DNA from: Gemmatimonadota bacterium
GTDB lineage: Bacteria; Gemmatimonadota; Gemmatimonadetes; Longimicrobiales; Gaopeijiaceae
NCBI GenBank assembly: GCA_034521595.1
Contig: JAXHMG010000003.1
Coordinates: 2,560,001-2,624,000 of the forward strand
Direction of reading: 5' to 3'
Length of the DNA stretch: 64,000 nt
A model generated the notes under the pieces. The model worked only from the letters and a program-made list of their open reading frames with translations, had not been told where the DNA came from and searched no databases. This document shows, piece by piece, positions 1 to 64,000 of the stretch; the stretch's first letter is position 1, and each line of letters begins with the position of its first letter. Position numbers and translations under genes: made by a program.

Positions 1-2622
1 GCTCGCATCCAGACCCAGCGCAGCCCGGGCCCAGGCGCGAGGAACGGCGGCGGCGCGAGCCGGATCCACCGTGTTCGGAATACGGTGCGGCGTGGGCTCG
101 GATCCGGTGTGCGCCGCGTAGTATTCGGCCACGACGTCGCTCACGGCCACCGTTCCGGCCAGCATCGCGAGCTTGTCCCGTTCGGCCGCCCAGGCGTCTT
201 CGTCGAACCAGGCATAGGTGTTCTGGACGGTCTCGACGATGGGTGTGCCGAACTCGGACATGACCTCCACCACCTCCCGGGACGCGAAATGCGTCGAAAC
301 GACCATCGGAGCTACGGTGCGCATCCATGCCCGCCACGTCGAGGAGCGCCCGTCCCCGACCCGGACGGACACACCGGCATCCGACAGGCGCCGAGCGACG
401 GCCCCTCCTTCGTGCGTGCACAGCACGTGGGGAGAGACCCCGAAGGCGGGCAACGTTCGGGCCAACAACGCGACGGTTTCCTCCAGACCGCCGAGGCCGA
501 GCGACCGGACGACCAGACCGACCCGAAGCGGAGCGTCAGGATGGTTCAGGCCGGACGGCCGGGGAGGAGAGAGCCTCCCCTTCGCTCCGTCGCCGCCGGT
601 CCCGGTCGTGCGACCTTCGACCTCGTCGGAGGTCGTCGGACGGAGGGCCCGCGTTTGCGAGATCGCGCGCGCCAACGCACCTCGTCGCCGCCAGCCCTCG
701 ATCCGGCGCTCGATCCGGCCCAGCGGCGCACGGAGCTCGCGCACCACCGAGCGGCGCTCGGCCAGCGCCCGCTCGGTGCTTTCCGATATCGTGTTCGCAC
801 CGTGTACCCTGTAGTCGACATCCACCATCGACGGTTCGAAGACGACCCGGTCCGGGCACAGCTCGAGCGCCCGGACCAGGAAGTCCAGATCGTGAACGTA
901 CCGGTGATCACGGAATCCCCCCAGCGCACGCCAGAGCGCGCGGTGAAGGAAGAAGTTCGAAGTGGTCACGGCCACGTTGTGTCGGAGCACCATGCGCCGC
1001 AGCGAGCGTTCGCGTCGAGCTTCGTCGAGCGCCGACCGGTACCACTCAACCCTCGGGTCCTCCTCACTCAAAGGCATCCCGGCCTCGTCGACCCAGCGTA
1101 CCCCTCCGATTACGAGGGCCGCCTCGGACGCGCGGGCAATCCCCCACGCGTGCTCCAGACGCTCCGGGTGGAACACATCGTCGGAGTTGAGGATCGCCAC
1201 GTAATCACCGTCGCTCAGGGCGATGGCACGGTTGATGGCCTCGTGCGCGCCCTGATTCTCCTGAACCACCACCCGGGTCCGGCCGTCCGCACGCTCCGCC
1301 AGCACCTCCCGCGAGCCGTCCGTGGATCCGTCGTCCACGACGACCAGGTCGTCCGAGGGTAGCGTTTGCGCCCGTACGCTATCGACGGCGTCGCCGATGA
1401 ACGCTTCGTGGTTGTAGGAGGGGATCACCGTGGAGATCACGGCACGCGAACGAGGCCATCCGGTCCGACGTCCGCCCAGGGTGATCGCCGGCGAGCCCGG
1501 CCCCCCGGCCACCTTCTCGGCACGCGCGGCTCCAGCCAATCCCCCGAGCTCCTGGACCCGCCGTGTCCAGGAGTTGGCACGGGCGAAGGCATGCATGCGG
1601 CGACGGTCGTCCTCGTCGATCCGGGCTCGTTCGTACGCCCCCACCGCGCGCACGAACGCGGCATCGTCGTCGACCATGCGCACACCCGGGATCCCCTTCA
1701 AGGGATCCAGGCGCGGCGCGACGACCGGTAGGCCCATCGCGACGAACTCGTATACCTTCAACGGGCTCGTCGCCTGCGTGACGTCGTCCCGTCTCCACGG
1801 GAGAAAAGCCACGTCCGCATGAGCAAGGTACGCGGGCAGGACCACCTGAGGCTTCAAGCCCAGGAACGAGCAGTTCGAAGGCAGCCCATCTCCCTCGTTG
1901 CGGTGGTCCCCGATGAATACGAAGCGCGTGTCGGGCAGCCCTTCCGCCGTGAGCCGCGCCAGATCCCAGTCGAACCAGCCTCCCCAGAGCGCCCCGACGT
2001 ACAGGGCGATGCGTCCCTCCGGAAGATCCACGGGACGCTCGTAGCGCGCCGAGGGATCGAACACACGGCTGTTGAACGCATTCGGAACCAGGTGCACCTC
2101 CCGCTCCGCCATGCGCTCCAGCCGACGCACCAGCTCGGGAGCCGACGCTACGACCACGTCGGCCTCGGCCGCGCACCGCCTCTCGACCTCCCTCCTGTAC
2201 CACCCCTTCCCGAGCTCGGAGTCCCACCGGTCGACACAGTCGTAGATGGTCACCGCGCCGGCCTCGGAGGCTCGCTCCAACACGGGCATCCAGGCCCGAA
2301 CCGGCACCTGCGTCACGACCGACGACACTCCCTTCTCCCAGAGCTTGGCACGCGCCTCCGCGCCGGAAGGCGCGGTGAACGACTTGAGGGAGGTCTCCAC
2401 CAATCGTGGGCGGGTGAACCGCAACCCCAGATCCACCGTCTCCGTCACCTGTCCATGGCTCACGAACACCACACAATAGCCCTCCTCCAGCAGCTCGAGG
2501 GCGATCTGCGCGCTCCGCTGCCCGCCCCCGGTATCGTGCATGGGGTTGGCCGAGAGGATCAACACGGTTCCGGGCGCACCCGCCGTCGCTGTCGCGATCC
2601 GATCCCTGAGGCTATTCCTCAT
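1..2622 (-). CDS. Fused glycosyltransferase: N-terminal GT-B (GT4-like) plus GT2 (GT-A) domain; 3' end runs off the window
   Basis: Manual translation from ATG 2622 ([10 protein letters not shown]...) gives GT4-like 'VVVASAPEL...LVPNA...[16 protein letters not shown]', then in the same frame at ~1440 '[26 protein letters not shown]...[11 protein letters not shown]...ILNSDD'. Absent from the ORF track, consistent with no stop inside the window. Confidence 0.85.
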
Positions 2623-2897
2623 CGGGCGCGGATCCATTCCGCCGAGAGAGAGCAGGACGTGAGGCAGGTACCAAGCATTCCGATCCGGGAAGGTGGGCAG
2701 GAGCTCCAGAGCCTCGGGCGACACGGGACGGCGGGCTCGGGAGCGGCCACAAACATGGCCGCACGTGCCTCCGCCTTCCAGGGCCGGCCGATCGGCCCCG
2801 CGCCACGACGTTGGCGGGAGAGCGACGGGGCTACCCTCGTCGCCCGGGCAAGGCCAAGCTAGGGGACGTTTCACCCTCCTCTCCACCCCTTGCGTCC

Positions 2898-4133
2898 ATG
2901 AACATCCTCGTACTCAACGCTGGCTCTTCCACGCTCAAGTTCGAGCTCGTACGGACCGACACCGAGCACATGCGCACGGATACGGACCGCAAGCTCGCGC
3001 TCGGCACGATAGAGCGGATCGGCGGAGAAGCCGTGCTCCACCTCACCGATGGGGAAGGGGTCAGGACGGTCGACACCGCGACGCTGACGGACCTCCGAGC
3101 AGCGGTCGACTGGATCCTGCGCTGGCTCGCCTCCGATCGCTCGCGCATCGACGTGTCGGCCGTATCGGACATCGGAGCGGTAGGACACCGCGTCGTACAC
3201 GGGGGTGAGATCTTCCGCTCATCCGTGCTCGTCGACGACGGAGTGCTCGAGCGCCTCCAGGACTTGATCCCGGTCGCACCGCTCCACAATCCGTACAACA
3301 TCCAGGGAATCCGAGCCGTGAGAGAGGTGCTGGGCTCCGGCATTCCCCAGGTGGCGGTCTTCGACACGGCGTTTCACGCCTCGATCCCCGAGCACGCCTA
3401 CCTCTACGCCATACCCTATTCGCTGTATCGCCGCCACAAGCTCCGGCGGTACGGCTTCCACGGCACGTCGCATCGTTACGTGGCCTGGCGCTACCGCAAG
3501 CTCACCGGCCTTCCGAAGGAGTCCGTCCGCATCGTCACGCTGCACCTCGGAAACGGCGCCTCCGCATGCGCGATCGATGCCGGTGCGTCGGTGGACACGT
3601 CCATGGGATACACCCCGTTGGAGGGGCTGGTGATGGGCACGCGCTCCGGGGACATCGACCCCGCGCTCCTCGATGTCATCGCCGCGAAGGAGGGGATGAG
3701 CTCCCGGGAGGTCGAGGGCTTGCTCAACGGGCAATCCGGGCTCTTGGGGATCTCGGGGCTCACGCACGACATGCGGGATCTGCTCCGGGAAATCGACGAG
3801 CACGACGACCGCAGGGCACGGCTCGCGATCGAGGTCTTCTGTTATCGTGCGCGCAAATACGTGGGCGCCTACCTCGCCGCGCTCGGAGGTGCGGACGCGG
3901 TGGTCTTCACCGGCGGAATCGGCGCCCGCGCGCCCGTGGTCCGAAGGAAGATCCTCGAAGGATTCGAGTGGGCCGGCCTCGAGCTCGATGAAGAAGCGAA
4001 CACCCGTACGAAGGGCGACCGAACCGGGCTCGTCAGCACGCCCGACAGCCGCCTGGCGGCATGGGTCATCCCCACGGACGAGGAGCTCCTGATCGCACGC
4101 GACACGTGTCGACTCGTCACGGGCACCGCCTAG
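2898..4133 (+). CDS. ackA: Acetate kinase
   Basis: [79 protein letters not shown] motifs. Confidence 0.97.
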
Positions 4134-4301
4134 CAGCCGCGAACGGCCGCGACGCCTCTTCGGGCACGCACCGCAAAGGGATCGGAACGCCGGCCCCCTC
4201 GGTCGATCCCCGTCGTGCGCGGCGGGGATTGCGCGTGGGCACGGCGGCGCGTAACCCTCGGAAGCTCAGATGCCCGCGACTCAGGACGAGAAGGAGCGTA
4301 C

Positions 4302-5975
4302 ATGACCGGAGCCGAAGCGATCGTGGCCGTTCTGGAGGACGCGGGGGTCGAGGTCGTATTCGGTCTCTGTGGCGACACCTCGCTCCCTTTCTACGACGCC
4401 CTCGCCCGAAGCGACGTCATCGAGCACGTGCTCACCCGCGACGAGCGTAGCGCGTCGTACATGGCGGATGCATATGCCCGGCTGAGTGGACGTGTAGGGA
4501 TCTGCGAGGGACCCAGTGGAGGCGGAGCGACCTACATCGTTCCGGGCGTCGCCGAAGCCAACGGTTCGTCCGTGCCCGTGGTGTGCCTCACGTCCGATGT
4601 CGGCGTCGAGGACCGTGGCAAGGGGACTTTGACCGAGATGGACCAGCGAGCGCTCTTCGCGTCTCTCACGCGAGCCGCGTTCGATCCCGGCAGCGCGGAC
4701 CGCATGGCCGAGGACGTTCGGGACGCGTTCACGGTTGCGACCGGCGGAAGCCTCGGAGCTTGTCACGTCAGCCTTCCACTCGATCTCCAAAGCGCCTCCG
4801 CCGGAACCCGACCGGTCGCGACGAGCGACCGCTACCCCCGGGAGCGGCCCGAGCCCGACCCCGAGGCGATCACCCAGGCCGCGAAGGTCCTTTGTGAATC
4901 CCGCCGGCCGGTGATCGTCGCGGGCGCCGGTGTGCTCCGTTCGGGCGCGTGGGATTCGATCACCCGGCTCGCGGAGACACTCGGAGCGGCCGTCGCCACA
5001 TCGATCTGTGGTAAGGGCGCCATCCCGGAGACGCACCCGCTCTCTCTGGGCGTGATCGGAAGCAACGGCGGACTCTCCTGGCGGCACGACCTCGTGCGGG
5101 ACGCGGACGTGGTCTTCTACGTCGGTGGAGGCACCGGCTCGGTCACGACCGAAAAGTGGTCACTGCCCCCTGCAGGATCGGCTACCGTCCTCCAGCTCGA
5201 CACGGATCACGACCGCCTCGGCCGCAACCACGACCTGGCGGCGGGGCTGCTCGGAGACGCTCGGGTCGGGCTCGACTCGTTGATCGAGGCCGTGAACCGG
5301 GAAGGCGGCGGCGGAGCGGGAAGCCGCTTCGATCCCGAAGCCATCCGAGCCGGCAAGGCCCGCCACCGGGGGCGGACCGAAGAGCTCTTCGCATCCCCGG
5401 AAGTCCCGATCCGCCCCGAACGCCTCATGAGCGAGCTGTTCGATGCGTTGCCCCCACGGTCGGTCGTGCTCGCAGACCCCGGCACGCCGTGTCCCTACGT
5501 GTCGGCCTACTGGGAGCTTCCGGAAGCCGGACGTTGGTTCGTAAGCCCCCGTGCGTTCGGAGCGCTGGGCTATGCTTTACCGGCCGTGGTCGGTGCATGG
5601 TACGCGCGGCCGGATGCCGGGCAGATCGTGGGCGTCATGGGTGACGGCTCGTTCGGAATCTCGGTGGGGGAGCTCGAGACGCTGGTCCGCCTCCAGGTTC
5701 CCGCGGTGCTGATCGTATGTAACAACGCAGGGTACGGTTGGATCAAGGCGGGACAGAAGTCCCGGGGTGACCGCTACCATGCGGTCGACTTCGGTCGATC
5801 CGACCATGCCGCCATCGCACGCGCCTATGGAATGGAAGCCGTCCGGGTGGAAGACCCGGCGGAGCTGGAGGGCGCGCTGCGTGCGGCCATCGGGCACGCG
5901 GGCCCCTGCTTGGTCGATGTCGTGACACAGCCGCTCGAAGAGGCTCGGGCGCCCGTGTCCAAGTGGATCGCATGA
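4302..5975 (+). CDS. Thiamine-pyrophosphate-dependent enzyme (acetolactate synthase large subunit-like family)
   Basis: MTGAEAIV...VFGLCG, RDERSASYMADAYAR, GDGSF...CNNAGYG TPP motif; AAGGAG RBS upstream. Confidence 0.9.
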   Translation: MTGAEAIVAVLEDAGVEVVFGLCGDTSLPFYDALARSDVIEHVLTRDERSASYMADAYARLSGRVGICEGPSGGGATYIVPGVAEANGSSVPVVCLTSDVGVEDRGKGTLTEMDQRALFASLTRAAFDPGSADRMAEDVRDAFTVATGGSLGACHVSLPLDLQSASAGTRPVATSDRYPRERPEPDPEAITQAAKVLCESRRPVIVAGAGVLRSGAWDSITRLAETLGAAVATSICGKGAIPETHPLSLGVIGSNGGLSWRHDLVRDADVVFYVGGGTGSVTTEKWSLPPAGSATVLQLDTDHDRLGRNHDLAAGLLGDARVGLDSLIEAVNREGGGGAGSRFDPEAIRAGKARHRGRTEELFASPEVPIRPERLMSELFDALPPRSVVLADPGTPCPYVSAYWELPEAGRWFVSPRAFGALGYALPAVVGAWYARPDAGQIVGVMGDGSFGISVGELETLVRLQVPAVLIVCNNAGYGWIKAGQKSRGDRYHAVDFGRSDHAAIARAYGMEAVRVEDPAELEGALRAAIGHAGPCLVDVVTQPLEEARAPVSKWIA

Positions 5976-6091
5976 AGCGCGACGAGCCGAGGGCGGGCCA
6001 CCGATGGATCCTAGGGCGAGGATCGGGCCTATAAGGGTATCGGGACGCGTCACCACTCGCCGGCGCGGCACGAACAACGCAGAACGAGGTC

Positions 6092-6508
6092 ATGACCATG
6101 CGAGCTCTTGCACCGGCCACCCTGTTTCGGAGCTCTCTCGTCCTGGTCTCACTGCTCGGCGTCGGCGCTTGCGGGCTCACGACGAGCTCGCACAACCCTT
6201 TCGACGGCAGCCTCGAGCAGGAGCAGGAAGACCGGCTGCGGATCCAGATCCAGAACATGAACTTCAACGACGTCACCATCTACGCCGTGTCGGCAGGCCA
6301 GCGGGAACGGCTCGGCAACGTGACCGGGAAGACGGATCGGAACTTCCGGCTGCGGTGGAATTACGCCAACCCGATCTCGTTCGAGATCGACGTCGTCGGC
6401 GGGTCCGGGTGTGACACGAATCCGCTCGCCGTCGAACCGGGTGCTCGGGTCTGGGTCCAGATTCCCAACCAAGTGAGGTCTTCGGGATGCCGCTCCGGAC
6501 GAGCCTGA
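6092..6508 (+). CDS. Hypothetical lipoprotein, paralog of the next gene
   Basis: Signal peptide with lipobox VGAC; shares N-x-N-F, AVS, RLG-x-x-x-GK-x-D, EID, V-x-PG, QI, GCR with 6487-7146; GAGG RBS. Confidence 0.8.
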   Translation: MTMRALAPATLFRSSLVLVSLLGVGACGLTTSSHNPFDGSLEQEQEDRLRIQIQNMNFNDVTIYAVSAGQRERLGNVTGKTDRNFRLRWNYANPISFEIDVVGGSGCDTNPLAVEPGARVWVQIPNQVRSSGCRSGRA

Positions 6509-7146
6509 CCGCGCTAGCAGCCCGTGGTAGAAGTCTGGTGGCCCGCGTTGGGAGCGCCACGGCCCGTGCTCCTATGGCGGAGCCCCGAAGGCATAGCCGT
6601 AGCTACGTCGAGGGGCTCCAACGACGGAGCGGGGGCCGTGCCGCCCCAACCCGGAGGGCACGAGGGGATTGCGGCCGCATGCGGCGTTGGCTCCTTTCGC
6701 CGATGCTGCAGCATCGCCTTCAAGAAGCCGCCTTGCCTGCGACACGCAAGACCCTCGTGCGCGGACCACCAAACTTCTACCACGGGCTGCTAGCATTCGC
6801 CCTCCTGGCGAGCGGGTGCGCCGGAGGCGGCATGTCGACTTCGGACGGCCCCTTCGCGGCCGCGAGCGACGGTCCCCGGACGGTGAGCATCCACGTGCGG
6901 AACCTCAACTTCAGCGAGGCGCGCCTCTGGGCCGTGAGCCGTGGCGGGCGTCAGCGATTGGGTGTGATCGACGGAAAAGCCGACGCGGTGTACCGCATCA
7001 CCTGGACCGTGTCCCAACCGATGCAGATCGAGATCGACCTGCTCGCCGGCCCCCGCTGCATGACGGAGCCGATGCAGGTGGATCCCGGCGACGATCTCGA
7101 GCTCCAGATCCAGATGGACTTCTCCCGTCAGCCGGGATGTCGCTGA
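6487..7146 (+). CDS. Hypothetical lipoprotein carrying an in-frame 92-codon palindromic-element insertion in its signal peptide
   Basis: Removing 6514-6789 gives MPLRTSLTALAFALLASGC-AGGG..., a canonical lipoprotein signal; the mature part is homologous to the upstream gene. Confidence 0.8.
   Translation: MPLRTSLTALAARGRSLVARVGSATARAPMAEPRRHSRSYVEGLQRRSGGRAAPTRRARGDCGRMRRWLLSPMLQHRLQEAALPATRKTLVRGPPNFYHGLLAFALLASGCAGGGMSTSDGPFAAASDGPRTVSIHVRNLNFSEARLWAVSRGGRQRLGVIDGKADAVYRITWTVSQPMQIEIDLLAGPRCMTEPMQVDPGDDLELQIQMDFSRQPGCR
6514..6793. mobile_element. MITE-like palindromic element, copy 1 (30-bp TIRs, flanked by CTAG/CTAG)
   Basis: Left CAGCCCGTGGTAGAAGTCTGGTGGCCCGCG vs reverse complement of right end CAGCCCGTGGTAGAAGTTTGGTGGTCCGCG (28/30); CTAG at 6514-6517 and 6790-6793; homologous copy at 19041-19317; no transposase. 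Confidence 0.92.
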
Positions 7147-7177
7147 CCCGGACGCCCGGGCCGCGACCGCCGGCCCG

Positions 7178-8353
7178 TCAGTACAGAAGGAAGGGCTCCA
7201 CAGCGCGTGTGAACTCGTCCAGCTCGTCACTCACCCCGGCCATCAACGCCCGCGCATCGGCGCCCGAATCGATTCCCGTCCGCAAGCCGTCATGCCCCCA
7301 CAGGAGATCGATCGGCATCGTCTCCTGCTCGTACTCGTAGGGGGGCGGGCGCCAAGCGAGCATGCTCGGGGCGAGCGCTCGGACGGCCGCCAGGATCTCC
7401 ACGGCGGCGCGCACCGGCTCGAAGCGCTGGGGATCGTCCACGTGGAGCTGCGCCCCCCCGCAAAGACGGCCCGCATGCTTCTGGAAGGTGGGCTCGAAGT
7501 GACATGGGCGGAGGGTCACGCCGTCGCCGAGCCGGGAAGCGAGCCGTGAGACCAGGGCGCGAGGGTCGACGAACGGGGCCCCGAACAGCTCGAAAGGCCG
7601 GGTCGTGCCGCGGCCTTCGGAGAGATTCGTTCCCTCGAGAAGGACCATCCCGGGGTACACCTCACAAGACTCCGGCGTCGGGAGATTCGGGCTCGGCATC
7701 ACCCAGGGAAGGCCCGTGTCCGCCCACCTCATGTCTCGGCGCCAGCCGGTGCAGGGCACGACCTCCAGCCGACATCCGATCGCCCGCTCCTCGTTCAGCC
7801 AGCGCGCGAGCTCCCCGGCCGTGAGGCCGTGCCGGAGCGGCACCGGATGCAGACCCACGAACGACTCGAATCCCGGCTTCAACAGCGGACCTTCCCGCTG
7901 CACGCCCCCGATCGGGTTCGGGCGGTCGAGCACTACGAAACGAACGCCGGCTTCGGCGCAGGCTTCCATCGCCAGCGCCATCGTCCACACGAACGTGTAG
8001 ACCCGAACTCCCACGTCCTGCAGATCGAACACGACCGCATCGAGGCCGTCGAGCATCTCCCGGGTCGGCTTGCGCACCGCGCCGTACAAGGAATGTACCG
8101 GCAGCCCGGTGACGGGATCGTGGTAGCCCGCGGACTCCACCATGTTGTCCTGCTTCTCCCCGCGGGCTCCGTGTTGAGGACCGAACAGGGCCCGGACATT
8201 GAAGCCCGCGTCCACGAGCGCGTCGGCCGTGTGCACCAAATCCGGGGTCACCGAGGCCGGATGCACGATCAACCCCGTGCGCTCCATCCTCAGGTCCCCG
8301 TGCGCTCCGGCCAACACGCGCGAAAGCCCGGGTCGTACGGTCACGGCTCCCAT
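7178..8353 (-). CDS. DUF1343 / NamZ-family exo-beta-N-acetylmuramidase
   Basis: LFGPQHG, VHSLYG, FDLQDVGVRVYTF, VLDRPNPIGG, PSPNLPT, NLSEGRGTTRPFE motifs. Confidence 0.92.
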   Translation of the reverse strand: MGAVTVRPGLSRVLAGAHGDLRMERTGLIVHPASVTPDLVHTADALVDAGFNVRALFGPQHGARGEKQDNMVESAGYHDPVTGLPVHSLYGAVRKPTREMLDGLDAVVFDLQDVGVRVYTFVWTMALAMEACAEAGVRFVVLDRPNPIGGVQREGPLLKPGFESFVGLHPVPLRHGLTAGELARWLNEERAIGCRLEVVPCTGWRRDMRWADTGLPWVMPSPNLPTPESCEVYPGMVLLEGTNLSEGRGTTRPFELFGAPFVDPRALVSRLASRLGDGVTLRPCHFEPTFQKHAGRLCGGAQLHVDDPQRFEPVRAAVEILAAVRALAPSMLAWRPPPYEYEQETMPIDLLWGHDGLRTGIDSGADARALMAGVSDELDEFTRAVEPFLLY

Positions 8354-10059
8354 TCGATATCGTGCCGGTGCGCTCCCGAGAGCTCCGGAATACGCAGTGT
8401 ATCCGCCTCGGACTCGTCGCCGTCACGGCGGAGCGACACCGAAAGCAGTCGGCCCTCGGGCACGCCACACAGCCGGTAGAAGCCGTCCGAATCCGTCTCC
8501 GTCGCCATCCCTTCGACGTTCGAGCCGGTGATGCGCCTCTCACCGCTACCTCGAGGCGTCATCCGGAAGTCCTCCCAACGCACCTCGACCGACACACCGG
8601 CCCGTGGCCGGCGCCCCTCCTGTCCGGTGACGCGACCGGCCAGGACCGCGGTCCCTTCCGGTGGAGCTTCCGCCCGACACGCTTCGAACAAAAGGTCCGA
8701 AAGCGGTGGCATCCTGAAGAAGACCGACGTGACCTCACCGCTCCGCACCTCACGCTCGATCGGATCCGGCTGCACCCCGAACGCTTCGAAACGGGTATCC
8801 ACGAAGCGGATCCGATAGGTCCCGTCGCTCAGCCCGGTGATGCGGAAGCGCCCTTCTTCGTCCGTGAACACCTGCTGGTTGGAACCCACCACGCCCACGC
8901 GCACGCCGCGGAGCGGAAGCACCCCCAAGCTGTCCTGCACGAATCCTTCAATGGTACCGGATTCTCCTCGGAGGAACGCGTCGCCTCCGCTGTTTCGCAC
9001 CTCGGCCACCCGCCCCCCGGCCTGTCGGTAGCCGTCGATCCGGGTTCGGAGGCGGCCTTGCAGTCCTCGCTCCTGAACCAGCACCGGCATCCGAATCCAC
9101 CATTCGGGCACGATCCACGTTCCGTCGGGCATGCTGCGGAACTCGACGCGCCCCCCGATCAGGTCCGTGGCGAGCCCCGGCAGCACGTTCACGTACCGGT
9201 ACTCGAGCCAGCGGAGCTCCGCCGTCTCCGGATCCAACCAGAGCGTTCCGGCGATATCGGCGATCCGATTGCTCCGGTCCGACGCCGGCTCGAACGCAAC
9301 GCCCACGAGGCCCTCGGTCCCTTCGCTTCCCTCCTCGAGACGCAGGCAGTGTGAATCGAGGAACACGTCCGAAAGGAGCACCCTCGCGTCGGGCGCGTAG
9401 TACCGCATCGAGCCGTCGTCATCCTCCTGCACGAACCCGCCCTCCACGAGGTCTTCGGCGGGCAGGCTCTCGAACGGCACGCGCATGAAGCCCTCTCGCT
9501 CGCTGCCCGTCTCACGCTGAACCACGCGAGCGTCACGGTCCAGATCTCTCTGCCAGGTCTCGATCCTGTATCGGTAGAGGTCGGAACGGTCCGTATACGA
9601 CGCAGCTTCCAGCGCCTTTCGAGCTTCGTCCCACACCCGGGCGATCGTCAGCCCCTCCTCCGGTCGGATTCGGCACCGCTCCCCCGCGCTCACCTCGATT
9701 CCTTCGAGCGCGATCGCGCTCGAAGGAAGACGCACCTCGACCTGCTCGGGTGTTCCCGACTCGACGTCGAAGCGCTCGCTCGTGGTCGTCTCGCGGCCGA
9801 TCATCTCCACCCGAATCCGGTAGGCTCCGGGCTCCACGTCCAGGAACATCGCCCGCCCGATATCGTCGGTGAGGGTGGTCTCGACCGTCACACCCCCGTC
9901 GTCGAGCAAATAGCTCAATGCGCCGGAGACGGGCGCGTCCGTCTCTGCATCGAGCACCCGAGCCAACACCGTTTGAGCCGCCGCCGCGGCCGGGTTCAGG
10001 ACGAGAGCCGACACCAAGAGCAGCGCGAACGCGCAACCCCGCTTCGGCATCGACTTCAC
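8341..10059 (-). CDS. Secreted protein with carboxypeptidase-regulatory-like (transthyretin-like) repeats
   Basis: Signal peptide (PAAAAAQ), repeated 'TDxxGRFRITGLxxGTYRI'-type modules; GTG start overlapping upstream stop (ATG 10050 is an alternative). Confidence 0.75.
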   Translation of the reverse strand: MKSMPKRGCAFALLLVSALVLNPAAAAAQTVLARVLDAETDAPVSGALSYLLDDGGVTVETTLTDDIGRAMFLDVEPGAYRIRVEMIGRETTTSERFDVESGTPEQVEVRLPSSAIALEGIEVSAGERCRIRPEEGLTIARVWDEARKALEAASYTDRSDLYRYRIETWQRDLDRDARVVQRETGSEREGFMRVPFESLPAEDLVEGGFVQEDDDGSMRYYAPDARVLLSDVFLDSHCLRLEEGSEGTEGLVGVAFEPASDRSNRIADIAGTLWLDPETAELRWLEYRYVNVLPGLATDLIGGRVEFRSMPDGTWIVPEWWIRMPVLVQERGLQGRLRTRIDGYRQAGGRVAEVRNSGGDAFLRGESGTIEGFVQDSLGVLPLRGVRVGVVGSNQQVFTDEEGRFRITGLSDGTYRIRFVDTRFEAFGVQPDPIEREVRSGEVTSVFFRMPPLSDLLFEACRAEAPPEGTAVLAGRVTGQEGRRPRAGVSVEVRWEDFRMTPRGSGERRITGSNVEGMATETDSDGFYRLCGVPEGRLLSVSLRRDGDESEADTLRIPELSGAHRHDIEWEP

Positions 10060-12005
10060 CCCGTCTCCTCCGAGAAGTCGAAGTGGCTCGGCGCAGCGCC
10101 ACAGGACCCCATGCCCCACCCCGCCGACAAGCTGAGCCACCGTCCGAGCCCGAGCGGACTCGATGAGCTGGCCCCGGGGAACAATCCGGTTGACGCTCGC
10201 CGAAAGAGAGGTTCCTCCGAATCCCACCACACGAGGGCATCGTGCGCCCGGGCCAGGAATTCTCGATACGCCTCGCCAGGACCGAACACGACTCGGTTCA
10301 GGTTCATGCAGGGCGCGAGCGTCGCCATGAGCGCGAAGCCCTCCCAAGCCAATCCCCGCACCGTCGCCGAATCCAACACCAGTCCGGGTAACATCCGTGC
10401 AATCGCCTCCGTGCTGGCCGGTCGCTCCATGTGGATCCGCCCAGCGGTCCGCGCGGCCGTGCGGCGGGCCTCACTCAGCCGCGCCGCATCCGCCTCCCGG
10501 CCCGTCTCCACGAAGAACGACGCCAACGCCCGACCACCCTCACGAATCATCGCGTGTCCGACCAGGTTGTCCATCAAGGTAGGCCCTTGATCCGCGAGGA
10601 GAAATCCCACGGACACGACTTCACGGATCAAGGTTTCCGCCTCCGCATTGCGGCCCTCCAGAAGCGCGGATCCGGCCGCCGCCAGGTGGGCATGGCCCCC
10701 GACGCGAAGCCCGCTCAAGCGTGGTGTGGGCAGCACCGTGCCTCCTCCGCCGCCGGCGAGTGGGGTGAGGCGATCGCCCCACCGGGCGGCGGCGGCATCG
10801 ATCCGCTCCGCTCGGGCCAGACGCGAGAAGTCCGTGTGGGCACGATGATCGGCCAAGGAGGCGAGGTAGCGCCGAAGCTCTTCGTTCGGTGCGTCGGACA
10901 CCGATGGGAACAAGGCCTCGGACCACGTATGGGGGGGAGCCCCGACAGGGTTGGACTCGCCCTCGTCCGGAATCCAGGGCGCTTCGATGCGGAGCGGGGG
11001 CTCGACCTCGCCCGGCCGGACGGGTTCGCTCGAGCCGACATAGGCGAGGTTCTGGAGCAACCGCCCCGCCTCTCCGGCCGTAACCGTCGGATCGTGGGGA
11101 ACGCCATAACCACGGAAGGCCTCCAACTCGGCCGCGCTCCGTTGCACCCGCTCATATTCGGGAATCGACACACGGGCGAGCGCTGGACCGACTGCGGAGG
11201 TAGGCACCAGGGAGAGGACGGGCAGCAGCACCACCACCGCAGCCACACCCGCAGCCACCGTCCCGCGGCGCAACCGTGCCGCGTGCCGATCCAGGGTCTC
11301 GGGCTCGCGAGTGGACGCGCGCGTGGCTTGCTGCCACGCCCGGATACGCTCGGGATCGAGGTCATCCTCCCACGCACCCCCGTGCCACGCCTTTCGGGCT
11401 CTCCGGATGCGTGCGTCCTCCGTCAAGCCGGTGACGGCGCCGAACAGATAGAAGCCGGCCGCGGGCGCGACGGTCACGAGCAAGAGTGTCTCCGGCCCGA
11501 TCCAACCACGAGCCGCCACCCAGAGCCCGAGCGCCAGACTCGAACACAGCCAGAGCCCACCCGCCGCGTGCAACGCGGCCGTGAGAACCCGCAACGAGCG
11601 AAGCACCTCACGCGCCCGCGGCTCGAGCACGGAAAAGTAGCGTCGACCGGCTAGCAGGAACCCCATATCCCGGCGACGGTCCGCGACGACGTACAGCACA
11701 GTGTCGACGCCGTACCCCCGCTCGACCGCCCGGGTCGCCCGATGGAGGAGCCGGGCCACACGCACGAAGGCATCGATCGCGAACGTCAAACCGAAAGCGA
11801 CGACGACCACCGCCACCCACCACGCATCGGCGAGCGGCCCCAACGTCGCGACGTCGGTTTGCCGGGTGGTGAGCAGGAGAAGCGGAGCCACGAGGAAGAG
11901 CCCCGCGAGCCAGCCACTCGTGACCACCCCCCACAGGTCCCCCTGTAGCCGTTCGAGGCCCGGGGGAGGCCAGCGAAATTCCGTATCCCGTTCGCTCAAC
12001 ACCAC
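10056..12005 (-). CDS. Hypothetical membrane protein (several TM helices plus a large soluble domain)
   Basis: 649-aa ORF with multiple hydrophobic segments; stop overlaps the next start. Confidence 0.75.
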   Translation of the reverse strand: MVLSERDTEFRWPPPGLERLQGDLWGVVTSGWLAGLFLVAPLLLLTTRQTDVATLGPLADAWWVAVVVVAFGLTFAIDAFVRVARLLHRATRAVERGYGVDTVLYVVADRRRDMGFLLAGRRYFSVLEPRAREVLRSLRVLTAALHAAGGLWLCSSLALGLWVAARGWIGPETLLLVTVAPAAGFYLFGAVTGLTEDARIRRARKAWHGGAWEDDLDPERIRAWQQATRASTREPETLDRHAARLRRGTVAAGVAAVVVLLPVLSLVPTSAVGPALARVSIPEYERVQRSAAELEAFRGYGVPHDPTVTAGEAGRLLQNLAYVGSSEPVRPGEVEPPLRIEAPWIPDEGESNPVGAPPHTWSEALFPSVSDAPNEELRRYLASLADHRAHTDFSRLARAERIDAAAARWGDRLTPLAGGGGGTVLPTPRLSGLRVGGHAHLAAAGSALLEGRNAEAETLIREVVSVGFLLADQGPTLMDNLVGHAMIREGGRALASFFVETGREADAARLSEARRTAARTAGRIHMERPASTEAIARMLPGLVLDSATVRGLAWEGFALMATLAPCMNLNRVVFGPGEAYREFLARAHDALVWWDSEEPLFRRASTGLFPGASSSSPLGLGRWLSLSAGWGMGSCGAAPSHFDFSEETG

Positions 12006-12327
12006 CTCACGGGTTGTACGCGACCTCGTCCTGCGTGGTGCCGAACGGTGTCCGCGCGTTCACCGAAACTCCCGAGAGAAGACCCCAAAGCTCGGCGTTG
12101 AGGTCCACCCGAGGGTCATGCGCCTCGACACTCGGCGACGCCCATCGGACCTCGCGCATCACCGAGGCAGCCCAAGCGTCGTCGGCCCCGCGTTCCGGCG
12201 ACCTTGCGCACCCATCCGACGGCTGTCATCTCACCAACCCGTCCCGTACCGGAGGGGGGAGCGGGAGCCTCTCCGGGGTGGAAACCGTCGTGGACACCGG
12301 CCCGCGCCCAACCCACGAGGAGCCGAG

Positions 12328-13338
12328 ATGACAGCGAGACCCCGACCGACCCCCGAATCCGAGCCGAGCCTTCCGGGAGCACCTGGCCGAGCGGTCGCAG
12401 CGATCCGCTCGGAGGACATCGAGTCCGCGCGGGAACGCATCGCTCCCAGCATCCGGCGAACCCCGCTGCTCCCGCTCGAAGGCGCGAGGATGCCTTGCTC
12501 CATGCACCTCAAGCTCGAGTCGCTACAGCCGATCGGGTCCTTCAAGCTGCGAGGCGCGGCCAACGCGATGGCCCTCGCCGACGGCAAGGCGCTCCAGCGT
12601 GGCGTGTACACGGGCAGCGCCGGCAACATGGCTCAGGGGATCGCCTACGCCGCACGTGAGCGGGGCATCGCCTGCCGGGTCATCGTACCCGAAACCGCTC
12701 CCGAAACGAAGATCCGCGCGATCGAACATCTGGGAGCGACCTGTGTGCCCGTTCCCTACGAGGAATGGTGGTCGATCCTCCAGAACCATGGAGATCCCGA
12801 AGAGCCGGGCTTCTTCATCCATCCGGTCGCGGACGCTTCCGTCATCGCCGGTAACGGAACGATCGGTCTGGAGATCCTCGAAGATCTCCCCGAGGTGGAT
12901 GCCGTCGTCGTGCCCTTCGGGGGCGGGGGCCTATCTTGCGGCATCGCGTCGGCGGTGAAGGCCGCTCGCCCCGACGTCCGGGTGTTCGCGGCCGAAGTGG
13001 AAACCGCCGCACCGTTCGCGGCATCCCTTCGGGCGGGTGCACCGATGTCGATCGAGCGGGTCCCCTCTTTCGTGGACGGGATCGGAGGGTCGAGCGTGCT
13101 GCCCGAGATGTGGCCCCTCGCGTCGAACCTGCTCGACGGCTCGATCGTGGTCGGGCTCGAGGAGGTACGGAACGCGGTCCGCATGCTCGTGCGCGACTCG
13201 CGGATCGTGGCCGAGGGCGCGGGCGCGGCGGCGCTCGCCGCGGCCCTCACCGGTGCCGCGGGTGGAGGAACGGTCGCGGTCGTGATCTCGGGCGGGAACA
13301 TCGACGCCTCGGTGCTCGCGGACATCCTTTCGAAGTGA
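12328..13338 (+). CDS. PLP-dependent threonine/serine dehydratase family protein
   Basis: LKLESLQPIGSFKLRGA, SAGNMAQG, GNGTIGLEI, VPFGGGGL, EGAGA, ISGGNID; GAGGAG RBS. Confidence 0.92.
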   Translation: MTARPRPTPESEPSLPGAPGRAVAAIRSEDIESARERIAPSIRRTPLLPLEGARMPCSMHLKLESLQPIGSFKLRGAANAMALADGKALQRGVYTGSAGNMAQGIAYAARERGIACRVIVPETAPETKIRAIEHLGATCVPVPYEEWWSILQNHGDPEEPGFFIHPVADASVIAGNGTIGLEILEDLPEVDAVVVPFGGGGLSCGIASAVKAARPDVRVFAAEVETAAPFAASLRAGAPMSIERVPSFVDGIGGSSVLPEMWPLASNLLDGSIVVGLEEVRNAVRMLVRDSRIVAEGAGAAALAAALTGAAGGGTVAVVISGGNIDASVLADILSK

Positions 13339-13359
13339 AGGGAGACCGGTCACGACGAA

Positions 13360-13387
13360 GGGGCCGGTGGCGAATGCCACCGGCCCC
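13360..13387. terminator. GC-rich hairpin between convergent genes (putative terminator)
   Basis: GGGGCCGGTGGC-GAAT-GCCACCGGCCCC perfect 12-bp stem; weak U-tract. Confidence 0.65.
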
Positions 13388-13441
13388 CGGTCGGCCTCCT
13401 GACTCACCCGCCGTCGCTGTGCGCCGACAGGGATCGAAGGG

Positions 13442-15628
13442 CTATTTGACGAACAGCATGTCCCGATAGGTGGGAACGGGCCACAGATCGTCCGGCACGA
13501 TGCGCTCCAGGCGATCCACGACATCGCGAACCGCGGTCAGGGTAGGAATGATGCTGCTGCGCATGTGCTCGGCCTTGGAAACGACATCGTCGCCTCCGGG
13601 GTCCTGGTTCTGCTCGGCGAGCACCGTGACCTTCTCGTTCAGCTGATCGACGAGCGCGTTCACCTTGCGAGCGGTCGTGAGCACTCCCTCGGCGGCCAGC
13701 CCGAGGTCATCGGCGCGACCCGCGGTCGCCAACAGATCGTTCAGATACCGCTGGGCCGCGGGCAGGTACATGGTCTGCGCCATGTGCTGGCCGGTCTCGC
13801 CCTCGATGTTGATCGTCATGAAGAACTGCTCGACGAAGATCTCGTACCGGGACTCGAGCTCGCGTGGCGAGAGCACATTGTACTTCTCGAACAGCGCGGC
13901 GTTCTTCTCGCTCACGAGGGTTGGCAGCGCATCCATCGTGGTTCTCAGATTCAAGAGTCCCCTGCGCTCGGCCTCTTCCACCCACTCCTGCGAGTAGTTG
14001 TCGCCATTGAAGATCACGTGCTTGAACTCGTGGATCTCCTCCGCGAGGAGCTGCCGAAGGGCATCCTCGAACGAAGTCCCCTTCTCGAGCGCTGCTTCCA
14101 GCTTGGTGCACAGGTCGTCGATGGCTTCAGCCACGATCGTGTTCAGCACGATGATCGGTCCCGACACGCTCTGGGAGGACCCCACCGCACGGAACTCCCA
14201 CTTGTTGCCCGTGAACGCGAACGGCGACGTCCGGTTCCGGTCACCGGCATGCTTCGGAAGCTTCGGCAGAACGTCGACGCCGAGCCCGAGCAGCCCGGAC
14301 TGCTTGCTCGTCTTGGCCTCCCCTGCATTTTCGATCTGCTCGAAGATGTCCTGAAGCTGGTCACCGCAGAACGCCGAGATGATCGCCGGAGGAGCCTCAT
14401 TGGCACCGAGCCGGTGATCGTTGCCGGCGTGCGCGATGCTCCCACGCAGGAGGTCCTGATGTCTCGCGACGGCCTTCAGAACGGCAGAGCAGAAAAAGAG
14501 AAACTGAATGTTCTCGTGGGGCGTCTCGCCGGGCTCGAGGAGATTCTGCTCGGACGTCCCGAAGGACCAGTTCACGTGCTTTCCGCTCCCGTTGACCCCC
14601 TGGAACGGCTTCTCGTGAAGTAGGCAAACGAGCCCGTACTTACGAGCGACCCGCCGCAGCGTGGACATCATGAGCTGCTGATGATCCGCGCCCTGGTTCG
14701 CGTCCTCGAAGATCGGCGCCATCTCGTACTGGCCCGGAGCGACCTCGTTGTGCCGCGTGGTGACCGGGATGCCGATCTTGTAGAGCTCGAACTCCACCTC
14801 GTTCATGTACTCCAGCACGCGGGCGGGGATGGAGCCGAAATAGTGGTCGTCCATCTCCTGGCCTTTCGGAGGCCGGGTACCGAACAGGGTTCGGCCCGAG
14901 GTGACCAGATCCGGCCGCCGATAGAAGAACTCCTCGTCGACGAGGAAGAACTCCTGCTCGGCGCCACAGGTCGCGCGTACGGCGCGCGGAGGTGAACCGA
15001 AGAGCTCGAGTGCCCTGCGGGCCTGCCGGTCGAGCGCATGCATCGAGCGGAGCAAGGGCGTCTTCTTGTCGAGCGCGTCTCCCGTCCAGGATGCGAACGC
15101 CGTCGGAATGCAGAGATACGCACCACCGGGCCCTTCGACGAGAAACGCGGGGGACGTCGGATCCCACGCGGTATAGCCGCGTGCTTCGAACGTCGGACGG
15201 AGTCCCCCGGAGGGGAACGACGAGGCATCGGGCTCTCCCTGGACGAGCGAGTCACCCGTGAACTCGGTGATCGCCCGGCCGTCTCCCGTCGGCTTCAGGA
15301 ACGAGTCGTGCTTCTCCGCCGTCAGTCCGGTCAACGGCTGGAACCAGTGCGTGAAGTGGGTCGCGCCCTTCTCCATCGCCCAATCCTTCATGGCGATAGC
15401 CACCGCATCCGCGACGGACGCATCGAGCTCCGTGCCGTTCTGTATCGTGGCGACGAGTGCCTTGTACTGCGGCTTTGGCAACCTCGACTTCATCTGGTGC
15501 AACCCGAAAAGGTTGTCGCCGAATACTTCCTCGAGGTTGATGCGCTTCTGTACGATACCGTTCTCGTCCGATACCGGCGCGTACTGCGCGGCTGCGAGCG
15601 TGTCGAAACGGGGTGTGGTCCTGGGCAT
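13442..15628 (-). CDS. glnA: Glutamine synthetase type III
   Basis: 728 aa; [83 protein letters not shown]. Confidence 0.96.
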
Positions 15629-15748
15629 GGTGCGTTACCTCACTGACGCTTGGTGTATGTCGAGCCTTGAATCTCGGGCAGCTTCACCTGGGACTCAATG
15701 GTCTATAACATATATATACTTACGCTAATTATTCTTAGGCAACCTACC

Positions 15749-17143
15749 ATGGCGCACCCAAGTGGGCGGTTCGTTGGGCGCAGCAGGGAAATCGGCCGGA
15801 TACGCACGGCACTCGACCAGCCGCACGCTTCGCTCATCCGCATCGAAGGCATGCGCGGGATCGGCAAATCCGCGCTCGTTGCCCGAGCGCTGGAAGAGGG
15901 CCAGCACGTCTCCCTACGGGTGCCGGCCCTTCCGGAGCCGTTGCAGGTCGCGAGGTTGCGCGCGAACCTCGTCGGCGGAGACGAGGCGAGCATGTCCGAG
16001 GGTGGGAACGAGGGGTGGCCCGGTCTGTTCGCCATGGCTTTGCGGAGGGCCCGCCCGGACGGCCCTCCCTTCGCTTTCGTGCTCGACGACGCGCACCGGC
16101 TAACTGAAGCGCGTGCACGGTACCTGGAGCCGCTTTCGGCCGCCCTGCGCTCGGCTCGAGAGGAGCGGAGACCGTTCCACGTCGTCCTCGTGGGCCCGAT
16201 CGCGCGCGAGAACGGCGAGCTCGAGAACGACGAGCTCGAGGGTGACCGCATCGTCGTCCACCCCCTTCCACTCCGTCCCGCGACCGGCCTCCTTCCCGGG
16301 CGAACCGCTCGCGACCGGATCCGCGCCTATAGCGTATTCGGGGGGATCCCCCGCGTGCTCGCCGCCGTGGAAAGGGATGTGACGCTGGAGACGAACATTC
16401 GCAGGCTCGCGTTGGAGCCCGACGCTCCCTTCGAAAACGTCGCCGCGCACTGGCTCGAGCGCGACCTGCAGACGCCCAGTCGGTATAACGCGATCCTCGC
16501 CCGACTGGCGCACGGGGAGTGTGACTGGGGCACGCTCCACGAGGCCGTTCCGGACCTTACGTCCAGCGGCCAGTTGGCACCCTACCTCGGGCGGCTCGAA
16601 GAGTTGGGGCTGGCGTCCGTCCGCCGCTCGCTCGACGCCGCTCCGAACAGCCGCTCCCGCCGGTACGTGGTGAACGACCCGTTCCTCGCGTTCTGCTATC
16701 GTTTCGTGATGCACGCATCCGGTACCGAGGAGCGGCTCGGACACATTCGTGCGGCGCTGGATGAGCACGTTGGCACGGTGTTTCCGCGAATCTGTCGGCA
16801 ACACATGGAGCACGACGCCCTCGAGACGCTCGGAGCCAACGCCCGTGAGCTGGGGAGTCTCTGGAGCCCCGGTCCCGAGGTCCCCGTCGCCGGGCTCTTG
16901 GCCTCCGGCCCCGCTTTTTACGGCGACTGCTGGTGGGACCAGCCCCGCCAACGCGACGATCCGTTCGGGGAGCTGGATCGAGCCACCCGGGAAACGCGAT
17001 ACGGTTTCGGGCGGGAGCACCGCCTGCGCCTGCTGTTCACCGGCCACGCGGCCCCACGGTGGCTGGAGCGCGAAGCAGTGCGCCGCGAGCAGTGTCGGCT
17101 GATCGGTCCCGAAGCGCTGGTCGGGGGCGGTCGAGCCCGCTGA
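15749..17143 (+). CDS. AAA ATPase of the 'archaeal ATPase'/DUF234 type
   Basis: FVGRSREI, Walker A GMRGIGKS, Walker B FVLDDAH, YSVFGGIPR, YVVNDPFLAF. Confidence 0.8.
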   Translation: MAHPSGRFVGRSREIGRIRTALDQPHASLIRIEGMRGIGKSALVARALEEGQHVSLRVPALPEPLQVARLRANLVGGDEASMSEGGNEGWPGLFAMALRRARPDGPPFAFVLDDAHRLTEARARYLEPLSAALRSAREERRPFHVVLVGPIARENGELENDELEGDRIVVHPLPLRPATGLLPGRTARDRIRAYSVFGGIPRVLAAVERDVTLETNIRRLALEPDAPFENVAAHWLERDLQTPSRYNAILARLAHGECDWGTLHEAVPDLTSSGQLAPYLGRLEELGLASVRRSLDAAPNSRSRRYVVNDPFLAFCYRFVMHASGTEERLGHIRAALDEHVGTVFPRICRQHMEHDALETLGANARELGSLWSPGPEVPVAGLLASGPAFYGDCWWDQPRQRDDPFGELDRATRETRYGFGREHRLRLLFTGHAAPRWLEREAVRREQCRLIGPEALVGGGRAR

Positions 17144-17147
17144 CTCG

Positions 17148-20100
17148 TCAGCCGTCCCGATCCGCCGGCGGAAATCGGACGGCGAATGTGGCCCCCTGCC
17201 CGGGTTCGCTCTCGACATGGATCGTGCCACCACTCTGCTTGACGATTCCGTACGAAGTGGCGAGCCCCAGACCGGTTCCACCCCGATCCCGGCGGGTGCT
17301 GAAGAACGGCTCGAAGATCCGCGCCCGGGTCTCTCGGTCCATCCCCTCCCCGGTGTCGGCGACCGTCACCGTCACGTACTCTCCGGCGAGGATTCCGGTG
17401 AGCGGTACGGCCTGAGCGGCCTCGATTTCCTCGAGTTCCACCGCAACCGTCACGACACCACCGCGTGGCATCGCGTCCCGCGCATTCGCCACCAGGTTCA
17501 TGACGACTTGCTCGAGTTGGACGCGATCGACGCGCACCGGCGGCAGATCCGGGCTGAGCTCCATGATCAGATCGACGGTGTCCCCGAGCAGTCGCTCCAG
17601 AAGTGGCTCGAGTGATCCCAGCACCGCCGCCACGTCGACCAGGCGTGGCCGGAGCACCTGATCCCGGCTGAACGCGAGGAGCTGTCGGGTGAGCTCCGAT
17701 CCACGCTCGGCGGCGTCCCGGATGAGCGTCACCTCCTCGGCCCATTCGCTTTCTTCCGGAAGGTCGATCAGGAGTAGATCGGATTGGCCCACGATCACCG
17801 TGAGCAGGTTGTTGAAGTCGTGCGCGACGCCTCCCGCGAGCCGGCCCACCGCTTCCATCTTCTGCACCTGCCGTAGTCGCCGCTCGAGCGTTCGCCTTTC
17901 GGTTACGTCACCCGCGACGCCCAGGATTCGGCGCACGACCCCCTCCTCGTCACGAACCGGGAACGCGCGATCCCAGATCCACCGAATCTCGCCGTCGGGA
18001 CGTACGATGCGGTATTCCTCGGCGTAGGTCCCTTCACCCTGACGGGGAAGGGCCGCCCGCACTTCTTCCACATCGTCGGGATGAACCGACTCCAACCATG
18101 CTTCGGGCCGTTCGAACAGCTCGCTCGACGACTTCCCCCAGATGCGCTCGAACGCCGGGCTCACGTACTCGACATGGCCGTCGGGCGCCATGATCCAGAA
18201 GACATCCTGGACGTGCTCGGCGATCTCGCGGAACCGCTGCTCGCTCTCCCGTAGCTGCCGTTCAGCTTGCACTTGCTCCGAAATATCACGCACGACGCTC
18301 ACGACACCGCCGTTCAACCCGGCTTCCGGGTCCAACAGGGCGACCGTCTGGTGCGCTTCGAACACCGTTCCGTCGCGCCGGCGCATCGGTAGGGTCGCAC
18401 GGTGGACCATTCCCCGCCGGAGCGTCGCCTGACTCTCGCGGCCGAAGGCGTGGAATCGCTCACGGGAAGCATGGAGGAGCTCGGTGCGGGAACCGATCAT
18501 CTCCTCCCGGTCCCAGCCGAAGATGAGCTCGGCGGCCCGATTCACCTCGACGATGGTGCGGAAGTCACCCTCCCCCCCGATGACCAACACGGCCTCCGAG
18601 ATGTTCGTCACGATCCGTTCGAGGAAACGCGTCGTCTCCAGGAGGCGCTCGGAGGCGCCACGGCGCTCCGTGATATCCTCTGCGAGCCCACCGATCCGGT
18701 AGACCACGCCCCTCTCGTTCGGAATGGGGAAGAGGTGCAACCGAATCCACCGCGGTTCGTCGCCCTCGTCGCCTACCCGAAACTCGACGTCGCAGGGGGC
18801 TTCACGCGCTGCCGTGAAGCCGGTCCGCAAGCGTTCCCGATCGCTCGGCATGGCATGGTCCGGCACCTCGTCCCAGTGCGCTATACGCTCGGTCCGATCG
18901 AGAAGGTCGGAGAAGCCCGGGCTCGCATGGAGGGTCGTTCCGTCCATGTCCATCAGCACGAGCGCCGTGCCCATGTTCTCCAGAAGCTGGCGGAATCGCC
19001 GCTCCTGGGTCCGCATGGTGTGCTGAGTGCGTTCTCGCTCCCAGCAGCCCGTGGTAGAAGTCTGGTGGGCCGCGTTGGGAGCGCCACGGCCCCAGACCCT
19101 AGGCGACACGACGAAGGCATAGCCCTGAGCTACGTCGAGGAGTGGCAACGACGGAGATGGGGCCGTGCCGCCCCAACCCGAAGGGCACGGGGTTGCGGCA
19201 TCGTACGGCGTCATAGCTCCTCCCCGATGCTTTGGCATCGCATTCGTCGCTCTTCCTTGTACGATATCCGCAAGACCCTCGTGCGCGGCCCACCAGACTT
19301 CTACCACGGGCTGCTAGACCCGCCCCAGCTGCACCGCCGCCTGCTCGACGAGCGTCACCAACTCGGGCTCTCGGATGACGTCGGAGGAGGAAGCCAGCCA
19401 CATCACGGCCGGCACCCGCGATCCCGCCAAGACCGGAACGGCCAACGCGAGCCCGCGGTCCCGCGACTTCCCGGTCGGCGCCGCAGGCTCCCCTTCCGCG
19501 ATGGCGCCGGACCGAACCGCCCTGCGATCGGTCCGGGCCCGCTCGACCAGCTCCAGAGCCGCGCCCGGGACCTCGGCCCCCACGAGCTCGAACGGTTCGG
19601 AGTCGCTCCGCGCGGAGGCGGACGTGTAGCGGAACGGGGAAGGGGTCAGCGCACCGCTCTCCTCCACGTAGAATACCCGCGCGACCTCGAAGCCGGCCGC
19701 GTCGCAAATCAGTGGAACGGCCCGGGTGAGCGCATCGCCGAGTGTATCGTGCGCGTTCACGAGCGCCGTCACCTGCTGCAACAACTCGACGTGCCGGCGT
19801 GCTCCCAGCGCTGTCGGCACGAGCCCCTTCCCTTCCGGGGGCGGAGTGTCGGAGATGTCCTGGATATATCCGGTCAACTCCTGACCGTGGCCAGTCTCCG
19901 TCCCTCGTCCTTGCGCGAGCACCCAACGCTCCGACCCACGCCGCGTTCTGATCCGGTAGGCCACCCGGAATGGAACCCCCTCGGCCAGGGCCTCGTCGAT
20001 CTCTCGAGCGACCCGTTTCCGGTCATCCACGTGCACGAGCGAGGCGAACGAGCGCTCGTCGTTGTGCACGAGCTCCGTCGAGCGATATCCGGTGAGCTCG

Positions 20101-20210
20101 TGCACGTTCTCGCTGAGCGCGAGCATCGTCCAGTGGGCATCGTTGCGGCAGCGATAAACGACACCCGGCAGATCGCTCACGCTCAGGATGTGCTCGAGAG
20201 GCTCGCTCAC
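17148..20210 (-). pseudogene. Multi-PAS/GAF sensor histidine kinase split by the palindromic element (ORFs 19314-20210 and 17148-19307)
   Basis: PAS (LPGVVYRCRNDAHW) and GAF in the 5' part; three PAS domains, H-box KMEAVGRLAGGVAHDFNNLL, N-box QVVMNLVANARDAM, G-boxes DTGEGM and GTGLGL in the 3' part. The two ORFs are in the same frame, separated only by TAG 19316-19314. Confidence 0.8.
19041..19317. mobile_element. MITE-like palindromic element, copy 2 (perfect 30-bp TIRs, flanked by CCAG/CTAG)
   Basis: TIR CAGCCCGTGGTAGAAGTCTGGTGGGCCGCG perfect at both ends; internal sequence homologous to 6514-6793. Confidence 0.92.
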
Positions 20211-20249
20211 ATTGGGTTCCGCCCGGAAGTGAATGGCGTAGCGAGCCCC

Positions 20250-22220
<1,971 letters not shown>

Positions 22221-22529
22221 CTACTCCGTCTCCGCGAGTGCGAAGACGACCCGTTCGAAGGGCGCTTCTTCGATGCGCTCGTTGACGCGTTCGAGGAAGT
22301 CCCGCTTCATCATGTTCAGCTCCATGAGCCACGCGCTGCTCCGGACTTCGACGAACAGCGTCGTGTCCTCCACCGCCTTGGCCCGCGTGACCCGCGCGAG
22401 ATCCTCACCCACGATCTCGGGCCATAGCTCCAGCACCTCCATGCGGCGAACCTGATCACGGACGCCGTGCTTCTCGAGGAGGCCCTCGAGCATCGAGCCC
22501 ACCTTGGCAGGTCCCCCCCTGGCCGTCAT
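22221..22529 (-). CDS. DUF721 / DciA-family protein
   Basis: WPEIVG...TLFVEVRSSAWLMEL; located between recF and gyrB with ATGA overlap. Confidence 0.88.
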   Translation of the reverse strand: MTARGGPAKVGSMLEGLLEKHGVRDQVRRMEVLELWPEIVGEDLARVTRAKAVEDTTLFVEVRSSAWLMELNMMKRDFLERVNERIEEAPFERVVFALAETE

Positions 22530-23653
22530 GTCTCGATCCGTCCCCCTTCGACGTGCCACCGCGGCAGGACCTCCGCGCGCACCCGCACGTCCGACGCCTT
22601 CGGCGCCGTCAACACGACCTGTCCCACCCGGGTGGAATCCATGAGCTCCAGGACTCGCTCGCTTCGGCCGGTGTCGAGCTCGGCGAACACGTCGTCGAAC
22701 AGCATGAGCGGCTCCGTTCCTCGCCGCTCCTGAATCGTACGCGCTTCCACCAACCGCAGCGCGAGCGCCGCCGTGCGCCGTTGTCCGCCCGAGCCATAGC
22801 TTCTGAGGCTCAGGCCCTCACCGTCCCCGGCGAGCCGGAGCCGAACGTCGTCCCGGTGTGGACCGACCACGGTGACGGCCTTGCGATGCTCTCGATCCGC
22901 GGACCGCTCGAGCGCCGTGCGGAACGCGGCCTCGATGTCGGAGACGCTCCGGGCCCCCTCCAGCTTCACGCTCGAGCTGTACGTCATGTTGGCCCCGGCC
23001 TCGCCGGAGATCGTGGCGTAACACTCGTCGAACGGAGCGGAGCTAGCCTCGACCCACGCCACGCGGGCCGCGACGACCCGTGCGCCGCTGCGCACGAGCC
23101 CGTCGTTCCACGCGGTCACGACCGACCGTGGCGCCCGCCCCTTCAGGGAGGCATTCCGTCGGGCCAGCACACGCCGGTACTCCTGAAGCGCGCTCAGGTA
23201 GCCCGGCTCGTTCAGCGACAACAGGATATCGAGAAAGCGGCGCCGCTCGGCGGGCCCTCCTCCGACCAGCTCAATATCCGCCGGGGAGAAGATCACGGCC
23301 GCGAGACCGCCGATGGCATCGCCCAAGCGGTCCGGCTCGACGCCGTCCACGGTGACCTTCTTGCGCTTGCCGTCACGCGCGAACGCGGCCGTGATCTCAC
23401 TGACGCTACTGCCAACCTCTCCTCCCGATTGCACCGTCCCACCGATTCGGAACACGTCCTCGCCGAACGCCACGAGCTGCTCGTCGCGGGCGCCGCGAAA
23501 GGATCGAAACGTCTCCAGATAGTAGATGGCCTCGAGGAAGCTGGACTTGCCCTGCGCATTATCGCCCACCAGGGCCACGCCTTCATGCGGGATCTCCAGG
23601 TCCTGAACGCCGAGATTCCGGAACCGGCGCAGGCTGAGACTCGTCAGCCGCAC
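22526..23653 (-). CDS. recF: DNA replication/repair protein RecF
   Basis: FRNL, GDNAQGKSSFLEAI, GPAERRRFLD, GPHRDD, GSGGQRR, DDVFAELD; GTG start chosen. Confidence 0.95.
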   Translation of the reverse strand: MRLTSLSLRRFRNLGVQDLEIPHEGVALVGDNAQGKSSFLEAIYYLETFRSFRGARDEQLVAFGEDVFRIGGTVQSGGEVGSSVSEITAAFARDGKRKKVTVDGVEPDRLGDAIGGLAAVIFSPADIELVGGGPAERRRFLDILLSLNEPGYLSALQEYRRVLARRNASLKGRAPRSVVTAWNDGLVRSGARVVAARVAWVEASSAPFDECYATISGEAGANMTYSSSVKLEGARSVSDIEAAFRTALERSADREHRKAVTVVGPHRDDVRLRLAGDGEGLSLRSYGSGGQRRTAALALRLVEARTIQERRGTEPLMLFDDVFAELDTGRSERVLELMDSTRVGQVVLTAPKASDVRVRAEVLPRWHVEGGRIET

Positions 23654-23875
23654 GGTGGGCGGTTTCTCAAAGACCCTCGAGGCATGATCAAAGTTAACGT
23701 CGGCCGCGTCACCCGACCACCCCGTTCGGACGAGCCCAAACTCCTTGCATCGCAAGGATTTTGGCACGTTCGCCCAACACCTCGATCAGGCTCGGAATGC
23801 ACCCGTGGCGCTTCGGCCACCGTGAGGTTCCTGCACGGTTCTTGGAGAGGGTCGAGAGAGCCTCTGGCAGGACGC

Positions 23876-24661
23876 TCAACGCGCCTTGAATTCCGGCTTT
23901 CGCTTGTCGAGGAACGCGGACATGCCCTCCTTCATGTCTTCCGTCGAAGCGAGCAGCCCGAAGAGGGAAGACTCGTAGTCCAGTGCCTCGGCCGTGGCCG
24001 TATCCACCGCCCGATACATCGATTCGAGCGCCATGCGAACGGCCACGGGACCGTTCTTCGTGATGCGGCGCAGGAAGGACTTGGCCTCGTCGAGCAGCTC
24101 GGCGCGCGGCACGACCGCCGATACCACACCGATCTCCCGTGCCTGCTCGGCATCGAACATGTCGCCCGTGAGCGTCAACTCCACGGCCCGCCCCAGGCCG
24201 GCGAGACGGGCGAGGCGGATCGTGCCGCCGTATCCCGGGATGATCCCCAGGCCCACCTCGGGCAAGCCGAACTTTGCGTTGTCGGACGCGATGCGAAGGT
24301 GGCAGGCGAGCGCCAACTCACAACCGCCCCCGAGCGCGAATCCACCGACCGCGGCCAGCACCGGCTTCGGAAAGCGCTCGATCGAGCGGAAGACATCCTG
24401 ACCGTCGCGGCTGATGCGCACCCCGGTCACCGAGTCCATCTTCGCGAGCTCACCGATGTCGGCTCCGGCGACGAAAGCCTTCTCTCCCGCGCCCGTCAGA
24501 ACGACACCACGGACCTCGTCGTCGTCCCGTAACCCGGCGAACGCCTCACCGATCTCCGACACGACGTCGGCGTTGAGCGCGTTCATCTTCTTCTGGCGGT
24601 CGACCGTCACGATGGCGAGCTCGCCGTCTCGCTCGATCGTCACGTAGTTGAATTCAGTCAT
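23876..24661 (-). CDS. crt: Enoyl-CoA hydratase (crotonase)
   Basis: MNALN, AFVAGADI, GFALGGGCELALAC, FGLPEVGLGIIPGYGGT, EGMSAFLDKRKP. Confidence 0.92.
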   Translation of the reverse strand: MTEFNYVTIERDGELAIVTVDRQKKMNALNADVVSEIGEAFAGLRDDDEVRGVVLTGAGEKAFVAGADIGELAKMDSVTGVRISRDGQDVFRSIERFPKPVLAAVGGFALGGGCELALACHLRIASDNAKFGLPEVGLGIIPGYGGTIRLARLAGLGRAVELTLTGDMFDAEQAREIGVVSAVVPRAELLDEAKSFLRRITKNGPVAVRMALESMYRAVDTATAEALDYESSLFGLLASTEDMKEGMSAFLDKRKPEFKAR

Positions 24662-24869
24662 GTTTGAGCGTCCTCTCGGGTCATGGTGTCGGGCGGATCG
24701 TTCACGAGCTCGCGAGGCTCGCGGCGGAAGATAGCGACCGAAACGGACATGGAAAAAGGCTCCGGGACGCCTTACCTTCACGCCTTCGCGCCCCCTGGAG
24801 CGAGCGGCCGCGGACGGCCGCCCGCCCTTTTCGTGAGCCTCACGAGTCCATTACGAGGAGTTTCGCGCC

Positions 24870-25343
24870 ATGAGCCGGTCCCTCAACAAGATCATGCTGA
24901 TCGGGAACGTCGGGAACGATCCGGAGATCCGGGCCACGAGCTCCGGTGCCCGTGTCGCCAAGGTCTCACTCGCGACGAACCGCACGTGGTCCGACCGCGC
25001 CGGTCAGCAGCAAGAGCGGACCGAATGGCACCGGCTCACCTTCTTCGGGCGACTGGTCGATATCGTCGAGCAGTGGGTCAGCAAGGGAGACCGACTGTAC
25101 GTGGAGGGCCGTATCGAATACTCCCAGGTCGAGGGAGAGAGCGGTACCCGTTACTTCACCGACATCGTCGTGTCCGACATGGTCATGCTCGGATCCGCCG
25201 GAGCCGGATCGGGCTCCGGTGGCGGGAGTGGGGAATTCGGTGAGGGATACGGTGGAGGAGGAGGCGGCGCGGGAGAGAGCCCCGGCCGGCCGAACGATGC
25301 CGGACCGTCCGTCTCGGAGCCCGACGACGACCTGCCGTTTTGA
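24870..25343 (+). CDS. ssb: Single-stranded DNA-binding protein
   Basis: SLNKIMLIGNVGNDPE, TEWHR, KGDRLYVEGRI, Gly-rich linker, C-terminal DDDLPF. Confidence 0.97.
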   Translation: MSRSLNKIMLIGNVGNDPEIRATSSGARVAKVSLATNRTWSDRAGQQQERTEWHRLTFFGRLVDIVEQWVSKGDRLYVEGRIEYSQVEGESGTRYFTDIVVSDMVMLGSAGAGSGSGGGSGEFGEGYGGGGGGAGESPGRPNDAGPSVSEPDDDLPF

Positions 25344-25375
25344 CGCGCCTTCGGGGTCCGTGGCCCGAACGCCGC

Positions 25376-25708
25376 TCAGCCCTCGGGCGAAGTCTCGACG
25401 TCCGACTTCCAGAGACCCATGAGATATTCGTCGTATCTCTCGGGATGCGCCGCGTAATCCTCTACCCAGACTTCGAACGGCGGCAGGGCGACCCGGCGGG
25501 ACAGCCAATCGGTGGCCACCCGCACCATCTCGGCATACCCGAGCCCCCCTTCACGACCGTCCTCGGCTCCAGCCCGATGCGCGATCATGTAGATCTCATC
25601 GGGACTCAGGTAGACGAGTAGGTCGGCGACCTGCGCCGAACAGTAGTCCAAGTACTTGGCGCGCAGGACTCCGAGAGGCTCACCCGGCCCCGGATCGCCT
25701 GCGTCCAC
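25376..25708 (-). CDS. Hypothetical protein ('LPPFxVW' domain)
   Basis: GGGAGG RBS before GTG 25708; homologous to the N-terminal part of 26411-26977. Confidence 0.75.
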   Translation of the reverse strand: MDAGDPGPGEPLGVLRAKYLDYCSAQVADLLVYLSPDEIYMIAHRAGAEDGREGGLGYAEMVRVATDWLSRRVALPPFEVWVEDYAAHPERYDEYLMGLWKSDVETSPEG

Positions 25709-25731
25709 GTTTGGACCCTCCCGCCGAACGT

Positions 25732-25760
25732 AAAAAAGCCCCCCGGCTGACACCGGGCGC
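25732..25760 (-). terminator. Weak intrinsic terminator candidate
   Basis: Minus strand GCGCCCGG-TGTCAG-CCGGGGGGC-TTTTTT. Confidence 0.4.
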
Positions 25761-25827
25761 GAATGTAGGGGAGCCAACCCCCTTACGCGCCAAGGTATGT
25801 GCCGTGATGCGGGTCAGCGCAAGGGTC

Positions 25828-26037
25828 TCAGCTCAGCGGGGAGGTAGCGCTCTCGATCGCCTCGTCGGGACGGCTGTCCTCACTATCGCGAAGATGGCGA
25901 TAAATCGAACGCCGCGTGAGGCCGTAGAGGACGATCCGGCTCAGAAACTCCGGATCACTTTCCTGGACTTCTTCCGCCTGGGCGGCAATGTCCCGGGGAA
26001 GCCGGACGCTGAGCTGAACGGATCGTGTTTCCCACAT
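25828..26037 (-). CDS. Small ribbon-helix-helix-like hypothetical protein
   Basis: MWETRSVQLSVRLPRDIAAQAEE: alternating beta-strand pattern followed by helices; AGAGGTG RBS. Confidence 0.7.
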   Translation of the reverse strand: MWETRSVQLSVRLPRDIAAQAEEVQESDPEFLSRIVLYGLTRRSIYRHLRDSEDSRPDEAIESATSPLS

Positions 26038-26410
26038 CGACGCACCTCTTCGACTCTGAACGGAAAAAACTTGCAATTCGAACTTTCTACGAACCGGCAT
26101 GATCCGTGCCGGATGCTCTTCAGCGAGAGGTGCTAGCCAGCCTCAAGGTGCGGTCAACGGTAAGCGTGCCCCCAGGGGCCCGCAACCCCCGAAAACCGGA
26201 CACCGCACGAACCCCGAAAGCCCGTAAGCCGTTGCCGCACAAGCACTTAGGTTTTTTCCACACAACGGGAAATCAGCTGTTCCCCAACGCATCGCTGCAT
26301 TCCATCGTACTTCGTCTACGCTCCGGAAGTGCAAGAACGACACAGAGTTTCCGAACGCGCCACCTCACCTCACGCCCCACCGACCCTGAACGGATTTTTG
26401 CAAAAATTGG

Positions 26411-26977
26411 TCACGGAAGGGTCGAGCGTAAAAAAGCCTCGAGAGCCGCCTCCTCGAAGTCGAGAAAGCGCTCGCGCACCTGTTCCGGACCCGTTTCGCG
26501 GAATACCACGGCCGTGTCATGGACTTCGGATGGAGACGATCCCTCGAAGGCGATGAAGCCCCGCCAGGCTCCGCCTTCGTGAAACGCCCGCACCCTCACC
26601 TCCCACGACTCGCCGAAGCAACGGAGACGGCGCCGCGCCAGCGTCACCGGGTCCGCCGCCGTCGGCGGGTCCGCCGACTCCGCCCACTCGCGAAGGTGAG
26701 CGCTCGGGAACCGCTCGTGATCTTTCACCCAAACGGAGAAGGGGGGGAGTGGAAGAAGCGTGGCGCAATATTCGACGAGCAAACGCAAAGGGTCCGGATC
26801 GGACGCGCCCCGTGGAGAGGCGTGGAGGGCAGCGCGATAGAGCGGGCGCACGGCTTCCCGTGGCAGCATCGCGACCAACCGCCGGGCCTGCCTGCGCCTA
26901 TACCCTTCGTACAGCTCCCGGAGCTCTGATTCATCCCGGGCCGTGGCCGACCCGACCGACGCGATCACCTGGCTCAT
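26411..26977 (-). CDS. Hypothetical protein ('LPPFxVW' domain plus C-terminal beta-rich domain)
   Basis: Protein-like ORF; homology to 25376-25708. Confidence 0.75.
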   Translation of the reverse strand: MSQVIASVGSATARDESELRELYEGYRRRQARRLVAMLPREAVRPLYRAALHASPRGASDPDPLRLLVEYCATLLPLPPFSVWVKDHERFPSAHLREWAESADPPTAADPVTLARRRLRCFGESWEVRVRAFHEGGAWRGFIAFEGSSPSEVHDTAVVFRETGPEQVRERFLDFEEAALEAFLRSTLP

Positions 26978-26987
26978 CGACCGGATG

Positions 26988-27872
26988 CTAGTGCACGGTC
27001 GACGATGTGAAAGCCGAGCCGACGCTTTCGAAGTCGGCACCCGTGTGGACGAGGTTGAGTCCGGAAAGGGTTTCTCGAGCGCCGAAGGTCTCGACTACCC
27101 GGGAGAGCTCCGAGAAGCGATCAGGCTCGAACCGCGCGGTGATCCTGGCGAGCCCGGAGCGCATCGAGGCGACCACGCTCCGGGTCTCCCCGAAGGACAT
27201 GGGCAGGCCGAATTGGACGTGGTACTCCAGCCCCGACTCCGGGGATGAAGACCGAACCCGACGGAGTCGCGCGTCCGGGAACGCGTCGAAGAGCGACTGC
27301 TCGAGCGCGACGTCCCTCTCGTGGAGCGCCGTCCGAAAGACGACCGCACACCCCTCGTAATCCAGGTGAGCACGCACCACACGCCCCGACCCGAGCAGGA
27401 TCCGGATCGACGTACCCTCGTGGAGATCGAAATCGCGGCAGATGTCCCGATACCCGATCCGGAGCAGGATGGGTCGGGTCAATGGCCCGAACCCCACCCG
27501 TTCCAACACGCGCAGCCCGACTCGGAAGGCATACCGCCTCAACGCATCCATGCCCTCCGCATCGGCCGCACGCTCCATGAGCTCGGTCACGTGTTCCTGG
27601 GTCGGCTCGTAGGCCCAGTCGAGCACCACGAGCTCCGTGCTGAGGTCCAGCACCTTCGCGCGCCCGCTACCCAGATCGAGCGCTTCCGAGGCCGCGGCAT
27701 ATCGCCCGTTGACGACGAGGGCCATCCCGATGTCCTCGATCCTTCCGCCGGCGAGGTCCATCTCGTGGACGTCTCGGTATTGAACGATCGCCCGTGTGAG
27801 CGGCACCGCGCACACGCCCGGAACGTCACCCATCGCCTCCGGAGGGAGAGAACTCCGCACAGCAGGGTCCAT
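26988..27872 (-). CDS. Hypothetical protein
   Basis: GAGGAG RBS before ATG 27872; protein-like composition; 10-bp gap to the next gene. Confidence 0.7.
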
Positions 27873-28037
27873 CGTGGCTCCTCGCTCGCACCGTCGGTAA
27901 CCAACGGGACCACGATCGCCGGGCCCCGAGCGCGTCGTTCCTCCGGACTCGCCGGTCCGAGAGGACTCGCACGATAACCGTTCTCTCACGCCGGTCGCAA
28001 TCCCGACGAGCGCCCCAGGGACGGCACCGCCGTGATG

Positions 28038-28066
28038 TTGCCTCGACACCGCCCCGACCTTATCTT
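28038..28066 (+). promoter_or_regulatory. Sigma70-like promoter for rpsU
   Basis: TTGCCT-N17-TATCTT about 40 nt upstream of rpsU. Confidence 0.55.
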
Positions 28067-28102
28067 TTTAAGCTCGCCAATCGGTTTTCAACATGTAGGA
28101 AG

Positions 28103-28306
28103 GTGATCCTTTTGGAAGTCGTCGTTCAGGACAATGAGAGCCTCGACCGCGCACTGCGCCGGTTCAAGCGGAAAGTACAGCGGTCCGGTCTCTACTCCGA
28201 GCTCCGCAAGCGGAGGTACTACGAGAAGCCCAGTGCCCAGCGCAAGCGGAAGCGGGAGGCGGCGATTCGTAGAGAACGTCGACGGCAGCGGCGCGGACGT
28301 CGCTGA
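28103..28306 (+). CDS. rpsU: 30S ribosomal protein S21 (true start possibly TTG 28112)
   Basis: [14 protein letters not shown]...[12 protein letters not shown]. Confidence 0.96.
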
Positions 28307-28337
28307 AGCGTTCGCGGCCACGACCGCGAACGCATGG

Positions 28338-28376
28338 AAGCCGGCTCTCTCCGTTCGCGGGGAGGGCCGGCTTTTT
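28338..28376 (+). terminator. Rho-independent terminator of rpsU
   Basis: AAGCCGGCTCTCTCC-GTTCGC-GGGGAGGGCCGGCTTTTT. Confidence 0.85.
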
Positions 28377-28435
28377 CGTGGATGCTCGGGACGGACCGCC
28401 CGCCTCCCCATGAGCGGCGTCGCCATCCGCTCCGG

Positions 28436-29227
28436 TCAGGCGACGCGTCCCCGGCCGAACACGTGCTCGAGACCCGCCCACCCTTCGAGCGCTTCCGGGG
28501 TGAGGAGCTCGTTGACGAATTGTACTCGGAGCCACCGACGAGCCCCGCTGTCTCGGAGCGTCCCGGGCGTCGCGCCGGTGACGACGCGCACCATGCGGCA
28601 CATGTTCGTATCCGACGTGAAACCAAGGGCTCGCGCTGTCTCCGCCACCGTCGCCGTTGGATCCGAAAGCATCTCGGCTACCGCGAGACTCCGGAGCCAC
28701 CGCAGGTACGTGAACGGCGAAGCCAGCCCTCTGCGGCGGAAGCGCGCCTTCAACGCGCCCCGACTCAACCCCGACACCTCGGCGAGCGTGCTCAGGTCCG
28801 TATAGCGGCACGGAAACTCGAGCGTGTGTCTGGCCAGCGCCCGGAACGCGAGCGGAAGCACCCGTCCGGCACTACGACCGAGATCCGCCAGCAGCCGGTC
28901 GACCCAGGTCCGCTCCAGGGCCGTTTCACCGATGCGCCGCCGCAACCGGACCGCGAGATATTCCACCTTCGGCCGCGGCACCTCCGAGCGCCGGCGGTCT
29001 TCCTCCCAGCGCGCGCGTAGGTCGGAGGACACGAGGAGCACGGGGACGTGGCGCTGCGAGCGGAGCGTCCTCGGATCCGGTGCGTCGTCCCGAACATGGA
29101 GACGCGGATACCCGTGAAGAAGGCCGAGCTGAACCCACGACGGAACGCTCACGACCTCTTCATCCGCCCGAGCCGCACGCTCGAGGGCGTTGCGCAACAC
29201 TGGATCCCGAGTCGTCGCCAAGATCAT
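28436..29227 (-). CDS. AraC-type HTH transcriptional regulator
   Basis: LAEVSGLSRGALKARF...SPFTYLRWLR...TVAETARALGFTSDTNMCRMVRVVTGATP. Confidence 0.8.
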   Translation of the reverse strand: MILATTRDPVLRNALERAARADEEVVSVPSWVQLGLLHGYPRLHVRDDAPDPRTLRSQRHVPVLLVSSDLRARWEEDRRRSEVPRPKVEYLAVRLRRRIGETALERTWVDRLLADLGRSAGRVLPLAFRALARHTLEFPCRYTDLSTLAEVSGLSRGALKARFRRRGLASPFTYLRWLRSLAVAEMLSDPTATVAETARALGFTSDTNMCRMVRVVTGATPGTLRDSGARRWLRVQFVNELLTPEALEGWAGLEHVFGRGRVA

Positions 29228-29280
29228 GACGGAGCAGATCGACGCGGCATGGGTTCACGTTTCATGTCGGAAGCTGCATG

Positions 29281-29316
29281 AAGGGCCCGTGACGCGCAAA
29301 TGCGTCACGGGCCCTT
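29281..29316. terminator. Hairpin/terminator downstream of hbd
   Basis: AAGGGCCCGTGACGC-GCAAAT-GCGTCACGGGCCCTT perfect 15-bp stem. Confidence 0.7.
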
Positions 29317-29367
29317 TCCCTGGGCGCCCGGCGGCATCCCTCGCTCGCCGGGACACGCATCACCCGC

Positions 29368-30246
29368 TCAGATCGACATCGGAACCGGCTTTTCACCGGA
29401 CCAGTCGTAGAAGCCCTTTCCGGTCTTTTTGCCGTAGCGGCCCATGGACACGATCCGCTTGAGGAGGGGCGGAGGAGCGTAGCGCTCTTCCCGATACTCT
29501 TCGAACATGATCTCGCTGATCTTGTACAGCGTGTCGATGCCGACGAAGTCGCACAGAGTGAACGGTCCCATCGGGTACCCGCAGCCCAGAACCATCCCCG
29601 TATCGATGTCCTCGATGCTCGCCACCCCCCTCTCGAGCTGGCGAATGGCATCGAGCATGTAGGGGACGAGGAGCAGGTTGACGACGAAGCCCGAGTTGTC
29701 CTTCGCGGCGATCGGAGCCTTTCCGAGCTTTCTCGAAAAATCGAACGCCCGGTCGAACGTCTCGTCGCTCGTCGCGATCGTACGGACAACCTCCACGAGC
29801 TTCATGACCGGCACGGGATTGAAGAAGTGGAGCCCGATGAACCGATCGGGACGGTCGGTGGCGGCGGCCATGTCCGTGATCGTCAGCGAGCTCGTGTTGG
29901 ACGCGAAGATCGTTCTCTCACCACAGATTCGGTCCAGCTCCCGGAAGAGGTCGTTCTTGACCTCGAGGTCCTCGACGATCGCCTCCATGACGAGATCGGA
30001 TGAGGCGAGGTCGGACACCTCCGTGGTGAACGTGAGCCTCCCGAGAGCAGCGTCCCGATCCTCCTCCGAGAGCTTCTCCTTGGACACCGCCCGCTCGAGC
30101 GACTTTTCGATCCGCGCCCGTCCCCGGTCCACCGCAGCCTGGTCGATTTCACGCACGACGACGGGAAAGCCACGGGTCGCGGCGACCTCCGCGATTCCGC
30201 TTCCCATGAGACCACACCCGACGACTCCGACCTTTTCGATACTCAA
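29368..30246 (-). CDS. hbd: 3-hydroxybutyryl-CoA dehydrogenase
   Basis: VGCGLMGSGIA, EAIVEDLEVK, ASNTSSL, GLHFFNPVPVMKLVE, GYPMGP, GKKTGKGFY. Confidence 0.95.
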   Translation of the reverse strand: MSIEKVGVVGCGLMGSGIAEVAATRGFPVVVREIDQAAVDRGRARIEKSLERAVSKEKLSEEDRDAALGRLTFTTEVSDLASSDLVMEAIVEDLEVKNDLFRELDRICGERTIFASNTSSLTITDMAAATDRPDRFIGLHFFNPVPVMKLVEVVRTIATSDETFDRAFDFSRKLGKAPIAAKDNSGFVVNLLLVPYMLDAIRQLERGVASIEDIDTGMVLGCGYPMGPFTLCDFVGIDTLYKISEIMFEEYREERYAPPPLLKRIVSMGRYGKKTGKGFYDWSGEKPVPMSI

Positions 30247-30314
30247 GATTATTCTCTCCGTCCGTTACGATCGATCTTCACGAAATAATGAGCGTTCCCC
30301 GCGAGGAGCGCGGC

Positions 30315-31520
30315 TCAGAGCGCCTCGACGATTACCGCGCCGCCCTGTCCACCTCCGATGCAGGCCGACCCCAAGCCGAAACGCTCACCGCGCCTTCTCA
30401 GCTCGTGGAGGAGATGAATGGTGATGCGCGCTCCCGAAGCAGCCAAAGGATGCGTGATGGCGATGGCGCCTCCGTCCACGTTGGTCTTGTCGGGATCGAG
30501 ACCCAACTCCTTCTCGACGGACTTGTATTGGGGCGCGAACGCTTCGTTGACCTCGACGAGGTCCATGTCGTCCAGGGACAGGCCCGCCTTCTCGAGCGCG
30601 AGACGCGCGGCCGGCGCGGGCCCGATGCCCATGACCTTGGGCTCGACACCCACGAAGCCCCACGACACGATACGCCCGAGGGGCTCGAGCCCGTTCGCCT
30701 CGGCCCAGTCGGACCCCGCGAGCACCGCGCTCGCGGCCCCGTCCCCGATGCCGCTCGCGTTCCCAGCGGTCACGAAGCCGTCCTTACGGAAGAACGGACG
30801 GAGCTTCGCGAGCATCTCCATCGTCGTATCCGGACGCATGTGCTCGTCCGCCGCGTACTCCGTTTCGCCCTTTCGGGTCTTCACCGTGACGGGCACGATC
30901 TCCGCGTCGAACCGACCCTCATCCCATGCCGCCTTGGCCCGCTGCTGCGAACGGTACGCCACCTCGTCGGCCTCCTCCCGCGCGACGCCGTAGCGGTCGG
31001 CCAACTCCTCGGCCGTCTGGGCCATCGTCAGGTCACAGTTGGTATCGAGCAGCGCCTGCCAGAGAAGATCCTCGAACTGCTCGCCGGCCGGCCCTAGACG
31101 CATGCGGCCCCACCGGGCGCCGCGCACCACGTGCGGCGCCTGGCTCATGGACTCGGTTCCACCCGCCAGGCATACGTTCGCCTCCCCGAGCACGATCTCC
31201 TTTGCTCCCTGAACAAGCGCCTCGAAGCCGGACCCGCACAGGCGGTTCACCGTGAGCGCCGGCTTCTCCTGCGGAACCCCGGTACGAAGGGCCACGTGCC
31301 GAGCCAGATAAATCGCGTCCGAGGACGTCTGGAGCGCGTTCCCGAAGAAGGTGTGGTCGACCGCGTCTTCCGGGACGCCGGCCTCTTCGATCGCCGCAGT
31401 GCTGCTGACGACGCCGAGGTCGGTCGCCGTGAAGTCCTTGAGGGTTCCCCCGAACGTACCGAAGCCGGTGCGCTTCCCCGAAAGGATGACGACGTCGCGT
31501 GAATGTCCCTGAGTGGTCAT
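30315..31520 (-). CDS. Acetyl-CoA C-acyltransferase (thiolase)
   Basis: TVNRLCGSG, GGTESMS, TAGNASG, EVNEAFA, GGAIAITHPLAASG, SACIGGGQG. Confidence 0.95.
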   Translation of the reverse strand: MTTQGHSRDVVILSGKRTGFGTFGGTLKDFTATDLGVVSSTAAIEEAGVPEDAVDHTFFGNALQTSSDAIYLARHVALRTGVPQEKPALTVNRLCGSGFEALVQGAKEIVLGEANVCLAGGTESMSQAPHVVRGARWGRMRLGPAGEQFEDLLWQALLDTNCDLTMAQTAEELADRYGVAREEADEVAYRSQQRAKAAWDEGRFDAEIVPVTVKTRKGETEYAADEHMRPDTTMEMLAKLRPFFRKDGFVTAGNASGIGDGAASAVLAGSDWAEANGLEPLGRIVSWGFVGVEPKVMGIGPAPAARLALEKAGLSLDDMDLVEVNEAFAPQYKSVEKELGLDPDKTNVDGGAIAITHPLAASGARITIHLLHELRRRGERFGLGSACIGGGQGGAVIVEAL

Positions 31521-31618
31521 GAATCCCCTGATCCGTTGGTGAACGTACGTTCTCTTCTTCTCTGGTCCGGTCGTGCGCGATCAGCTACCCCGGGGAAACG
31601 ACGCGGTTCACCCGAGCG

Positions 31619-32668
31619 TCAACCGCGAAGGCGGCTCACGATCCAGTCCCCCACCTCGCTGGTACGGAGCGTGCCCCCGAGATCGGGCGTGCATTGGCCC
31701 TCGGAAATGGACGCGACAACCGCTTCGTGCACGCGCTCGGCTTCCCTCGTGTCCCCGAAATGTGCCAGGAGCAGCCCCGCGCTACGGATGGCACCGACGG
31801 GATTCGCGACGCCCTCGCCCGCGATGTCCGGTGCGGAACCGTGCACGGGCTCGAACAGCGCGTGACGCCCCGGATGGAGGTTGGCGGAGGGCGCGAGCCC
31901 GAGCCCGCCCGTGATCTCGGCGGCAAGGTCGCTCACGATGTCTCCGAACAAGTTCGGCGCCACGATGACGTCGTATCGTCCAGGACGCCGTACCAGATCC
32001 ATGGCCATCGCGTCCACGTACATGGCATCCCGCTCGATCCCGGTGAACTCTTCGCCGACCTCGTGGAACACCCGGCGCCACAGGCCACCGACGTGTCGCA
32101 TGGCATTCGCCTTGTCCACCAGCGTCACGCGCTCCCGCTCCCGGCTCCGGGCATGCTCGAACGCGGCCCGGATCAGCCGCTCGACCCCTTTCCGCGTCGC
32201 GAGGTTTTCCTCGATCGCCAGCTCGTCGGGTGTTCCCTTCTTGAAGCTCCCACCGAGTCCGGTGTACTCGCCTTCCGTGTTCTCCCGGAAGATCTCCAGC
32301 CGGAGCCCCGGCTCCACGGAACGCAGGGGGCAGTGGTCCCGATCCAACAACACGCACGGCCGGTAGTTCACGTACAGATCGAGCTTGAACCGCATTCCCA
32401 GCAGGATGTCCTTCGCGTGCTCGTTCCCGGGCACCCGCGGATCCCCCAGAGCGCCGAGCAGAACCGCGTCGTGCTCGTCCGCGAGCGAGCGGAACTCGTC
32501 GTCCGTGATGGTCACTCCTTCCCGGAGATACCGCTCCGCGCCGAGATCCCACTCCACGAGCTCATAGGGCTCAGCGGAAGTTTCGCCGCACGCATCGAGC
32601 ACGCGACGGGCTTCCGCCAACACTTCACTTCCGATTCCATCGCCGGGAATGAGGGCGATCCTGGGCAT
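31619..32668 (-). CDS. leuB: 3-isopropylmalate/tartrate dehydrogenase family protein
   Basis: IALIPGDGIG, RENTEGEY, DKANA, NLFGDIVSD, FEPVHGSAPDIAG; exact substrate uncertain. Confidence 0.8.
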   Translation of the reverse strand: MPRIALIPGDGIGSEVLAEARRVLDACGETSAEPYELVEWDLGAERYLREGVTITDDEFRSLADEHDAVLLGALGDPRVPGNEHAKDILLGMRFKLDLYVNYRPCVLLDRDHCPLRSVEPGLRLEIFRENTEGEYTGLGGSFKKGTPDELAIEENLATRKGVERLIRAAFEHARSRERERVTLVDKANAMRHVGGLWRRVFHEVGEEFTGIERDAMYVDAMAMDLVRRPGRYDVIVAPNLFGDIVSDLAAEITGGLGLAPSANLHPGRHALFEPVHGSAPDIAGEGVANPVGAIRSAGLLLAHFGDTREAERVHEAVVASISEGQCTPDLGGTLRTSEVGDWIVSRLRG

Positions 32669-32758
32669 CTCGATCCGTTGATTGCGGGTGCACTCGGCCG
32701 ACGAGGCGCCGGACATTAAATGAATGGGACGGGCGGTGCCACCGTCCGTGAACGGCGC

Positions 32759-33286
32759 TCACCGTCCGTCCGGCACGGCGACGACCACGACTCCGCGACG
32801 CGGCGAGAGGTTCCCCTCGACGCGGTAGGGATAGCGCCCCTCCGGCGCCCCTACGAACGAGAGGACGAAGCGGCTCCCGCGGGAGACGAGCGGGGGCGAA
32901 TCCATCTGGTCGAGCTCCTCCATGAAGGCGAGCGCGTCGGACGCGAGGCTGTCCCGATCGAACCGGATCTCGTGGACCCACGAGTCCGCGGTGACGAACT
33001 GGAGATAGTCACCGGTGAGCAGCCGGATCTCTGAAGGTTCGACCGCTCCACCTTCTCCCCCGGACAACACGACCTCGTGCACTCGGTCGCCCGGCTCGAG
33101 TCCGAGCCGGCTTTGCAGGCGTTGATCGGGAGGCAGATCGGATTCCTGGTTACCGCACCCGGTGACGAGCACGGTGGCTGCCAGGGCCCGGAGGATCCGA
33201 CGTGTCCACCCGTGTCCAGGCCGCCCCCTCGAAACACGAACCGTCAGGGCGCGCGCTCCGTCCCGCAGGCGATGCAGAAACGCCAT
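32759..33286 (-). CDS. Putative lipoprotein with cupredoxin-like fold (start uncertain)
   Basis: Lipobox VLVTGC; PSEIRLLTGDYLQF...HEIRF...EGRYPY resembles plastocyanin-type strands. Confidence 0.6.
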   Translation of the reverse strand: MAFLHRLRDGARALTVRVSRGRPGHGWTRRILRALAATVLVTGCGNQESDLPPDQRLQSRLGLEPGDRVHEVVLSGGEGGAVEPSEIRLLTGDYLQFVTADSWVHEIRFDRDSLASDALAFMEELDQMDSPPLVSRGSRFVLSFVGAPEGRYPYRVEGNLSPRRGVVVVAVPDGR

Positions 33287-33897
33287 TCCGGCTCGAGCTG
33301 CTCGCCACACCCCGCGCAAGGCACGGCGTGCACGTCGATCCCGCAGTAGGGGCAGAAGTTCAGGTTGTCCCTCGCGGGCAAGGGAGCTCGACACCAACGG
33401 CAAGCATCCGCCTGCTGCATATCTTCCTCTCCGGCATCGCCAGCGAATTCCGCAGTGCTCGGGGCGGCCTCCCCATCACTCGTTGCCGCGTCCTGCCTCC
33501 CCACGGCGCCGACCTCGGCTTCCGGCCGTGCGACCTCCGTACCCCCCTCGTCCCCTTCGCGGCGCCCGGGGTTGAGCCGCACGTCCACCGCCGCGTACTC
33601 GCGATACACTCCGGTATTCGGATTGCGGGACTGGAGCTCCGAGCGCAGGTCTTCGAGCGCATGGTCCGACTCGAGGACGAGGTAGCCACCCTCACCGGCC
33701 AACAGGCGGATGAGCGCATCCTCGTAGTCCCCGTTCATCTCCACACCGATGCGATCCCGGTGCGTGGGATAGGGCACGAGATCCTGGTAGATCTCGGCCA
33801 CGGTGAAGGGGCTCGTGAGATACTCCGGTCGCTTGGCACGGATCTCCTCCACGAGGACCTGATAGAACGAGTCCAACACCGTGTCGGCGACCGTCAT
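33244..33897 (-). CDS. Double zinc-ribbon domain protein
   Basis: CRWC, CPYCG, CAGCG, CIACG at the C-terminus. Confidence 0.85.
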   Translation of the reverse strand: MTVADTVLDSFYQVLVEEIRAKRPEYLTSPFTVAEIYQDLVPYPTHRDRIGVEMNGDYEDALIRLLAGEGGYLVLESDHALEDLRSELQSRNPNTGVYREYAAVDVRLNPGRREGDEGGTEVARPEAEVGAVGRQDAATSDGEAAPSTAEFAGDAGEEDMQQADACRWCRAPLPARDNLNFCPYCGIDVHAVPCAGCGEQLEPEWRFCIACGTERAP

Positions 33898-35000
33898 CCT
33901 CGCTCCGTCTCGAGTCTGATGAGCCCAGCGGAGATCGCCCCGCGCAGGAACACCTCCGGGTCACTCCAGGGGATCTCCAGTCCTCGCTGGTCGTGCCAGC
34001 GCTCCGCGAGCCTACGCATGTACTGTCCCACGGTCTCGTGGGAAAACCCCGAATGGTCCCGCATCTGCGTGACGATCTCGGTCCAGGTTCCCCGGAGCCG
34101 GCGCCCGTCTCCGAGACGGACCACGTGAACCCGCTTCGATTCCGACGACTCGCCGCGCTCGAACAACTCGAGCTGCCCCGGATCGTAGGGGGGCACGGCA
34201 TCCGCCTCCACCTTCGACTCGATCTCGGCGAGGAGCTGATCGACGGGATCTCCCGAGTCCTCGAGATCGCGGAGCCGCTGCTCCCACGGGGCGAGATGGG
34301 GCGCTCCCGCGTCGAGATGCCAGAGGATCCGCTTGAGCTCGATGAGCCTCCAGACCGCCAGGGGGTCCCAGTGCTCCGCCGGGGGGACCCCCTCCAACTC
34401 CCTGAGCGCCGCCTCCCAATCGCCACGGTCGTACAACAAATGGCCGAGGTAGACTCGCGCTTCGTGGAGATCCGGGTCGAGCCTCAGCGCCCGGCGAATC
34501 TGTCGGCCGGCGCCGACGTCGTCACCGAGCCGGTGCAGGGCATACCCGAGCGAGGCCGCGGCTTCGGCGTTGTCGGGCCTGGCGGCGGCGGCCTGAGCGA
34601 ATACGTCCCTACAGTCGGCGTACATCGCCGCCCGGTAGAGCGCACGCCCGATCGTGAGCATCAGCTCGAGATCGTCGTCGTACCCGGCGTCCGCGACCCG
34701 TCGGAAGAGTTCCAGTGCCTGCGCGTGACGCCCGAACCGAAGAAGGACCTCGCCGAGGCCGACGAGCGCATCCTCGTGACCGGAATCGAGCAACACCGCC
34801 CGGTCGAACGCCCGTCGTGCCCACGCGTACTCTTCCCTCGCCAGCCTGGCATATCCGAGGCCCACGTAGAGCTCCACCGCGTTCGGATAGAGCGAGAGTC
34901 CCTCTTTGAGCATCTCGAGGGCTCCGTCGTAGTCCCCGTTGTTGTAGAGCTTGTGCGCCTCTTCGTCGTATTCCTCCGAGCTGAGGAACCGTTCGGGCAT
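33894..35000 (-). CDS. Tetratricopeptide-repeat protein
   Basis: Multiple TPR motifs (ALRLDPDLHEARVYLGHLLYDRGDWEAA); ATGA overlap with next gene. Confidence 0.88.
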   Translation of the reverse strand: MPERFLSSEEYDEEAHKLYNNGDYDGALEMLKEGLSLYPNAVELYVGLGYARLAREEYAWARRAFDRAVLLDSGHEDALVGLGEVLLRFGRHAQALELFRRVADAGYDDDLELMLTIGRALYRAAMYADCRDVFAQAAAARPDNAEAAASLGYALHRLGDDVGAGRQIRRALRLDPDLHEARVYLGHLLYDRGDWEAALRELEGVPPAEHWDPLAVWRLIELKRILWHLDAGAPHLAPWEQRLRDLEDSGDPVDQLLAEIESKVEADAVPPYDPGQLELFERGESSESKRVHVVRLGDGRRLRGTWTEIVTQMRDHSGFSHETVGQYMRRLAERWHDQRGLEIPWSDPEVFLRGAISAGLIRLETERG

Positions 35001-35114
35001 ATGGGAACGCTCCTTGTCGGACGGTGCCGCCTGCGACGGGAAGGGGTACGGGTGCTCGAAATTAACGCGCAGGCCCTGGAGGAGCTACCCTCGGCGAGGG
35101 CTCACGGGCGCCGC

Positions 35115-35453
35115 TCACGCCTTACCGTAGGCGACCCCACACGCTTTGCACACGAGATCCTTGCCCGAGCGGACGAGCGCGTGGCCGGAGCCGTGCCGGG
35201 GACAGCTCGGATCCCGGCCCGATTCGAGCGCTTCCTTGACCTTCTGCCGCTCGGTGCGTGTCGCCTTCGGGATCGGAAGCTCGTAGCGGAGGGACGAGAC
35301 GCTGCACTCGAAGATCGCCACCGCGCCGCCGTCCTCGTCCGGAAGCACGCCCAGGCGTATGAGGTGCCCCCCGTTCGGGGACTCCATCTGCCGTCCCTGG
35401 TAGTACCGCTTTAGCAGCTGTTTCTGGTTCTCCAGCTGCAATGCCTGATCCAA
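35115..35453 (-). CDS. Small hypothetical Zn-finger-like protein
   Basis: CPRH...CKAC; TTG start after a purine-rich RBS (start uncertain). Confidence 0.65.
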   Translation of the reverse strand: MDQALQLENQKQLLKRYYQGRQMESPNGGHLIRLGVLPDEDGGAVAIFECSVSSLRYELPIPKATRTERQKVKEALESGRDPSCPRHGSGHALVRSGKDLVCKACGVAYGKA

Positions 35454-35533
35454 AACGCCCCCTTTGTCGACGAAAATCGGCCGGGAGTATATCGGGACCG
35501 TGAGGTCCGCGCCACCCGTCCCCACGGGGCCGT

Positions 35534-35578
35534 AAAAAAGCGGAGCGGGGAGCCGAAAATTCGGCTCCCCGCTCCGCT
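35534..35578 (-). terminator. Rho-independent terminator
   Basis: AGCGGAGCGGGGAGCCGAA/TTCGGCTCCCCGCTCCGCT inverted repeat ending in a T6 run on the minus strand. Confidence 0.85.
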
Positions 35579-35609
35579 CGGACATACGGGAGACCCATGA
35601 CCGTCGAGG

Positions 35610-35882
35610 TCAGGCGACGCCCGCGTCCTCCATGTCCTCGGCGCCGTCCTTGGCCGAGCTTCCCTCACCGTGGGCGATGGCCGGCCGGCAGAACCGCGTC
35701 CCGATCTCGTGGAGGCCTCGGAGATCGCTGTCCGTAAGGTCCGGATACCGCTCTCCCAGGTACTCGATGGTCTCGTCCATCCAGTGACGCTGGTCTTCCT
35801 CGGCCGCCTGTAGAACACCACACCGGTTGATGTGGCTGAAAAGCTCGTCTCTTGCACGATCAAGAAGTTTTTCTTTCGACAA
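35610..35882 (-). CDS. Small hypothetical protein
   Basis: GGAGGG RBS, TTG start, helical protein-like sequence, followed by a terminator. Confidence 0.75.
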   Translation of the reverse strand: MSKEKLLDRARDELFSHINRCGVLQAAEEDQRHWMDETIEYLGERYPDLTDSDLRGLHEIGTRFCRPAIAHGEGSSAKDGAEDMEDAGVA

Positions 35883-36019
35883 AGTCTCCCTCCGTCATAT
35901 TGCTGTCCGCTCGGGCCTGCGCCCGGGTATCGGCTCGGGCCTCAGCCGTGTAACGTAACCGTGATCCGAGCTCCAACCAAACCATTCCGGCGACCACCGT
36001 GCCGCGAAGCGCATTCAGC

Positions 36020-37621
36020 ATGACCGACACCCCCACGATCGATCCCGTGACCCTGGAGGTCTACAGACACCTCTTCACCGCGATCTCGGAAGAGATGGGC
36101 GCCACCCTCCGGCGCGCCTCCTTCTCGCCGAACATCAAGGAGCGCCGGGACTACTCCTGCGCTCTTTTCGATCCCCGGGCACGAGCGGTCGCCCTCGGCG
36201 ACCACATGCCGGTCCACCTGGGCGCCATGCCGATGAGCGTCGCTGCCGCCCTCGAAGCGCTCGGCGATCTCGATCCCGGGGATGTCGCCTGCCTGAACGA
36301 CCCCTTCCGCGGCGGCACGCACCTCCCGGATGTCACGCTCGTCGCGCCCGTGTACGATGACGGCGACGCGCTTCTCGGCTACGTGGCGTCCCGCGCGCAT
36401 CATAGCGACATCGGAGGCTCGACGCCCGGCTCGATGCCGCTCGCCCGGGAGATCTTCGAGGAAGGCCTTCGTATCCCGCCGGTACGGCTTCATCGGGCCG
36501 GTACGCGCAACGAGGCGCTGTGGCGCACGATTCTCGCGAACGTTCGCACCCCGGGGGAGCGGGCGGGCGACCTCGACGCCCAGACGGCGGCCCTGAGAAC
36601 GGGGACCCGCCGGCTCCGAGAGATCGTCGCCCGACGGGGTACTCCGGAGACCCTCCTGGCCATGGACGGCCTCATCGCCTACGCGGACCGGCTGGTCGAG
36701 CGGGGGATCGAACGGATTCCGGACGGAACCTACACCGCCGAAGACTGGCTGGAAGACGACGGCTTCGACTCGGGTCCGGTCCGCATCCGGGCTTCCCTCA
36801 CCGTGGACGGCTCCCGGCTGAAGCTCGATTTCGCGGGCTCCGCGCCCCAGGTTCCGGGCGGCGTCAACGCCGTCGCGGCGATCACGGCGTCCGCCGTCCG
36901 TTACGTGGTACGGTGCGTCGTCGAAGCCCTTCTCGGGGAAACCCTACCCGCCGGAGGGGGATCGATGCGCCCCGTCACACTTCGGGTACCGGAGGCGTCG
37001 GTGGTGAACGCGGAGCCCCCGGCCTCCGTGGCCGCTGGCAACGTGGAGACGAGCCAACGGATCACGGATGTCCTTCTCCTCACCTTCGGCCGCGCCCTAC
37101 CGGATCTCATCCCCGCCCTCTCGCAGGGCACGATGAACAACATGACCGTCGGAGGCACCGATCCACGCTCCGGCACGCGCTTCGCCTACTACGAGACCGT
37201 GGGCGGTGGCATGGGCGCGGGTCCCGGGGGCGATGGTCTGAGTGGAGTGCACACACACATGTCCAACTCGCTCAACACCCCGATCGAGGCGCTCGAGCAC
37301 GCGTACCCGGTCCGGGTGACGCACTACGGCCTGCGGCGCGGCACCGGGGGCGCCGGCGAGCACAGAGGGGGCGACGGCCTCCGACGCGACATTCAGCTCC
37401 TCGCCCCCGCGCGCGTCACGCTCCTTTCCGAGCGCCGTCTCACGGGACCTACGGGAGCCCGAGGCGGGCTGCCCGGGACTCCGGGCGCGAATGTCCTCAT
37501 CCGGTCCGGGGAGGAGATGTCCCTGCCCGGAAAGGCTACATTCTCCGTCGACGCCGGGGACACCGTCAGCGTCCGCTCGCCCGGTGGAGGGGGATGGGGC
37601 CCCCTTCGAACGAGCGGGTGA
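36020..37621 (+). CDS. Hydantoinase B / 5-oxoprolinase subunit family protein
   Basis: DPVTLEV, SPNIKERRDYSCALFD, NDPFRGGTHLPD, SQGTMNN, NTPIEALE, PGGGGWG. Confidence 0.93.
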   Translation: MTDTPTIDPVTLEVYRHLFTAISEEMGATLRRASFSPNIKERRDYSCALFDPRARAVALGDHMPVHLGAMPMSVAAALEALGDLDPGDVACLNDPFRGGTHLPDVTLVAPVYDDGDALLGYVASRAHHSDIGGSTPGSMPLAREIFEEGLRIPPVRLHRAGTRNEALWRTILANVRTPGERAGDLDAQTAALRTGTRRLREIVARRGTPETLLAMDGLIAYADRLVERGIERIPDGTYTAEDWLEDDGFDSGPVRIRASLTVDGSRLKLDFAGSAPQVPGGVNAVAAITASAVRYVVRCVVEALLGETLPAGGGSMRPVTLRVPEASVVNAEPPASVAAGNVETSQRITDVLLLTFGRALPDLIPALSQGTMNNMTVGGTDPRSGTRFAYYETVGGGMGAGPGGDGLSGVHTHMSNSLNTPIEALEHAYPVRVTHYGLRRGTGGAGEHRGGDGLRRDIQLLAPARVTLLSERRLTGPTGARGGLPGTPGANVLIRSGEEMSLPGKATFSVDAGDTVSVRSPGGGGWGPLRTSG

Positions 37622-37658
37622 GCCACTCCACGACCCGTCACCAAGTCGCGCACAGGAC

Positions 37659-38075
37659 ATGCATCTCCGATTTTCCGCCATATGCGACGAAGCACACGCC
37701 ACTCCCGAAGGCAAGCTGGAGCTCCACGGCGTGTACCACGACCTCTCCGCCCCGGGATTCCCGGCGCAACAGGACCGCATGGTCCTCGTGCTGGTGCTCG
37801 AATGGGAGCCAGAAGAGCATGGACGCTACCGCTTTCGTGCCGACCTCGAAGATGAGGAGGGCAACGTCTCGCTCACGGTCGAAGGCGAAACCGAAGTCAA
37901 CGCCCCGACATCCGGGAACCCGCCTTCACGCAGCCAGCTGATCATGCCCATCGAAGGCGTGATCTTCCCGCACCCGGGACAGTACGTGTTCCGCGTCAAG
38001 GTGAAGGGCCGGACCCTCGAAGGCCCGGGCGTGTTTCTCATGGAGGTTCCCGAAGGAGATGCGGCCGGATCGTGA
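37659..38075 (+). CDS. Hypothetical protein (DUF6941-like beta-sandwich)
   Basis: AICDEA...GKLELHGVY...FP...FPHPGQYVF; AGGA RBS. Confidence 0.7.
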   Translation: MHLRFSAICDEAHATPEGKLELHGVYHDLSAPGFPAQQDRMVLVLVLEWEPEEHGRYRFRADLEDEEGNVSLTVEGETEVNAPTSGNPPSRSQLIMPIEGVIFPHPGQYVFRVKVKGRTLEGPGVFLMEVPEGDAAGS

Positions 38076-38896
38076 TGCTCCCCGCGGGCTACGAAGCGAT
38101 CCAGGGGTGCGGCATCAGGGGTTTCGCATGGGGCCCGGCCAGGGACCGGATCGAGCGGGCTCTCCTCGATCACGGGAGCCTCCGCCGCTGGGCTTCCGCC
38201 CTCGGAAGCGGGGAGCCCCTGTCCGGACGGGGAACCGTGATCGCGATCGACGCACCCGCACCGGGTCCCGACGGACACGGCCGGTGGGCCGTGCGGCGAT
38301 ACCTCCGTGGCGGCCAGGTTGCACGGCTCATGGGCGACCGGTACCTGAAAGGCGGGCAGCCCCGCCCGGTACGTGAGCTGCGGGCCTCGTGCACGTGTCG
38401 GGAACGCGGTGTGCCGACCCCGGCCGTGGTCGCGGGCACCGTATACCCGACGGGTCCGCTACACTACCGTGCGGACCTCGTGACCGAGCTCCTGCCCGAC
38501 TCCGCGGATCTGGCGGCCGTGCTGTTCGGGTCGCCCGGAGCCGCTCCACGGCCCGATCCGACCGCCGCGCTCGAGGCGACCGGCTTCCTTCTCGTGCGGG
38601 CGGCCAGCCGCGGCATCAGGCACGTCGATCTGAACGCCAAGAACGTCGTGCTGACGAGCTCGGAAGCGGGTGTGACGGCCCACCTGATCGACCTCGACCG
38701 ATGCCGCGTGCGCGCGCGGCCGCTCGAAGAAGCGGATGCGTCGGCCATGCGCCGGCGGCTGACGCGCTCCCTCCGCAAACATGCGGCACGAACGGGTCGC
38801 GCGCTCGACGACGCGCTCTGGCGCGCGCTCGAGCGGGGCATGGAGCGGGAATCCGCGTCCCTGCCGCCCGAATCGGACCCGGACGACCGCGGATGA
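38072..38896 (+). CDS. kdkA: Lipopolysaccharide kinase, Kdo kinase (KdkA)-like
   Basis: GRGT, VRRYLRGG, YRADLVTE, HVDLNAKNV, LIDLDR. Confidence 0.8.
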   Translation: MMLPAGYEAIQGCGIRGFAWGPARDRIERALLDHGSLRRWASALGSGEPLSGRGTVIAIDAPAPGPDGHGRWAVRRYLRGGQVARLMGDRYLKGGQPRPVRELRASCTCRERGVPTPAVVAGTVYPTGPLHYRADLVTELLPDSADLAAVLFGSPGAAPRPDPTAALEATGFLLVRAASRGIRHVDLNAKNVVLTSSEAGVTAHLIDLDRCRVRARPLEEADASAMRRRLTRSLRKHAARTGRALDDALWRALERGMERESASLPPESDPDDRG

Positions 38897-39987
38897 GGCC
38901 GGGGGAGCGACAGAAGGCTCCGGAATCCGGAGGGGCCGCGATCGCATGGGAGGGGCCTCCCCCCCGTGAAGTTTGCATCGTCATGCTTTCGGCGATCGGC
39001 GATGCCGTGCACGTCCTGCCGGTCGCGAACGCGCTCAAGCGAGCCTGGCCGGAGACCCGAATCACCTGGGTCGTCCAGCCCGTCCCCCACATGCTCGTGG
39101 CCGGGCACCGCGCGATCGACGACTTCGTCGTATTCCGGCGTCGCTCGGGGAGAACGGCCTGGCGGTCCTACCGCGACCTTCGGCGAGCGGTGGCCGGGCG
39201 GTCCTTCGACCTCCTTCTGGGCCTCCAGGTCTACTTCAAGGCGGGCCTCATCACCGCGCTCACACCGGCTCGGGTCAAGCTCGGCTTCGACTTCAAACGG
39301 GCGCGCGATGCCCAGTGGCTCTTCACCAATCGGCGGATCCCGGCGCACCCGCCCCGACACGTTCAGGACCAGTACTTCGAGTTCCTGCACGCCCTCGGCA
39401 TCGACGAGCACCCCCTCCGCTGGGACATCGAGTTCACCCCGGAGGAGCGTTCGGCCCAGCGCGCCTTCCTCGCCGACCTCGACCGACCGGCTTGCGCGGT
39501 CGTCGTGGGCACGAGCAAGCGGGAGAAGAACTGGAGCCCGGACGGGTACGCCCGGGTGTTGGAAGTGGTGGAACGGGAGCACGGGCTACGCCCCGTGCTC
39601 ATCGGCGGCCCGTCCCCGATCGAGCGCGCCATCGCCGACGAGGTCATCGGCAAAACGCAGGCCTCCGTCGTCGATGCGCTCGGAGACGACCTTCGCCGCC
39701 TCACCTGGATTCTCGACGGAAGCCAACTGCTCATCTCGCCGGACACGGGACCACTCCACGTCGCACGCGCGCTCGGCACCCCGGTGGTCGGCCTCTTCGG
39801 ATACACGAACCCCAAGCGCTCCGGGCCATACGGGGCGTTCCAGGATCTCGTCGTCGACGGATATGCGGCGTACCCGGGCGAGGATTACCCCATTACCCCC
39901 CGGTATCGCGACGGCATGGGACGGGTCACCGTGGACGCCGTGCTCGAGAAGGTCGCGCTCGCGATGGACCGGTACGTCAACCCGTGA
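38893..39987 (+). CDS. GT9 ADP-heptose:LPS heptosyltransferase
   Basis: LSAIGDAVHVLP, KNWS, ISPDTGPLHVARALGTPVVGLFG. Confidence 0.92.
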   Translation: MRPGERQKAPESGGAAIAWEGPPPREVCIVMLSAIGDAVHVLPVANALKRAWPETRITWVVQPVPHMLVAGHRAIDDFVVFRRRSGRTAWRSYRDLRRAVAGRSFDLLLGLQVYFKAGLITALTPARVKLGFDFKRARDAQWLFTNRRIPAHPPRHVQDQYFEFLHALGIDEHPLRWDIEFTPEERSAQRAFLADLDRPACAVVVGTSKREKNWSPDGYARVLEVVEREHGLRPVLIGGPSPIERAIADEVIGKTQASVVDALGDDLRRLTWILDGSQLLISPDTGPLHVARALGTPVVGLFGYTNPKRSGPYGAFQDLVVDGYAAYPGEDYPITPRYRDGMGRVTVDAVLEKVALAMDRYVNP

Positions 39988-40525
39988 TCCACCACGCCTT
40001 GAGCGCGAGGAACGCGAAGGCCGCGAGCCCGCCGGCCAATGCCTCCCATTCCCGGTGGCGGATGTACTGATCCATCCGGAAGCCGGAGCCGCGCCCCCGT
40101 TCGTCCTCCGGCCGGTACGGCGTGATGCGAGGGAGAAAAGCCGGAACCCGCCGCGCGTAGGCCCGATACCGCTCGCCGAAGAGCTCGGTCAGGCGCGCGG
40201 CCTCGACCGCCATCGTCTTGGCATATACGCCGACGTAGAAGACGACGAACAGAGCGGGCCAGATCCAGTGTCCCCCGGCGACGGTCACCCCCAGGCCGAT
40301 GAAGAACGACCCCACGTACAGCGGATTGCGCGTGAACGCGTAGGGTCCGGTGATCGTGAGCTCGCGCTCCTTGTGGATCGTTCCGGCCGCCCACGCCCGG
40401 ATGGCGAGGCCGACCGCCGCTACCGCCGCACCGACGACGAGCAGGCCCGGAGTCGGCCGCGCGAAGACGAGGAACGGTACGACGAGGAGCCAGACGGCCT
40501 TGAGTCGAAGGCGGTTGAGATTCAC
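39977..40525 (-). CDS. Isoprenylcysteine-carboxyl / phospholipid methyltransferase family membrane protein
   Basis: LTITGPYAFTRNPLYVG...LFGERYRAYARRVPAFLP. Confidence 0.88.
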   Translation of the reverse strand: MNLNRLRLKAVWLLVVPFLVFARPTPGLLVVGAAVAAVGLAIRAWAAGTIHKERELTITGPYAFTRNPLYVGSFFIGLGVTVAGGHWIWPALFVVFYVGVYAKTMAVEAARLTELFGERYRAYARRVPAFLPRITPYRPEDERGRGSGFRMDQYIRHREWEALAGGLAAFAFLALKAWWITG

Positions 40526-40554
40526 GGCTGCGAAGATGGGGGCTCGGCGCGTGG

Positions 40555-41433
40555 TCAGTGCGACCGGCGAGACGTGCCCGCCGCGGCCGCTCGCGCTTCC
40601 ATGACCGCCGCCCTCGACTCCGGATGGAGAGGCACCCCTTCCTGAATGGAGCGGAGGTGGAGCGTGAGCGATCCCGGGAACTTGGGAATGTTCGACTTCA
40701 TGTACACGAGGAGCCTACGATCGTCGTCCGTGAAGTGCAGCTCCGCATCACCGCCCTCGCCGAAGAGCCCGTCGGTCTTGATGACGGGCTTGACGACGAC
40801 CGTCTCGAACGTGCCGGCATCGGTCTCCCGCTCGTCCTTACGGACGACGCGAATGACCACGGGGTTGCCCTCGTCCTTGAAGTACCGGTCCAGCGTGTAG
40901 GTGTCACCCACTTCGAGCGGAAGAGTCCGGATGTAGTAGACGAAGGAGATGTCGTCGAGCGGGATGCTCGAGCCGAGCGGCCCCCATTCGAGATTGTCCT
41001 GGCGCTCCCAGGTCTTCCGCTCCGGAAAGAACTCGAAGTGCCGATAGCTCTCGTAGTTGACCTGATGCACGTCCCGGATATAGCGCCAACTCTGAAGCGT
41101 ATACAGATCGAACCACGTCGTGTACTTGTCCTCGACGCCGAGCCCCATCAGCGAGCCTTCGATGCCCATCGTGGCTCTGTACGTCTCGTTACCCCGCACG
41201 GTCTCGACCTCGTGCACGCTCATGTGGCCCTCGCCCACACCGAAGATCCCCACCTTCACGCCGTACACGAGATGCTCGCCGGGGCCGAAAGGCGCCTCGG
41301 CCACGTACGGATACTCGGGCACCGTATCGGGCTCCGCCGGCGGGGGCGGAGCCTCCGCTCGCTGCGCCCCTACCGGTAGCCCCGCTCCGAGCACGAAGGC
41401 GACCGTCAAGGCGAGCTGCCTTCCGGCCGCCAT
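40555..41433 (-). CDS. DUF3108-like secreted protein
   Basis: Signal peptide; PFGPGEHLVY, TDAGTFETVVVKP, FTDDDRRL. Confidence 0.75.
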   Translation of the reverse strand: MAAGRQLALTVAFVLGAGLPVGAQRAEAPPPPAEPDTVPEYPYVAEAPFGPGEHLVYGVKVGIFGVGEGHMSVHEVETVRGNETYRATMGIEGSLMGLGVEDKYTTWFDLYTLQSWRYIRDVHQVNYESYRHFEFFPERKTWERQDNLEWGPLGSSIPLDDISFVYYIRTLPLEVGDTYTLDRYFKDEGNPVVIRVVRKDERETDAGTFETVVVKPVIKTDGLFGEGGDAELHFTDDDRRLLVYMKSNIPKFPGSLTLHLRSIQEGVPLHPESRAAVMEARAAAAGTSRRSH

Positions 41434-42191
41434 CACGCCGCTTCCGCCTTTCGGGGCACATCCGCCCACACGGACCGACCGAGACGCGCAAGGCCCAGGA
41501 ACGTGCGGAACGGATTGAACCGTGAAGGCCGCCGCCTCAGGTCGTAACGGAAGGTGAGCGGCGCTTCGTCCACCCGCCGGGCGTGCGGTGCCAACTGCCC
41601 GAGCAGCTCGACGTTCGCCGCCCAGCCGTCGGAGCGAAGCAGGAACGCGTCGTCCGAGAGATCGCGAAAAGCCTTCTTGAGCACGATGACCCGGTAGGCA
41701 CGCATCCCGGCGAACGGATCGGAGACCGGCGAAGACCGCACGAGGCCACGCAGAAAGAAGCCGGCGAGTCGGCGCGTCCACCGCACGCCGTCCGGAGCGG
41801 ACCGGAGCGACCCGTCCTCACGGCCCGCGACGATATCCGCCCCACCCTCGAATACCTTCACCAGATCCACGACGTCCTCGGGATTCTCCGTGAAGTCGCC
41901 CTGCATCACCACCGCACAATCCCGTTTGGGATAGGGCGCCACGCTCGCGACGTGCCGCAACAGCCGCTCGACGGCGCGCCCGTATCCGAGCCGCTCCTCC
42001 GAGCGAAGCACGGTCAGCGGCACGGCTCGGCGGTATCGCTGAAGCACCTCACCCGTATCGTCCTCCGAAGCGTCGTCATGGACGATGATCTTGTAGTCAC
42101 GACCGAACTCACCCAGGACCCTGCGGATCTTCCAGAGCAGGACGCCGACGGTCGAGGCTTCGTTGTGGACCGGGATACAGACGTAGATCAA
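41433..42191 (-). CDS. GT2 glycosyltransferase (polyprenol-phosphate glycosyltransferase-like)
   Basis: IPVHNE, HDDASEDDT, GADIV, SDPFAGMRAYR. Confidence 0.85.
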   Translation of the reverse strand: MIYVCIPVHNEASTVGVLLWKIRRVLGEFGRDYKIIVHDDASEDDTGEVLQRYRRAVPLTVLRSEERLGYGRAVERLLRHVASVAPYPKRDCAVVMQGDFTENPEDVVDLVKVFEGGADIVAGREDGSLRSAPDGVRWTRRLAGFFLRGLVRSSPVSDPFAGMRAYRVIVLKKAFRDLSDDAFLLRSDGWAANVELLGQLAPHARRVDEAPLTFRYDLRRRPSRFNPFRTFLGLARLGRSVWADVPRKAEAA

Positions 42192-42265
42192 GGCTCGTGT
42201 TCCTCACGGGCGAAGTGGGCGGAATCGGGCTGCCGAAGCGTCCGCCGGAGCTGACGGTATTGTAC

Positions 42266-43213
42266 CTACCCTCCTTCCGGCGGTTCCTCGGGCGGACGTG
42301 TCTTCCAGCGCTTGTGCTGCCAGAAGTACTGTTCGGGATGTCGACGCACCGCGTCCTCGACCGCCGAGACGTAGGCGGTCGTGAACGCGGTGACGTCACG
42401 GTCCCGGTCCCCCGTGGGCTCGAAAGGGAGGCGCTCGACGGTGACGCGGTATCGCTGGCCCCAACCGGGCTCCCGGACCGCGAAGCCCAGGAACGCCGGA
42501 ACACCCGTCCGCAAGGCGAAGGTCGCGCTGCCCCGCGCCGTCGCCGCGGCACGTCCGAAAAACGGCACGAAGATGCCGTTGCGGTGCGCGTTCTGGTCGC
42601 CGAGGATCGCCACGACCCGACCCGAGCGTAGCGAGCGGAGCACCTCCCTCGGGGCCTCGGACATCTCCACCACCCGAACGCCCAACCGGGCGCGCGTTGC
42701 GAAGAGCGCACGCTCGAACCGCCGGTTCGCCATCCCCTTCACCACGGCCTCGACCGGAAGCCCACGCGCGGCCAACGCGGCCCCTCCGACCTCCCAGTTC
42801 CCAAGGTGGGCCGTGAGCAAAAGGGCGCCACCGGCTTGCTCCGTCGCCTCTCGCAACTCCTCCAGCCCCGACACCCGCGTGCGCTCGACGAGCTGCTCGC
42901 GCGACCAGGCTCCGTATCGAAACAGCACGACGAATTCCCGGGCGAGGTGGCGGTAGCTCGCCCTCGCGACCCGCGCACGCTCGCTGCGGCTCTTCTCCGG
43001 GAAGGCCCACTCGAGGTGCCGGTCGACGTCCGAGCGGCGGATCCGGAGCACGGAGCCGGCCAGCGTGCCGAGCAAGGCCGCCAACCGTGTGGCCAGGCGC
43101 TCCGGGAGGACGGACACCGCGCCGCGCAGGACCCGGAACAGAGCGAATTCGGCCCGATGCGCGAACCGCTCGCGACCTGCGTCAGGGCCGGCGGGAGCCA
43201 CACGCGCGCTCAT
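42266..43213 (-). CDS. lpxL: Lipid A biosynthesis acyltransferase (LpxL/HtrB family)
   Basis: TAHLGNWE, ILGDQ, VPFFG, HPEQYFWQHKRWK. Confidence 0.9.
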   Translation of the reverse strand: MSARVAPAGPDAGRERFAHRAEFALFRVLRGAVSVLPERLATRLAALLGTLAGSVLRIRRSDVDRHLEWAFPEKSRSERARVARASYRHLAREFVVLFRYGAWSREQLVERTRVSGLEELREATEQAGGALLLTAHLGNWEVGGAALAARGLPVEAVVKGMANRRFERALFATRARLGVRVVEMSEAPREVLRSLRSGRVVAILGDQNAHRNGIFVPFFGRAAATARGSATFALRTGVPAFLGFAVREPGWGQRYRVTVERLPFEPTGDRDRDVTAFTTAYVSAVEDAVRRHPEQYFWQHKRWKTRPPEEPPEGG

Positions 43214-45036
43214 GCCGCCGGAGGAGCGGGATCACGGAACTGGAGATCGTAGAGGCGCCGGTACGCTCCGCCACGCTCCATGAGCGAAGCGTGCGTGCCG
43301 CGCTCCACGATCCGACCGCGATCCATCACCAGAATCTCGTCCGCCCGCTGCACCGTCGAGAGCCGGTGAGCGATGACGAACACCGTCCGCCCCTCGAGGA
43401 GCCGTTCGATCGCTCCCTGAATGAGCTGCTCGGACTCCGAATCGAGCGCGCTCGTCGCCTCGTCGAAGATCAGGATGGGCGGATCCTTCAGGAGCGCCCG
43501 CGCGATCGCGATACGCTGCCGCTGTCCGCCCGAGAGCTCGACGCCGCGCTCCCCCACGACCGTGTCATAGCCCTCGGGCATCTCCTCGATGAATCCGTGC
43601 GCGTGTGCCGCCCGGACCGCGTCCTCGATCCGTTCGTCGGACGCGTCCGGAGACGCGTAGGCGATGTTCGCTCGCACGGTGTCGTGGAACAGGACCGTCT
43701 CCTGCGAGACGATGCCCATGAGCGCGCGAAGGTCGCGGATGCGCACGTCGCGCACGTCGATGCCGTCGATCGCCACACGTCCGGCATCGACTTCATAGAA
43801 ACGCCCCACCAGGTCCACGACGGTGCTCTTTCCCGCGCCGCTCGGCCCCACGATCGCGACCACGGAGCCCTTCGGAACCCGGAAGCTCACCTTGTCCAGT
43901 ACCGGTTCGTCCGCTCTGTACCCGAATGAAACGTCGTCGAAGGAGATCTCCCGCTCGAATGAGGGGAGGGGCCGCGCGTCGGGTGCGTCGTCGATCTCGA
44001 CCGGGGCGTCCAGGAACTCGAACACCCGCTCGACCGCGACCAGACCCGGCTGCGCCGTGGCCGGGAACTTCGCCACGTTCTTCACCGGCGCGTAGAGCTT
44101 GAGCGAAAGGCCGAGGAAGCCCACGAGCTCGGCCCCCGCCATGTCCCCCCCGACCACCAGGCGCGCCCCGTACCAGAGCAACACGCCCGTGCCCGCCGCC
44201 GCGAGCATTTCGGTCACGGGGGCGGCCGCGGCCCGCGCCAGCTCCGCCCTCAGGAACTGGCGGAAATAGCCTCCGGTCAGCCCACGGAAGCGTTCCCGCT
44301 CACGCTCCTCCGCCGACGAAGACTTGACCAGCCGGATTCCGGCGAGCGTCTCCTGAATGTGCGCGTTGACCTCCCCTCCGAGGTGGAGCACCCGCCGGTC
44401 GCGGCGCCGGAGCACGGAGACCAACGGCCCCCAAATGATCATCGCCCCGGGGATGACCACGAACGCGGCGAGCGTCAGCCTCCACGAGATCAGAAGCATG
44501 GCGGTCACCGCCACGGCGAACTCGAAGAAAGCCGAGACCAAGCGCGAGAACTCCGACGTGACCAGCGTTCGCAGCTGCTCGACCTCGGTCGTGAGACGGC
44601 TCACGATCTGACCCATGCGCATCCGCCCGAAGAAGGCCAGATCCAACTTCACGAGGTGATCGTAGACCGTGTTCCGGAGATCGCGGTTGACGCCCTGCTC
44701 GGCCCGGGCGACGAGGTAGGTGCGCGCGAACAGGACAACGTTCTTGAGGAGAAAAACGGCCAGGATCAAGAGGATGATCCGGTTCACCGCGACGAGCGGA
44801 TCTCCGCTCGGATCGGCCCAGCGGTACACCGTCGCCTCGAGAAGCCGGTCCATGGCGCTCCCGCTCCGGTCCGGCGGGCTCCCGCCCGAGACGAACAGCG
44901 CCTCGACGAACGGGATGAGGAGCACGTACGCCGCGGCGTCGAGGACGGCGAAGGCGGCCGTCGCCACGATCCCGGCCGCGAGAACCGGGGCGTGGGGCTT
45001 CAGGAAGGGGATGAGCCGAGCGGCACCGGACTTCAA
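43210..45036 (-). CDS. msbA: ABC exporter, MsbA-like
   Basis: TM domain plus GPSGAGKST, LSGGQRQR, IFDEATSALD; located in the LPS cluster. Confidence 0.85.
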   Translation of the reverse strand: MKSGAARLIPFLKPHAPVLAAGIVATAAFAVLDAAAYVLLIPFVEALFVSGGSPPDRSGSAMDRLLEATVYRWADPSGDPLVAVNRIILLILAVFLLKNVVLFARTYLVARAEQGVNRDLRNTVYDHLVKLDLAFFGRMRMGQIVSRLTTEVEQLRTLVTSEFSRLVSAFFEFAVAVTAMLLISWRLTLAAFVVIPGAMIIWGPLVSVLRRRDRRVLHLGGEVNAHIQETLAGIRLVKSSSAEERERERFRGLTGGYFRQFLRAELARAAAAPVTEMLAAAGTGVLLWYGARLVVGGDMAGAELVGFLGLSLKLYAPVKNVAKFPATAQPGLVAVERVFEFLDAPVEIDDAPDARPLPSFEREISFDDVSFGYRADEPVLDKVSFRVPKGSVVAIVGPSGAGKSTVVDLVGRFYEVDAGRVAIDGIDVRDVRIRDLRALMGIVSQETVLFHDTVRANIAYASPDASDERIEDAVRAAHAHGFIEEMPEGYDTVVGERGVELSGGQRQRIAIARALLKDPPILIFDEATSALDSESEQLIQGAIERLLEGRTVFVIAHRLSTVQRADEILVMDRGRIVERGTHASLMERGGAYRRLYDLQFRDPAPPAA

Positions 45037-45041
45037 CGGGT

Positions 45042-46610
45042 CTACCTGGGTGTGAGGCTCGCGACCGGGACGATCATCTCCTCCGGGCTGATGCCACCGT
45101 GCATGAAGGAGTTCCGGTACCGGGCCTGGTACTCCCGGAGCTTGGTCGGATAGACCAGATAGTAGTCCTCGAGCGTGAGGAGATAGGTCATGCCCAATCC
45201 GCCCGCGGGCAGTCGGAGGTCCCGGGCGTCCGACGTCAAAAACGCGGTGGATCGGTCCTCTACCCGGAGGTCCTGGCCGAACTTATAGCGCAAGTTGCTG
45301 GTCGCGTCCCGCCGTGCGAAGACCGTGGTCGGACGCTGGCAGAGAATCGATCCGTGGTCCGTCGTGAATACGACCCGGTGCCCCGCCGCCGCCACCTCCC
45401 GCAGGACCTGGTAGGCGGTCGACCGCTCGAACCACGAGCGGGTCAGGTCGCGGAGCGCGGTCTCGTCCCGGGCGACCTCCATGAGAATGGGAGACTCCGA
45501 GCGGCCGTGCGTCATGAGGTCGACGAAGTTGAAGACGAGGGCGATCACCGAGCCGGGCTTCTTCGCCGCGGAGTTCACGCGAGCGCGCACCTGATCACCG
45601 TGCTTGTCCGAGAAGATCTTCTCGTAGTGGACCGGGACGGCGCGGCCGGTGAGGCGTTCCAACTGCTCCTCGAGCAGCTCGTCCTCGAACGCGTTGAGGC
45701 TGCCTTCGTCGTCCGAAGCGTCCCACCAACCCGGCCGCTCGCGCGCGATCTCGTCGGGGAAGAGCCCGCTGAAGATCGCGTTCCGGGCGTAGGGGCTGGC
45801 CGTCGGCAGAATCGAGTAGTGGTACGCCTCTTCGATATCGAAATCCTCGGCGAGCAACGGGACGATGGTGCGCCACTGGTCGAGGCGCATGCAGTCGAGC
45901 ACCACGAAGTAGACGGGAGCGTCTCCGAGCTTCGGGACCAGAAAGTCACGCACGAGATCCACCGACAGCGTCGGGCGCTCACCCTGGCCGTGCATCCAAC
46001 GGGGGTACTCCCGCATCGCCCACTCCCCGAAATCCCGCCTCAGATCGACCATCATCGTCCGCAGCGAGTCGAGCAAGCCCGTCTCGCCCGAGTCGGTGAG
46101 GCGGAGGTCCCAATCCACCATCTCCGTATACACGGTAGTGAAGTCGTCGGCCGTGTCCGCGTCCTGCGCGCGGCGCGTCAGCTGCCCGAAGCGAGAGGCG
46201 AAATCCTGCGCCACCCTCTGTTGGCGAATCGAGGATCCCTCGAGGATCCGGGTCACGACCGAGAGCACCTGACGCGGGCTCGTGGGCTTGACGAGATAGT
46301 CGTCCACGCGACGCCCGATCGCCTCGGTCATCGTGTGGTCCTCTTCCGATTTGGTGATCATCACGACGCGCTGGTGCGGATCGTGACGGCGCAGGAGCTC
46401 GAGGACGTCGAGGCCCCGGCGTCCCGGCATCTGCTCGTCGAGAAGGACGAGGTCGTAGGCTTGTTCCCTCAACAGCTCGAGCGCGTCGTCGCCGTTGGTA
46501 GCGGTGTCCACGTGGTAGCCCCGCGCCTGCAGGAAGAGCAGGTGCGGCTTGAGGAGGTCGACTTCGTCGTCGACCCAGAGGATCCGCTTCGCGGGACGTG
46601 TGTTGGGCAT
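45042..46610 (-). CDS. Response regulator with PglZ/alkaline-phosphatase domain (PorX-like)
   Basis: Receiver ILWVDDE...LLDEQMPG...MITKSEE...YLVKP; PglZ-type VLDCMRLDQW, SILPTASPYARNAIFSG, TTDHG, FMHGGISPEEM. Confidence 0.9.
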   Translation of the reverse strand: MPNTRPAKRILWVDDEVDLLKPHLLFLQARGYHVDTATNGDDALELLREQAYDLVLLDEQMPGRRGLDVLELLRRHDPHQRVVMITKSEEDHTMTEAIGRRVDDYLVKPTSPRQVLSVVTRILEGSSIRQQRVAQDFASRFGQLTRRAQDADTADDFTTVYTEMVDWDLRLTDSGETGLLDSLRTMMVDLRRDFGEWAMREYPRWMHGQGERPTLSVDLVRDFLVPKLGDAPVYFVVLDCMRLDQWRTIVPLLAEDFDIEEAYHYSILPTASPYARNAIFSGLFPDEIARERPGWWDASDDEGSLNAFEDELLEEQLERLTGRAVPVHYEKIFSDKHGDQVRARVNSAAKKPGSVIALVFNFVDLMTHGRSESPILMEVARDETALRDLTRSWFERSTAYQVLREVAAAGHRVVFTTDHGSILCQRPTTVFARRDATSNLRYKFGQDLRVEDRSTAFLTSDARDLRLPAGGLGMTYLLTLEDYYLVYPTKLREYQARYRNSFMHGGISPEEMIVPVASLTPR

Positions 46611-46863
46611 GGTGCTCGGAAACTAACGACGACACACCGGGCGGACATGACCGGTGCGCGTCGGGCGGCGAGAGCGGGCTCTCGCTCACCGCGAGGAGCA
46701 TGCGCCGTCGAGGCGGCGCCGAGCCTCGACGGTAGCTTTTGCGCACTACCGGCAACGATGTACACGGGCACCCCGAATCTCGGGGGACGTTGCGGCAGGC
46801 CGCGTGTACCTAATCTTTGAGCGTCCCGCGCATTCGCGCGCGTACGAGATCTCGAGGAACGCC

Positions 46864-47181
46864 ATGAAGCTCATCGCGACCCAAAAGCAGGAACAGAACC
46901 ACGCCATGATCGATCCGTGGACCGTGGTGCACTTCAGCACCGGGCTTGCGGCGGGGCTCTTGGGCGTGCCCCGGCGGCTGTCCCATCCGGCAGCCGTCGC
47001 GTACGAGCTCGTGGAGCAGTACATGGAGCGCCAGAAGTGGGGGCGGGAGTTTTTCGAGACCCACCGCCACGAATCCGTGCCGAACGCCGTGGTGGACGTC
47101 GTCGTGTTCGCGGTCGGCCACTACCTCGGCGAAGCGTGGAACGATACCCGCGCCCCCTCGTGGAAAAGCTGGATCAGGTGA
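46864..47181 (+). CDS. Small hypothetical membrane protein
   Basis: GAGG RBS; DPWTVVHF...YELVE...ESVPNAVVD. Confidence 0.65.
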   Translation: MKLIATQKQEQNHAMIDPWTVVHFSTGLAAGLLGVPRRLSHPAAVAYELVEQYMERQKWGREFFETHRHESVPNAVVDVVVFAVGHYLGEAWNDTRAPSWKSWIR

Positions 47182-47190
47182 GCCGGTCGC

Positions 47191-47859
47191 TCACATGATG
47201 ATCCGGTAGGGGAACCACGCCGCCACCGGTGTTCCTCGGCGGGTCGCCGGCCGGAAGACCCACGCCGACGCTTCCTCGATGAGGCGACGATTGAAGCTCC
47301 GATCCTCCGTGGGTGGCTCCAGGCGCGTGGAATCCGGAACGACCCGCCCGGTGGAGTCGACGAAGACCCACACCTGAACCTCGGTGCCATCTAGGTCGCT
47401 ATTGGTCGGGGGGATGATCATCCCTTTCGGAGACGGGGGCTGCAGCTCGCTGGTGCCGCTCTCGGCCGAGCCCCGGTCTCCGCTGCCGGCCCCGTCCTCG
47501 ACGCCCGGGGCTTCGTCGAGGCCGGGCCGTTCGCCGAGCAGCTCCGCCGGATCCACGTCGGGCGCCTCGTCGAACTCGACCCGCTCCACCGCGACCTCGA
47601 CGGCCACCGGCTCCGGCGGGGGCACCACCGGCGTCCTCGGAGCCGCGCGGATGTTCACCGTCCTCACGGCACCGGCGGCCACCCGCGGATCACCACGGTC
47701 CGGGCCGGCCGCTGCTGAAGAAGCTCCCGGAAGCGCATCGCCCCGCCAAGCGAGAAAGACCAGCACGTGCAGCAGCAACGATACGACCAACCCCGCCCGC
47801 CACACCGCGCGGTCGCGCGCGCGCCGGATGCGAACGGTAGAAAGATGGGTGTCGGCCAT
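47191..47859 (-). CDS. TonB-like energy transducer
   Basis: TM anchor SLLLH, Pro-rich linker, C-terminal VFVDSTGRV...WVFRPATRRGTPV. Confidence 0.8.
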   Translation of the reverse strand: MADTHLSTVRIRRARDRAVWRAGLVVSLLLHVLVFLAWRGDALPGASSAAAGPDRGDPRVAAGAVRTVNIRAAPRTPVVPPPEPVAVEVAVERVEFDEAPDVDPAELLGERPGLDEAPGVEDGAGSGDRGSAESGTSELQPPSPKGMIIPPTNSDLDGTEVQVWVFVDSTGRVVPDSTRLEPPTEDRSFNRRLIEEASAWVFRPATRRGTPVAAWFPYRIIM

Positions 47860-48037
47860 GGAGATTCGAAACCGGAACCGGTGATGCGAACGGGGTGATC
47901 CAGTCGGAGCCACACCTATGGTACTGGTTTGCCACCCATGAGTTTCCCGGACCGCTCCAGCGACCATCCCGGGTGAGCGCTCACACCCGAGAGGCACTGC
48001 GCCCTAGCTGCGTCGCACGCCGATGATTATCGCATGC

Positions 48038-48067
48038 TTGACTTTTCCACCTCCCCCGCCCTACGGT
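48038..48067 (+). promoter_or_regulatory. Possible sigma70 promoter of susC
   Basis: TTGACT-N18-TACGGT about 190 nt upstream of the start codon. Confidence 0.4.
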
Positions 48068-48255
48068 GGCACACGAGTGTGTGCACGAGCGCGCACTCAA
48101 AACCGTAGCGTTCAGCTGGAAACGAGCGGCGTGAAGCGGTCCCCGGAGTTGCGACGGCGTGGTGTCTCCACGTTGGAGCGCCCCGAGGGCGGCGGAGTGT
48201 CCGTCGGTTCTGCTTGCGCTCGAAATTCCCGCAGATCCCACACAGGAGGTTCCTG

Positions 48256-51200
48256 ATGGCGGCTCTCAATGTTCGCAATGAGCCGGACCAACGGTCTTCC
48301 GGCGTGCAACGACGAGGACTGCTCGCGAGCGTGATCACGCTCGCGATGCTGGTCTTACTGACCGTCCCCGTCAAAGCACAAGAGACCGGCCAAATCACCG
48401 GGAGAGTCCTCGACGCGCAGTCGGGCGGCCCGCTCTCCGAAGTCCAGGTCTTCGTCGAAGGCCTACAGCTCGGCTCTCTGTCCCGCGCCGACGGACGCTT
48501 CATCATCCTCAACGTTCCGGCCGGCACCCACACGATCGGCGCCGAACGGATCGGCTACTCGTCCCAGACCCAGACGGTCGACGTGACCGCAGGGGGCACG
48601 ACGACCGTCGATTTCAACCTCGAATCGGAGGCGCTGGGCCTCGACGAGATCGTCGTGACCGGCGCGGCAGGCTCCGCACGGCGGCGCGAAATCGGCAACT
48701 CGATCTCGCAGATCGACGTCGCGGACCGCATGGATCAGCCGACGAGCGTGAACGACCTGCTCCAGAGCTCGGCGCCCGGCATCGAGCTCACCGGAGGTAG
48801 CGGGCAGCTCGGCCAGGGCAAGCAAATCCGGCTGCGCGGCAACTCCAGCGTCTCGATGACGAACCAGCCCATCATCTATGTGGACGGCGTTCGCATGATG
48901 GACGGAGGGTTCCCCCGCGTCGACACGCCCGGAATGACTCAGGGCCGCGGCGCACGGACCACCGCGAGCCCGCTCGACAACATCAACCCCAACGACATCG
49001 ACCGAATCGAGGTCATCAAGGGCTCGGCGGCGACGACGTTGTTCGGGACCGAGGCGTCCGCCGGGGTGATCCAGATCTTCACCAAGCGCGGATCCTCCGG
49101 AGCACCGGTTTGGACCGCCGAGGTCCAGCAGGGGACCGGCTGGGCCAAGAAGTACGGCGTCAACGGCGTCAACTACATGCACATGGAGCATTTCCTCCGT
49201 CCGGCCTGGTGGGGCTCGGGCTACGAGGGGGGCGAGTTCAGCCGTCCGTGCGTCACGCCAGACATGGGCGCGAACCCGGACGACACGCCGTTCGACGAGG
49301 TTGCGCGCACCGAAATGTGGGAGGGCGCCAACTCCGACCCCGACGGGGCCTGCCACTGGCCCGGGGCCCAGTGGTACCAGAACTACAACGTCTCCGTCCG
49401 TGGCGGCGGCCAGGACCTGCAGTACTTCCTCTCGGGAGCCTACCAGGACGACACGGGCATGCTCCCGTTGGACGAGCAGGAGCGGTACAACCTGCAGGCC
49501 AACTTCACGATGACGCCGCTGGACGATCTCCAGATCCAGTGGTCGACCGGCTTCACGCGTTCGTGGATGCAGCTCACCCCTTCGGGCAACAACCTGTCGG
49601 GCATCGAGCTTCAGATGATGCGTCAGGAGCGGAACTACATGGGCAGCGGTGATCCGCGGACCATCGCGGCGGCGCTCGACTACGACTACCAGCAGTGGAT
49701 CGAGCGTGTCACTTCGGGCCTCACGCTCAACTACAGCCCGATCGCGGACCTCACGAACCGGTTCACCGTGGGATACGACTACAGCCAGCAGGAAGGCCGT
49801 AACCTCATGCCCCAGGGCTTCTGGGAGCTGCCGGAAGGCGCGCTCACGAGCGACGTGTTCCAGAACCGAGTGCTGACGTTCGACTATGTCGGCACGTACA
49901 GCTTCCCCATCACCGGCGACGTCCGGTCGAACTTTTCGTGGGGCGGCCAGGCCATCGGTGAGGACCGGCGCCGAGTCATCGCCTTCGGGCGCAACTTCCC
50001 GGGCGCGGCCGAACCCACGGTCAGCTCGGCTTCGGTGCGGCTCGCCGAGGAGGAGCGGGAGAAGGTCTGGAACGCAGGCTTCTTCTTCCAGAACGTGTTC
50101 GACATCTCGGACAAGTACTTCGTCACGCTCGGCCTCCGAGTGGACGGCAACAGCGCTTTCGGTGAAGGCTTCGGGCTCCAGACGTACCCGAAGGTCAGCG
50201 GCGCTTGGGTCGTCAGCGACGAGGCTTTCTGGCCCGAGGATTTCGGGAATCTGCGTCTCCGGACGGCTTACGGTCAGTCCGGACGCGCGCCCGGCACGTT
50301 CGACGCAGTGCGCACCTGGGAGCCGGTCGGCTTCATCGGCGACCCGGCGTTCCAGCCGGAGAACCGGGGCAACCCGAACCTCGGACCCGAAAGTCACGTC
50401 CGAGTTCGAAGCGGGCTTCGAGGGCTCATGGCTCAACGACCGGTTCTCGGCCAACTTCACGTACTTCGCCCAGAAGACGACGGACGCCCTCATGGACGTC
50501 AGCGGGATCCCGTCGCTGGGCTTCAGCAGCAGTCAGCTCGAGAACGTCGGCGAGCTCGAGAACAAGGGCATCGAGCTCCAACTCGACGGTACCGTGATCC
50601 AGGGCGCCGAATGGGGCCTCGATCTGGGTCTCGGCGTCTCCACCGCGCACTCCAAGGTGCTTTCGCTGGGCGACACGGAGCCCTTCAACGCGCTCGACGG
50701 CCGCATCATGGAAGGGCACTCGGTGCCGGTGGCCTGGGGCGAGCGCGTGGCGAACCCCGACGAGATCGCCGACCCGGTCTACGAGGAGAACGGTGAGAAC
50801 GTGGTGATCGGGCCCGAGTTTCCGACGCACTTCGTTCTGCCCAGCATCAACTTGCGCGTTCCGGGCAACATCACGCTGGCGGCACGCGGCGAGTATCGCG
50901 GCGGCAACATGGTAAACGTCAACCCGATCCCGATCGGCCGCTCGGTGCGCTCACCGCTCTGCTTCCCCTACTACGAGGATCCGGCGAACGACATCGAGTT
51001 GCAGGACGACATTCCCGCCATCTGGCGCGAGCGGTGTGATCCGGACATGGCCGAGGACTACTGGTTCGACGGCGACTACTTCAAGCTGCGCTCCGTCAGC
51101 GCGACGCTTCCGGTGGACTTCGCGTTCCCGGACCGCGTCTCCAACGCGGTCATGACCGTGGCACTGACGAACGCGTGGGACTGGTACCGCGAGGTGCCGT

Positions 51201-51316
51201 GGTACGACCTCGAGCTGACACCGGACGGCGGCGTGGAAGACGAAGGCTTCGCCAACGCCTCCGAGCGTACGCCGGCCCCGGCGAACCTCCGTATCTCCCT
51301 CCGCCTGACGTTCTGA
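48256..51316 (+). CDS. susC: SusC/RagA-type TonB-dependent receptor, frameshifted at ~50390
   Basis: AGGAGG RBS; LDEIVVTG, IRLRG, PIIYVDG, INPNDIDRIEVIKG, terminal Phe. ORFs 48214-50796 and 49886-51316 join at NPNLGPE/VTSEFEAG if one A of 50390-50392 is removed. Confidence 0.9.
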
Positions 51317-51331
51317 GGAGGGCGCAAAACC

Positions 51332-52692
51332 ATGGGAAACAAAATGAAATTCATTAGACGAGGAGGGGGCGCGGCGCCATCGGCGCCGCCGCCCTGCTCG
51401 CCATCACGGTGGCGGGGTGCGACGTGACCAACCCCGGACCCATTCAGGACGCGTTCCTCGCGGAGACGGAGGCGCAACCGGGTCTCATCAACGGCGCGCA
51501 ACGAACGATCACGGAGGAGTACACCGACCGTCTGCTCGATCTGGGCCTCATGGCTCGGGACATCTTCCCGGGCGGCCAGATCGGCGCGTGGGGAACCGGC
51601 GTGCCGATGCACGCGGGACACGTCAATGCGGGCGATGGACCGAGCTTCGACGACTTCCACGAGGCCCGATTCATCACGGAGACGGCGATCGCCCGGTTCA
51701 CCGAAGCCGGCGCGAGCGACAACATCCTGCACCAGGCGTGGCTCTGGAACGGTTACTCCTACCGAATCCTCGGCGAGTGGTGGTGCGACACGGTGCTCCC
51801 GACCCGGGACCCGACCGACACCTCCCCGTCCGAGTACATTCCGGGCACGACCGACCCCTACTTCGAGCGGGCGGTCGAGAGCTTCACGCAGGCGCTGAGC
51901 TACGCGACCAACGCCGACCAGCGTAACGCCGCCCTCGCCGGGCGTGCATCGGCACACCTGTGGCTCGGCAACTGGAGCGAAGCCTACGCCGACGCGGACG
52001 CGGTCGATGACACGGAGTTCACATCCGTGGTCAGGAACGACGACTCGGAGACCGACCTCTACAACTACCTCGCGGAAGCCAACAGCGGCACCTTCCGGTC
52101 CTACACGGTGGATTTCACGTGGTACAAGGACTACTACGAGGACACGGGTGATCCGCGGGTGCCGTCCGAGGACTCCGAGGAGTTTCCATTCGGCGTCGGG
52201 AGTCTGACGGGCTTCGGCCAGGTGCCGTACCGTCCGCAGCTCAAGTACACGTCACGGACGGACCCCATCAATCTCTCCAGCTACTGGGAGATGCAGCTCG
52301 TGAAGGCCGAGGCGATCCTGCAGGGCGCCGATTCCGGCGATCCCGAGGACGCGATGGAGGTGATCAACGACGTCCGCACACGTTCCGGCGTGGAGATGGA
52401 CGCGCTACCCACGAACGTTTCGGACGCCGAGGCCTGGGAGCACCTGAAGCGGGAACGGCGCATCGAGCTCTGGCTCGAGGGCCGCAACGCTCCCGACGAG
52501 CGACGTTGGAACGAGTTCGGGACACCGGGTGAGATCGACATTCCGGAGTGGGAGGATCCCGAGCATCCGGGGTACACCCCCCACTTCGCGAGCAACCCGC
52601 GTGGGCTCGATGGGGGCCCGCTCTGCTGGGACATCCCGACCGGCGAGCGGGACCAGAACCCGAACGTCCCCTCGATCCAGGAGGGTAGCTGA
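51332..52692 (+). CDS. susD: SusD/RagB-type lipoprotein, apparent frameshift in the signal peptide (~51365)
   Basis: Lipobox VAGC, EMQLVKAEA, INDVR, ERRIELWLEGR; the RBS-linked ATG 51332 is one base out of frame with the body. Confidence 0.85.
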
Positions 52693-52730
52693 CCGCAACC
52701 GGATCGGTTGAGGATCCAGCACGAAGGAAC

Positions 52731-52765
52731 GGGCGTGGGGCGCAGCGCACCCCACGCCCTATTTT
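52731..52765 (+). terminator. Terminator after susD
   Basis: GGGCGTGGGG...CCCCACGCCC-TATTTT. Confidence 0.75.
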
Positions 52766-52790
52766 CGATTGATCGCGCGGTGTCTGGCCT

Positions 52791-53267
52791 GCAGCCGATC
52801 GGCACGGGGATCCGGATCACATTCTCGTCACCCGGGTCCCGGTCCGTGCCGTCGGAGAACACGTCGAACACCTGAAAGAGCAGGAACGCCGTTCCGGCAG
52901 CGCCGGCCCCGACCAACAGGCCGGTTTTCCCCACGCTGAACTCCCGTCGGTCCACCGTCAGCACTTCCCCTTCGGGTACCCGAATCACTTGATCGATCGG
53001 CGAACGAACCCCGGTCGGGTCGGTCACCACCGGGATCCGCAGCATGAGCGACGGGCCCTCGCGCCCGACGTATCGACCCTGGATGACCGGCCGCAGCTCG
53101 TTGGAATCCATGACCCGCGCGACCTCTTCGGAGCCGGTCCGGGTCACCACGAGCCGCACGTTTTCCCCGGGCGGCACGGCGGCCATCTCCGTGGGGGTGT
53201 AGGAATAACAGCCGGAAGTCAGCACGAGACCGGCCAGAGGTCCCATCCAAAGCCATGATCGTTTCAC
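52791..53267 (-). CDS. Hypothetical lipoprotein (3' end uncertain; ORF reads on to 52281)
   Basis: GGAGGA RBS, lipobox LTSGC, C-terminal TM segment; protein-like sequence ends at ...RIPVPIG. Confidence 0.7.
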
Positions 53268-53431
53268 CACGCCGTCCTCCACGATGTAGGTGGCGGCGGA
53301 ACAGGTCGTTGCCGCCGGAGCCCGGATCCAAGAGAGGCGCCCGGCGCGACTTCCGTCAAGGCTTACGTTCGTCCATGTCGCGCCGTCCGTTGCATCCCCC
53401 ACCCCCCACGGACACCTTTCTGGTCTGATCC

Positions 53432-54385
53432 GTGAGCCTCAGGCCCCTCGACTCGAGAGGCCGTCGCCCGTCCCGAGCGGCGGCCGCCCCCATGCGCGCG
53501 ACCCCACCCCCTCACACGACGGATGCTCGCGTACGCGCGAGAGCGTTCTACGAGCTGACGAAGCCGGGCATCGCCGGCTACGTCATGGTGACCGCCGGTG
53601 CGAGCGCGTACGTGGGGTCCGGGGGCACGCTCGAGTTCGCCACGGCGATCCACACGATGGCAGGGACGGGGCTCGCCACGGCCGGCGCGCTTTCCCTGAA
53701 CCAGTACGTGGAGCGGGACATCGACGCGGTCATGGTCCGCACGCGCGACCGGCCGATTCCCTCGGGACGCCTCACCCCGATGGAAGCCCTCGCGTTCGGC
53801 GCGGTCGTCCTCATGGGTGGCCTGATCTATCTCGCGGGCATGGTGGGGGCTCTTCCGGCGGCCCTGGCGGCCGCGAGCGCGATCGTGTACCACGGCGTCT
53901 ACACCCCTCTCAAGACCCGTTCCTACCTGGCGACGCTCGCCGGCTCCGTACCCGGTGCTCTTCCCATGCTCATCGGCTGGACGGCCGCCACCGACACCAT
54001 CGGCGTGGGCGGACTCGCGCTCTTCGCCATCGGCTACCTCTGGCAGCTTCCCCACGTATTGGGTCTCGCCTGGATGCTCCGTGAGGACTACGCGCGGGTG
54101 GGGTTCAAGCTCATTCCCGAGGGTGGAGCCGACGCGATCGGCCGGCAGATGGTAGTGGCAACCGCGCTCCTGGTACCGGTGAGCTGGCTTCCGACTCTGC
54201 TGGGCCTCACGGGGAGCGTGTATCTGGCGGGGGCTACCTTGCTCGGACTGGCGTTCCTGTGGCGGGCGCGCGCGGCGTCGCGGGAGCTCACGGAGGCGTC
54301 GGCCCGGCACCTGTTCTTCGGTTCGCTGCTCTATCATCCGCTCCTGTTGTGCCTCATGGTGTTCGATACCCTGCGGATCTCCTGA
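53432..54385 (+). CDS. cyoE: Heme o synthase (protoheme IX farnesyltransferase)
   Basis: ELTKP, NQYVERDIDAVMVRTRDRPIPSG, YTPLK, WQLPH, EDYARVG. Confidence 0.95.
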   Translation: MSLRPLDSRGRRPSRAAAAPMRATPPPHTTDARVRARAFYELTKPGIAGYVMVTAGASAYVGSGGTLEFATAIHTMAGTGLATAGALSLNQYVERDIDAVMVRTRDRPIPSGRLTPMEALAFGAVVLMGGLIYLAGMVGALPAALAAASAIVYHGVYTPLKTRSYLATLAGSVPGALPMLIGWTAATDTIGVGGLALFAIGYLWQLPHVLGLAWMLREDYARVGFKLIPEGGADAIGRQMVVATALLVPVSWLPTLLGLTGSVYLAGATLLGLAFLWRARAASRELTEASARHLFFGSLLYHPLLLCLMVFDTLRIS

Positions 54386-54423
54386 GACCCTCGCGTGACA
54401 CCCCGAAGAGGAGGAACGACATC

Positions 54424-55659
54424 GTGAACTCGACGAGCCCTCTGACGACTTCCCGGCACGCCCGGAAATCGCGGCGCCACGTCGCACGGACGGTGCTCCT
54501 GGCGGTCATGTCGGGAGCGTTGGCGGTGCCCTCCCTCGCCTCGGCCCAGGAGGAACGGCCCCGGGCACGCGACCTCGGGATGCGGGTCGGCATCTTCGAG
54601 CCCGGGCCGGACAACGCGATCACCGACGTGGCCGGCGTACGGGTCGGACACAGCACGGTGATCACGCCGCCGAACATCCGGACGGGCGTGACGGCCGTTC
54701 TTCCGCACGGCGGCAACGCGTACCGCTCACGGGTGCCGGCGGCGATCCACGTCGGCAACGGCTTCGGCAAGCTTCTCGGCGTCACTCAGGTTCGCGAGCT
54801 CGGGGAGCTGGAGACGCCGATCCTGCTCACCTGCACGCTCTGCGTCTGGAAAGCGGCCGACGCAATGGTGGAATGGATGCTCGAGCGACCCGACATGGAG
54901 AACGTGCGGTCGCTCAACGCCGTCGTCGGCGAGACGAACGACGGCGGGCTGAGCGACATCCGTGCCCGTCCCATCGAGGCGGAGCACGTGAGGGACGCGC
55001 TCGAGTCGGCGTCGACGGGGCCGGTCGAGGAAGGAGCGGTCGGGGCCGGCGCCGGGACGGCGGCTTTCGGGTGGAAGGGCGGGATCGGCACGAGTAGCCG
55101 GGAGCTCCCGCGCTCGCTGGGTGGCTACACGCTGGGCGTGCTCGTGCAGTCGAACTTCGGTGGGGTGCTGCGGATGAACGGCGCCCCGGTCGGCGTCGAG
55201 CTCGGCCAGTTCTCGTTCTCGAACCAAGTCGACCAACCCGACGGCCCATCACCCGATCCGGACGCCGATCCGCAGGAGTGGGGGTCGATCATGATCGTCG
55301 TCGCGACCGACGCGCCCCTGTCCGACCGCAACCTGGAGCGGCTGGCGAGCCGGGCCATCATGGGCCTCGCGCGCACGGGATCCCACGCGAGCAACGGCTC
55401 GGGCGACTACGTGATCGCGTTCTCGACCGCCAACCGGGTGCGGCGGGGCGGAAGCGCGGATCTCCGCAGTCACGAGGAGCTTCCGAACAACCGGACGAGC
55501 GCGCTCTTCCGGGCCGCGGTCGAGGCGACCGAGGAGGCCATCTACAACTCTCTGCTCCGGGCGGAGACGGTCACGAGCAACGGTCGCACCGTCGAGGCGC
55601 TGCCGCTCGAACCGACGATCGAGATTCTCAGGCGGTACGGAGCGATTCCCCCGGGATAG
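54424..55659 (+). CDS. P1/S58 family peptidase (DmpA-like aminopeptidase), exported
   Basis: NAITDVAGVRVGH, RTGVT, NGFGKL, VGETNDG, KGGIGTSSR, GSIMIVVATDAP, NGSGD; GAGGAGG RBS. Confidence 0.92.
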   Translation: MNSTSPLTTSRHARKSRRHVARTVLLAVMSGALAVPSLASAQEERPRARDLGMRVGIFEPGPDNAITDVAGVRVGHSTVITPPNIRTGVTAVLPHGGNAYRSRVPAAIHVGNGFGKLLGVTQVRELGELETPILLTCTLCVWKAADAMVEWMLERPDMENVRSLNAVVGETNDGGLSDIRARPIEAEHVRDALESASTGPVEEGAVGAGAGTAAFGWKGGIGTSSRELPRSLGGYTLGVLVQSNFGGVLRMNGAPVGVELGQFSFSNQVDQPDGPSPDPDADPQEWGSIMIVVATDAPLSDRNLERLASRAIMGLARTGSHASNGSGDYVIAFSTANRVRRGGSADLRSHEELPNNRTSALFRAAVEATEEAIYNSLLRAETVTSNGRTVEALPLEPTIEILRRYGAIPPG

Positions 55660-55741
55660 CGATCCATCCCTCCGAACTACCGGGTCGGATTCCGGAAACG
55701 AGGCTCAGCCGGAGGAATGGCGACGTCTACGCCGGGCGCCG

Positions 55742-57136
55742 CTAAAGCTCGTGGGAGTCTCCCCGCTCTGGGATCGCCACATCATCGTGTCCGGCGTCGG
55801 CGAGCGCCGCGCGGAGCGCGCTCTGCCGCTCCGGCTCTCCGTGCACCAGGAAGATCCGCCGGAGCCGCTGACGGTCGAGTCGCCCGATGAACTCGACGAG
55901 CTCGGGTTCGTCGGCGTGCGCGGAGTAGGAGTTCATCACCTCGACCTCGGCATTGAGATCGTGGGGCTCTCCGAAGATGGGGATCACCGGCTGCCGGTCC
56001 ACGATGCGCCTCGCGAGGGTGTGCTCCGCGCAGTAGCCGACGATCATGACCGTGTTCCTTCGGTCCTCGACGTTGTTCCGAAGGTGGTGCAGAATGCGTC
56101 CGGCCTCCGCCATGCCCGAAGCCGAGATGATGACCATGGGTAGCCGGGAGCCGTTGAGCTTTTTCGACTCTTCGACGTCCCGGATGTAGATGAGCCGGGA
56201 AAATCCGAAGGGCTGTGGGTCGCGCTCCATGTACTCCCGCAGATCCGCGTCGAAGCACTCGGGATGCCGGCGGAAGATGTCGGTGACGTTGACCGCGAGC
56301 GGGCTGTCCACGAACACCGGAATGGTCGGGAGGCGTCCCTCGTTCTCGAGTTGGTCGAGCCGGTGGACGATCTCCTGGGTTCGCCCGACCGCGAAAGCCG
56401 GAATGATGACCTTGCCGCCACGTGCCGCCGTTCGCCCCACGACCTCCGCGAGCCGTTCCTTGGCCCGGTCGGGAGGCTCGTGGGTCTCACCACCGTAGGT
56501 CGATTCGGTGATCAGGTAGTCGCAGTCGGCCATGGTCCGCGGGTCGCGAAGGATGGGGCGTTCGGCACGGCCCACGTCCCCCGTGAATCCGAGCTTCACC
56601 GTGCGCGTGCCTTCGCGCAGAGTGAGCACCATCGTCGCCGATCCCAGAATATGTCCGGCATCGCGGTACTCCACCTCCAACCCGGGCAACGGAGCGAACG
56701 GCGCATCGTAGGAGACGCCCTCGAACTGCTCCATGACCGCCTCCGCGTCCTCCATGCCGTACAGCGCTTCGATACGGTCGGCGCCCCGACGCCGCTCCCG
56801 CCTGTTCACCCACTCCGCGTCCTTCTCCTGGATGAACGCGCTGTCCCGCAGCATCGCGCTGCACAGGTCTTCCGTCGCGTGGGTCGCGTAGATCTTCCCG
56901 CGGAACCCTTCACGATGGAGCAGGGGGAGGAGGCCGGAATGGTCGATGTGCGCGTGCGACAAGAGCACCGCGTCGAGCTCGGCCGGATCGACCGGGAAGG
57001 AGTGGTTGAGGCGGCGTGCTTCGGCTCTCCGCCCCTGAAAGAGCCCACAGTCGAGAAGGACCCGCCCCCCTTCGTACTCGACGAGGTGCGCCGATCCCGT
57101 CACGGTTCGCGCCGCCCCCCAAAAACTGACTCTCAC
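55742..57136 (-). CDS. MBL-fold beta-CASP RNA-processing hydrolase
   Basis: GAARTVTGS, LSHAHIDHSG, AGHILGS, ESTYG, FAVGRTQE, SAHAD, LVHGE. Confidence 0.93.
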   Translation of the reverse strand: MRVSFWGAARTVTGSAHLVEYEGGRVLLDCGLFQGRRAEARRLNHSFPVDPAELDAVLLSHAHIDHSGLLPLLHREGFRGKIYATHATEDLCSAMLRDSAFIQEKDAEWVNRRERRRGADRIEALYGMEDAEAVMEQFEGVSYDAPFAPLPGLEVEYRDAGHILGSATMVLTLREGTRTVKLGFTGDVGRAERPILRDPRTMADCDYLITESTYGGETHEPPDRAKERLAEVVGRTAARGGKVIIPAFAVGRTQEIVHRLDQLENEGRLPTIPVFVDSPLAVNVTDIFRRHPECFDADLREYMERDPQPFGFSRLIYIRDVEESKKLNGSRLPMVIISASGMAEAGRILHHLRNNVEDRRNTVMIVGYCAEHTLARRIVDRQPVIPIFGEPHDLNAEVEVMNSYSAHADEPELVEFIGRLDRQRLRRIFLVHGEPERQSALRAALADAGHDDVAIPERGDSHEL

Positions 57137-57179
57137 CGCGAACCGGTCACCTGAGGGGCGCACGCCACGGCACGCCCGC

Positions 57180-57222
57180 CCGGCACCGCCACGCGGAGCC
57201 GGGCTCCACGTGGCGGTGCCGG
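57180..57222 (-). repeat. Long GC hairpin right after the serA stop
   Basis: CCGGCACCGCCACGCGGAGCC/GGCTCCACGTGGCGGTGCCGG, 20/21 match; the mismatch is a G-U pair on the minus strand; no U-tract. Confidence 0.7.
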
Positions 57223-57229
57223 AACGACG

Positions 57230-58831
57230 TCATCCAAGCGAGACCACGACCGCCGAGGTGACCTCGTCGAGCTCGAGCAACGCGTCACGGATGTCCGGCG
57301 ACACGTGCCCGTCCACCACCACGGCGGCCAACGCATGACCACCCTTGTCGAGCCGAGCCTGGTGATACCCGGCGATGTTGATGCCGTGGTCTCCCAGTAT
57401 CGAGCCGACGCGACCGATCACGCCGGGCACGTCTTCGTTCTTGAGGACCACGAGGGTGCCTTCGGGCACGACGTCGACATGGTAGTCCGCGATACGGACG
57501 ACCCGGGGGTGGGCGTCCCCGAGGAGCGCGCCGGCGAGCTTGAGATCGCCCCGCTCCGCCTTGATGTCGACCTCCACGTACTCCGTGTAGTCCGCGTGCC
57601 GTGCGAGGGTCGTCCGGGACACGCCGATTTCGCGCTCCTTCGCGAGGTGTCCGGCGCTCACGAAGTTGACCTCGTCACGTCCGAGGATGTTCTCGAGCAA
57701 ACCGACCAACACGTAGCTCGTAAGCGGGCGCAGTGCCTCGTCCGACTCCCCGGCGTACCGGATCTCGACCTCTTCGATACCGCCCGGTGCCAGCGCGCAG
57801 CCCAGGTAGCCCAGCTGGCGTCCCAGATCGAAGAGCGGTCGAAGCGCGCGCAACGTCTCGCTTCCGATGGCCGGAGCGTTCAGCGCTCGCGAAAGATCTC
57901 CGCGCGAGAGCGCGTCCCGCACCGCTTGGGAGATCTCGGTGGCGACCAACTCCTGTGCCTCTTCGGTCGAAGCACCGAGGTGAGGCGTCAGGACCGTGTT
58001 GGGAGCCGACCGCAAAGGCGAATCGTCTTCGAGCGGCTCGTTCGCGTACACGTCGATCGCCGCCCCTGCGATCTCGCCGCTCTCCAGCGCCCGCGCGAGC
58101 GCGGCCTCTTCCACCACGCCGCCCCGGGCCACATTCACCACGAACGCGCCCTTCTTCATGCGCGCCAACGCATCGCCATCAATGAGATTACGAGTCTGCT
58201 CGGTCAGCGGAACGTGGAGCGAAAGCACGTCGGCGGACTCGATCACGGTGTCGAGCTCGGCTCTCTCGAAACCGAGGTCCTCGGCACGCTCGTCGGTGAG
58301 GTAGGGGTCGTATGCGAGCACCCGCATGCCGAAAGCACGGCATCGCCGTCCGACGGTGCCCCCGATGCGGCCGGCCCCGACCAATCCGAGCGTCCGGCCC
58401 CTCAACTCCACACCACGGAACTTCGAGCGGGCCCACTCGCCCCGGCGCACCGAAGCGTCGGCTTCCGGGACGCGGCGAAGCATCGACATCATGATCGCCA
58501 TCGTGAGCTCGGCCGCGGACACCGTGTTGCCGGCCGGAGCGTTGAGCACCGCGATTCCTCGGGCGGTAGCGGCCTCCAGGTCGATGTTGTCCACCCCGAC
58601 TCCGGCCCTTCCGACGACCTGGAGGTTCGGTGCCTTCTTCAACAGGTCCTCGCGAACCTTCGTGGCGCTCCGCACCACGAGGCCATGGGCCCGGGCGAGC
58701 GCCTCGTCGAACTCCTCGGAAGTGGAGTCGTTGATCTGGACGATCTCGAAGCGATCATCGGCCGAGAACGGCTCGAGTCCAGACGCCGACACTTTGTCCG
58801 TCACCAGGACCAGGAAACGTTCACCGCTCAT
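57230..58831 (-). CDS. serA: D-3-phosphoglycerate dehydrogenase with ACT domain
   Basis: GRAGVGVDNID, GAGRIG, VNVARGG, TPHLGAST, DVPGVIG...INIA. Confidence 0.96.
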   Translation of the reverse strand: MSGERFLVLVTDKVSASGLEPFSADDRFEIVQINDSTSEEFDEALARAHGLVVRSATKVREDLLKKAPNLQVVGRAGVGVDNIDLEAATARGIAVLNAPAGNTVSAAELTMAIMMSMLRRVPEADASVRRGEWARSKFRGVELRGRTLGLVGAGRIGGTVGRRCRAFGMRVLAYDPYLTDERAEDLGFERAELDTVIESADVLSLHVPLTEQTRNLIDGDALARMKKGAFVVNVARGGVVEEAALARALESGEIAGAAIDVYANEPLEDDSPLRSAPNTVLTPHLGASTEEAQELVATEISQAVRDALSRGDLSRALNAPAIGSETLRALRPLFDLGRQLGYLGCALAPGGIEEVEIRYAGESDEALRPLTSYVLVGLLENILGRDEVNFVSAGHLAKEREIGVSRTTLARHADYTEYVEVDIKAERGDLKLAGALLGDAHPRVVRIADYHVDVVPEGTLVVLKNEDVPGVIGRVGSILGDHGINIAGYHQARLDKGGHALAAVVVDGHVSPDIRDALLELDEVTSAVVVSLG

Positions 58832-59940
58832 CGGACCACCTCCGTCAGCTGCGTGAGGAGCGCCTCGAGCTCATCGAGGGTATGCTCCCCCATGTGACCG
58901 ATGCGGAACGTCGTCGGCTTGAGCTTGCCGTAGCCCCCGCCGATGACCCATCCCCGCTCGGCCATGCCCTTCACGATCTCCGGCGCCTCGACATCCTCGG
59001 GAACCCGAATCGCCGTGACCGCCGGCGAACGGTAGCCCTCGGGAGCCAGGACGGAGAAATCGAGACCGGCCTCCCGCATCTCGTCGACCCAGGCGTACGT
59101 CCGCTCGGCCATCTTCGCATGACGCGCCCAGCGTGCATCGAGTCCCTCCTCGAGAATCCTCCCGAGCTGGACCTGCAGGGCGAACATCACGGACAGGGCG
59201 GGCGTCGACGGAGTCTGGAACTTGTCGGCGTTCTTCTCGAACTGCTCGAAATCGAAGTAAAAGCCCTTGTTCGGCGACTCCTCGGAGCGTGCCAACATCC
59301 GCTCCGAGGCCACGCCGAACGCCAGCCCGGGAGGCAGGGCCAGCGCCTTCTGCGCTCCGGTGAGGAGGAAGTCGATGCCCCATTCGTCCGTCCGCACCTC
59401 CGTGGCGCTGAAGCCCGAGACGGAATCCACCATGATCACCACGTCGTCGAACTCGTGAACGACCTGCGCGAGCGCACGGATATCGTTCAGCACACCCGTG
59501 GAGGTCTCCGAATGGGCCACGGTGACGGTGCCGTACTCCCCCGTGGCGAGCCGCTTCCGGAGCTCCTCCGGGTCGTGCGCCTCCCCCCAGGGGAGCGCGT
59601 ATTCGTCGGCGTCGAGCCCGTTCGTCCGGGCGATCGTCGCGAACCGGTCGCTGAACGCGCCGTTCACCAGCGAGAGGACCTTACGACCGCCCGAGTTGCG
59701 GACGGCGGCCTCCATCAGGCCCGTGGCGGACGACGTCGAGACGTAGACGTGACGCTTCGTGAGAAAGATGGCCTGAAGTCCGTCGTCCAGCTCGCGCATG
59801 AGCGCCTGGATGCCGGCGCCACGATGCGAGATCATGGCGCGCGTTTGGGCCTGAAGGACGTCGGGATGGACTTCGGTGGGACCAGGTAGGAAAAAGCGGC
59901 CGAACGGCGTGTCGGCGCCCTCGGAAGTGGGCTGATTCAA
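58828..59940 (-). CDS. Class V PLP aminotransferase (alanine-glyoxylate/serine-pyruvate family)
   Basis: LPGPT, SHR, HSETSTG, VDSVS, GAQKALALPPGL, FRIGHMG. Confidence 0.93.
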   Translation of the reverse strand: MNQPTSEGADTPFGRFFLPGPTEVHPDVLQAQTRAMISHRGAGIQALMRELDDGLQAIFLTKRHVYVSTSSATGLMEAAVRNSGGRKVLSLVNGAFSDRFATIARTNGLDADEYALPWGEAHDPEELRKRLATGEYGTVTVAHSETSTGVLNDIRALAQVVHEFDDVVIMVDSVSGFSATEVRTDEWGIDFLLTGAQKALALPPGLAFGVASERMLARSEESPNKGFYFDFEQFEKNADKFQTPSTPALSVMFALQVQLGRILEEGLDARWARHAKMAERTYAWVDEMREAGLDFSVLAPEGYRSPAVTAIRVPEDVEAPEIVKGMAERGWVIGGGYGKLKPTTFRIGHMGEHTLDELEALLTQLTEVVR

Positions 59941-60029
59941 GGGTCGATCTCCCCGCTTGCTGCGACGTTATTACGTGAATCCGCGCCAGGAGGCGCAGTA
60001 CGGCAAGCTAACGAATCGACGAAGCTTTT

Positions 60030-60584
60030 CTAGGGAGCGGGGGTGGATGCGCCCGAAGCCGGGGCCTCTCTCCAGTGATCTCGCCAGCGGATGTAGTGCA
60101 CCGTCGTCACCCCCGCTCGGTCCAACACCGCGAGCCCCGACGGGTCCCGGTACGCCTCGCGGTAGAACAGGTGCGAGACGTGCGCCTGGATCATGAGCTT
60201 CGCACACATGACACAAGGGCTCGCAGTGACGAACGCCACCTTGTCGCGCATCTCGCCGGGCGCCTTCACCAGCGCGTTCATCTCGGAATGGATGCAGCCG
60301 CAGCGGCCGGCTTCGTCCGAGTCACAACGATTCGGGAAACCGCGCGCGTTGCCGTTGTAGCCGATCGCGACGACGTGCTCGAGGCGTGGATCGGTCAGGA
60401 CCGTGCCCACCCGTAGGCGCGCGCAGGTGGAGCGCTTGGCGAGCTCTTCTGCCATGCGCATGTACACCTCGTAGAGCGGCGGACGGGTGACGGCGTCGAC
60501 CGGGGAGACGAAATCCTCCGGTACCTCCGCCACGTTGAGCGGATGCGTGTTCTCGGCTACGAGGTCCTTGTGGATCAGCGGCAC
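60030..60584 (-). CDS. dCMP deaminase / ComEB-like deaminase
   Basis: RSTCARLRVG, GYNG, HSEMNAL, SPCVMCAK; AGGAG RBS. Confidence 0.9.
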   Translation of the reverse strand: MPLIHKDLVAENTHPLNVAEVPEDFVSPVDAVTRPPLYEVYMRMAEELAKRSTCARLRVGTVLTDPRLEHVVAIGYNGNARGFPNRCDSDEAGRCGCIHSEMNALVKAPGEMRDKVAFVTASPCVMCAKLMIQAHVSHLFYREAYRDPSGLAVLDRAGVTTVHYIRWRDHWREAPASGASTPAP

Positions 60585-60627
60585 CGCATTGCTCCTGTTG
60601 ACCGTGAGACGCGGCGGACGCGGTGGG

Positions 60628-62193
60628 TCAGTCCCACCCGAGTCCCTGCATGAACACACGCGCCTGCAGGTACTCCACCGGCGCCCACTCGTCGGTGAAC
60701 GCCCGTCCGCGCGCCGGAACCGAAGCCTTCTCGCCCGACCAAGCCGGGAGCGTGGCTTCATCCGCCCCCGCCACGACGATCACGTTTTGCGTCACCCGCC
60801 GGTCCTCCTCGGGCGTCACCAGGAAGAAGCGTGTTTCGCCGAACACGTCCTCCAGCGTCGCTCGCAGGCGGCGCAAAAAGGCCGCGCCCGGCCCGTCGAG
60901 AGGCGAAAGCACGTTCGCGACGAACAACCCTCCGGGTTCCAGCCGCGCGGCCATGCCGGCGAACGCTTCCCGCGTGACCATCGTCCACGGAACTGTGAGG
61001 AGATGGTCGAAGACGTCCATGTACACGACGTCATAACGCCGGTCGGTCGCCCGCAGATACACCCGAGCGTCCTCATGGACCACCCTCATGGCATCCGGTG
61101 GTAGCTTCCCCGCCGCGAAGTGCGTTCGGGCGATCCGCGTCACCGCGGGATCGATCTCGACCACGTCGACCGCCAGGTCGGGGTGTCGCTCGAGGAAGGC
61201 CACGGGCAGGGTGAGCGCCGCCCCGCCGAGCACGAGGACCGATCCCGCACGGGCAAGGACGTCGTCGAGGAGGTCGAGGCTCGCGGTCGCGTACGGGTGG
61301 GCCGGACGCCCGTCGTCGACGTACTCCGCTGACGAAGATCCCCCGTTTTGCCACAGCTCACGAACGCGGCGACCGTCGGCCCAGGGTCGCTCGGTCACCT
61401 GCACCGAAGCGTAGAGGGTCTGCTCGCGATGTACGACGGAGTCGGCAGGGCGGTCCGAGATCCAGGTAACCGCTCCCACGGCGAGCGCTGCCATGACGAG
61501 TGAGCCGTCGGAGACCCGTCCGACGAGGAGACGGCCGGCGAGCGCCGCCATGACGAAGAGCATGACGGCCGTCACGGCCATGAGCGTCGGGAGCGGGACC
61601 AGCGGCAGCAGCACGAAGCCGGTGGCGAACGAGCCCGCGATGGATCCGGCGGTCGCCGCCGCGCTCAGATCTCCGGCACGCCGTCCCACGGTCCCCAAGC
61701 TCTCGGTGTCCGCCTGGACGAGGAAAGGCACGACCGCGCCCAGACACAGCACCGAGGGCGCGAAGAGCAAGACCGCGCTGGCGACGGCTCCCGGTATGAA
61801 GCCGAGCACGTCCCGGGCGACCCACGGAACCTCGCCCCCGAGCACCGGAAGCACCGCGGTCACCCCCGCGAGGGTGAGGATCAGCGCGAGCGGAACGGTG
61901 CCCCGGTCGGCGAGACGCCCTCCGAGATGGCTCCCCACCGCGAGAGCCGCGAGAATCACGCCGATGACCGCTGTCCAGGGCACCGCCGAGAGTCCGAACA
62001 CGGGCGCGATCATCCGCGCGCCTGCGATCTCGATGGTCAGGACCGCGAAGCCCGAAGCGAACGCGAGCACGAAGAGGCCGAGGCGACGAAGCGTGCGCCG
62101 ACCGCCGTCCGACGTCGTCCCCACGGGCGAGCGCCCACCACCGACGGTCTCCCCGTCGGCGCTCCTGACGTGTTCCTGCTCCTGTGCTCGCAA
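60628..62193 (-). CDS. Fused membrane domain / spermidine-synthase-like methyltransferase
   Basis: TM N-terminus; VLVLGG, VVEIDP, EDARVYL, YDVVYMDVF, FTDEWAPVE; start uncertain. Confidence 0.85.
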   Translation of the reverse strand: MRAQEQEHVRSADGETVGGGRSPVGTTSDGGRRTLRRLGLFVLAFASGFAVLTIEIAGARMIAPVFGLSAVPWTAVIGVILAALAVGSHLGGRLADRGTVPLALILTLAGVTAVLPVLGGEVPWVARDVLGFIPGAVASAVLLFAPSVLCLGAVVPFLVQADTESLGTVGRRAGDLSAAATAGSIAGSFATGFVLLPLVPLPTLMAVTAVMLFVMAALAGRLLVGRVSDGSLVMAALAVGAVTWISDRPADSVVHREQTLYASVQVTERPWADGRRVRELWQNGGSSSAEYVDDGRPAHPYATASLDLLDDVLARAGSVLVLGGAALTLPVAFLERHPDLAVDVVEIDPAVTRIARTHFAAGKLPPDAMRVVHEDARVYLRATDRRYDVVYMDVFDHLLTVPWTMVTREAFAGMAARLEPGGLFVANVLSPLDGPGAAFLRRLRATLEDVFGETRFFLVTPEEDRRVTQNVIVVAGADEATLPAWSGEKASVPARGRAFTDEWAPVEYLQARVFMQGLGWD

Positions 62194-62245
62194 CGCCCGA
62201 CGCCTCCCGAATGAGCGGCTGCTCGACGACGCGGAGCTTCCTCTG

Positions 62246-64000
62246 CTACGCGTGTTGCAGCGCCTTCTTCCCGGCCTTCTTCCTCTGGTTCGTGTCGAGA
62301 ATCCGCTTGCGCAACCGGATCGCGTCCGGAGTTACCTCGATGAGCTCGTCGCCCTCGATGAATTCGAGCGCGAGCTCCAACGTGATCCGGCGCGGGGGCT
62401 CCAGCTTGATGTTCTCGTCCGACGACGTGGTACGCATGTTCGTGAGCTTCTTCTCCTTGCTCACGTTCACCTCCATATCGTCCTGACGCACGTTCTCTCC
62501 GACGATCATTCCGCCGTAGGTGTCCTCGCCCGGCGAGACGAAGAGGGTCGCGCGCTCCTGCAGGTTGAAGAGCGCGAAGCCGACCGCCTTGCCGGCGCGG
62601 TCCGCGACCAGGACGCCACGCCCGCGCCCACGGACGGGACCGGCCCACGGTCCCCACGAGTCGAACTGATGGTGGAGGATGCCCTCCCCTCGGGTATCGG
62701 TCATGAACTCCGAACGGTAGCCGAAGAGGCCGCGAGCAGGGATCTTGAACCGGAGCCGCGTGGTCCCCGAGTCACCCATCGGACGCATGTCGGTCATTTC
62801 ACCCTTCCTGCCACCGAGCTTCTCGATGACCGTCCCCGTAAGATCCTCCGGCACCTCGGCCACGACTTCTTCATAGGGCTCCTGCACGCCGTCGCCTTCC
62901 TTCCTGGTGACCACGCGCGGGCGGGAGACCTGGAACTCGTAGCCTTCGCGCCGCATGGTCTCCATGAGGATGGTGAGGTGCAACTCACCCCGACCGCTCA
63001 CCGTGAATGTATCCGGTTGCTCCGTGTCCTCCACACGCAACGCGACGTTGCGCTCCAACTCCTTGTAGAGGCGGTCACGCACTTGTCGGGTCGTGACGAA
63101 CTTCCCCGCCCGTCCCGCGAACGGAGAGTTGTTGACCGTGAAGTCCACCGACAGCGTCGGCTCTTCGACGGCGATGCCCTTCAGGCGCTCACGCCGTTCC
63201 GGGTGCGTGAGGGTCTTGCCGATCTCGACGCCCTCGATCCCCGCGAGGGCGATGATGTCCCCTGCGCCCACCTCGTCGACTTCGATCTTGTCGAGCCCCG
63301 AGAACGTGTAGAGCTTGGTCACCCGCGCGTCCTCGTACTCCGCATCGTCGCGGACGAGGCCCGGCTCACCGAGATCGAGCAGCGAGATGCGGTCCCCGAC
63401 CCGGACCTTCCCCCTCTCGACCCGTCCGATGGCGATCCGCCCCAGGTACGTGGAGTAGTCGAGCGTGGAGATGAGCATCTGAAAGGGCCCGTCGAAATCC
63501 ACCCTCGGCGCCGACACGTTTTCCACGATCGCGTCGAAGAGCGGTGACAGATCCCCGCCCGACGCCGCCGGGTCCTTCGAAGCCCAACCGTCCCGACCCA
63601 CCGCGTAGAGGAAAGCAGCGTCGAGCTGAGCATCGCTCGCCTCGAGATCCATGAACAGCTCGAGCACCTCGTCGTGCACCTCGTGAGGACGGGCGTCGCC
63701 CCGGTCCACCTTATTGATGACGATGATCGGCTGGAGGCCGAGATCGAGAGCCTTCCGCGTGACGAATCGGGTCTGGGGCATGGGCCCTTCCGCCGCGTCG
63801 ACCAGGAGCACGACCCCGTCGACCATGCTGAGAATCCGCTCGACCTCCCCTCCGAAGTCGGCGTGCCCCGGAGTATCGACGATGTTGATCTTGACCCCGT
63901 TCCACTCCACCGCGGTGTTCTTCGACAGAATGGTGATGCCCCGCTCGCGCTCGAGCGGATTCGAGTCCATGATGCGCTCTTCCACGGCTTGGTTTTCCCG
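62246..64000 (-). CDS. typA: Translational GTPase TypA/BipA (5' end outside the window)
   Basis: [53 protein letters not shown]. Confidence 0.97.

Follow-up and report, generated by a model that had tools for sequence, protein, structure and literature searches.

An in-frame MITE insertion inside the signal peptide of a bacterial lipoprotein gene

Background

Can a lipoprotein gene still give rise to an exported product after a transposable element has entered its signal peptide without closing the reading frame? The question is raised by a small conserved gene in a 64,000-nucleotide stretch of DNA (G000:C3:2560001-2624000) from a Gemmatimonadota genome with a G+C content of 67%. This stretch is referred to here as the window, and positions given without further qualification are those of the window. 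The gene carries a miniature inverted-repeat transposable element (MITE) that is inserted in frame inside its lipoprotein signal peptide.

Signal sequences with long N-terminal extensions can still support Sec export and processing when they combine a basic segment, a short hydrophobic core and a peptidase site. Mobile elements of the IS630 type prefer CTAG as a target and duplicate its central TA. Leaders were scored in this study with a G+LPP-type lipoprotein pattern.

Results and discussion

The interrupted gene and its insertion

The interrupted gene (6487..7146, plus strand) encodes 219 amino acids from its native ATG, 92 inserted codons included. Its first ten codons (6487..6516, plus strand; MPLRTSLTAL) are separated from the native hydrophobic core and lipobox, AFALLASGC (6793..6819, plus strand; Cys codon 6817-6819), by a MITE of 274 bp (copy 1; 6517..6790, plus strand). 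The element has the ends GCAGCCCGTGGTAGAAGT.../...ACTTCTACCACGGGCTGC and encodes no transposase. Codon 10, CTA, contains the target TA, which is now present twice, at 6515..6516 within the CTAG of 6514-6517 and at 6791..6792 within the CTAG of 6790-6793. The spacing of these two sites, 276 bp, is that of the MITE plus the duplicated TA, and corresponds to 92 codons added between codons 10 and 11. The inverted repeats (6513-6547 and 6760-6794) span 35 nt and are 94% complementary.

Only one of the six frames through copy 1 is free of stops. The reading frame survives because 276 is divisible by 3 and because the element entered in the sole phase and orientation that lacks a stop. At 67% G+C, the chance of a stop-free passage is estimated at about 0.12 per frame, and by itself the open frame carries little weight as evidence. 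The 92 inserted residues end ...RGPPNFYHGL-L, and the translated right repeat, ...RGPPNFYHGLL, runs directly into AFALLASGC. Both the open frame of 219 amino acids and this junction had been noted in a preliminary description of the locus and are read in the sequence as described. The same description held that the insert rebuilds the hydrophobic region of the leader. The core beside the lipobox does survive; 'rebuilds' is overstated, since AFALLASGC is native. At the right junction, the element itself contributes only Gly-Leu, and one Leu is derived from the target codon that was duplicated.

When the 276 bp are deleted by script, the resulting empty allele reads MPLRTSLTAL-AFALLASGC at its N terminus, has a length of 127 aa with the lipobox Cys at position 19, and fits the lipoprotein pattern. 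A basic n-region, a hydrophobic core and a Cys-terminal lipobox are found in this allele and in orthologs alike. An upstream tandem paralog (6092..6508, plus strand) encodes another small lipoprotein, with the leader ...LLGVGAC, that also fits the pattern. It shares 37% identity with the interrupted gene, overlaps the start of the latter by 22 nt, and is adjacent to it in all six same-genus genomes.

Relatives without the insertion

In a six-frame search of 41 genomes, the gene turned up in 34, among them each of the 24 other members of the family. The leader is uninterrupted in each of the six same-genus orthologs (for example, MPIRTSLTVCALALVVTGC), and the insert occurs in none of 19 relatives of 127-166 aa recovered by protein searches. 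Three closer relatives are P0032 (129 aa, 91% identity to the window's protein, leader MPIRTSLTALTLALLASGC), P0001 (127 aa, 87% identity, leader MPIRTSLTALTLAFLASGC) and P0033 (127 aa, 87% identity, leader MPVRTSLTTLTLALLASGC). The uninterrupted leaders of these proteins and of the same-genus orthologs indicate that the insertion is recent. Ortholog leaders follow the pattern MPIRTSLTAL..LASGC and match the reconstructed empty allele in length and pattern; the reconstructed N terminus is therefore ancestral. This bears out the earlier observation that removal of 276 bp restores a lipoprotein leader, and orthologs prove to have the reconstructed N terminus whose absence from them was named there as a refutation.

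The mature lipoprotein (6820..7143, plus strand) is 91% identical to P0032 and is predicted to be all-beta, its model being an eight-strand domain with a mean pLDDT of 77. It belongs to no Pfam family, and none was found on the spanning ORF 6487..7146. Assignment to a known fold was rejected after a Foldseek search against the PDB returned no matches at E <= 0.001; the best match, the T3SS pilot lipoprotein 2yjl (E = 3.5e-3, TM 0.43), reflects a generic beta sandwich. In an alignment of 20 sequences, the lipobox Cys is invariant in all 20, all 30 invariant columns of the mature part are kept, and no damaging change in the mature domain was seen. A decaying gene had been considered in the preliminary description, and the mature part is without decay. 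An intact mature domain says little here, because both this insertion and a second one described below are young.

The MITE family

The genome holds 18 complete copies of the element, plus fragments, on three contigs. Its terminal 18-mer occurs four times in the window, compared with 0.04 expected occurrences, and the copies nearest to copy 1 match it at 95-97% identity. The length added per copy (element plus duplicated TA) is 260-385 bp and is divisible by 3 in 8 of the 18. Flanks have the layout xTA-G[CAGCCC...GGGCTG]C-TAy. Two copies have A and T as their outermost bases instead of G and C, and these are still complementary. Because complementarity is kept where these bases differ, they belong to the element, and the duplication is thus TA inside YTAR. 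A 4-bp, IS5-like duplication was rejected, since most of the 18 copies have unlike 4-mers on their left and right, whereas TA flanks both ends of 14.

Terminal inverted repeats, small size, the lack of a transposase, dispersed copies and a target-site duplication characterize the element as a MITE, and TA duplication with a CTAG-type target is that of the IS630/Tc1-mariner group. The insertion in the lipoprotein gene is thus a young, lineage-specific one of a non-autonomous, TA-duplicating MITE. No matching DDE_3 transposase (PF13358) was found in the genome studied here (93% complete) or in any of six same-genus genomes. PF13358 was detected in 7 of 24 genomes of the family, and none of 12 IS630-type loci of relatives ends in the terminal repeat of copy 1. 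One IS630-type element with DDE_3, in genome G015 of a related genus, is flanked by CTAG and has clear ends with different terminal repeats.

Copy 2 of the window (19044..19314, plus strand) lies just upstream of a PAS/histidine-kinase ORF and directly adjoins the TAG stop codon of a minus-strand PAS ORF of 298 aa. Gene disruption by this copy was considered and dropped: the PAS ORF stops at the TAG formed at the target, and two adjacent genes are at least as likely. No orthologs of this PAS locus were found in six same-genus genomes. Five complete copies with the same ends occur in same-genus genomes, and all are intergenic, with none inside a gene.

Contigs assembled from short reads (two runs of one salt-pan sample) pass from unique flanking sequence into the element on both sides of copy 1, with spans of 6100-6547, 6180-6540 and 6742-7400. 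The insertion is therefore real and not a mis-join. No contig crosses the entire element; short-read contigs break inside it. Neither an empty allele nor a joint that skips the element was found among the contigs of this sample, which drop rare variants.

Why the leader was hit

The site of insertion can be explained by target availability. CTAG occurs 818 times in the genome, whereas base composition predicts 10,535 occurrences, an under-representation of about 13-fold. Outside the element, the lipoprotein gene has a single CTAG, which lies in the leader and is the sole YTAR of the gene; of its three TA dinucleotides outside the element, two are the duplicated target. The scarcity of CTAG, together with the position of the gene's only YTAR (CTA-G, Leu10-Ala11), accounts for the landing in the leader. 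A survey of 1,402 ORFs with a Shine-Dalgarno-supported start yielded 295 YTAR sites. Their density per 1000 codons is 2.04 in codons 1-15 versus 0.40 beyond codon 150, or about fivefold higher, a value for the first codons that mis-set starts have possibly inflated.

Start codons and the occupied leader

Shine-Dalgarno sequences in this genome peak at -15..-8 and accompany 31% of first starts versus 14% of internal control positions; CCTCC is present in the 16S tail. The native start, ATG 6487, is preceded by a Shine-Dalgarno-like GAGG (6475..6478, plus strand) that begins at -12, within the genome's preferred interval. From this start, 110 residues precede the Cys, and the n-part of this leader contains 21 Arg/Lys versus 4 Asp/Glu. 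The leader fails the lipoprotein pattern because its last charged residue lies at too great a distance from the N terminus. The pattern also fails from ATG 6574, ATG 6679 and ATG 6703, and it fits from TTG 6733 and GTG 6757. The GTG (6757..6759, plus strand) resides in the right repeat and gives a 20-residue leader, (M)RGPPNFYHGLLAFALLASG-C. Neither it nor the TTG has a Shine-Dalgarno sequence. Whichever upstream start is used, neither the uncharged run GPPNFYHGLLAFALLASG nor the lipobox changes, and the best nine-residue Kyte-Doolittle window is 2.56 with the insert versus 2.52 without it.

The preliminary description had proposed ATG 6679 (6679..6681, plus strand; MRRWLL...) as an alternative start. 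This codon is in frame, would place the Cys at residue 47, and has the upstream GAGGGG (6662-6667) as reported. The proposal is weakened by the location of this sequence, whose GAGG begins at -17, off the preferred interval, and sits in a predicted stem (6658-6673/6745-6760). The start in the public annotation is ATG 6832 (6832..6834, plus strand), with GGAGG (6823-6827) at -9. It lies after the lipobox and yields a product of 104 aa that has no signal peptide.

A second in-frame copy

Another copy of the element (G000:C3:871671-872029) adds 363 bp after codon 4 of a DUF4159 gene. Its phase and orientation match those of copy 1, and its frame is open through the signal peptide. The occupied leader reads MTSL, 121 inserted residues and then VLVAVLVLGAPGLGAAQ; the inserted residues end ...RKTLVRGPPDFCHGL-L and are followed by VLVAVLVLGAPGLGAAQVGDS.... 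This copy is from another subfamily and shares 96% identity with one on contig C1, against 89% with copy 1 in shared columns. The occupied site is the only YTAR of the DUF4159 gene. The insertion is absent from all six same-genus orthologs and from P0035, which is in the same 90%-identity cluster.

Of the 18 copies, only copy 1 and the DUF4159 copy have an element frame that runs into sequence with coding-type GC. Under a null model, the chance that one intragenic insertion is open and in frame is about 0.13 (0.60 x 0.5 x 0.44). The terms are phase, from 176 of the 295 YTAR sites; orientation, assumed to be 0.5; and length, from the 8 of 18 copies that are divisible by 3. Two of two open in-frame cases would have a probability of about 0.02 under this null; because copy 1 was selected as in-frame, the fair figure is that for the additional open case only, about 0.13-0.24. 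The second in-frame case favours tolerance in a manner that is suggestive and no more.

Further fusions were sought with the peptide encoded by the element. A 93-aa version has 11 matches among 1.84 billion representative proteins, and there are no true fusions among the nine that were fetched. One of these nine runs into a downstream gene, probably with a start called too early, and the rest are largely within an element. A region search with the DUF4159 insert gave no matches among 7,535 candidates. The element peptide is found in six-frame translations of 44 of 201 family genomes, and 18 loci with long open frames from 200 family genomes include no clear fusion. Fourteen of these loci have a stop-free frame longer than 200 aa. 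Four of the 18 (leuS-, alaS-, SDR- and GT2-like, as named by eye) have coding-type sequence downstream and an apparent start after the element, which for the GT2-like locus is only a possible GTG.

RNA structure

The region 6470-6830 has a predicted RNA fold of -231.5 kcal/mol (z = -9.7). A hairpin of about 110 nt (6542..6652, plus strand) forms a conserved core of the element. Across 21 sequences of this core, 95% of cells pair and compensatory changes occur at 20 of 31 pairs, a level that was reached by none of 500 shuffles, and slid controls had at most six such pairs. The approximately 110-nt core recurs in other genera, in CTAG-flanked elements that have other terminal repeats. An oriented RNA gene was considered and rejected, as copies judged by reading split about evenly between sense and antisense relative to their neighbours. 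No Rfam match was found on 6400-6900 at E values up to 1. The region 5900-7300 has no promoter-like sites, and its one terminator-like site, on the minus strand, is at chance level.

Tolerance or loss of function

The interrupted gene may still be functional, and the chance that its insertion is tolerated appears to be about even. A long leader that is cleaved off would be the favoured route, and an internal start a less likely one. Translation from ATG 6487 would yield a preprotein with a strongly basic leader of 110 residues. This leader would remain cytoplasmic while the retained hydrophobic core, LLAFALLAS, engages Sec. Lgt would then lipidate Cys111, and signal peptidase II would cut off the entire leader together with the insert. 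By the less likely route, initiation within the element (at GTG 6757, TTG 6733 or ATG 6679) would produce a shorter leader. Judging from the sequence, it is plausible that the insertion is tolerated because it is cleaved off with the signal peptide, as the preliminary description suggested, and the DUF4159 copy lends this some support. Export is probably less efficient than from the uninterrupted allele. The 35-bp terminal stem could also slow ribosomes or attract RNase III, a point against tolerance. The pattern failure from ATG 6487, internal starts that have no Shine-Dalgarno sequence or sit in predicted stems, and searches that brought up no other true fusion count against it as well.

A young null or strongly weakened allele is a serious alternative whose prospects we judge to be somewhat below even. 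The n-region would be split from the core, leaving a 219-aa product that is cytoplasmic or degraded; the open frame would be due to chance, the time for decay too short, and the upstream paralog might cover the loss. The intact tandem paralog fits this reading, as do a single open frame in six, which is about the expectation at 67% G+C, and the failure of the ATG 6487 leader to fit the lipoprotein pattern. Target availability alone accounts for the landing site. The insertion is recent, as seen from its absence in close relatives and from its high identity to the nearest copies, and no older in-frame insertion shared between species emerged from the searches. Against a null allele stand the features that remain intact despite the insertion, namely the native Shine-Dalgarno sequence and ATG, the hydrophobic core, the lipobox A-S-G-C and a mature domain free of damaging changes. 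The independent second copy is likewise open and in frame in another signal peptide. The sample contigs show no empty allele, with the proviso that they drop rare variants.

Two other accounts are much less probable. According to one, the element provides an adaptive RNA hairpin, 26 nt past the start codon, that tunes translation or mRNA stability. The strength of the predicted fold and the covariation of the conserved core agree with this account. However, the structure is common to every copy wherever it is located, copies lie in either orientation relative to their neighbours, the insertion is lineage-specific, the region has neither a promoter-like site nor a terminator-like site on the same strand, and the hairpin belongs to no Rfam family. 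We regard this account as very improbable. The proposal that the hairpin regulates translation, made in the preliminary description, was not sustained, the very stable predicted fold being the sole evidence for it. The remaining account, an assembly artefact in which a repeat was misplaced into the gene, deserves hardly any credence. In its favour, the element is repeated in the genome and interrupts short-read contigs, but contigs from two runs cross from flank to element on both sides, and the TA/CTAG junctions are exact.

If the insertion is indeed tolerated, signal peptides might more generally serve as safe harbours for this MITE family, making leaders of 110-145 residues functional. This idea is tentative, and we consider it rather unlikely. 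In a genome purged of CTAG, the rare intragenic YTAR sites would cluster in the first codons. The open frame of the element, which ends RKTLVRGPP.F.HGLL, is basic and then hydrophobic, and could restore the boundary between n-region and h-region. Genes for secreted proteins might thus survive insertions of 92-121 codons because the insert would be removed whole by signal peptidase I or II.

Relation to known elements

Several families of small repeats, including ERIC, BOX and, as the classic example, the Rickettsia palindromic elements (RPEs), are known to form in-frame intragenic MITEs, according to a passage of the review PMC10969869 that cites Ogata et al. 2000. Full-text literature searches turned up no earlier example of a MITE in a signal peptide that is cleaved. 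Like RPEs as that passage presents them, the element described here is a short palindromic mobile element that sits in frame in a gene and adds an element-encoded peptide. It likewise has one open frame, with the recurring peptide LAARGRSLV...RKTLVRGPP.F.HGLL. It differs from the RPEs of the same passage in several respects. Nearly half of RPEs lie in genes (PMC10969869), compared with only 2 of the 18 copies here. Both insertions affect cleavable signal peptides and leave the mature domains free, and both are lineage-specific instead of being shared between species. Terminal repeats of the classic kind and a duplicated TA are further differences.

The element resembles MITEs of the IS630/Tc1-mariner group in its terminal inverted repeats, TA duplication in YTAR/CTAG, small size and many copies. 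It differs in that no DDE_3 counterpart was found in its own genome or in six others of the genus, and the related insertion sequence of G015 has other repeats. The covarying 110-nt core, common to MITEs with other ends, also sets it apart from IS630 MITEs. Compared with usual lipoprotein leaders, the predicted leader would be far longer (110 residues, or 145 in the DUF4159 protein to the predicted cleavage site) and derived from a transposon.

If both genes are still exported, Sec and lipoprotein leaders could tolerate approximately 100 extra basic residues, and cleaved leaders would be a low-cost entry region through which mobile DNA gains access to genes. Such a finding would be relevant to the survival of genes during transposon bursts and to the treatment of such loci by gene callers. 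Should signal peptides prove to be safe harbours, the two genes would offer a first example of transposon sequence borne by bacterial signal peptides. If the genes are no longer functional, each is an ordinary young insertion. The annotation problem holds either way. The lipoprotein is called from ATG 6832, and the public start of the DUF4159 gene is an ATG inside the element, equivalent to ATG 6679. With such starts, localisation predictions for both genes are wrong or doubtful.

Genes with in-frame insertions

Copy 1 of the MITE (window 6517-6790) lies in frame within the leader of a 219-aa lipoprotein ORF (6487..7146). The public annotation of this gene is a 104-aa product that begins at ATG 6832 (window 6832-7146). 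This start is downstream of the lipobox Cys, and therefore the signal peptide seems to be missing. The protein collection has no entry for the 219-aa ORF, nor for products initiated from ATG 6574, 6679 or 6703. In both short-read runs (X1 and X2), contigs containing the right MITE junction show two differences from the window. An A>T change at 7060 replaces Met with Leu, the residue present in database protein P0001, and a C>G change at 7086 is synonymous. These differences represent either a second occupied haplotype or noise of assembly.

The interrupted gene is a tandem paralog of the adjacent upstream gene, with 37% identity (together window 6092-7146). Both encode small lipoproteins that have a conserved pair of Cys residues and are predicted to adopt an all-beta sandwich fold, and no Pfam family was found for either one. 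Homologs, including those at loci L032-L042 of relatives, are present in all 24 other family genomes searched, and the adjacent pair occurs in all six same-genus genomes.

A second in-frame copy resides outside the window in a DUF4159 gene of the same genome (G000:C3:871658-872692, equivalent to L008:1491-2522). Here the MITE is inserted after codon 4 in the signal peptide, where it adds 363 bp and maintains the frame. Its phase and orientation match those of copy 1. The insertion is absent in six of six same-genus orthologs and also in the database protein P0035. The publicly annotated start of this gene is an ATG within the MITE, giving a product of 257 aa.

Core hairpin

The MITE contains a core hairpin of approximately 110 nt (window 6542-6652 in copy 1 and 19068-19176 in copy 2), for which Rfam has no family. 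It also occurs at loci L048, L049, L051 and L091-L109. Between genera, the hairpin retains 70-88% identity, and its hosts are CTAG-flanked elements with other terminal repeats. Covariation is found in 20 of its 31 base pairs; one pair is mainly G-U on the window strand read.

Target sites and flanking genes

The CTAG target is depleted approximately 13-fold in the whole genome (818 seen versus 10,535 expected). Intragenic YTAR sites are scarce (295 across 1,402 ORFs), with a density about fivefold higher in the first 15 codons. By rough gene calls, four MITE copies are located 1 nt away from where a flanking ORF ends, a pattern suggesting frequent targeting of stop codons (TAG or TAA preceded by a pyrimidine).

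Copy 2 (window 19044-19314) has CA rather than TA as its left target copy. It is immediately next to the TAG terminating a 298-aa PAS ORF on the minus strand (19314..20210), and is located upstream of a same-frame PAS/HisKA/HATPase ORF. Either a single kinase gene has been split here, or there are two genes and the insertion is at the stop codon. No orthologs of these PAS ORFs were found in the six same-genus genomes searched.

In relatives (genomes G060, G002 and G007; loci L120, L142, L144 and L147), related copies occur in sense orientation directly 5' of leuS-, SDR-, alaS- and GT2-like genes, labels that were assigned by eye. Their shared frame with the MITE is due to chance. Gene callers could extend these ORFs into the element, and database protein P0020 seems to be such a case.

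Follow-up and report, generated by a model that had tools for sequence, protein, structure and literature searches.

Both palindromic repeats in the window analysed here, a 64,000-nt stretch of a Gemmatimonadota genome, are with a probability of about 85% copies of a Gemmatimonadota non-autonomous DNA transposon (MITE) that inserts at TA, has no built-in means of preserving a reading frame, and survives where it does little harm. The element is small, has no coding capacity for a transposase, is bounded by terminal inverted repeats and a TA duplication, and is scattered through the genome in many copies for which relatives show empty sites. The earlier note on this DNA had proposed an undescribed non-autonomous selfish element, and we found no prior description of it in the literature searched.

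Copy 1 (6517–6790, forward strand, 274 bp, or 276 bp net counting one TA) belongs to subfamily A, and copy 2 (19044–19314, forward strand, 271 bp, 273 bp net), which is antisense to its flanking genes, to subfamily B. An inverted-repeat search placed the terminal repeats of copy 1 at 6517–6547 and 6760–6790. The inverted arms measure 35 nt in copy 1 (6513–6547 and 6760–6794, 94%) and 32 nt in copy 2 (19043–19074 and 19284–19315, 100%), the terminal repeats of the window copies being 94–100% complementary. They enclose a conserved core hairpin (6548–6650 in copy 1, GTTGGG...CCCAAC, and 19074–19177 in copy 2, forward strand in both) that Gemmatimonadota share and, in copy 1, another internal hairpin that is less conserved (GGGCACGAGGG...CCCTCGTGC, 6656–6759, forward strand). 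The two copies are 81% identical across 286 alignment columns, with direct-repeat blocks at 88–96% identity. The homology, the terminal repeats and the net lengths given in the earlier note were all recovered, as was the absence of a transposase from both copies, which are too short to hold one. The predicted fold is Y-shaped (−192 kcal/mol, z −12); in it, the terminal repeats, 31–34 nt long, would close around the conserved core hairpin and the variable second hairpin.

The flanks read CTAG...CTAG at copy 1 and CCAG...CTAG at copy 2, as first noticed, but what is duplicated is the TA of a YTAR target and not CTAG. This follows from two observations: the first and last bases of the element co-vary (G...C or A...T), and the outer bases of the two flanking 4-mers differ in 9 of the 14 copies that have TA on both sides. 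Those 14 come from a total of 18; three further copies have TA on one side. In copy 1, the left TA (6515–6516) lies within codon CTA (Leu10) of a lipoprotein gene and the right TA occupies 6791–6792. Copy 2 is bounded on the left by CA (19042–19043) where TA is expected, which reads TGG (Trp) on the reverse strand; its right TA (19315–19316) forms, together with element base 19314, a reverse-strand TAG that ends the upstream open reading frame (ORF).

The family has at least 18 full-length members in the 3.49-Mb genome, as counted by a Hamming-distance scan, along with a further near-full copy and three partial ones, a size far beyond chance. The copies span 258–383 bp, and terminal inverted repeats of 31–35 nt are present in 18/18 full-length copies. 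The genome, at 67% G+C, has very few YTAR sites, 1,819 in all: 902 lie in coding sequence, 247 on stop codons and 670 between genes. As about half of the sites thus fall on stop codons or outside coding sequence, copies gather between genes and on stop codons. Random insertion at YTAR would place 50% of copies in coding sequence (902/1,819), whereas only 4 of the 19 near-full copies are found there; about 10 are intergenic and 4–5 sit on stop codons. Two of the four coding insertions are in frame in signal peptides and two truncate their genes. A frame-breaking copy in an Rce1-like/CPBP protease gene removes the last 38 codons (orthologues and Pfam), and a copy close to the 3′ end of a gene now supplies the stop with the TAG of its repeat. 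Comparison of the interrupted genes with their orthologues by tblastn gave empty sites for three insertions, and insertion positions are not conserved between species. A dicodon model was used to tell sense from antisense coding. By our reading of the neighbour table, about 8 copies are sense, 6 antisense and 4 unclear with respect to neighbouring genes. The forward strand is on the lagging side in 12/18 copies by cumulative GC skew, which is not significant. Short-read contigs from four DNA runs end inside the element and none bridges an empty site; one 66-nt skip within the core was seen in another sediment metagenome, at low likeness, and neither observation is informative.

Copy 1 is a genuine in-frame insertion, with same-genus orthologues showing the empty site. 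It interrupts the signal peptide of a lipoprotein gene (6487–7146, forward strand; MPLRTSLTAL^[92 aa]^AFALLASGC) whose frame stays open through the element; an uninterrupted tandem paralogue lies upstream (6092–6508, forward strand). A second in-frame copy, outside the window, splits the signal peptide of a DUF4159 protein. The two insertions, for which 3 and 7 related genomes carry empty-site orthologues, add 92 and 121 in-frame, stop-free codons, respectively, which bears out the proposal that the element can donate a peptide to a host gene. Both have the same orientation, phase and type of insertion site; for n = 2, survivorship is compatible with this, and a more specific role would fit too. 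Probably, copy 1 persists in frame in a signal peptide because only harmless insertions survive. The interrupted lipoprotein is presumably still exported. The second hairpin of copy 1 offers in-frame ATG codons at 6679 and 6703 and a GTG at 6757; in a speculative reading, the right arm provides an in-frame start (GTG/ATG) and a basic n-region (..RKTLVRGPP.F.HGLL), and a restart inside the element would rebuild a working signal peptide.

Copy 2, also described as intragenic in the earlier note, lies between two ORFs. It is located on the stop codon between two cistrons and is not read through: the TAG of a 298-aa PAS_3-domain ORF (19314–20210, reverse strand) consists of the junction TA and the terminal G of the element, and the element is upstream of a PAS/HisKA/HATPase_c histidine kinase gene (17148–19016, reverse strand) with a likely start ATG at 19014–19016, 24 nt past the element. 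There is an appreciable, though smaller, chance that the element instead entered the GAF–PAS linker of one long sensor-kinase gene in frame (...GRV/W/ERERTQ...), at a non-canonical CA, and that a later TGG-to-TAG change at the upstream junction split the gene. Once the element is taken out, the two ORFs read on in a single frame uninterrupted by stops; the net insert length is a multiple of three with the host frame open inside it, and the linker looks, by eye, like a typical GAF-to-PAS helix. A homologue in another genus of the same family (G008) joins the PAS-domain and PAS-kinase parts in a single frame, and each of the 26 homologues longer than the 298-aa ORF is a sensor protein with several domains. 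However, all other copies with intact flanks are at TA, and a TA at this position gives TAG in the upstream frame even before insertion. The G008 kinase lacks 252 residues, and no close fused orthologue of the two genes was found among the relatives searched. A shared frame can also arise by chance, as in a relative where hrcA and dnaJ (Pfam), separate genes on either side of a copy, share one as well.

Judged from the sequences, the unusual part of the element is its architecture, a covarying core of about 105 nt kept across Gemmatimonadota within terminal repeats that are lineage-specific. The core keeps 78–89% identity between Gemmatimonadales and Longimicrobiales, whose terminal repeats differ, and 20 of its 29 pairs show compensatory changes. 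On its forward strand, G-U cells exceed A-C cells 92 to 22, or 13 to 12 when counted by pairs. We tentatively suggest that the unit under selection may be this core, as a module of RNA or single-stranded DNA, folded and strand-biased, that every lineage would need for propagation, acting via an enzyme or host factor other than IS630, IS427-like or HUH proteins, with the terminal repeats as exchangeable adaptors. The conservation, the covariation and the excess of G-U cells would also suit copies retained chiefly for a host function of the core, for example as an mRNA-processing or protein-binding module, with mobility being secondary. We consider this improbable: the copies are mixed in orientation to their neighbours, their positions differ between species, the G-U excess nearly vanishes by pairs, and scans detected no promoter-like or terminator-like site inside either window copy.

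How a gene could remain readable after insertion can be outlined from the placing of stop codons. Insertion occurs at TA within YTAR, with duplication of the TA. On entry, one frame runs into TAG at the TA/G junction, and another into a TAG in the repeat (GGTAG) and one in the core (CATAGCCGTAGC); the third (GCA GCC CGT ...) contains no conserved stop. Hence, a gene stays readable when the copy is entered in the third phase, lies in the forward orientation and has a length divisible by three. Selection would then retain readable insertions only where the added residues are harmless, and the tolerated place would be between the n- and h-regions of the two cleaved signal peptides.

The earlier note went further and suggested that the family may be frame-preserving, its length and sequence being held at multiples of three and free of stops so that peptides of about 90 residues are donated to host proteins. 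It is very unlikely that the family is adapted in this manner, and the census has largely refuted the idea already. It draws on the two verified in-frame, stop-free insertions, on the third forward frame, which is open in 12/18 copies (7 of these also have a length of 3n), and on an excess of open frames, 18/108 against 9.7 ± 3.1 in dinucleotide shuffles, roughly twice the expectation, with 18 reached in 2/300 shuffles. This excess implies some stop depletion beyond base composition, although the copies are related to each other and the comparison is therefore not a clean test. Net lengths are 3n in 8/18 copies, but the distribution over length modulo 3 (0/1/2) is flat in this genome (8/6/4) and is 14/15/28 in 57 relatives from other Gemmatimonadota, where the non-3n length of 305 is modal. 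Many non-3n indels separate the copies, the majority lie outside genes, mostly between them or on stops, and two cut genes short. Core variation tracks base-pairing and not codon position. The peptide is absent from a 5.8-billion-protein collection (proteins of at least 162 residues, E ≤ 1e-5), an absence that weighs lightly. The forward frame does run open through both window copies as reported; the reverse frame (VVEVWW...TTGC) is open inside both but, wherever the TA is intact, ends in a TAG where TA and element meet. An open reverse frame combined with a 3n length occurs in 0/18 copies, and donation in either orientation is unsupported.

Least credible of all is neutralisation of the element by removal, through mRNA splicing or processing or through DNA excision in part of the population: the ends are predicted to pair in a stem of about 33 bp that joins both flanks, which gives no direct support, while neither copy has a match in Rfam, whether to introns, ribozymes or other families (E ≤ 1), the two in-frame cases are explicable without removal, and the location of most copies outside genes makes removal unneeded to account for their survival.

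We infer that the MITE would be moved in trans by a DDE transposase and that selection acts as the filter. No autonomous partner with matching ends was found, whether in the genome, in relatives or in 63 IS427-like elements from metagenomes, and the autonomous insertion sequence (IS) with the same terminal repeats that the earlier note had looked to did not emerge. Derivation from IS630/Tc1/mariner elements fits the TA duplication, which is also made by IS427-like elements and so does not discriminate; DDE_3 (IS630) had no match in seven genomes of the genus, tblastn with IS630 transposases gave nothing in or beside the copies, and an IS630 element in a related genus (G015) has ends unrelated to those of the MITE. 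The resident IS5/IS427-like element (about 813 bp, L200:1453–2265, DUF4096 + DDE_Tnp_1) and its 63 metagenomic relatives have TA inside CTAG at their flanks and so share both target and duplication with the MITE. Their ends, however, are uniformly GGGCSTGTTMACACTA (63 loci) versus GCAGCCCGTGGTAG in the MITE and match neither GCAGCCCGTGGTAGAAG nor the other MITE classes, sharing with some repeat classes only a loose G..CTGT motif; an IS5/IS427 origin is not supported by these ends. DUF4096 was not found in the 24 other family genomes searched, many of which carry the MITE. A REPIN/RAYT system is not supported either: no Y1 (HUH) gene (Y1_Tnp, PF01797) was found in the seven genus genomes; one of the 24 other family genomes has it. 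Because IS copies are often missing from metagenome-assembled genomes (MAGs), such absences carry little weight.

In-frame fusions of MITEs are not unusual according to PMC10969869 and PMC2229807, in keeping with the earlier note's appeal to in-frame palindromic insertions, and they are known for ERIC as well as for RPE and Correia elements. RPEs resemble the Gemmatimonadota element as small palindromic repeats tolerated in frame in conserved protein genes (same sources). Reviews report nearly half of RPE copies, and 11/12 in other species, to be in frame inside ORFs, in contrast to 2/19 here. RPEs are about 105–150 bp long with a family-specific conserved peptide, whereas in the Gemmatimonadota element the peptide is not conserved, lengths show no 3n bias and the TA duplications are clear. 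An RPE-like identity is not supported by the 2/19 in-frame share, the non-3n indels between copies and the lack of a protein match. Correia/NEMIS elements of Neisseria likewise end in TA, carry inverted repeats (about 24 nt), are transcribed into a long stem-loop and lack an identified transposase, and one subtype has open frames and is found fused to ORFs (PMC2229807). They are, however, 107–155 bp long, A+T-richer and equipped with an IHF site and promoter elements; the Gemmatimonadota element is 258–383 bp long and Y-shaped, with a phylum-conserved core and lineage-variable terminal repeats. RUP of Streptococcus pneumoniae is also non-autonomous, inserts at TA and is thought to be moved by IS630-Spn1 (PMC2229807). 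The ends of RUP correspond to those of an IS630-family element resident in the genome, unlike the situation here, where no DDE_3 gene was found in the genus.

The tempting claim of frame preservation is thus removed, as it is not a design feature of the element: its appearance results from survivorship, from where the element carries TAGs of its own and from the choice of TA as target when the genome is poor in TA. Such elements are a hazard to annotation, yielding spurious long ORFs, here of 719 and 879 aa, and misplaced starts in high-G+C MAGs. The two orthologue-backed cases in which a cleaved signal peptide tolerates an insert of 92 or 121 codons amount to a natural experiment on n-region length. 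In a textbook MITE, the ends are better conserved than the interior. This apparently unnamed, phylum-wide MITE superfamily has the reverse pattern, and the better conservation of its interior points to a mobility requirement.

The two repeats in the window belong to one family of MITEs (non-autonomous DNA transposons) in the source genome, G000 (3.49 Mb, 67% G+C, three contigs, C1 to C3), which comes from a salt-pan community. The window covers positions 2,560,001-2,624,000 of C3. Copy 1 (274 bp, subfamily A) occupies window 6517-6790 and copy 2 (271 bp, subfamily B) window 19044-19314, confirming the positions given by the earlier note. The terminal inverted repeats claimed for both copies are real: the 35-nt arms of copy 1 (6513-6547 and 6760-6794) are 94% complementary and the 32-nt arms of copy 2 (19043-19074 and 19284-19315) are 100% complementary. 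The shared open frames are also present, a plus-strand frame running through both copies and a minus-strand frame being open within both. The copies are 88-96% identical in shared blocks (81% across 286 aligned columns), and their flanking 4-mers are CTAG...CTAG for copy 1 and CCAG...CTAG for copy 2. Each strand is predicted to fold into a Y, whose outer stem is built by the repeats and whose interior consists of two long hairpins, with folding energies of −192 kcal/mol (z −12) for the plus strand and −208 kcal/mol (z −15) for the minus strand.

A Hamming scan of G000 with a 25-nt repeat as the query (at most 7 mismatches) found 69 repeat matches; taken in pairs, these define 18 full-length copies (258-383 bp). 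BLAST added one further near-full copy (C3 802,815) and three partial ones. The first and last element bases co-vary (G...C or A...T), and of the 14 copies flanked by TA at both ends, 9 carry different outer bases in their left and right flanking 4-mers. The duplicated target is therefore TA rather than the CTAG considered in the earlier note, and the consensus insertion site is Y-TA-R. Alignment of the 18 copies separates subfamilies A and B and reveals many indels whose lengths are not multiples of three. Long variants (C1 88,744, C3 104,524, C3 871,670, C3 2,202,213 and others) carry extra GC-rich mini-hairpins of 21-26 nt (e.g. ..CACCGCCGCGCCAGCGGTGG..) at several internal positions, as if a smaller palindromic unit had inserted into the MITE. 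In addition, the outermost 13-15 nt of the repeat (TA followed by GCAGCCCGTGGTAG) occur alone, with no full partner, at about 20 places in the genome, far above the chance expectation for a 13-mer (e.g. C3 1,478,035, C3 1,746,607-1,746,655, C2 126,565 and C1 8,335); one of these is a 49-bp mini-element that consists of the two MITE ends only.

The earlier note had proposed from the two window copies a family that preserves the reading frame of its host genes. The net length (element plus one TA) leaves residues 0, 1 and 2 modulo three in 8, 6 and 4 of the 18 copies, respectively. For relatives in other Gemmatimonadota, we took 60 of the 80 core matches listed, leaving out those with coverage below 85 nt or too near a locus end, and kept the 57 with a repeat score of at least 18; here the counts are 14, 15 and 28, and the modal net length, 305, is not a multiple of three. 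Gene context was scored on empty sites rebuilt in silico for each copy, using a dicodon model trained on G000 that recovered gyrB and the kinase gene next to copy 2 cleanly. Only two of the 19 near-full copies are in-frame and stop-free within coding sequence, two truncate genes close to their 3′ ends, four or five coincide precisely with a stop codon (C1 88,744, C3 802,816, C3 1,612,112, window copy 2 and possibly C3 692,276), and the remainder are intergenic. Because lengths show no preference for multiples of three and most copies are intergenic or lie on stop codons, the outcome that the earlier note had named in advance as refuting its proposal, frame preservation is not upheld.

Stop codons were counted in TA-element-TA in all six frames of the 18 copies. 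The first entry phase meets TAG at the TA/G junction, and the second meets TAG in the GGTAG of the repeat and then in CATAGCCGTAGC of the core, the conserved hairpin of about 105 nt inside the element. In the third (GCA GCC CGT ...) no stop is conserved, and 12 of 18 copies are stop-free; just 7 of these 12 have, in addition, a net length that is a multiple of three. No reverse frame among the 18 copies is both open and of such a length. Open frames number 18 of 108 against 9.7 ± 3.1 in dinucleotide shuffles, 2 of 300 of which reached 18, in a test that is not independent since the copies are related.

Comparison with orthologues shows what the intragenic copies did to their hosts. Same-genus orthologues of the lipoprotein that hosts copy 1 start MPGRTRVGALLALVLAVGLGAC, MQIRKSLSGTALALLVVSGLAAC and MRFRTRLRGRLLALGAISVAAGC, and the protein of G000 reads MPLRTSLTAL-[92 residues]-AFALLASGC. 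These uninterrupted orthologues show that copy 1 entered a CTA leucine codon at its TA and so separated the n-region of the signal peptide from the h-region. The host is one of two tandem paralogous small lipoprotein genes (window 6092-7146, 37% identity), a pair that is conserved across the genus and has no Pfam family for either member. The copy at C3 871,670 (net 363 bp) interrupts a DUF4159 protein likewise, in identical orientation and phase: the protein reads MTSL-[121 residues]-VLVAVLVLGAPGLGAAQ in G000 and MINRGLLMLLTLALPAPVLAQ or similar, uninterrupted, in 7 related genomes. Both insertions leave the h-region and cleavage site intact, and the right arm of the element encodes ...RKTLVRGPP(N/D)F(Y/C)HGLL with in-frame ATG and GTG codons (candidate starts in copy 1 at ATG 6679, ATG 6703 and GTG 6757), so that export could proceed from either the old or a new start. 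The other two intragenic copies are truncating. At C3 187,926 (net 260 bp), an Rce1-like/CPBP gene has lost its last 38 codons, its Pfam match ending at profile position 67 of 93 where orthologues run on ...YAWLYRRTGSLWIPVFAHAVTN..., and at C3 264,508 the host gene now terminates at the TAG of the repeat.

Copy 2 is antisense to its flanking genes, which lie on the minus strand. The PAS_3 ORF upstream of it (298 aa) ends in a TAG formed by TA and the terminal base of the element, and for the kinase gene the most likely start is ATG 19014-19016, which lies 24 nt past the copy. The left flank is CA where TA is expected. On the assumption of a TA here, which every other copy has, GTC TAG would have stood in the sequence even before insertion, and copy 2 would have hit an existing stop codon between two cistrons. 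In the alternative, to which we give about one chance in three, a single fused gene for a sensor kinase read TGG here and was split later. The flanking ORFs are co-phased, the insert is a multiple of three long with the host frame open inside it, and a fused homologue exists in G008, a genome of another genus of the family; however, that homologue lacks 252 residues, no close fused orthologue was found in the genus or the protein collection, and hrcA and dnaJ, which flank the copy of a relative, share a frame by coincidence. Under either reading, the upstream junction carries a stop in the present sequence. High G+C produces spurious long ORFs across this region (window 17148-21041), including a minus-strand ORF of 719 aa that starts at a GTG inside the MITE and a plus-strand ORF of 879 aa antisense to the kinase gene, which are likely traps for gene callers.

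The element is matched in 18 of 41 related genomes, often only at element positions 29-139 with 82-88% identity. There, the core is flanked by quite different 31-nt repeats (GCAGGTCGCTGAAGAAGGGGAG.., GAAGGCTGTTGAAGAAGTACAG.., GAAGGGTGATCGG.., GGAGCCTGTCCGAGTA.., GGGAAGCTCTGCACAGG..), all bordered by TA or CTAG. A degenerate core motif occurs in at least 115 stretches of species-representative genomes; among the matches listed, 79 of 80 are from MAGs labelled Gemmatimonadota, Gemmatimonadales, Gemmatimonadaceae or Longimicrobiales, and one is labelled Proteobacteria. Compensatory changes affect 20 of 29 predicted core pairs in an alignment of 87 distinct cores. The forward strand has 92 G-U cells against 22 A-C cells, which is only suggestive of strand specificity because a single pair contributes 39 of the 92 and the count by pairs is 13 against 12. 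No Rfam family matches either copy. Elsewhere in the window, a weak Rfam match to P26 (13361-13443, minus strand; 24.7 bits against a gathering score of 36, E 0.16) is probably due to chance. In two sediment metagenomes (X3 and X4), contigs cover the core (window 6572-6659) to a depth of about 600-1,500 and hardly cover the flanking genes at all, so other organisms of those sediments must carry the core in abundance.

For now, the MITE is an orphan among the transposases searched: IS630, Y1_Tnp and IS427-like. The 7 genomes of the genus yielded neither DDE_3 (IS630) nor Y1_Tnp, a weak absence since MAGs often lack IS copies; DDE_3 is present in other genera, with ends unrelated to those of the MITE. 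G000 carries one complete IS427-like element of the IS5 family (DUF4096 plus DDE_Tnp_1, about 813 bp; locus L200:1453-2265, that is C3 11,909-12,721), whose two frames are separated by an A9 slippery run and whose TA duplication lies in a CTAG, and a truncated second copy (C2 126,582). Relatives are very common in metagenomes (at least 592 stretches). In all 63 of the 80 listed relatives in which ends could be compared (the other 17 lacked an end), the target is that of the MITE, TA within CTAG, whereas the ends are uniformly GGGCSTGTTMACACTA, unlike any MITE repeat class; the ends of the resident element differ from those of the MITE as well. As IS427-like elements also duplicate TA, this duplication cannot separate IS630 from IS427-like parentage.

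The insertion site itself is scarce in G000: YTAR occurs 1,819 times where, by our own arithmetic, base composition would predict roughly 23,700, an approximately 13-fold under-representation, with 902 sites in coding sequence, 247 at stop codons and 670 intergenic. Random use of these sites would place half of the copies inside genes, against 4 of 19 observed, a depletion that purifying selection predicts. The intragenic copies that survive are found where an insert is best tolerated, in a cleaved signal peptide or among the final codons of a gene. That MITEs can be fused in frame is established, with RPE, ERIC, the 107-bp Correia subtype and others as examples (PMC2229807, PMC10969869), and the latter source describes this as "not unusual"; the literature available to us, partly as excerpts, yielded nothing on MITEs of Gemmatimonadota (Gemmatimonadetes) or on MITEs in combination with signal peptides and in-frame insertion. 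What deserves to be kept is the conserved core, together with the pair of insertions in signal peptides.
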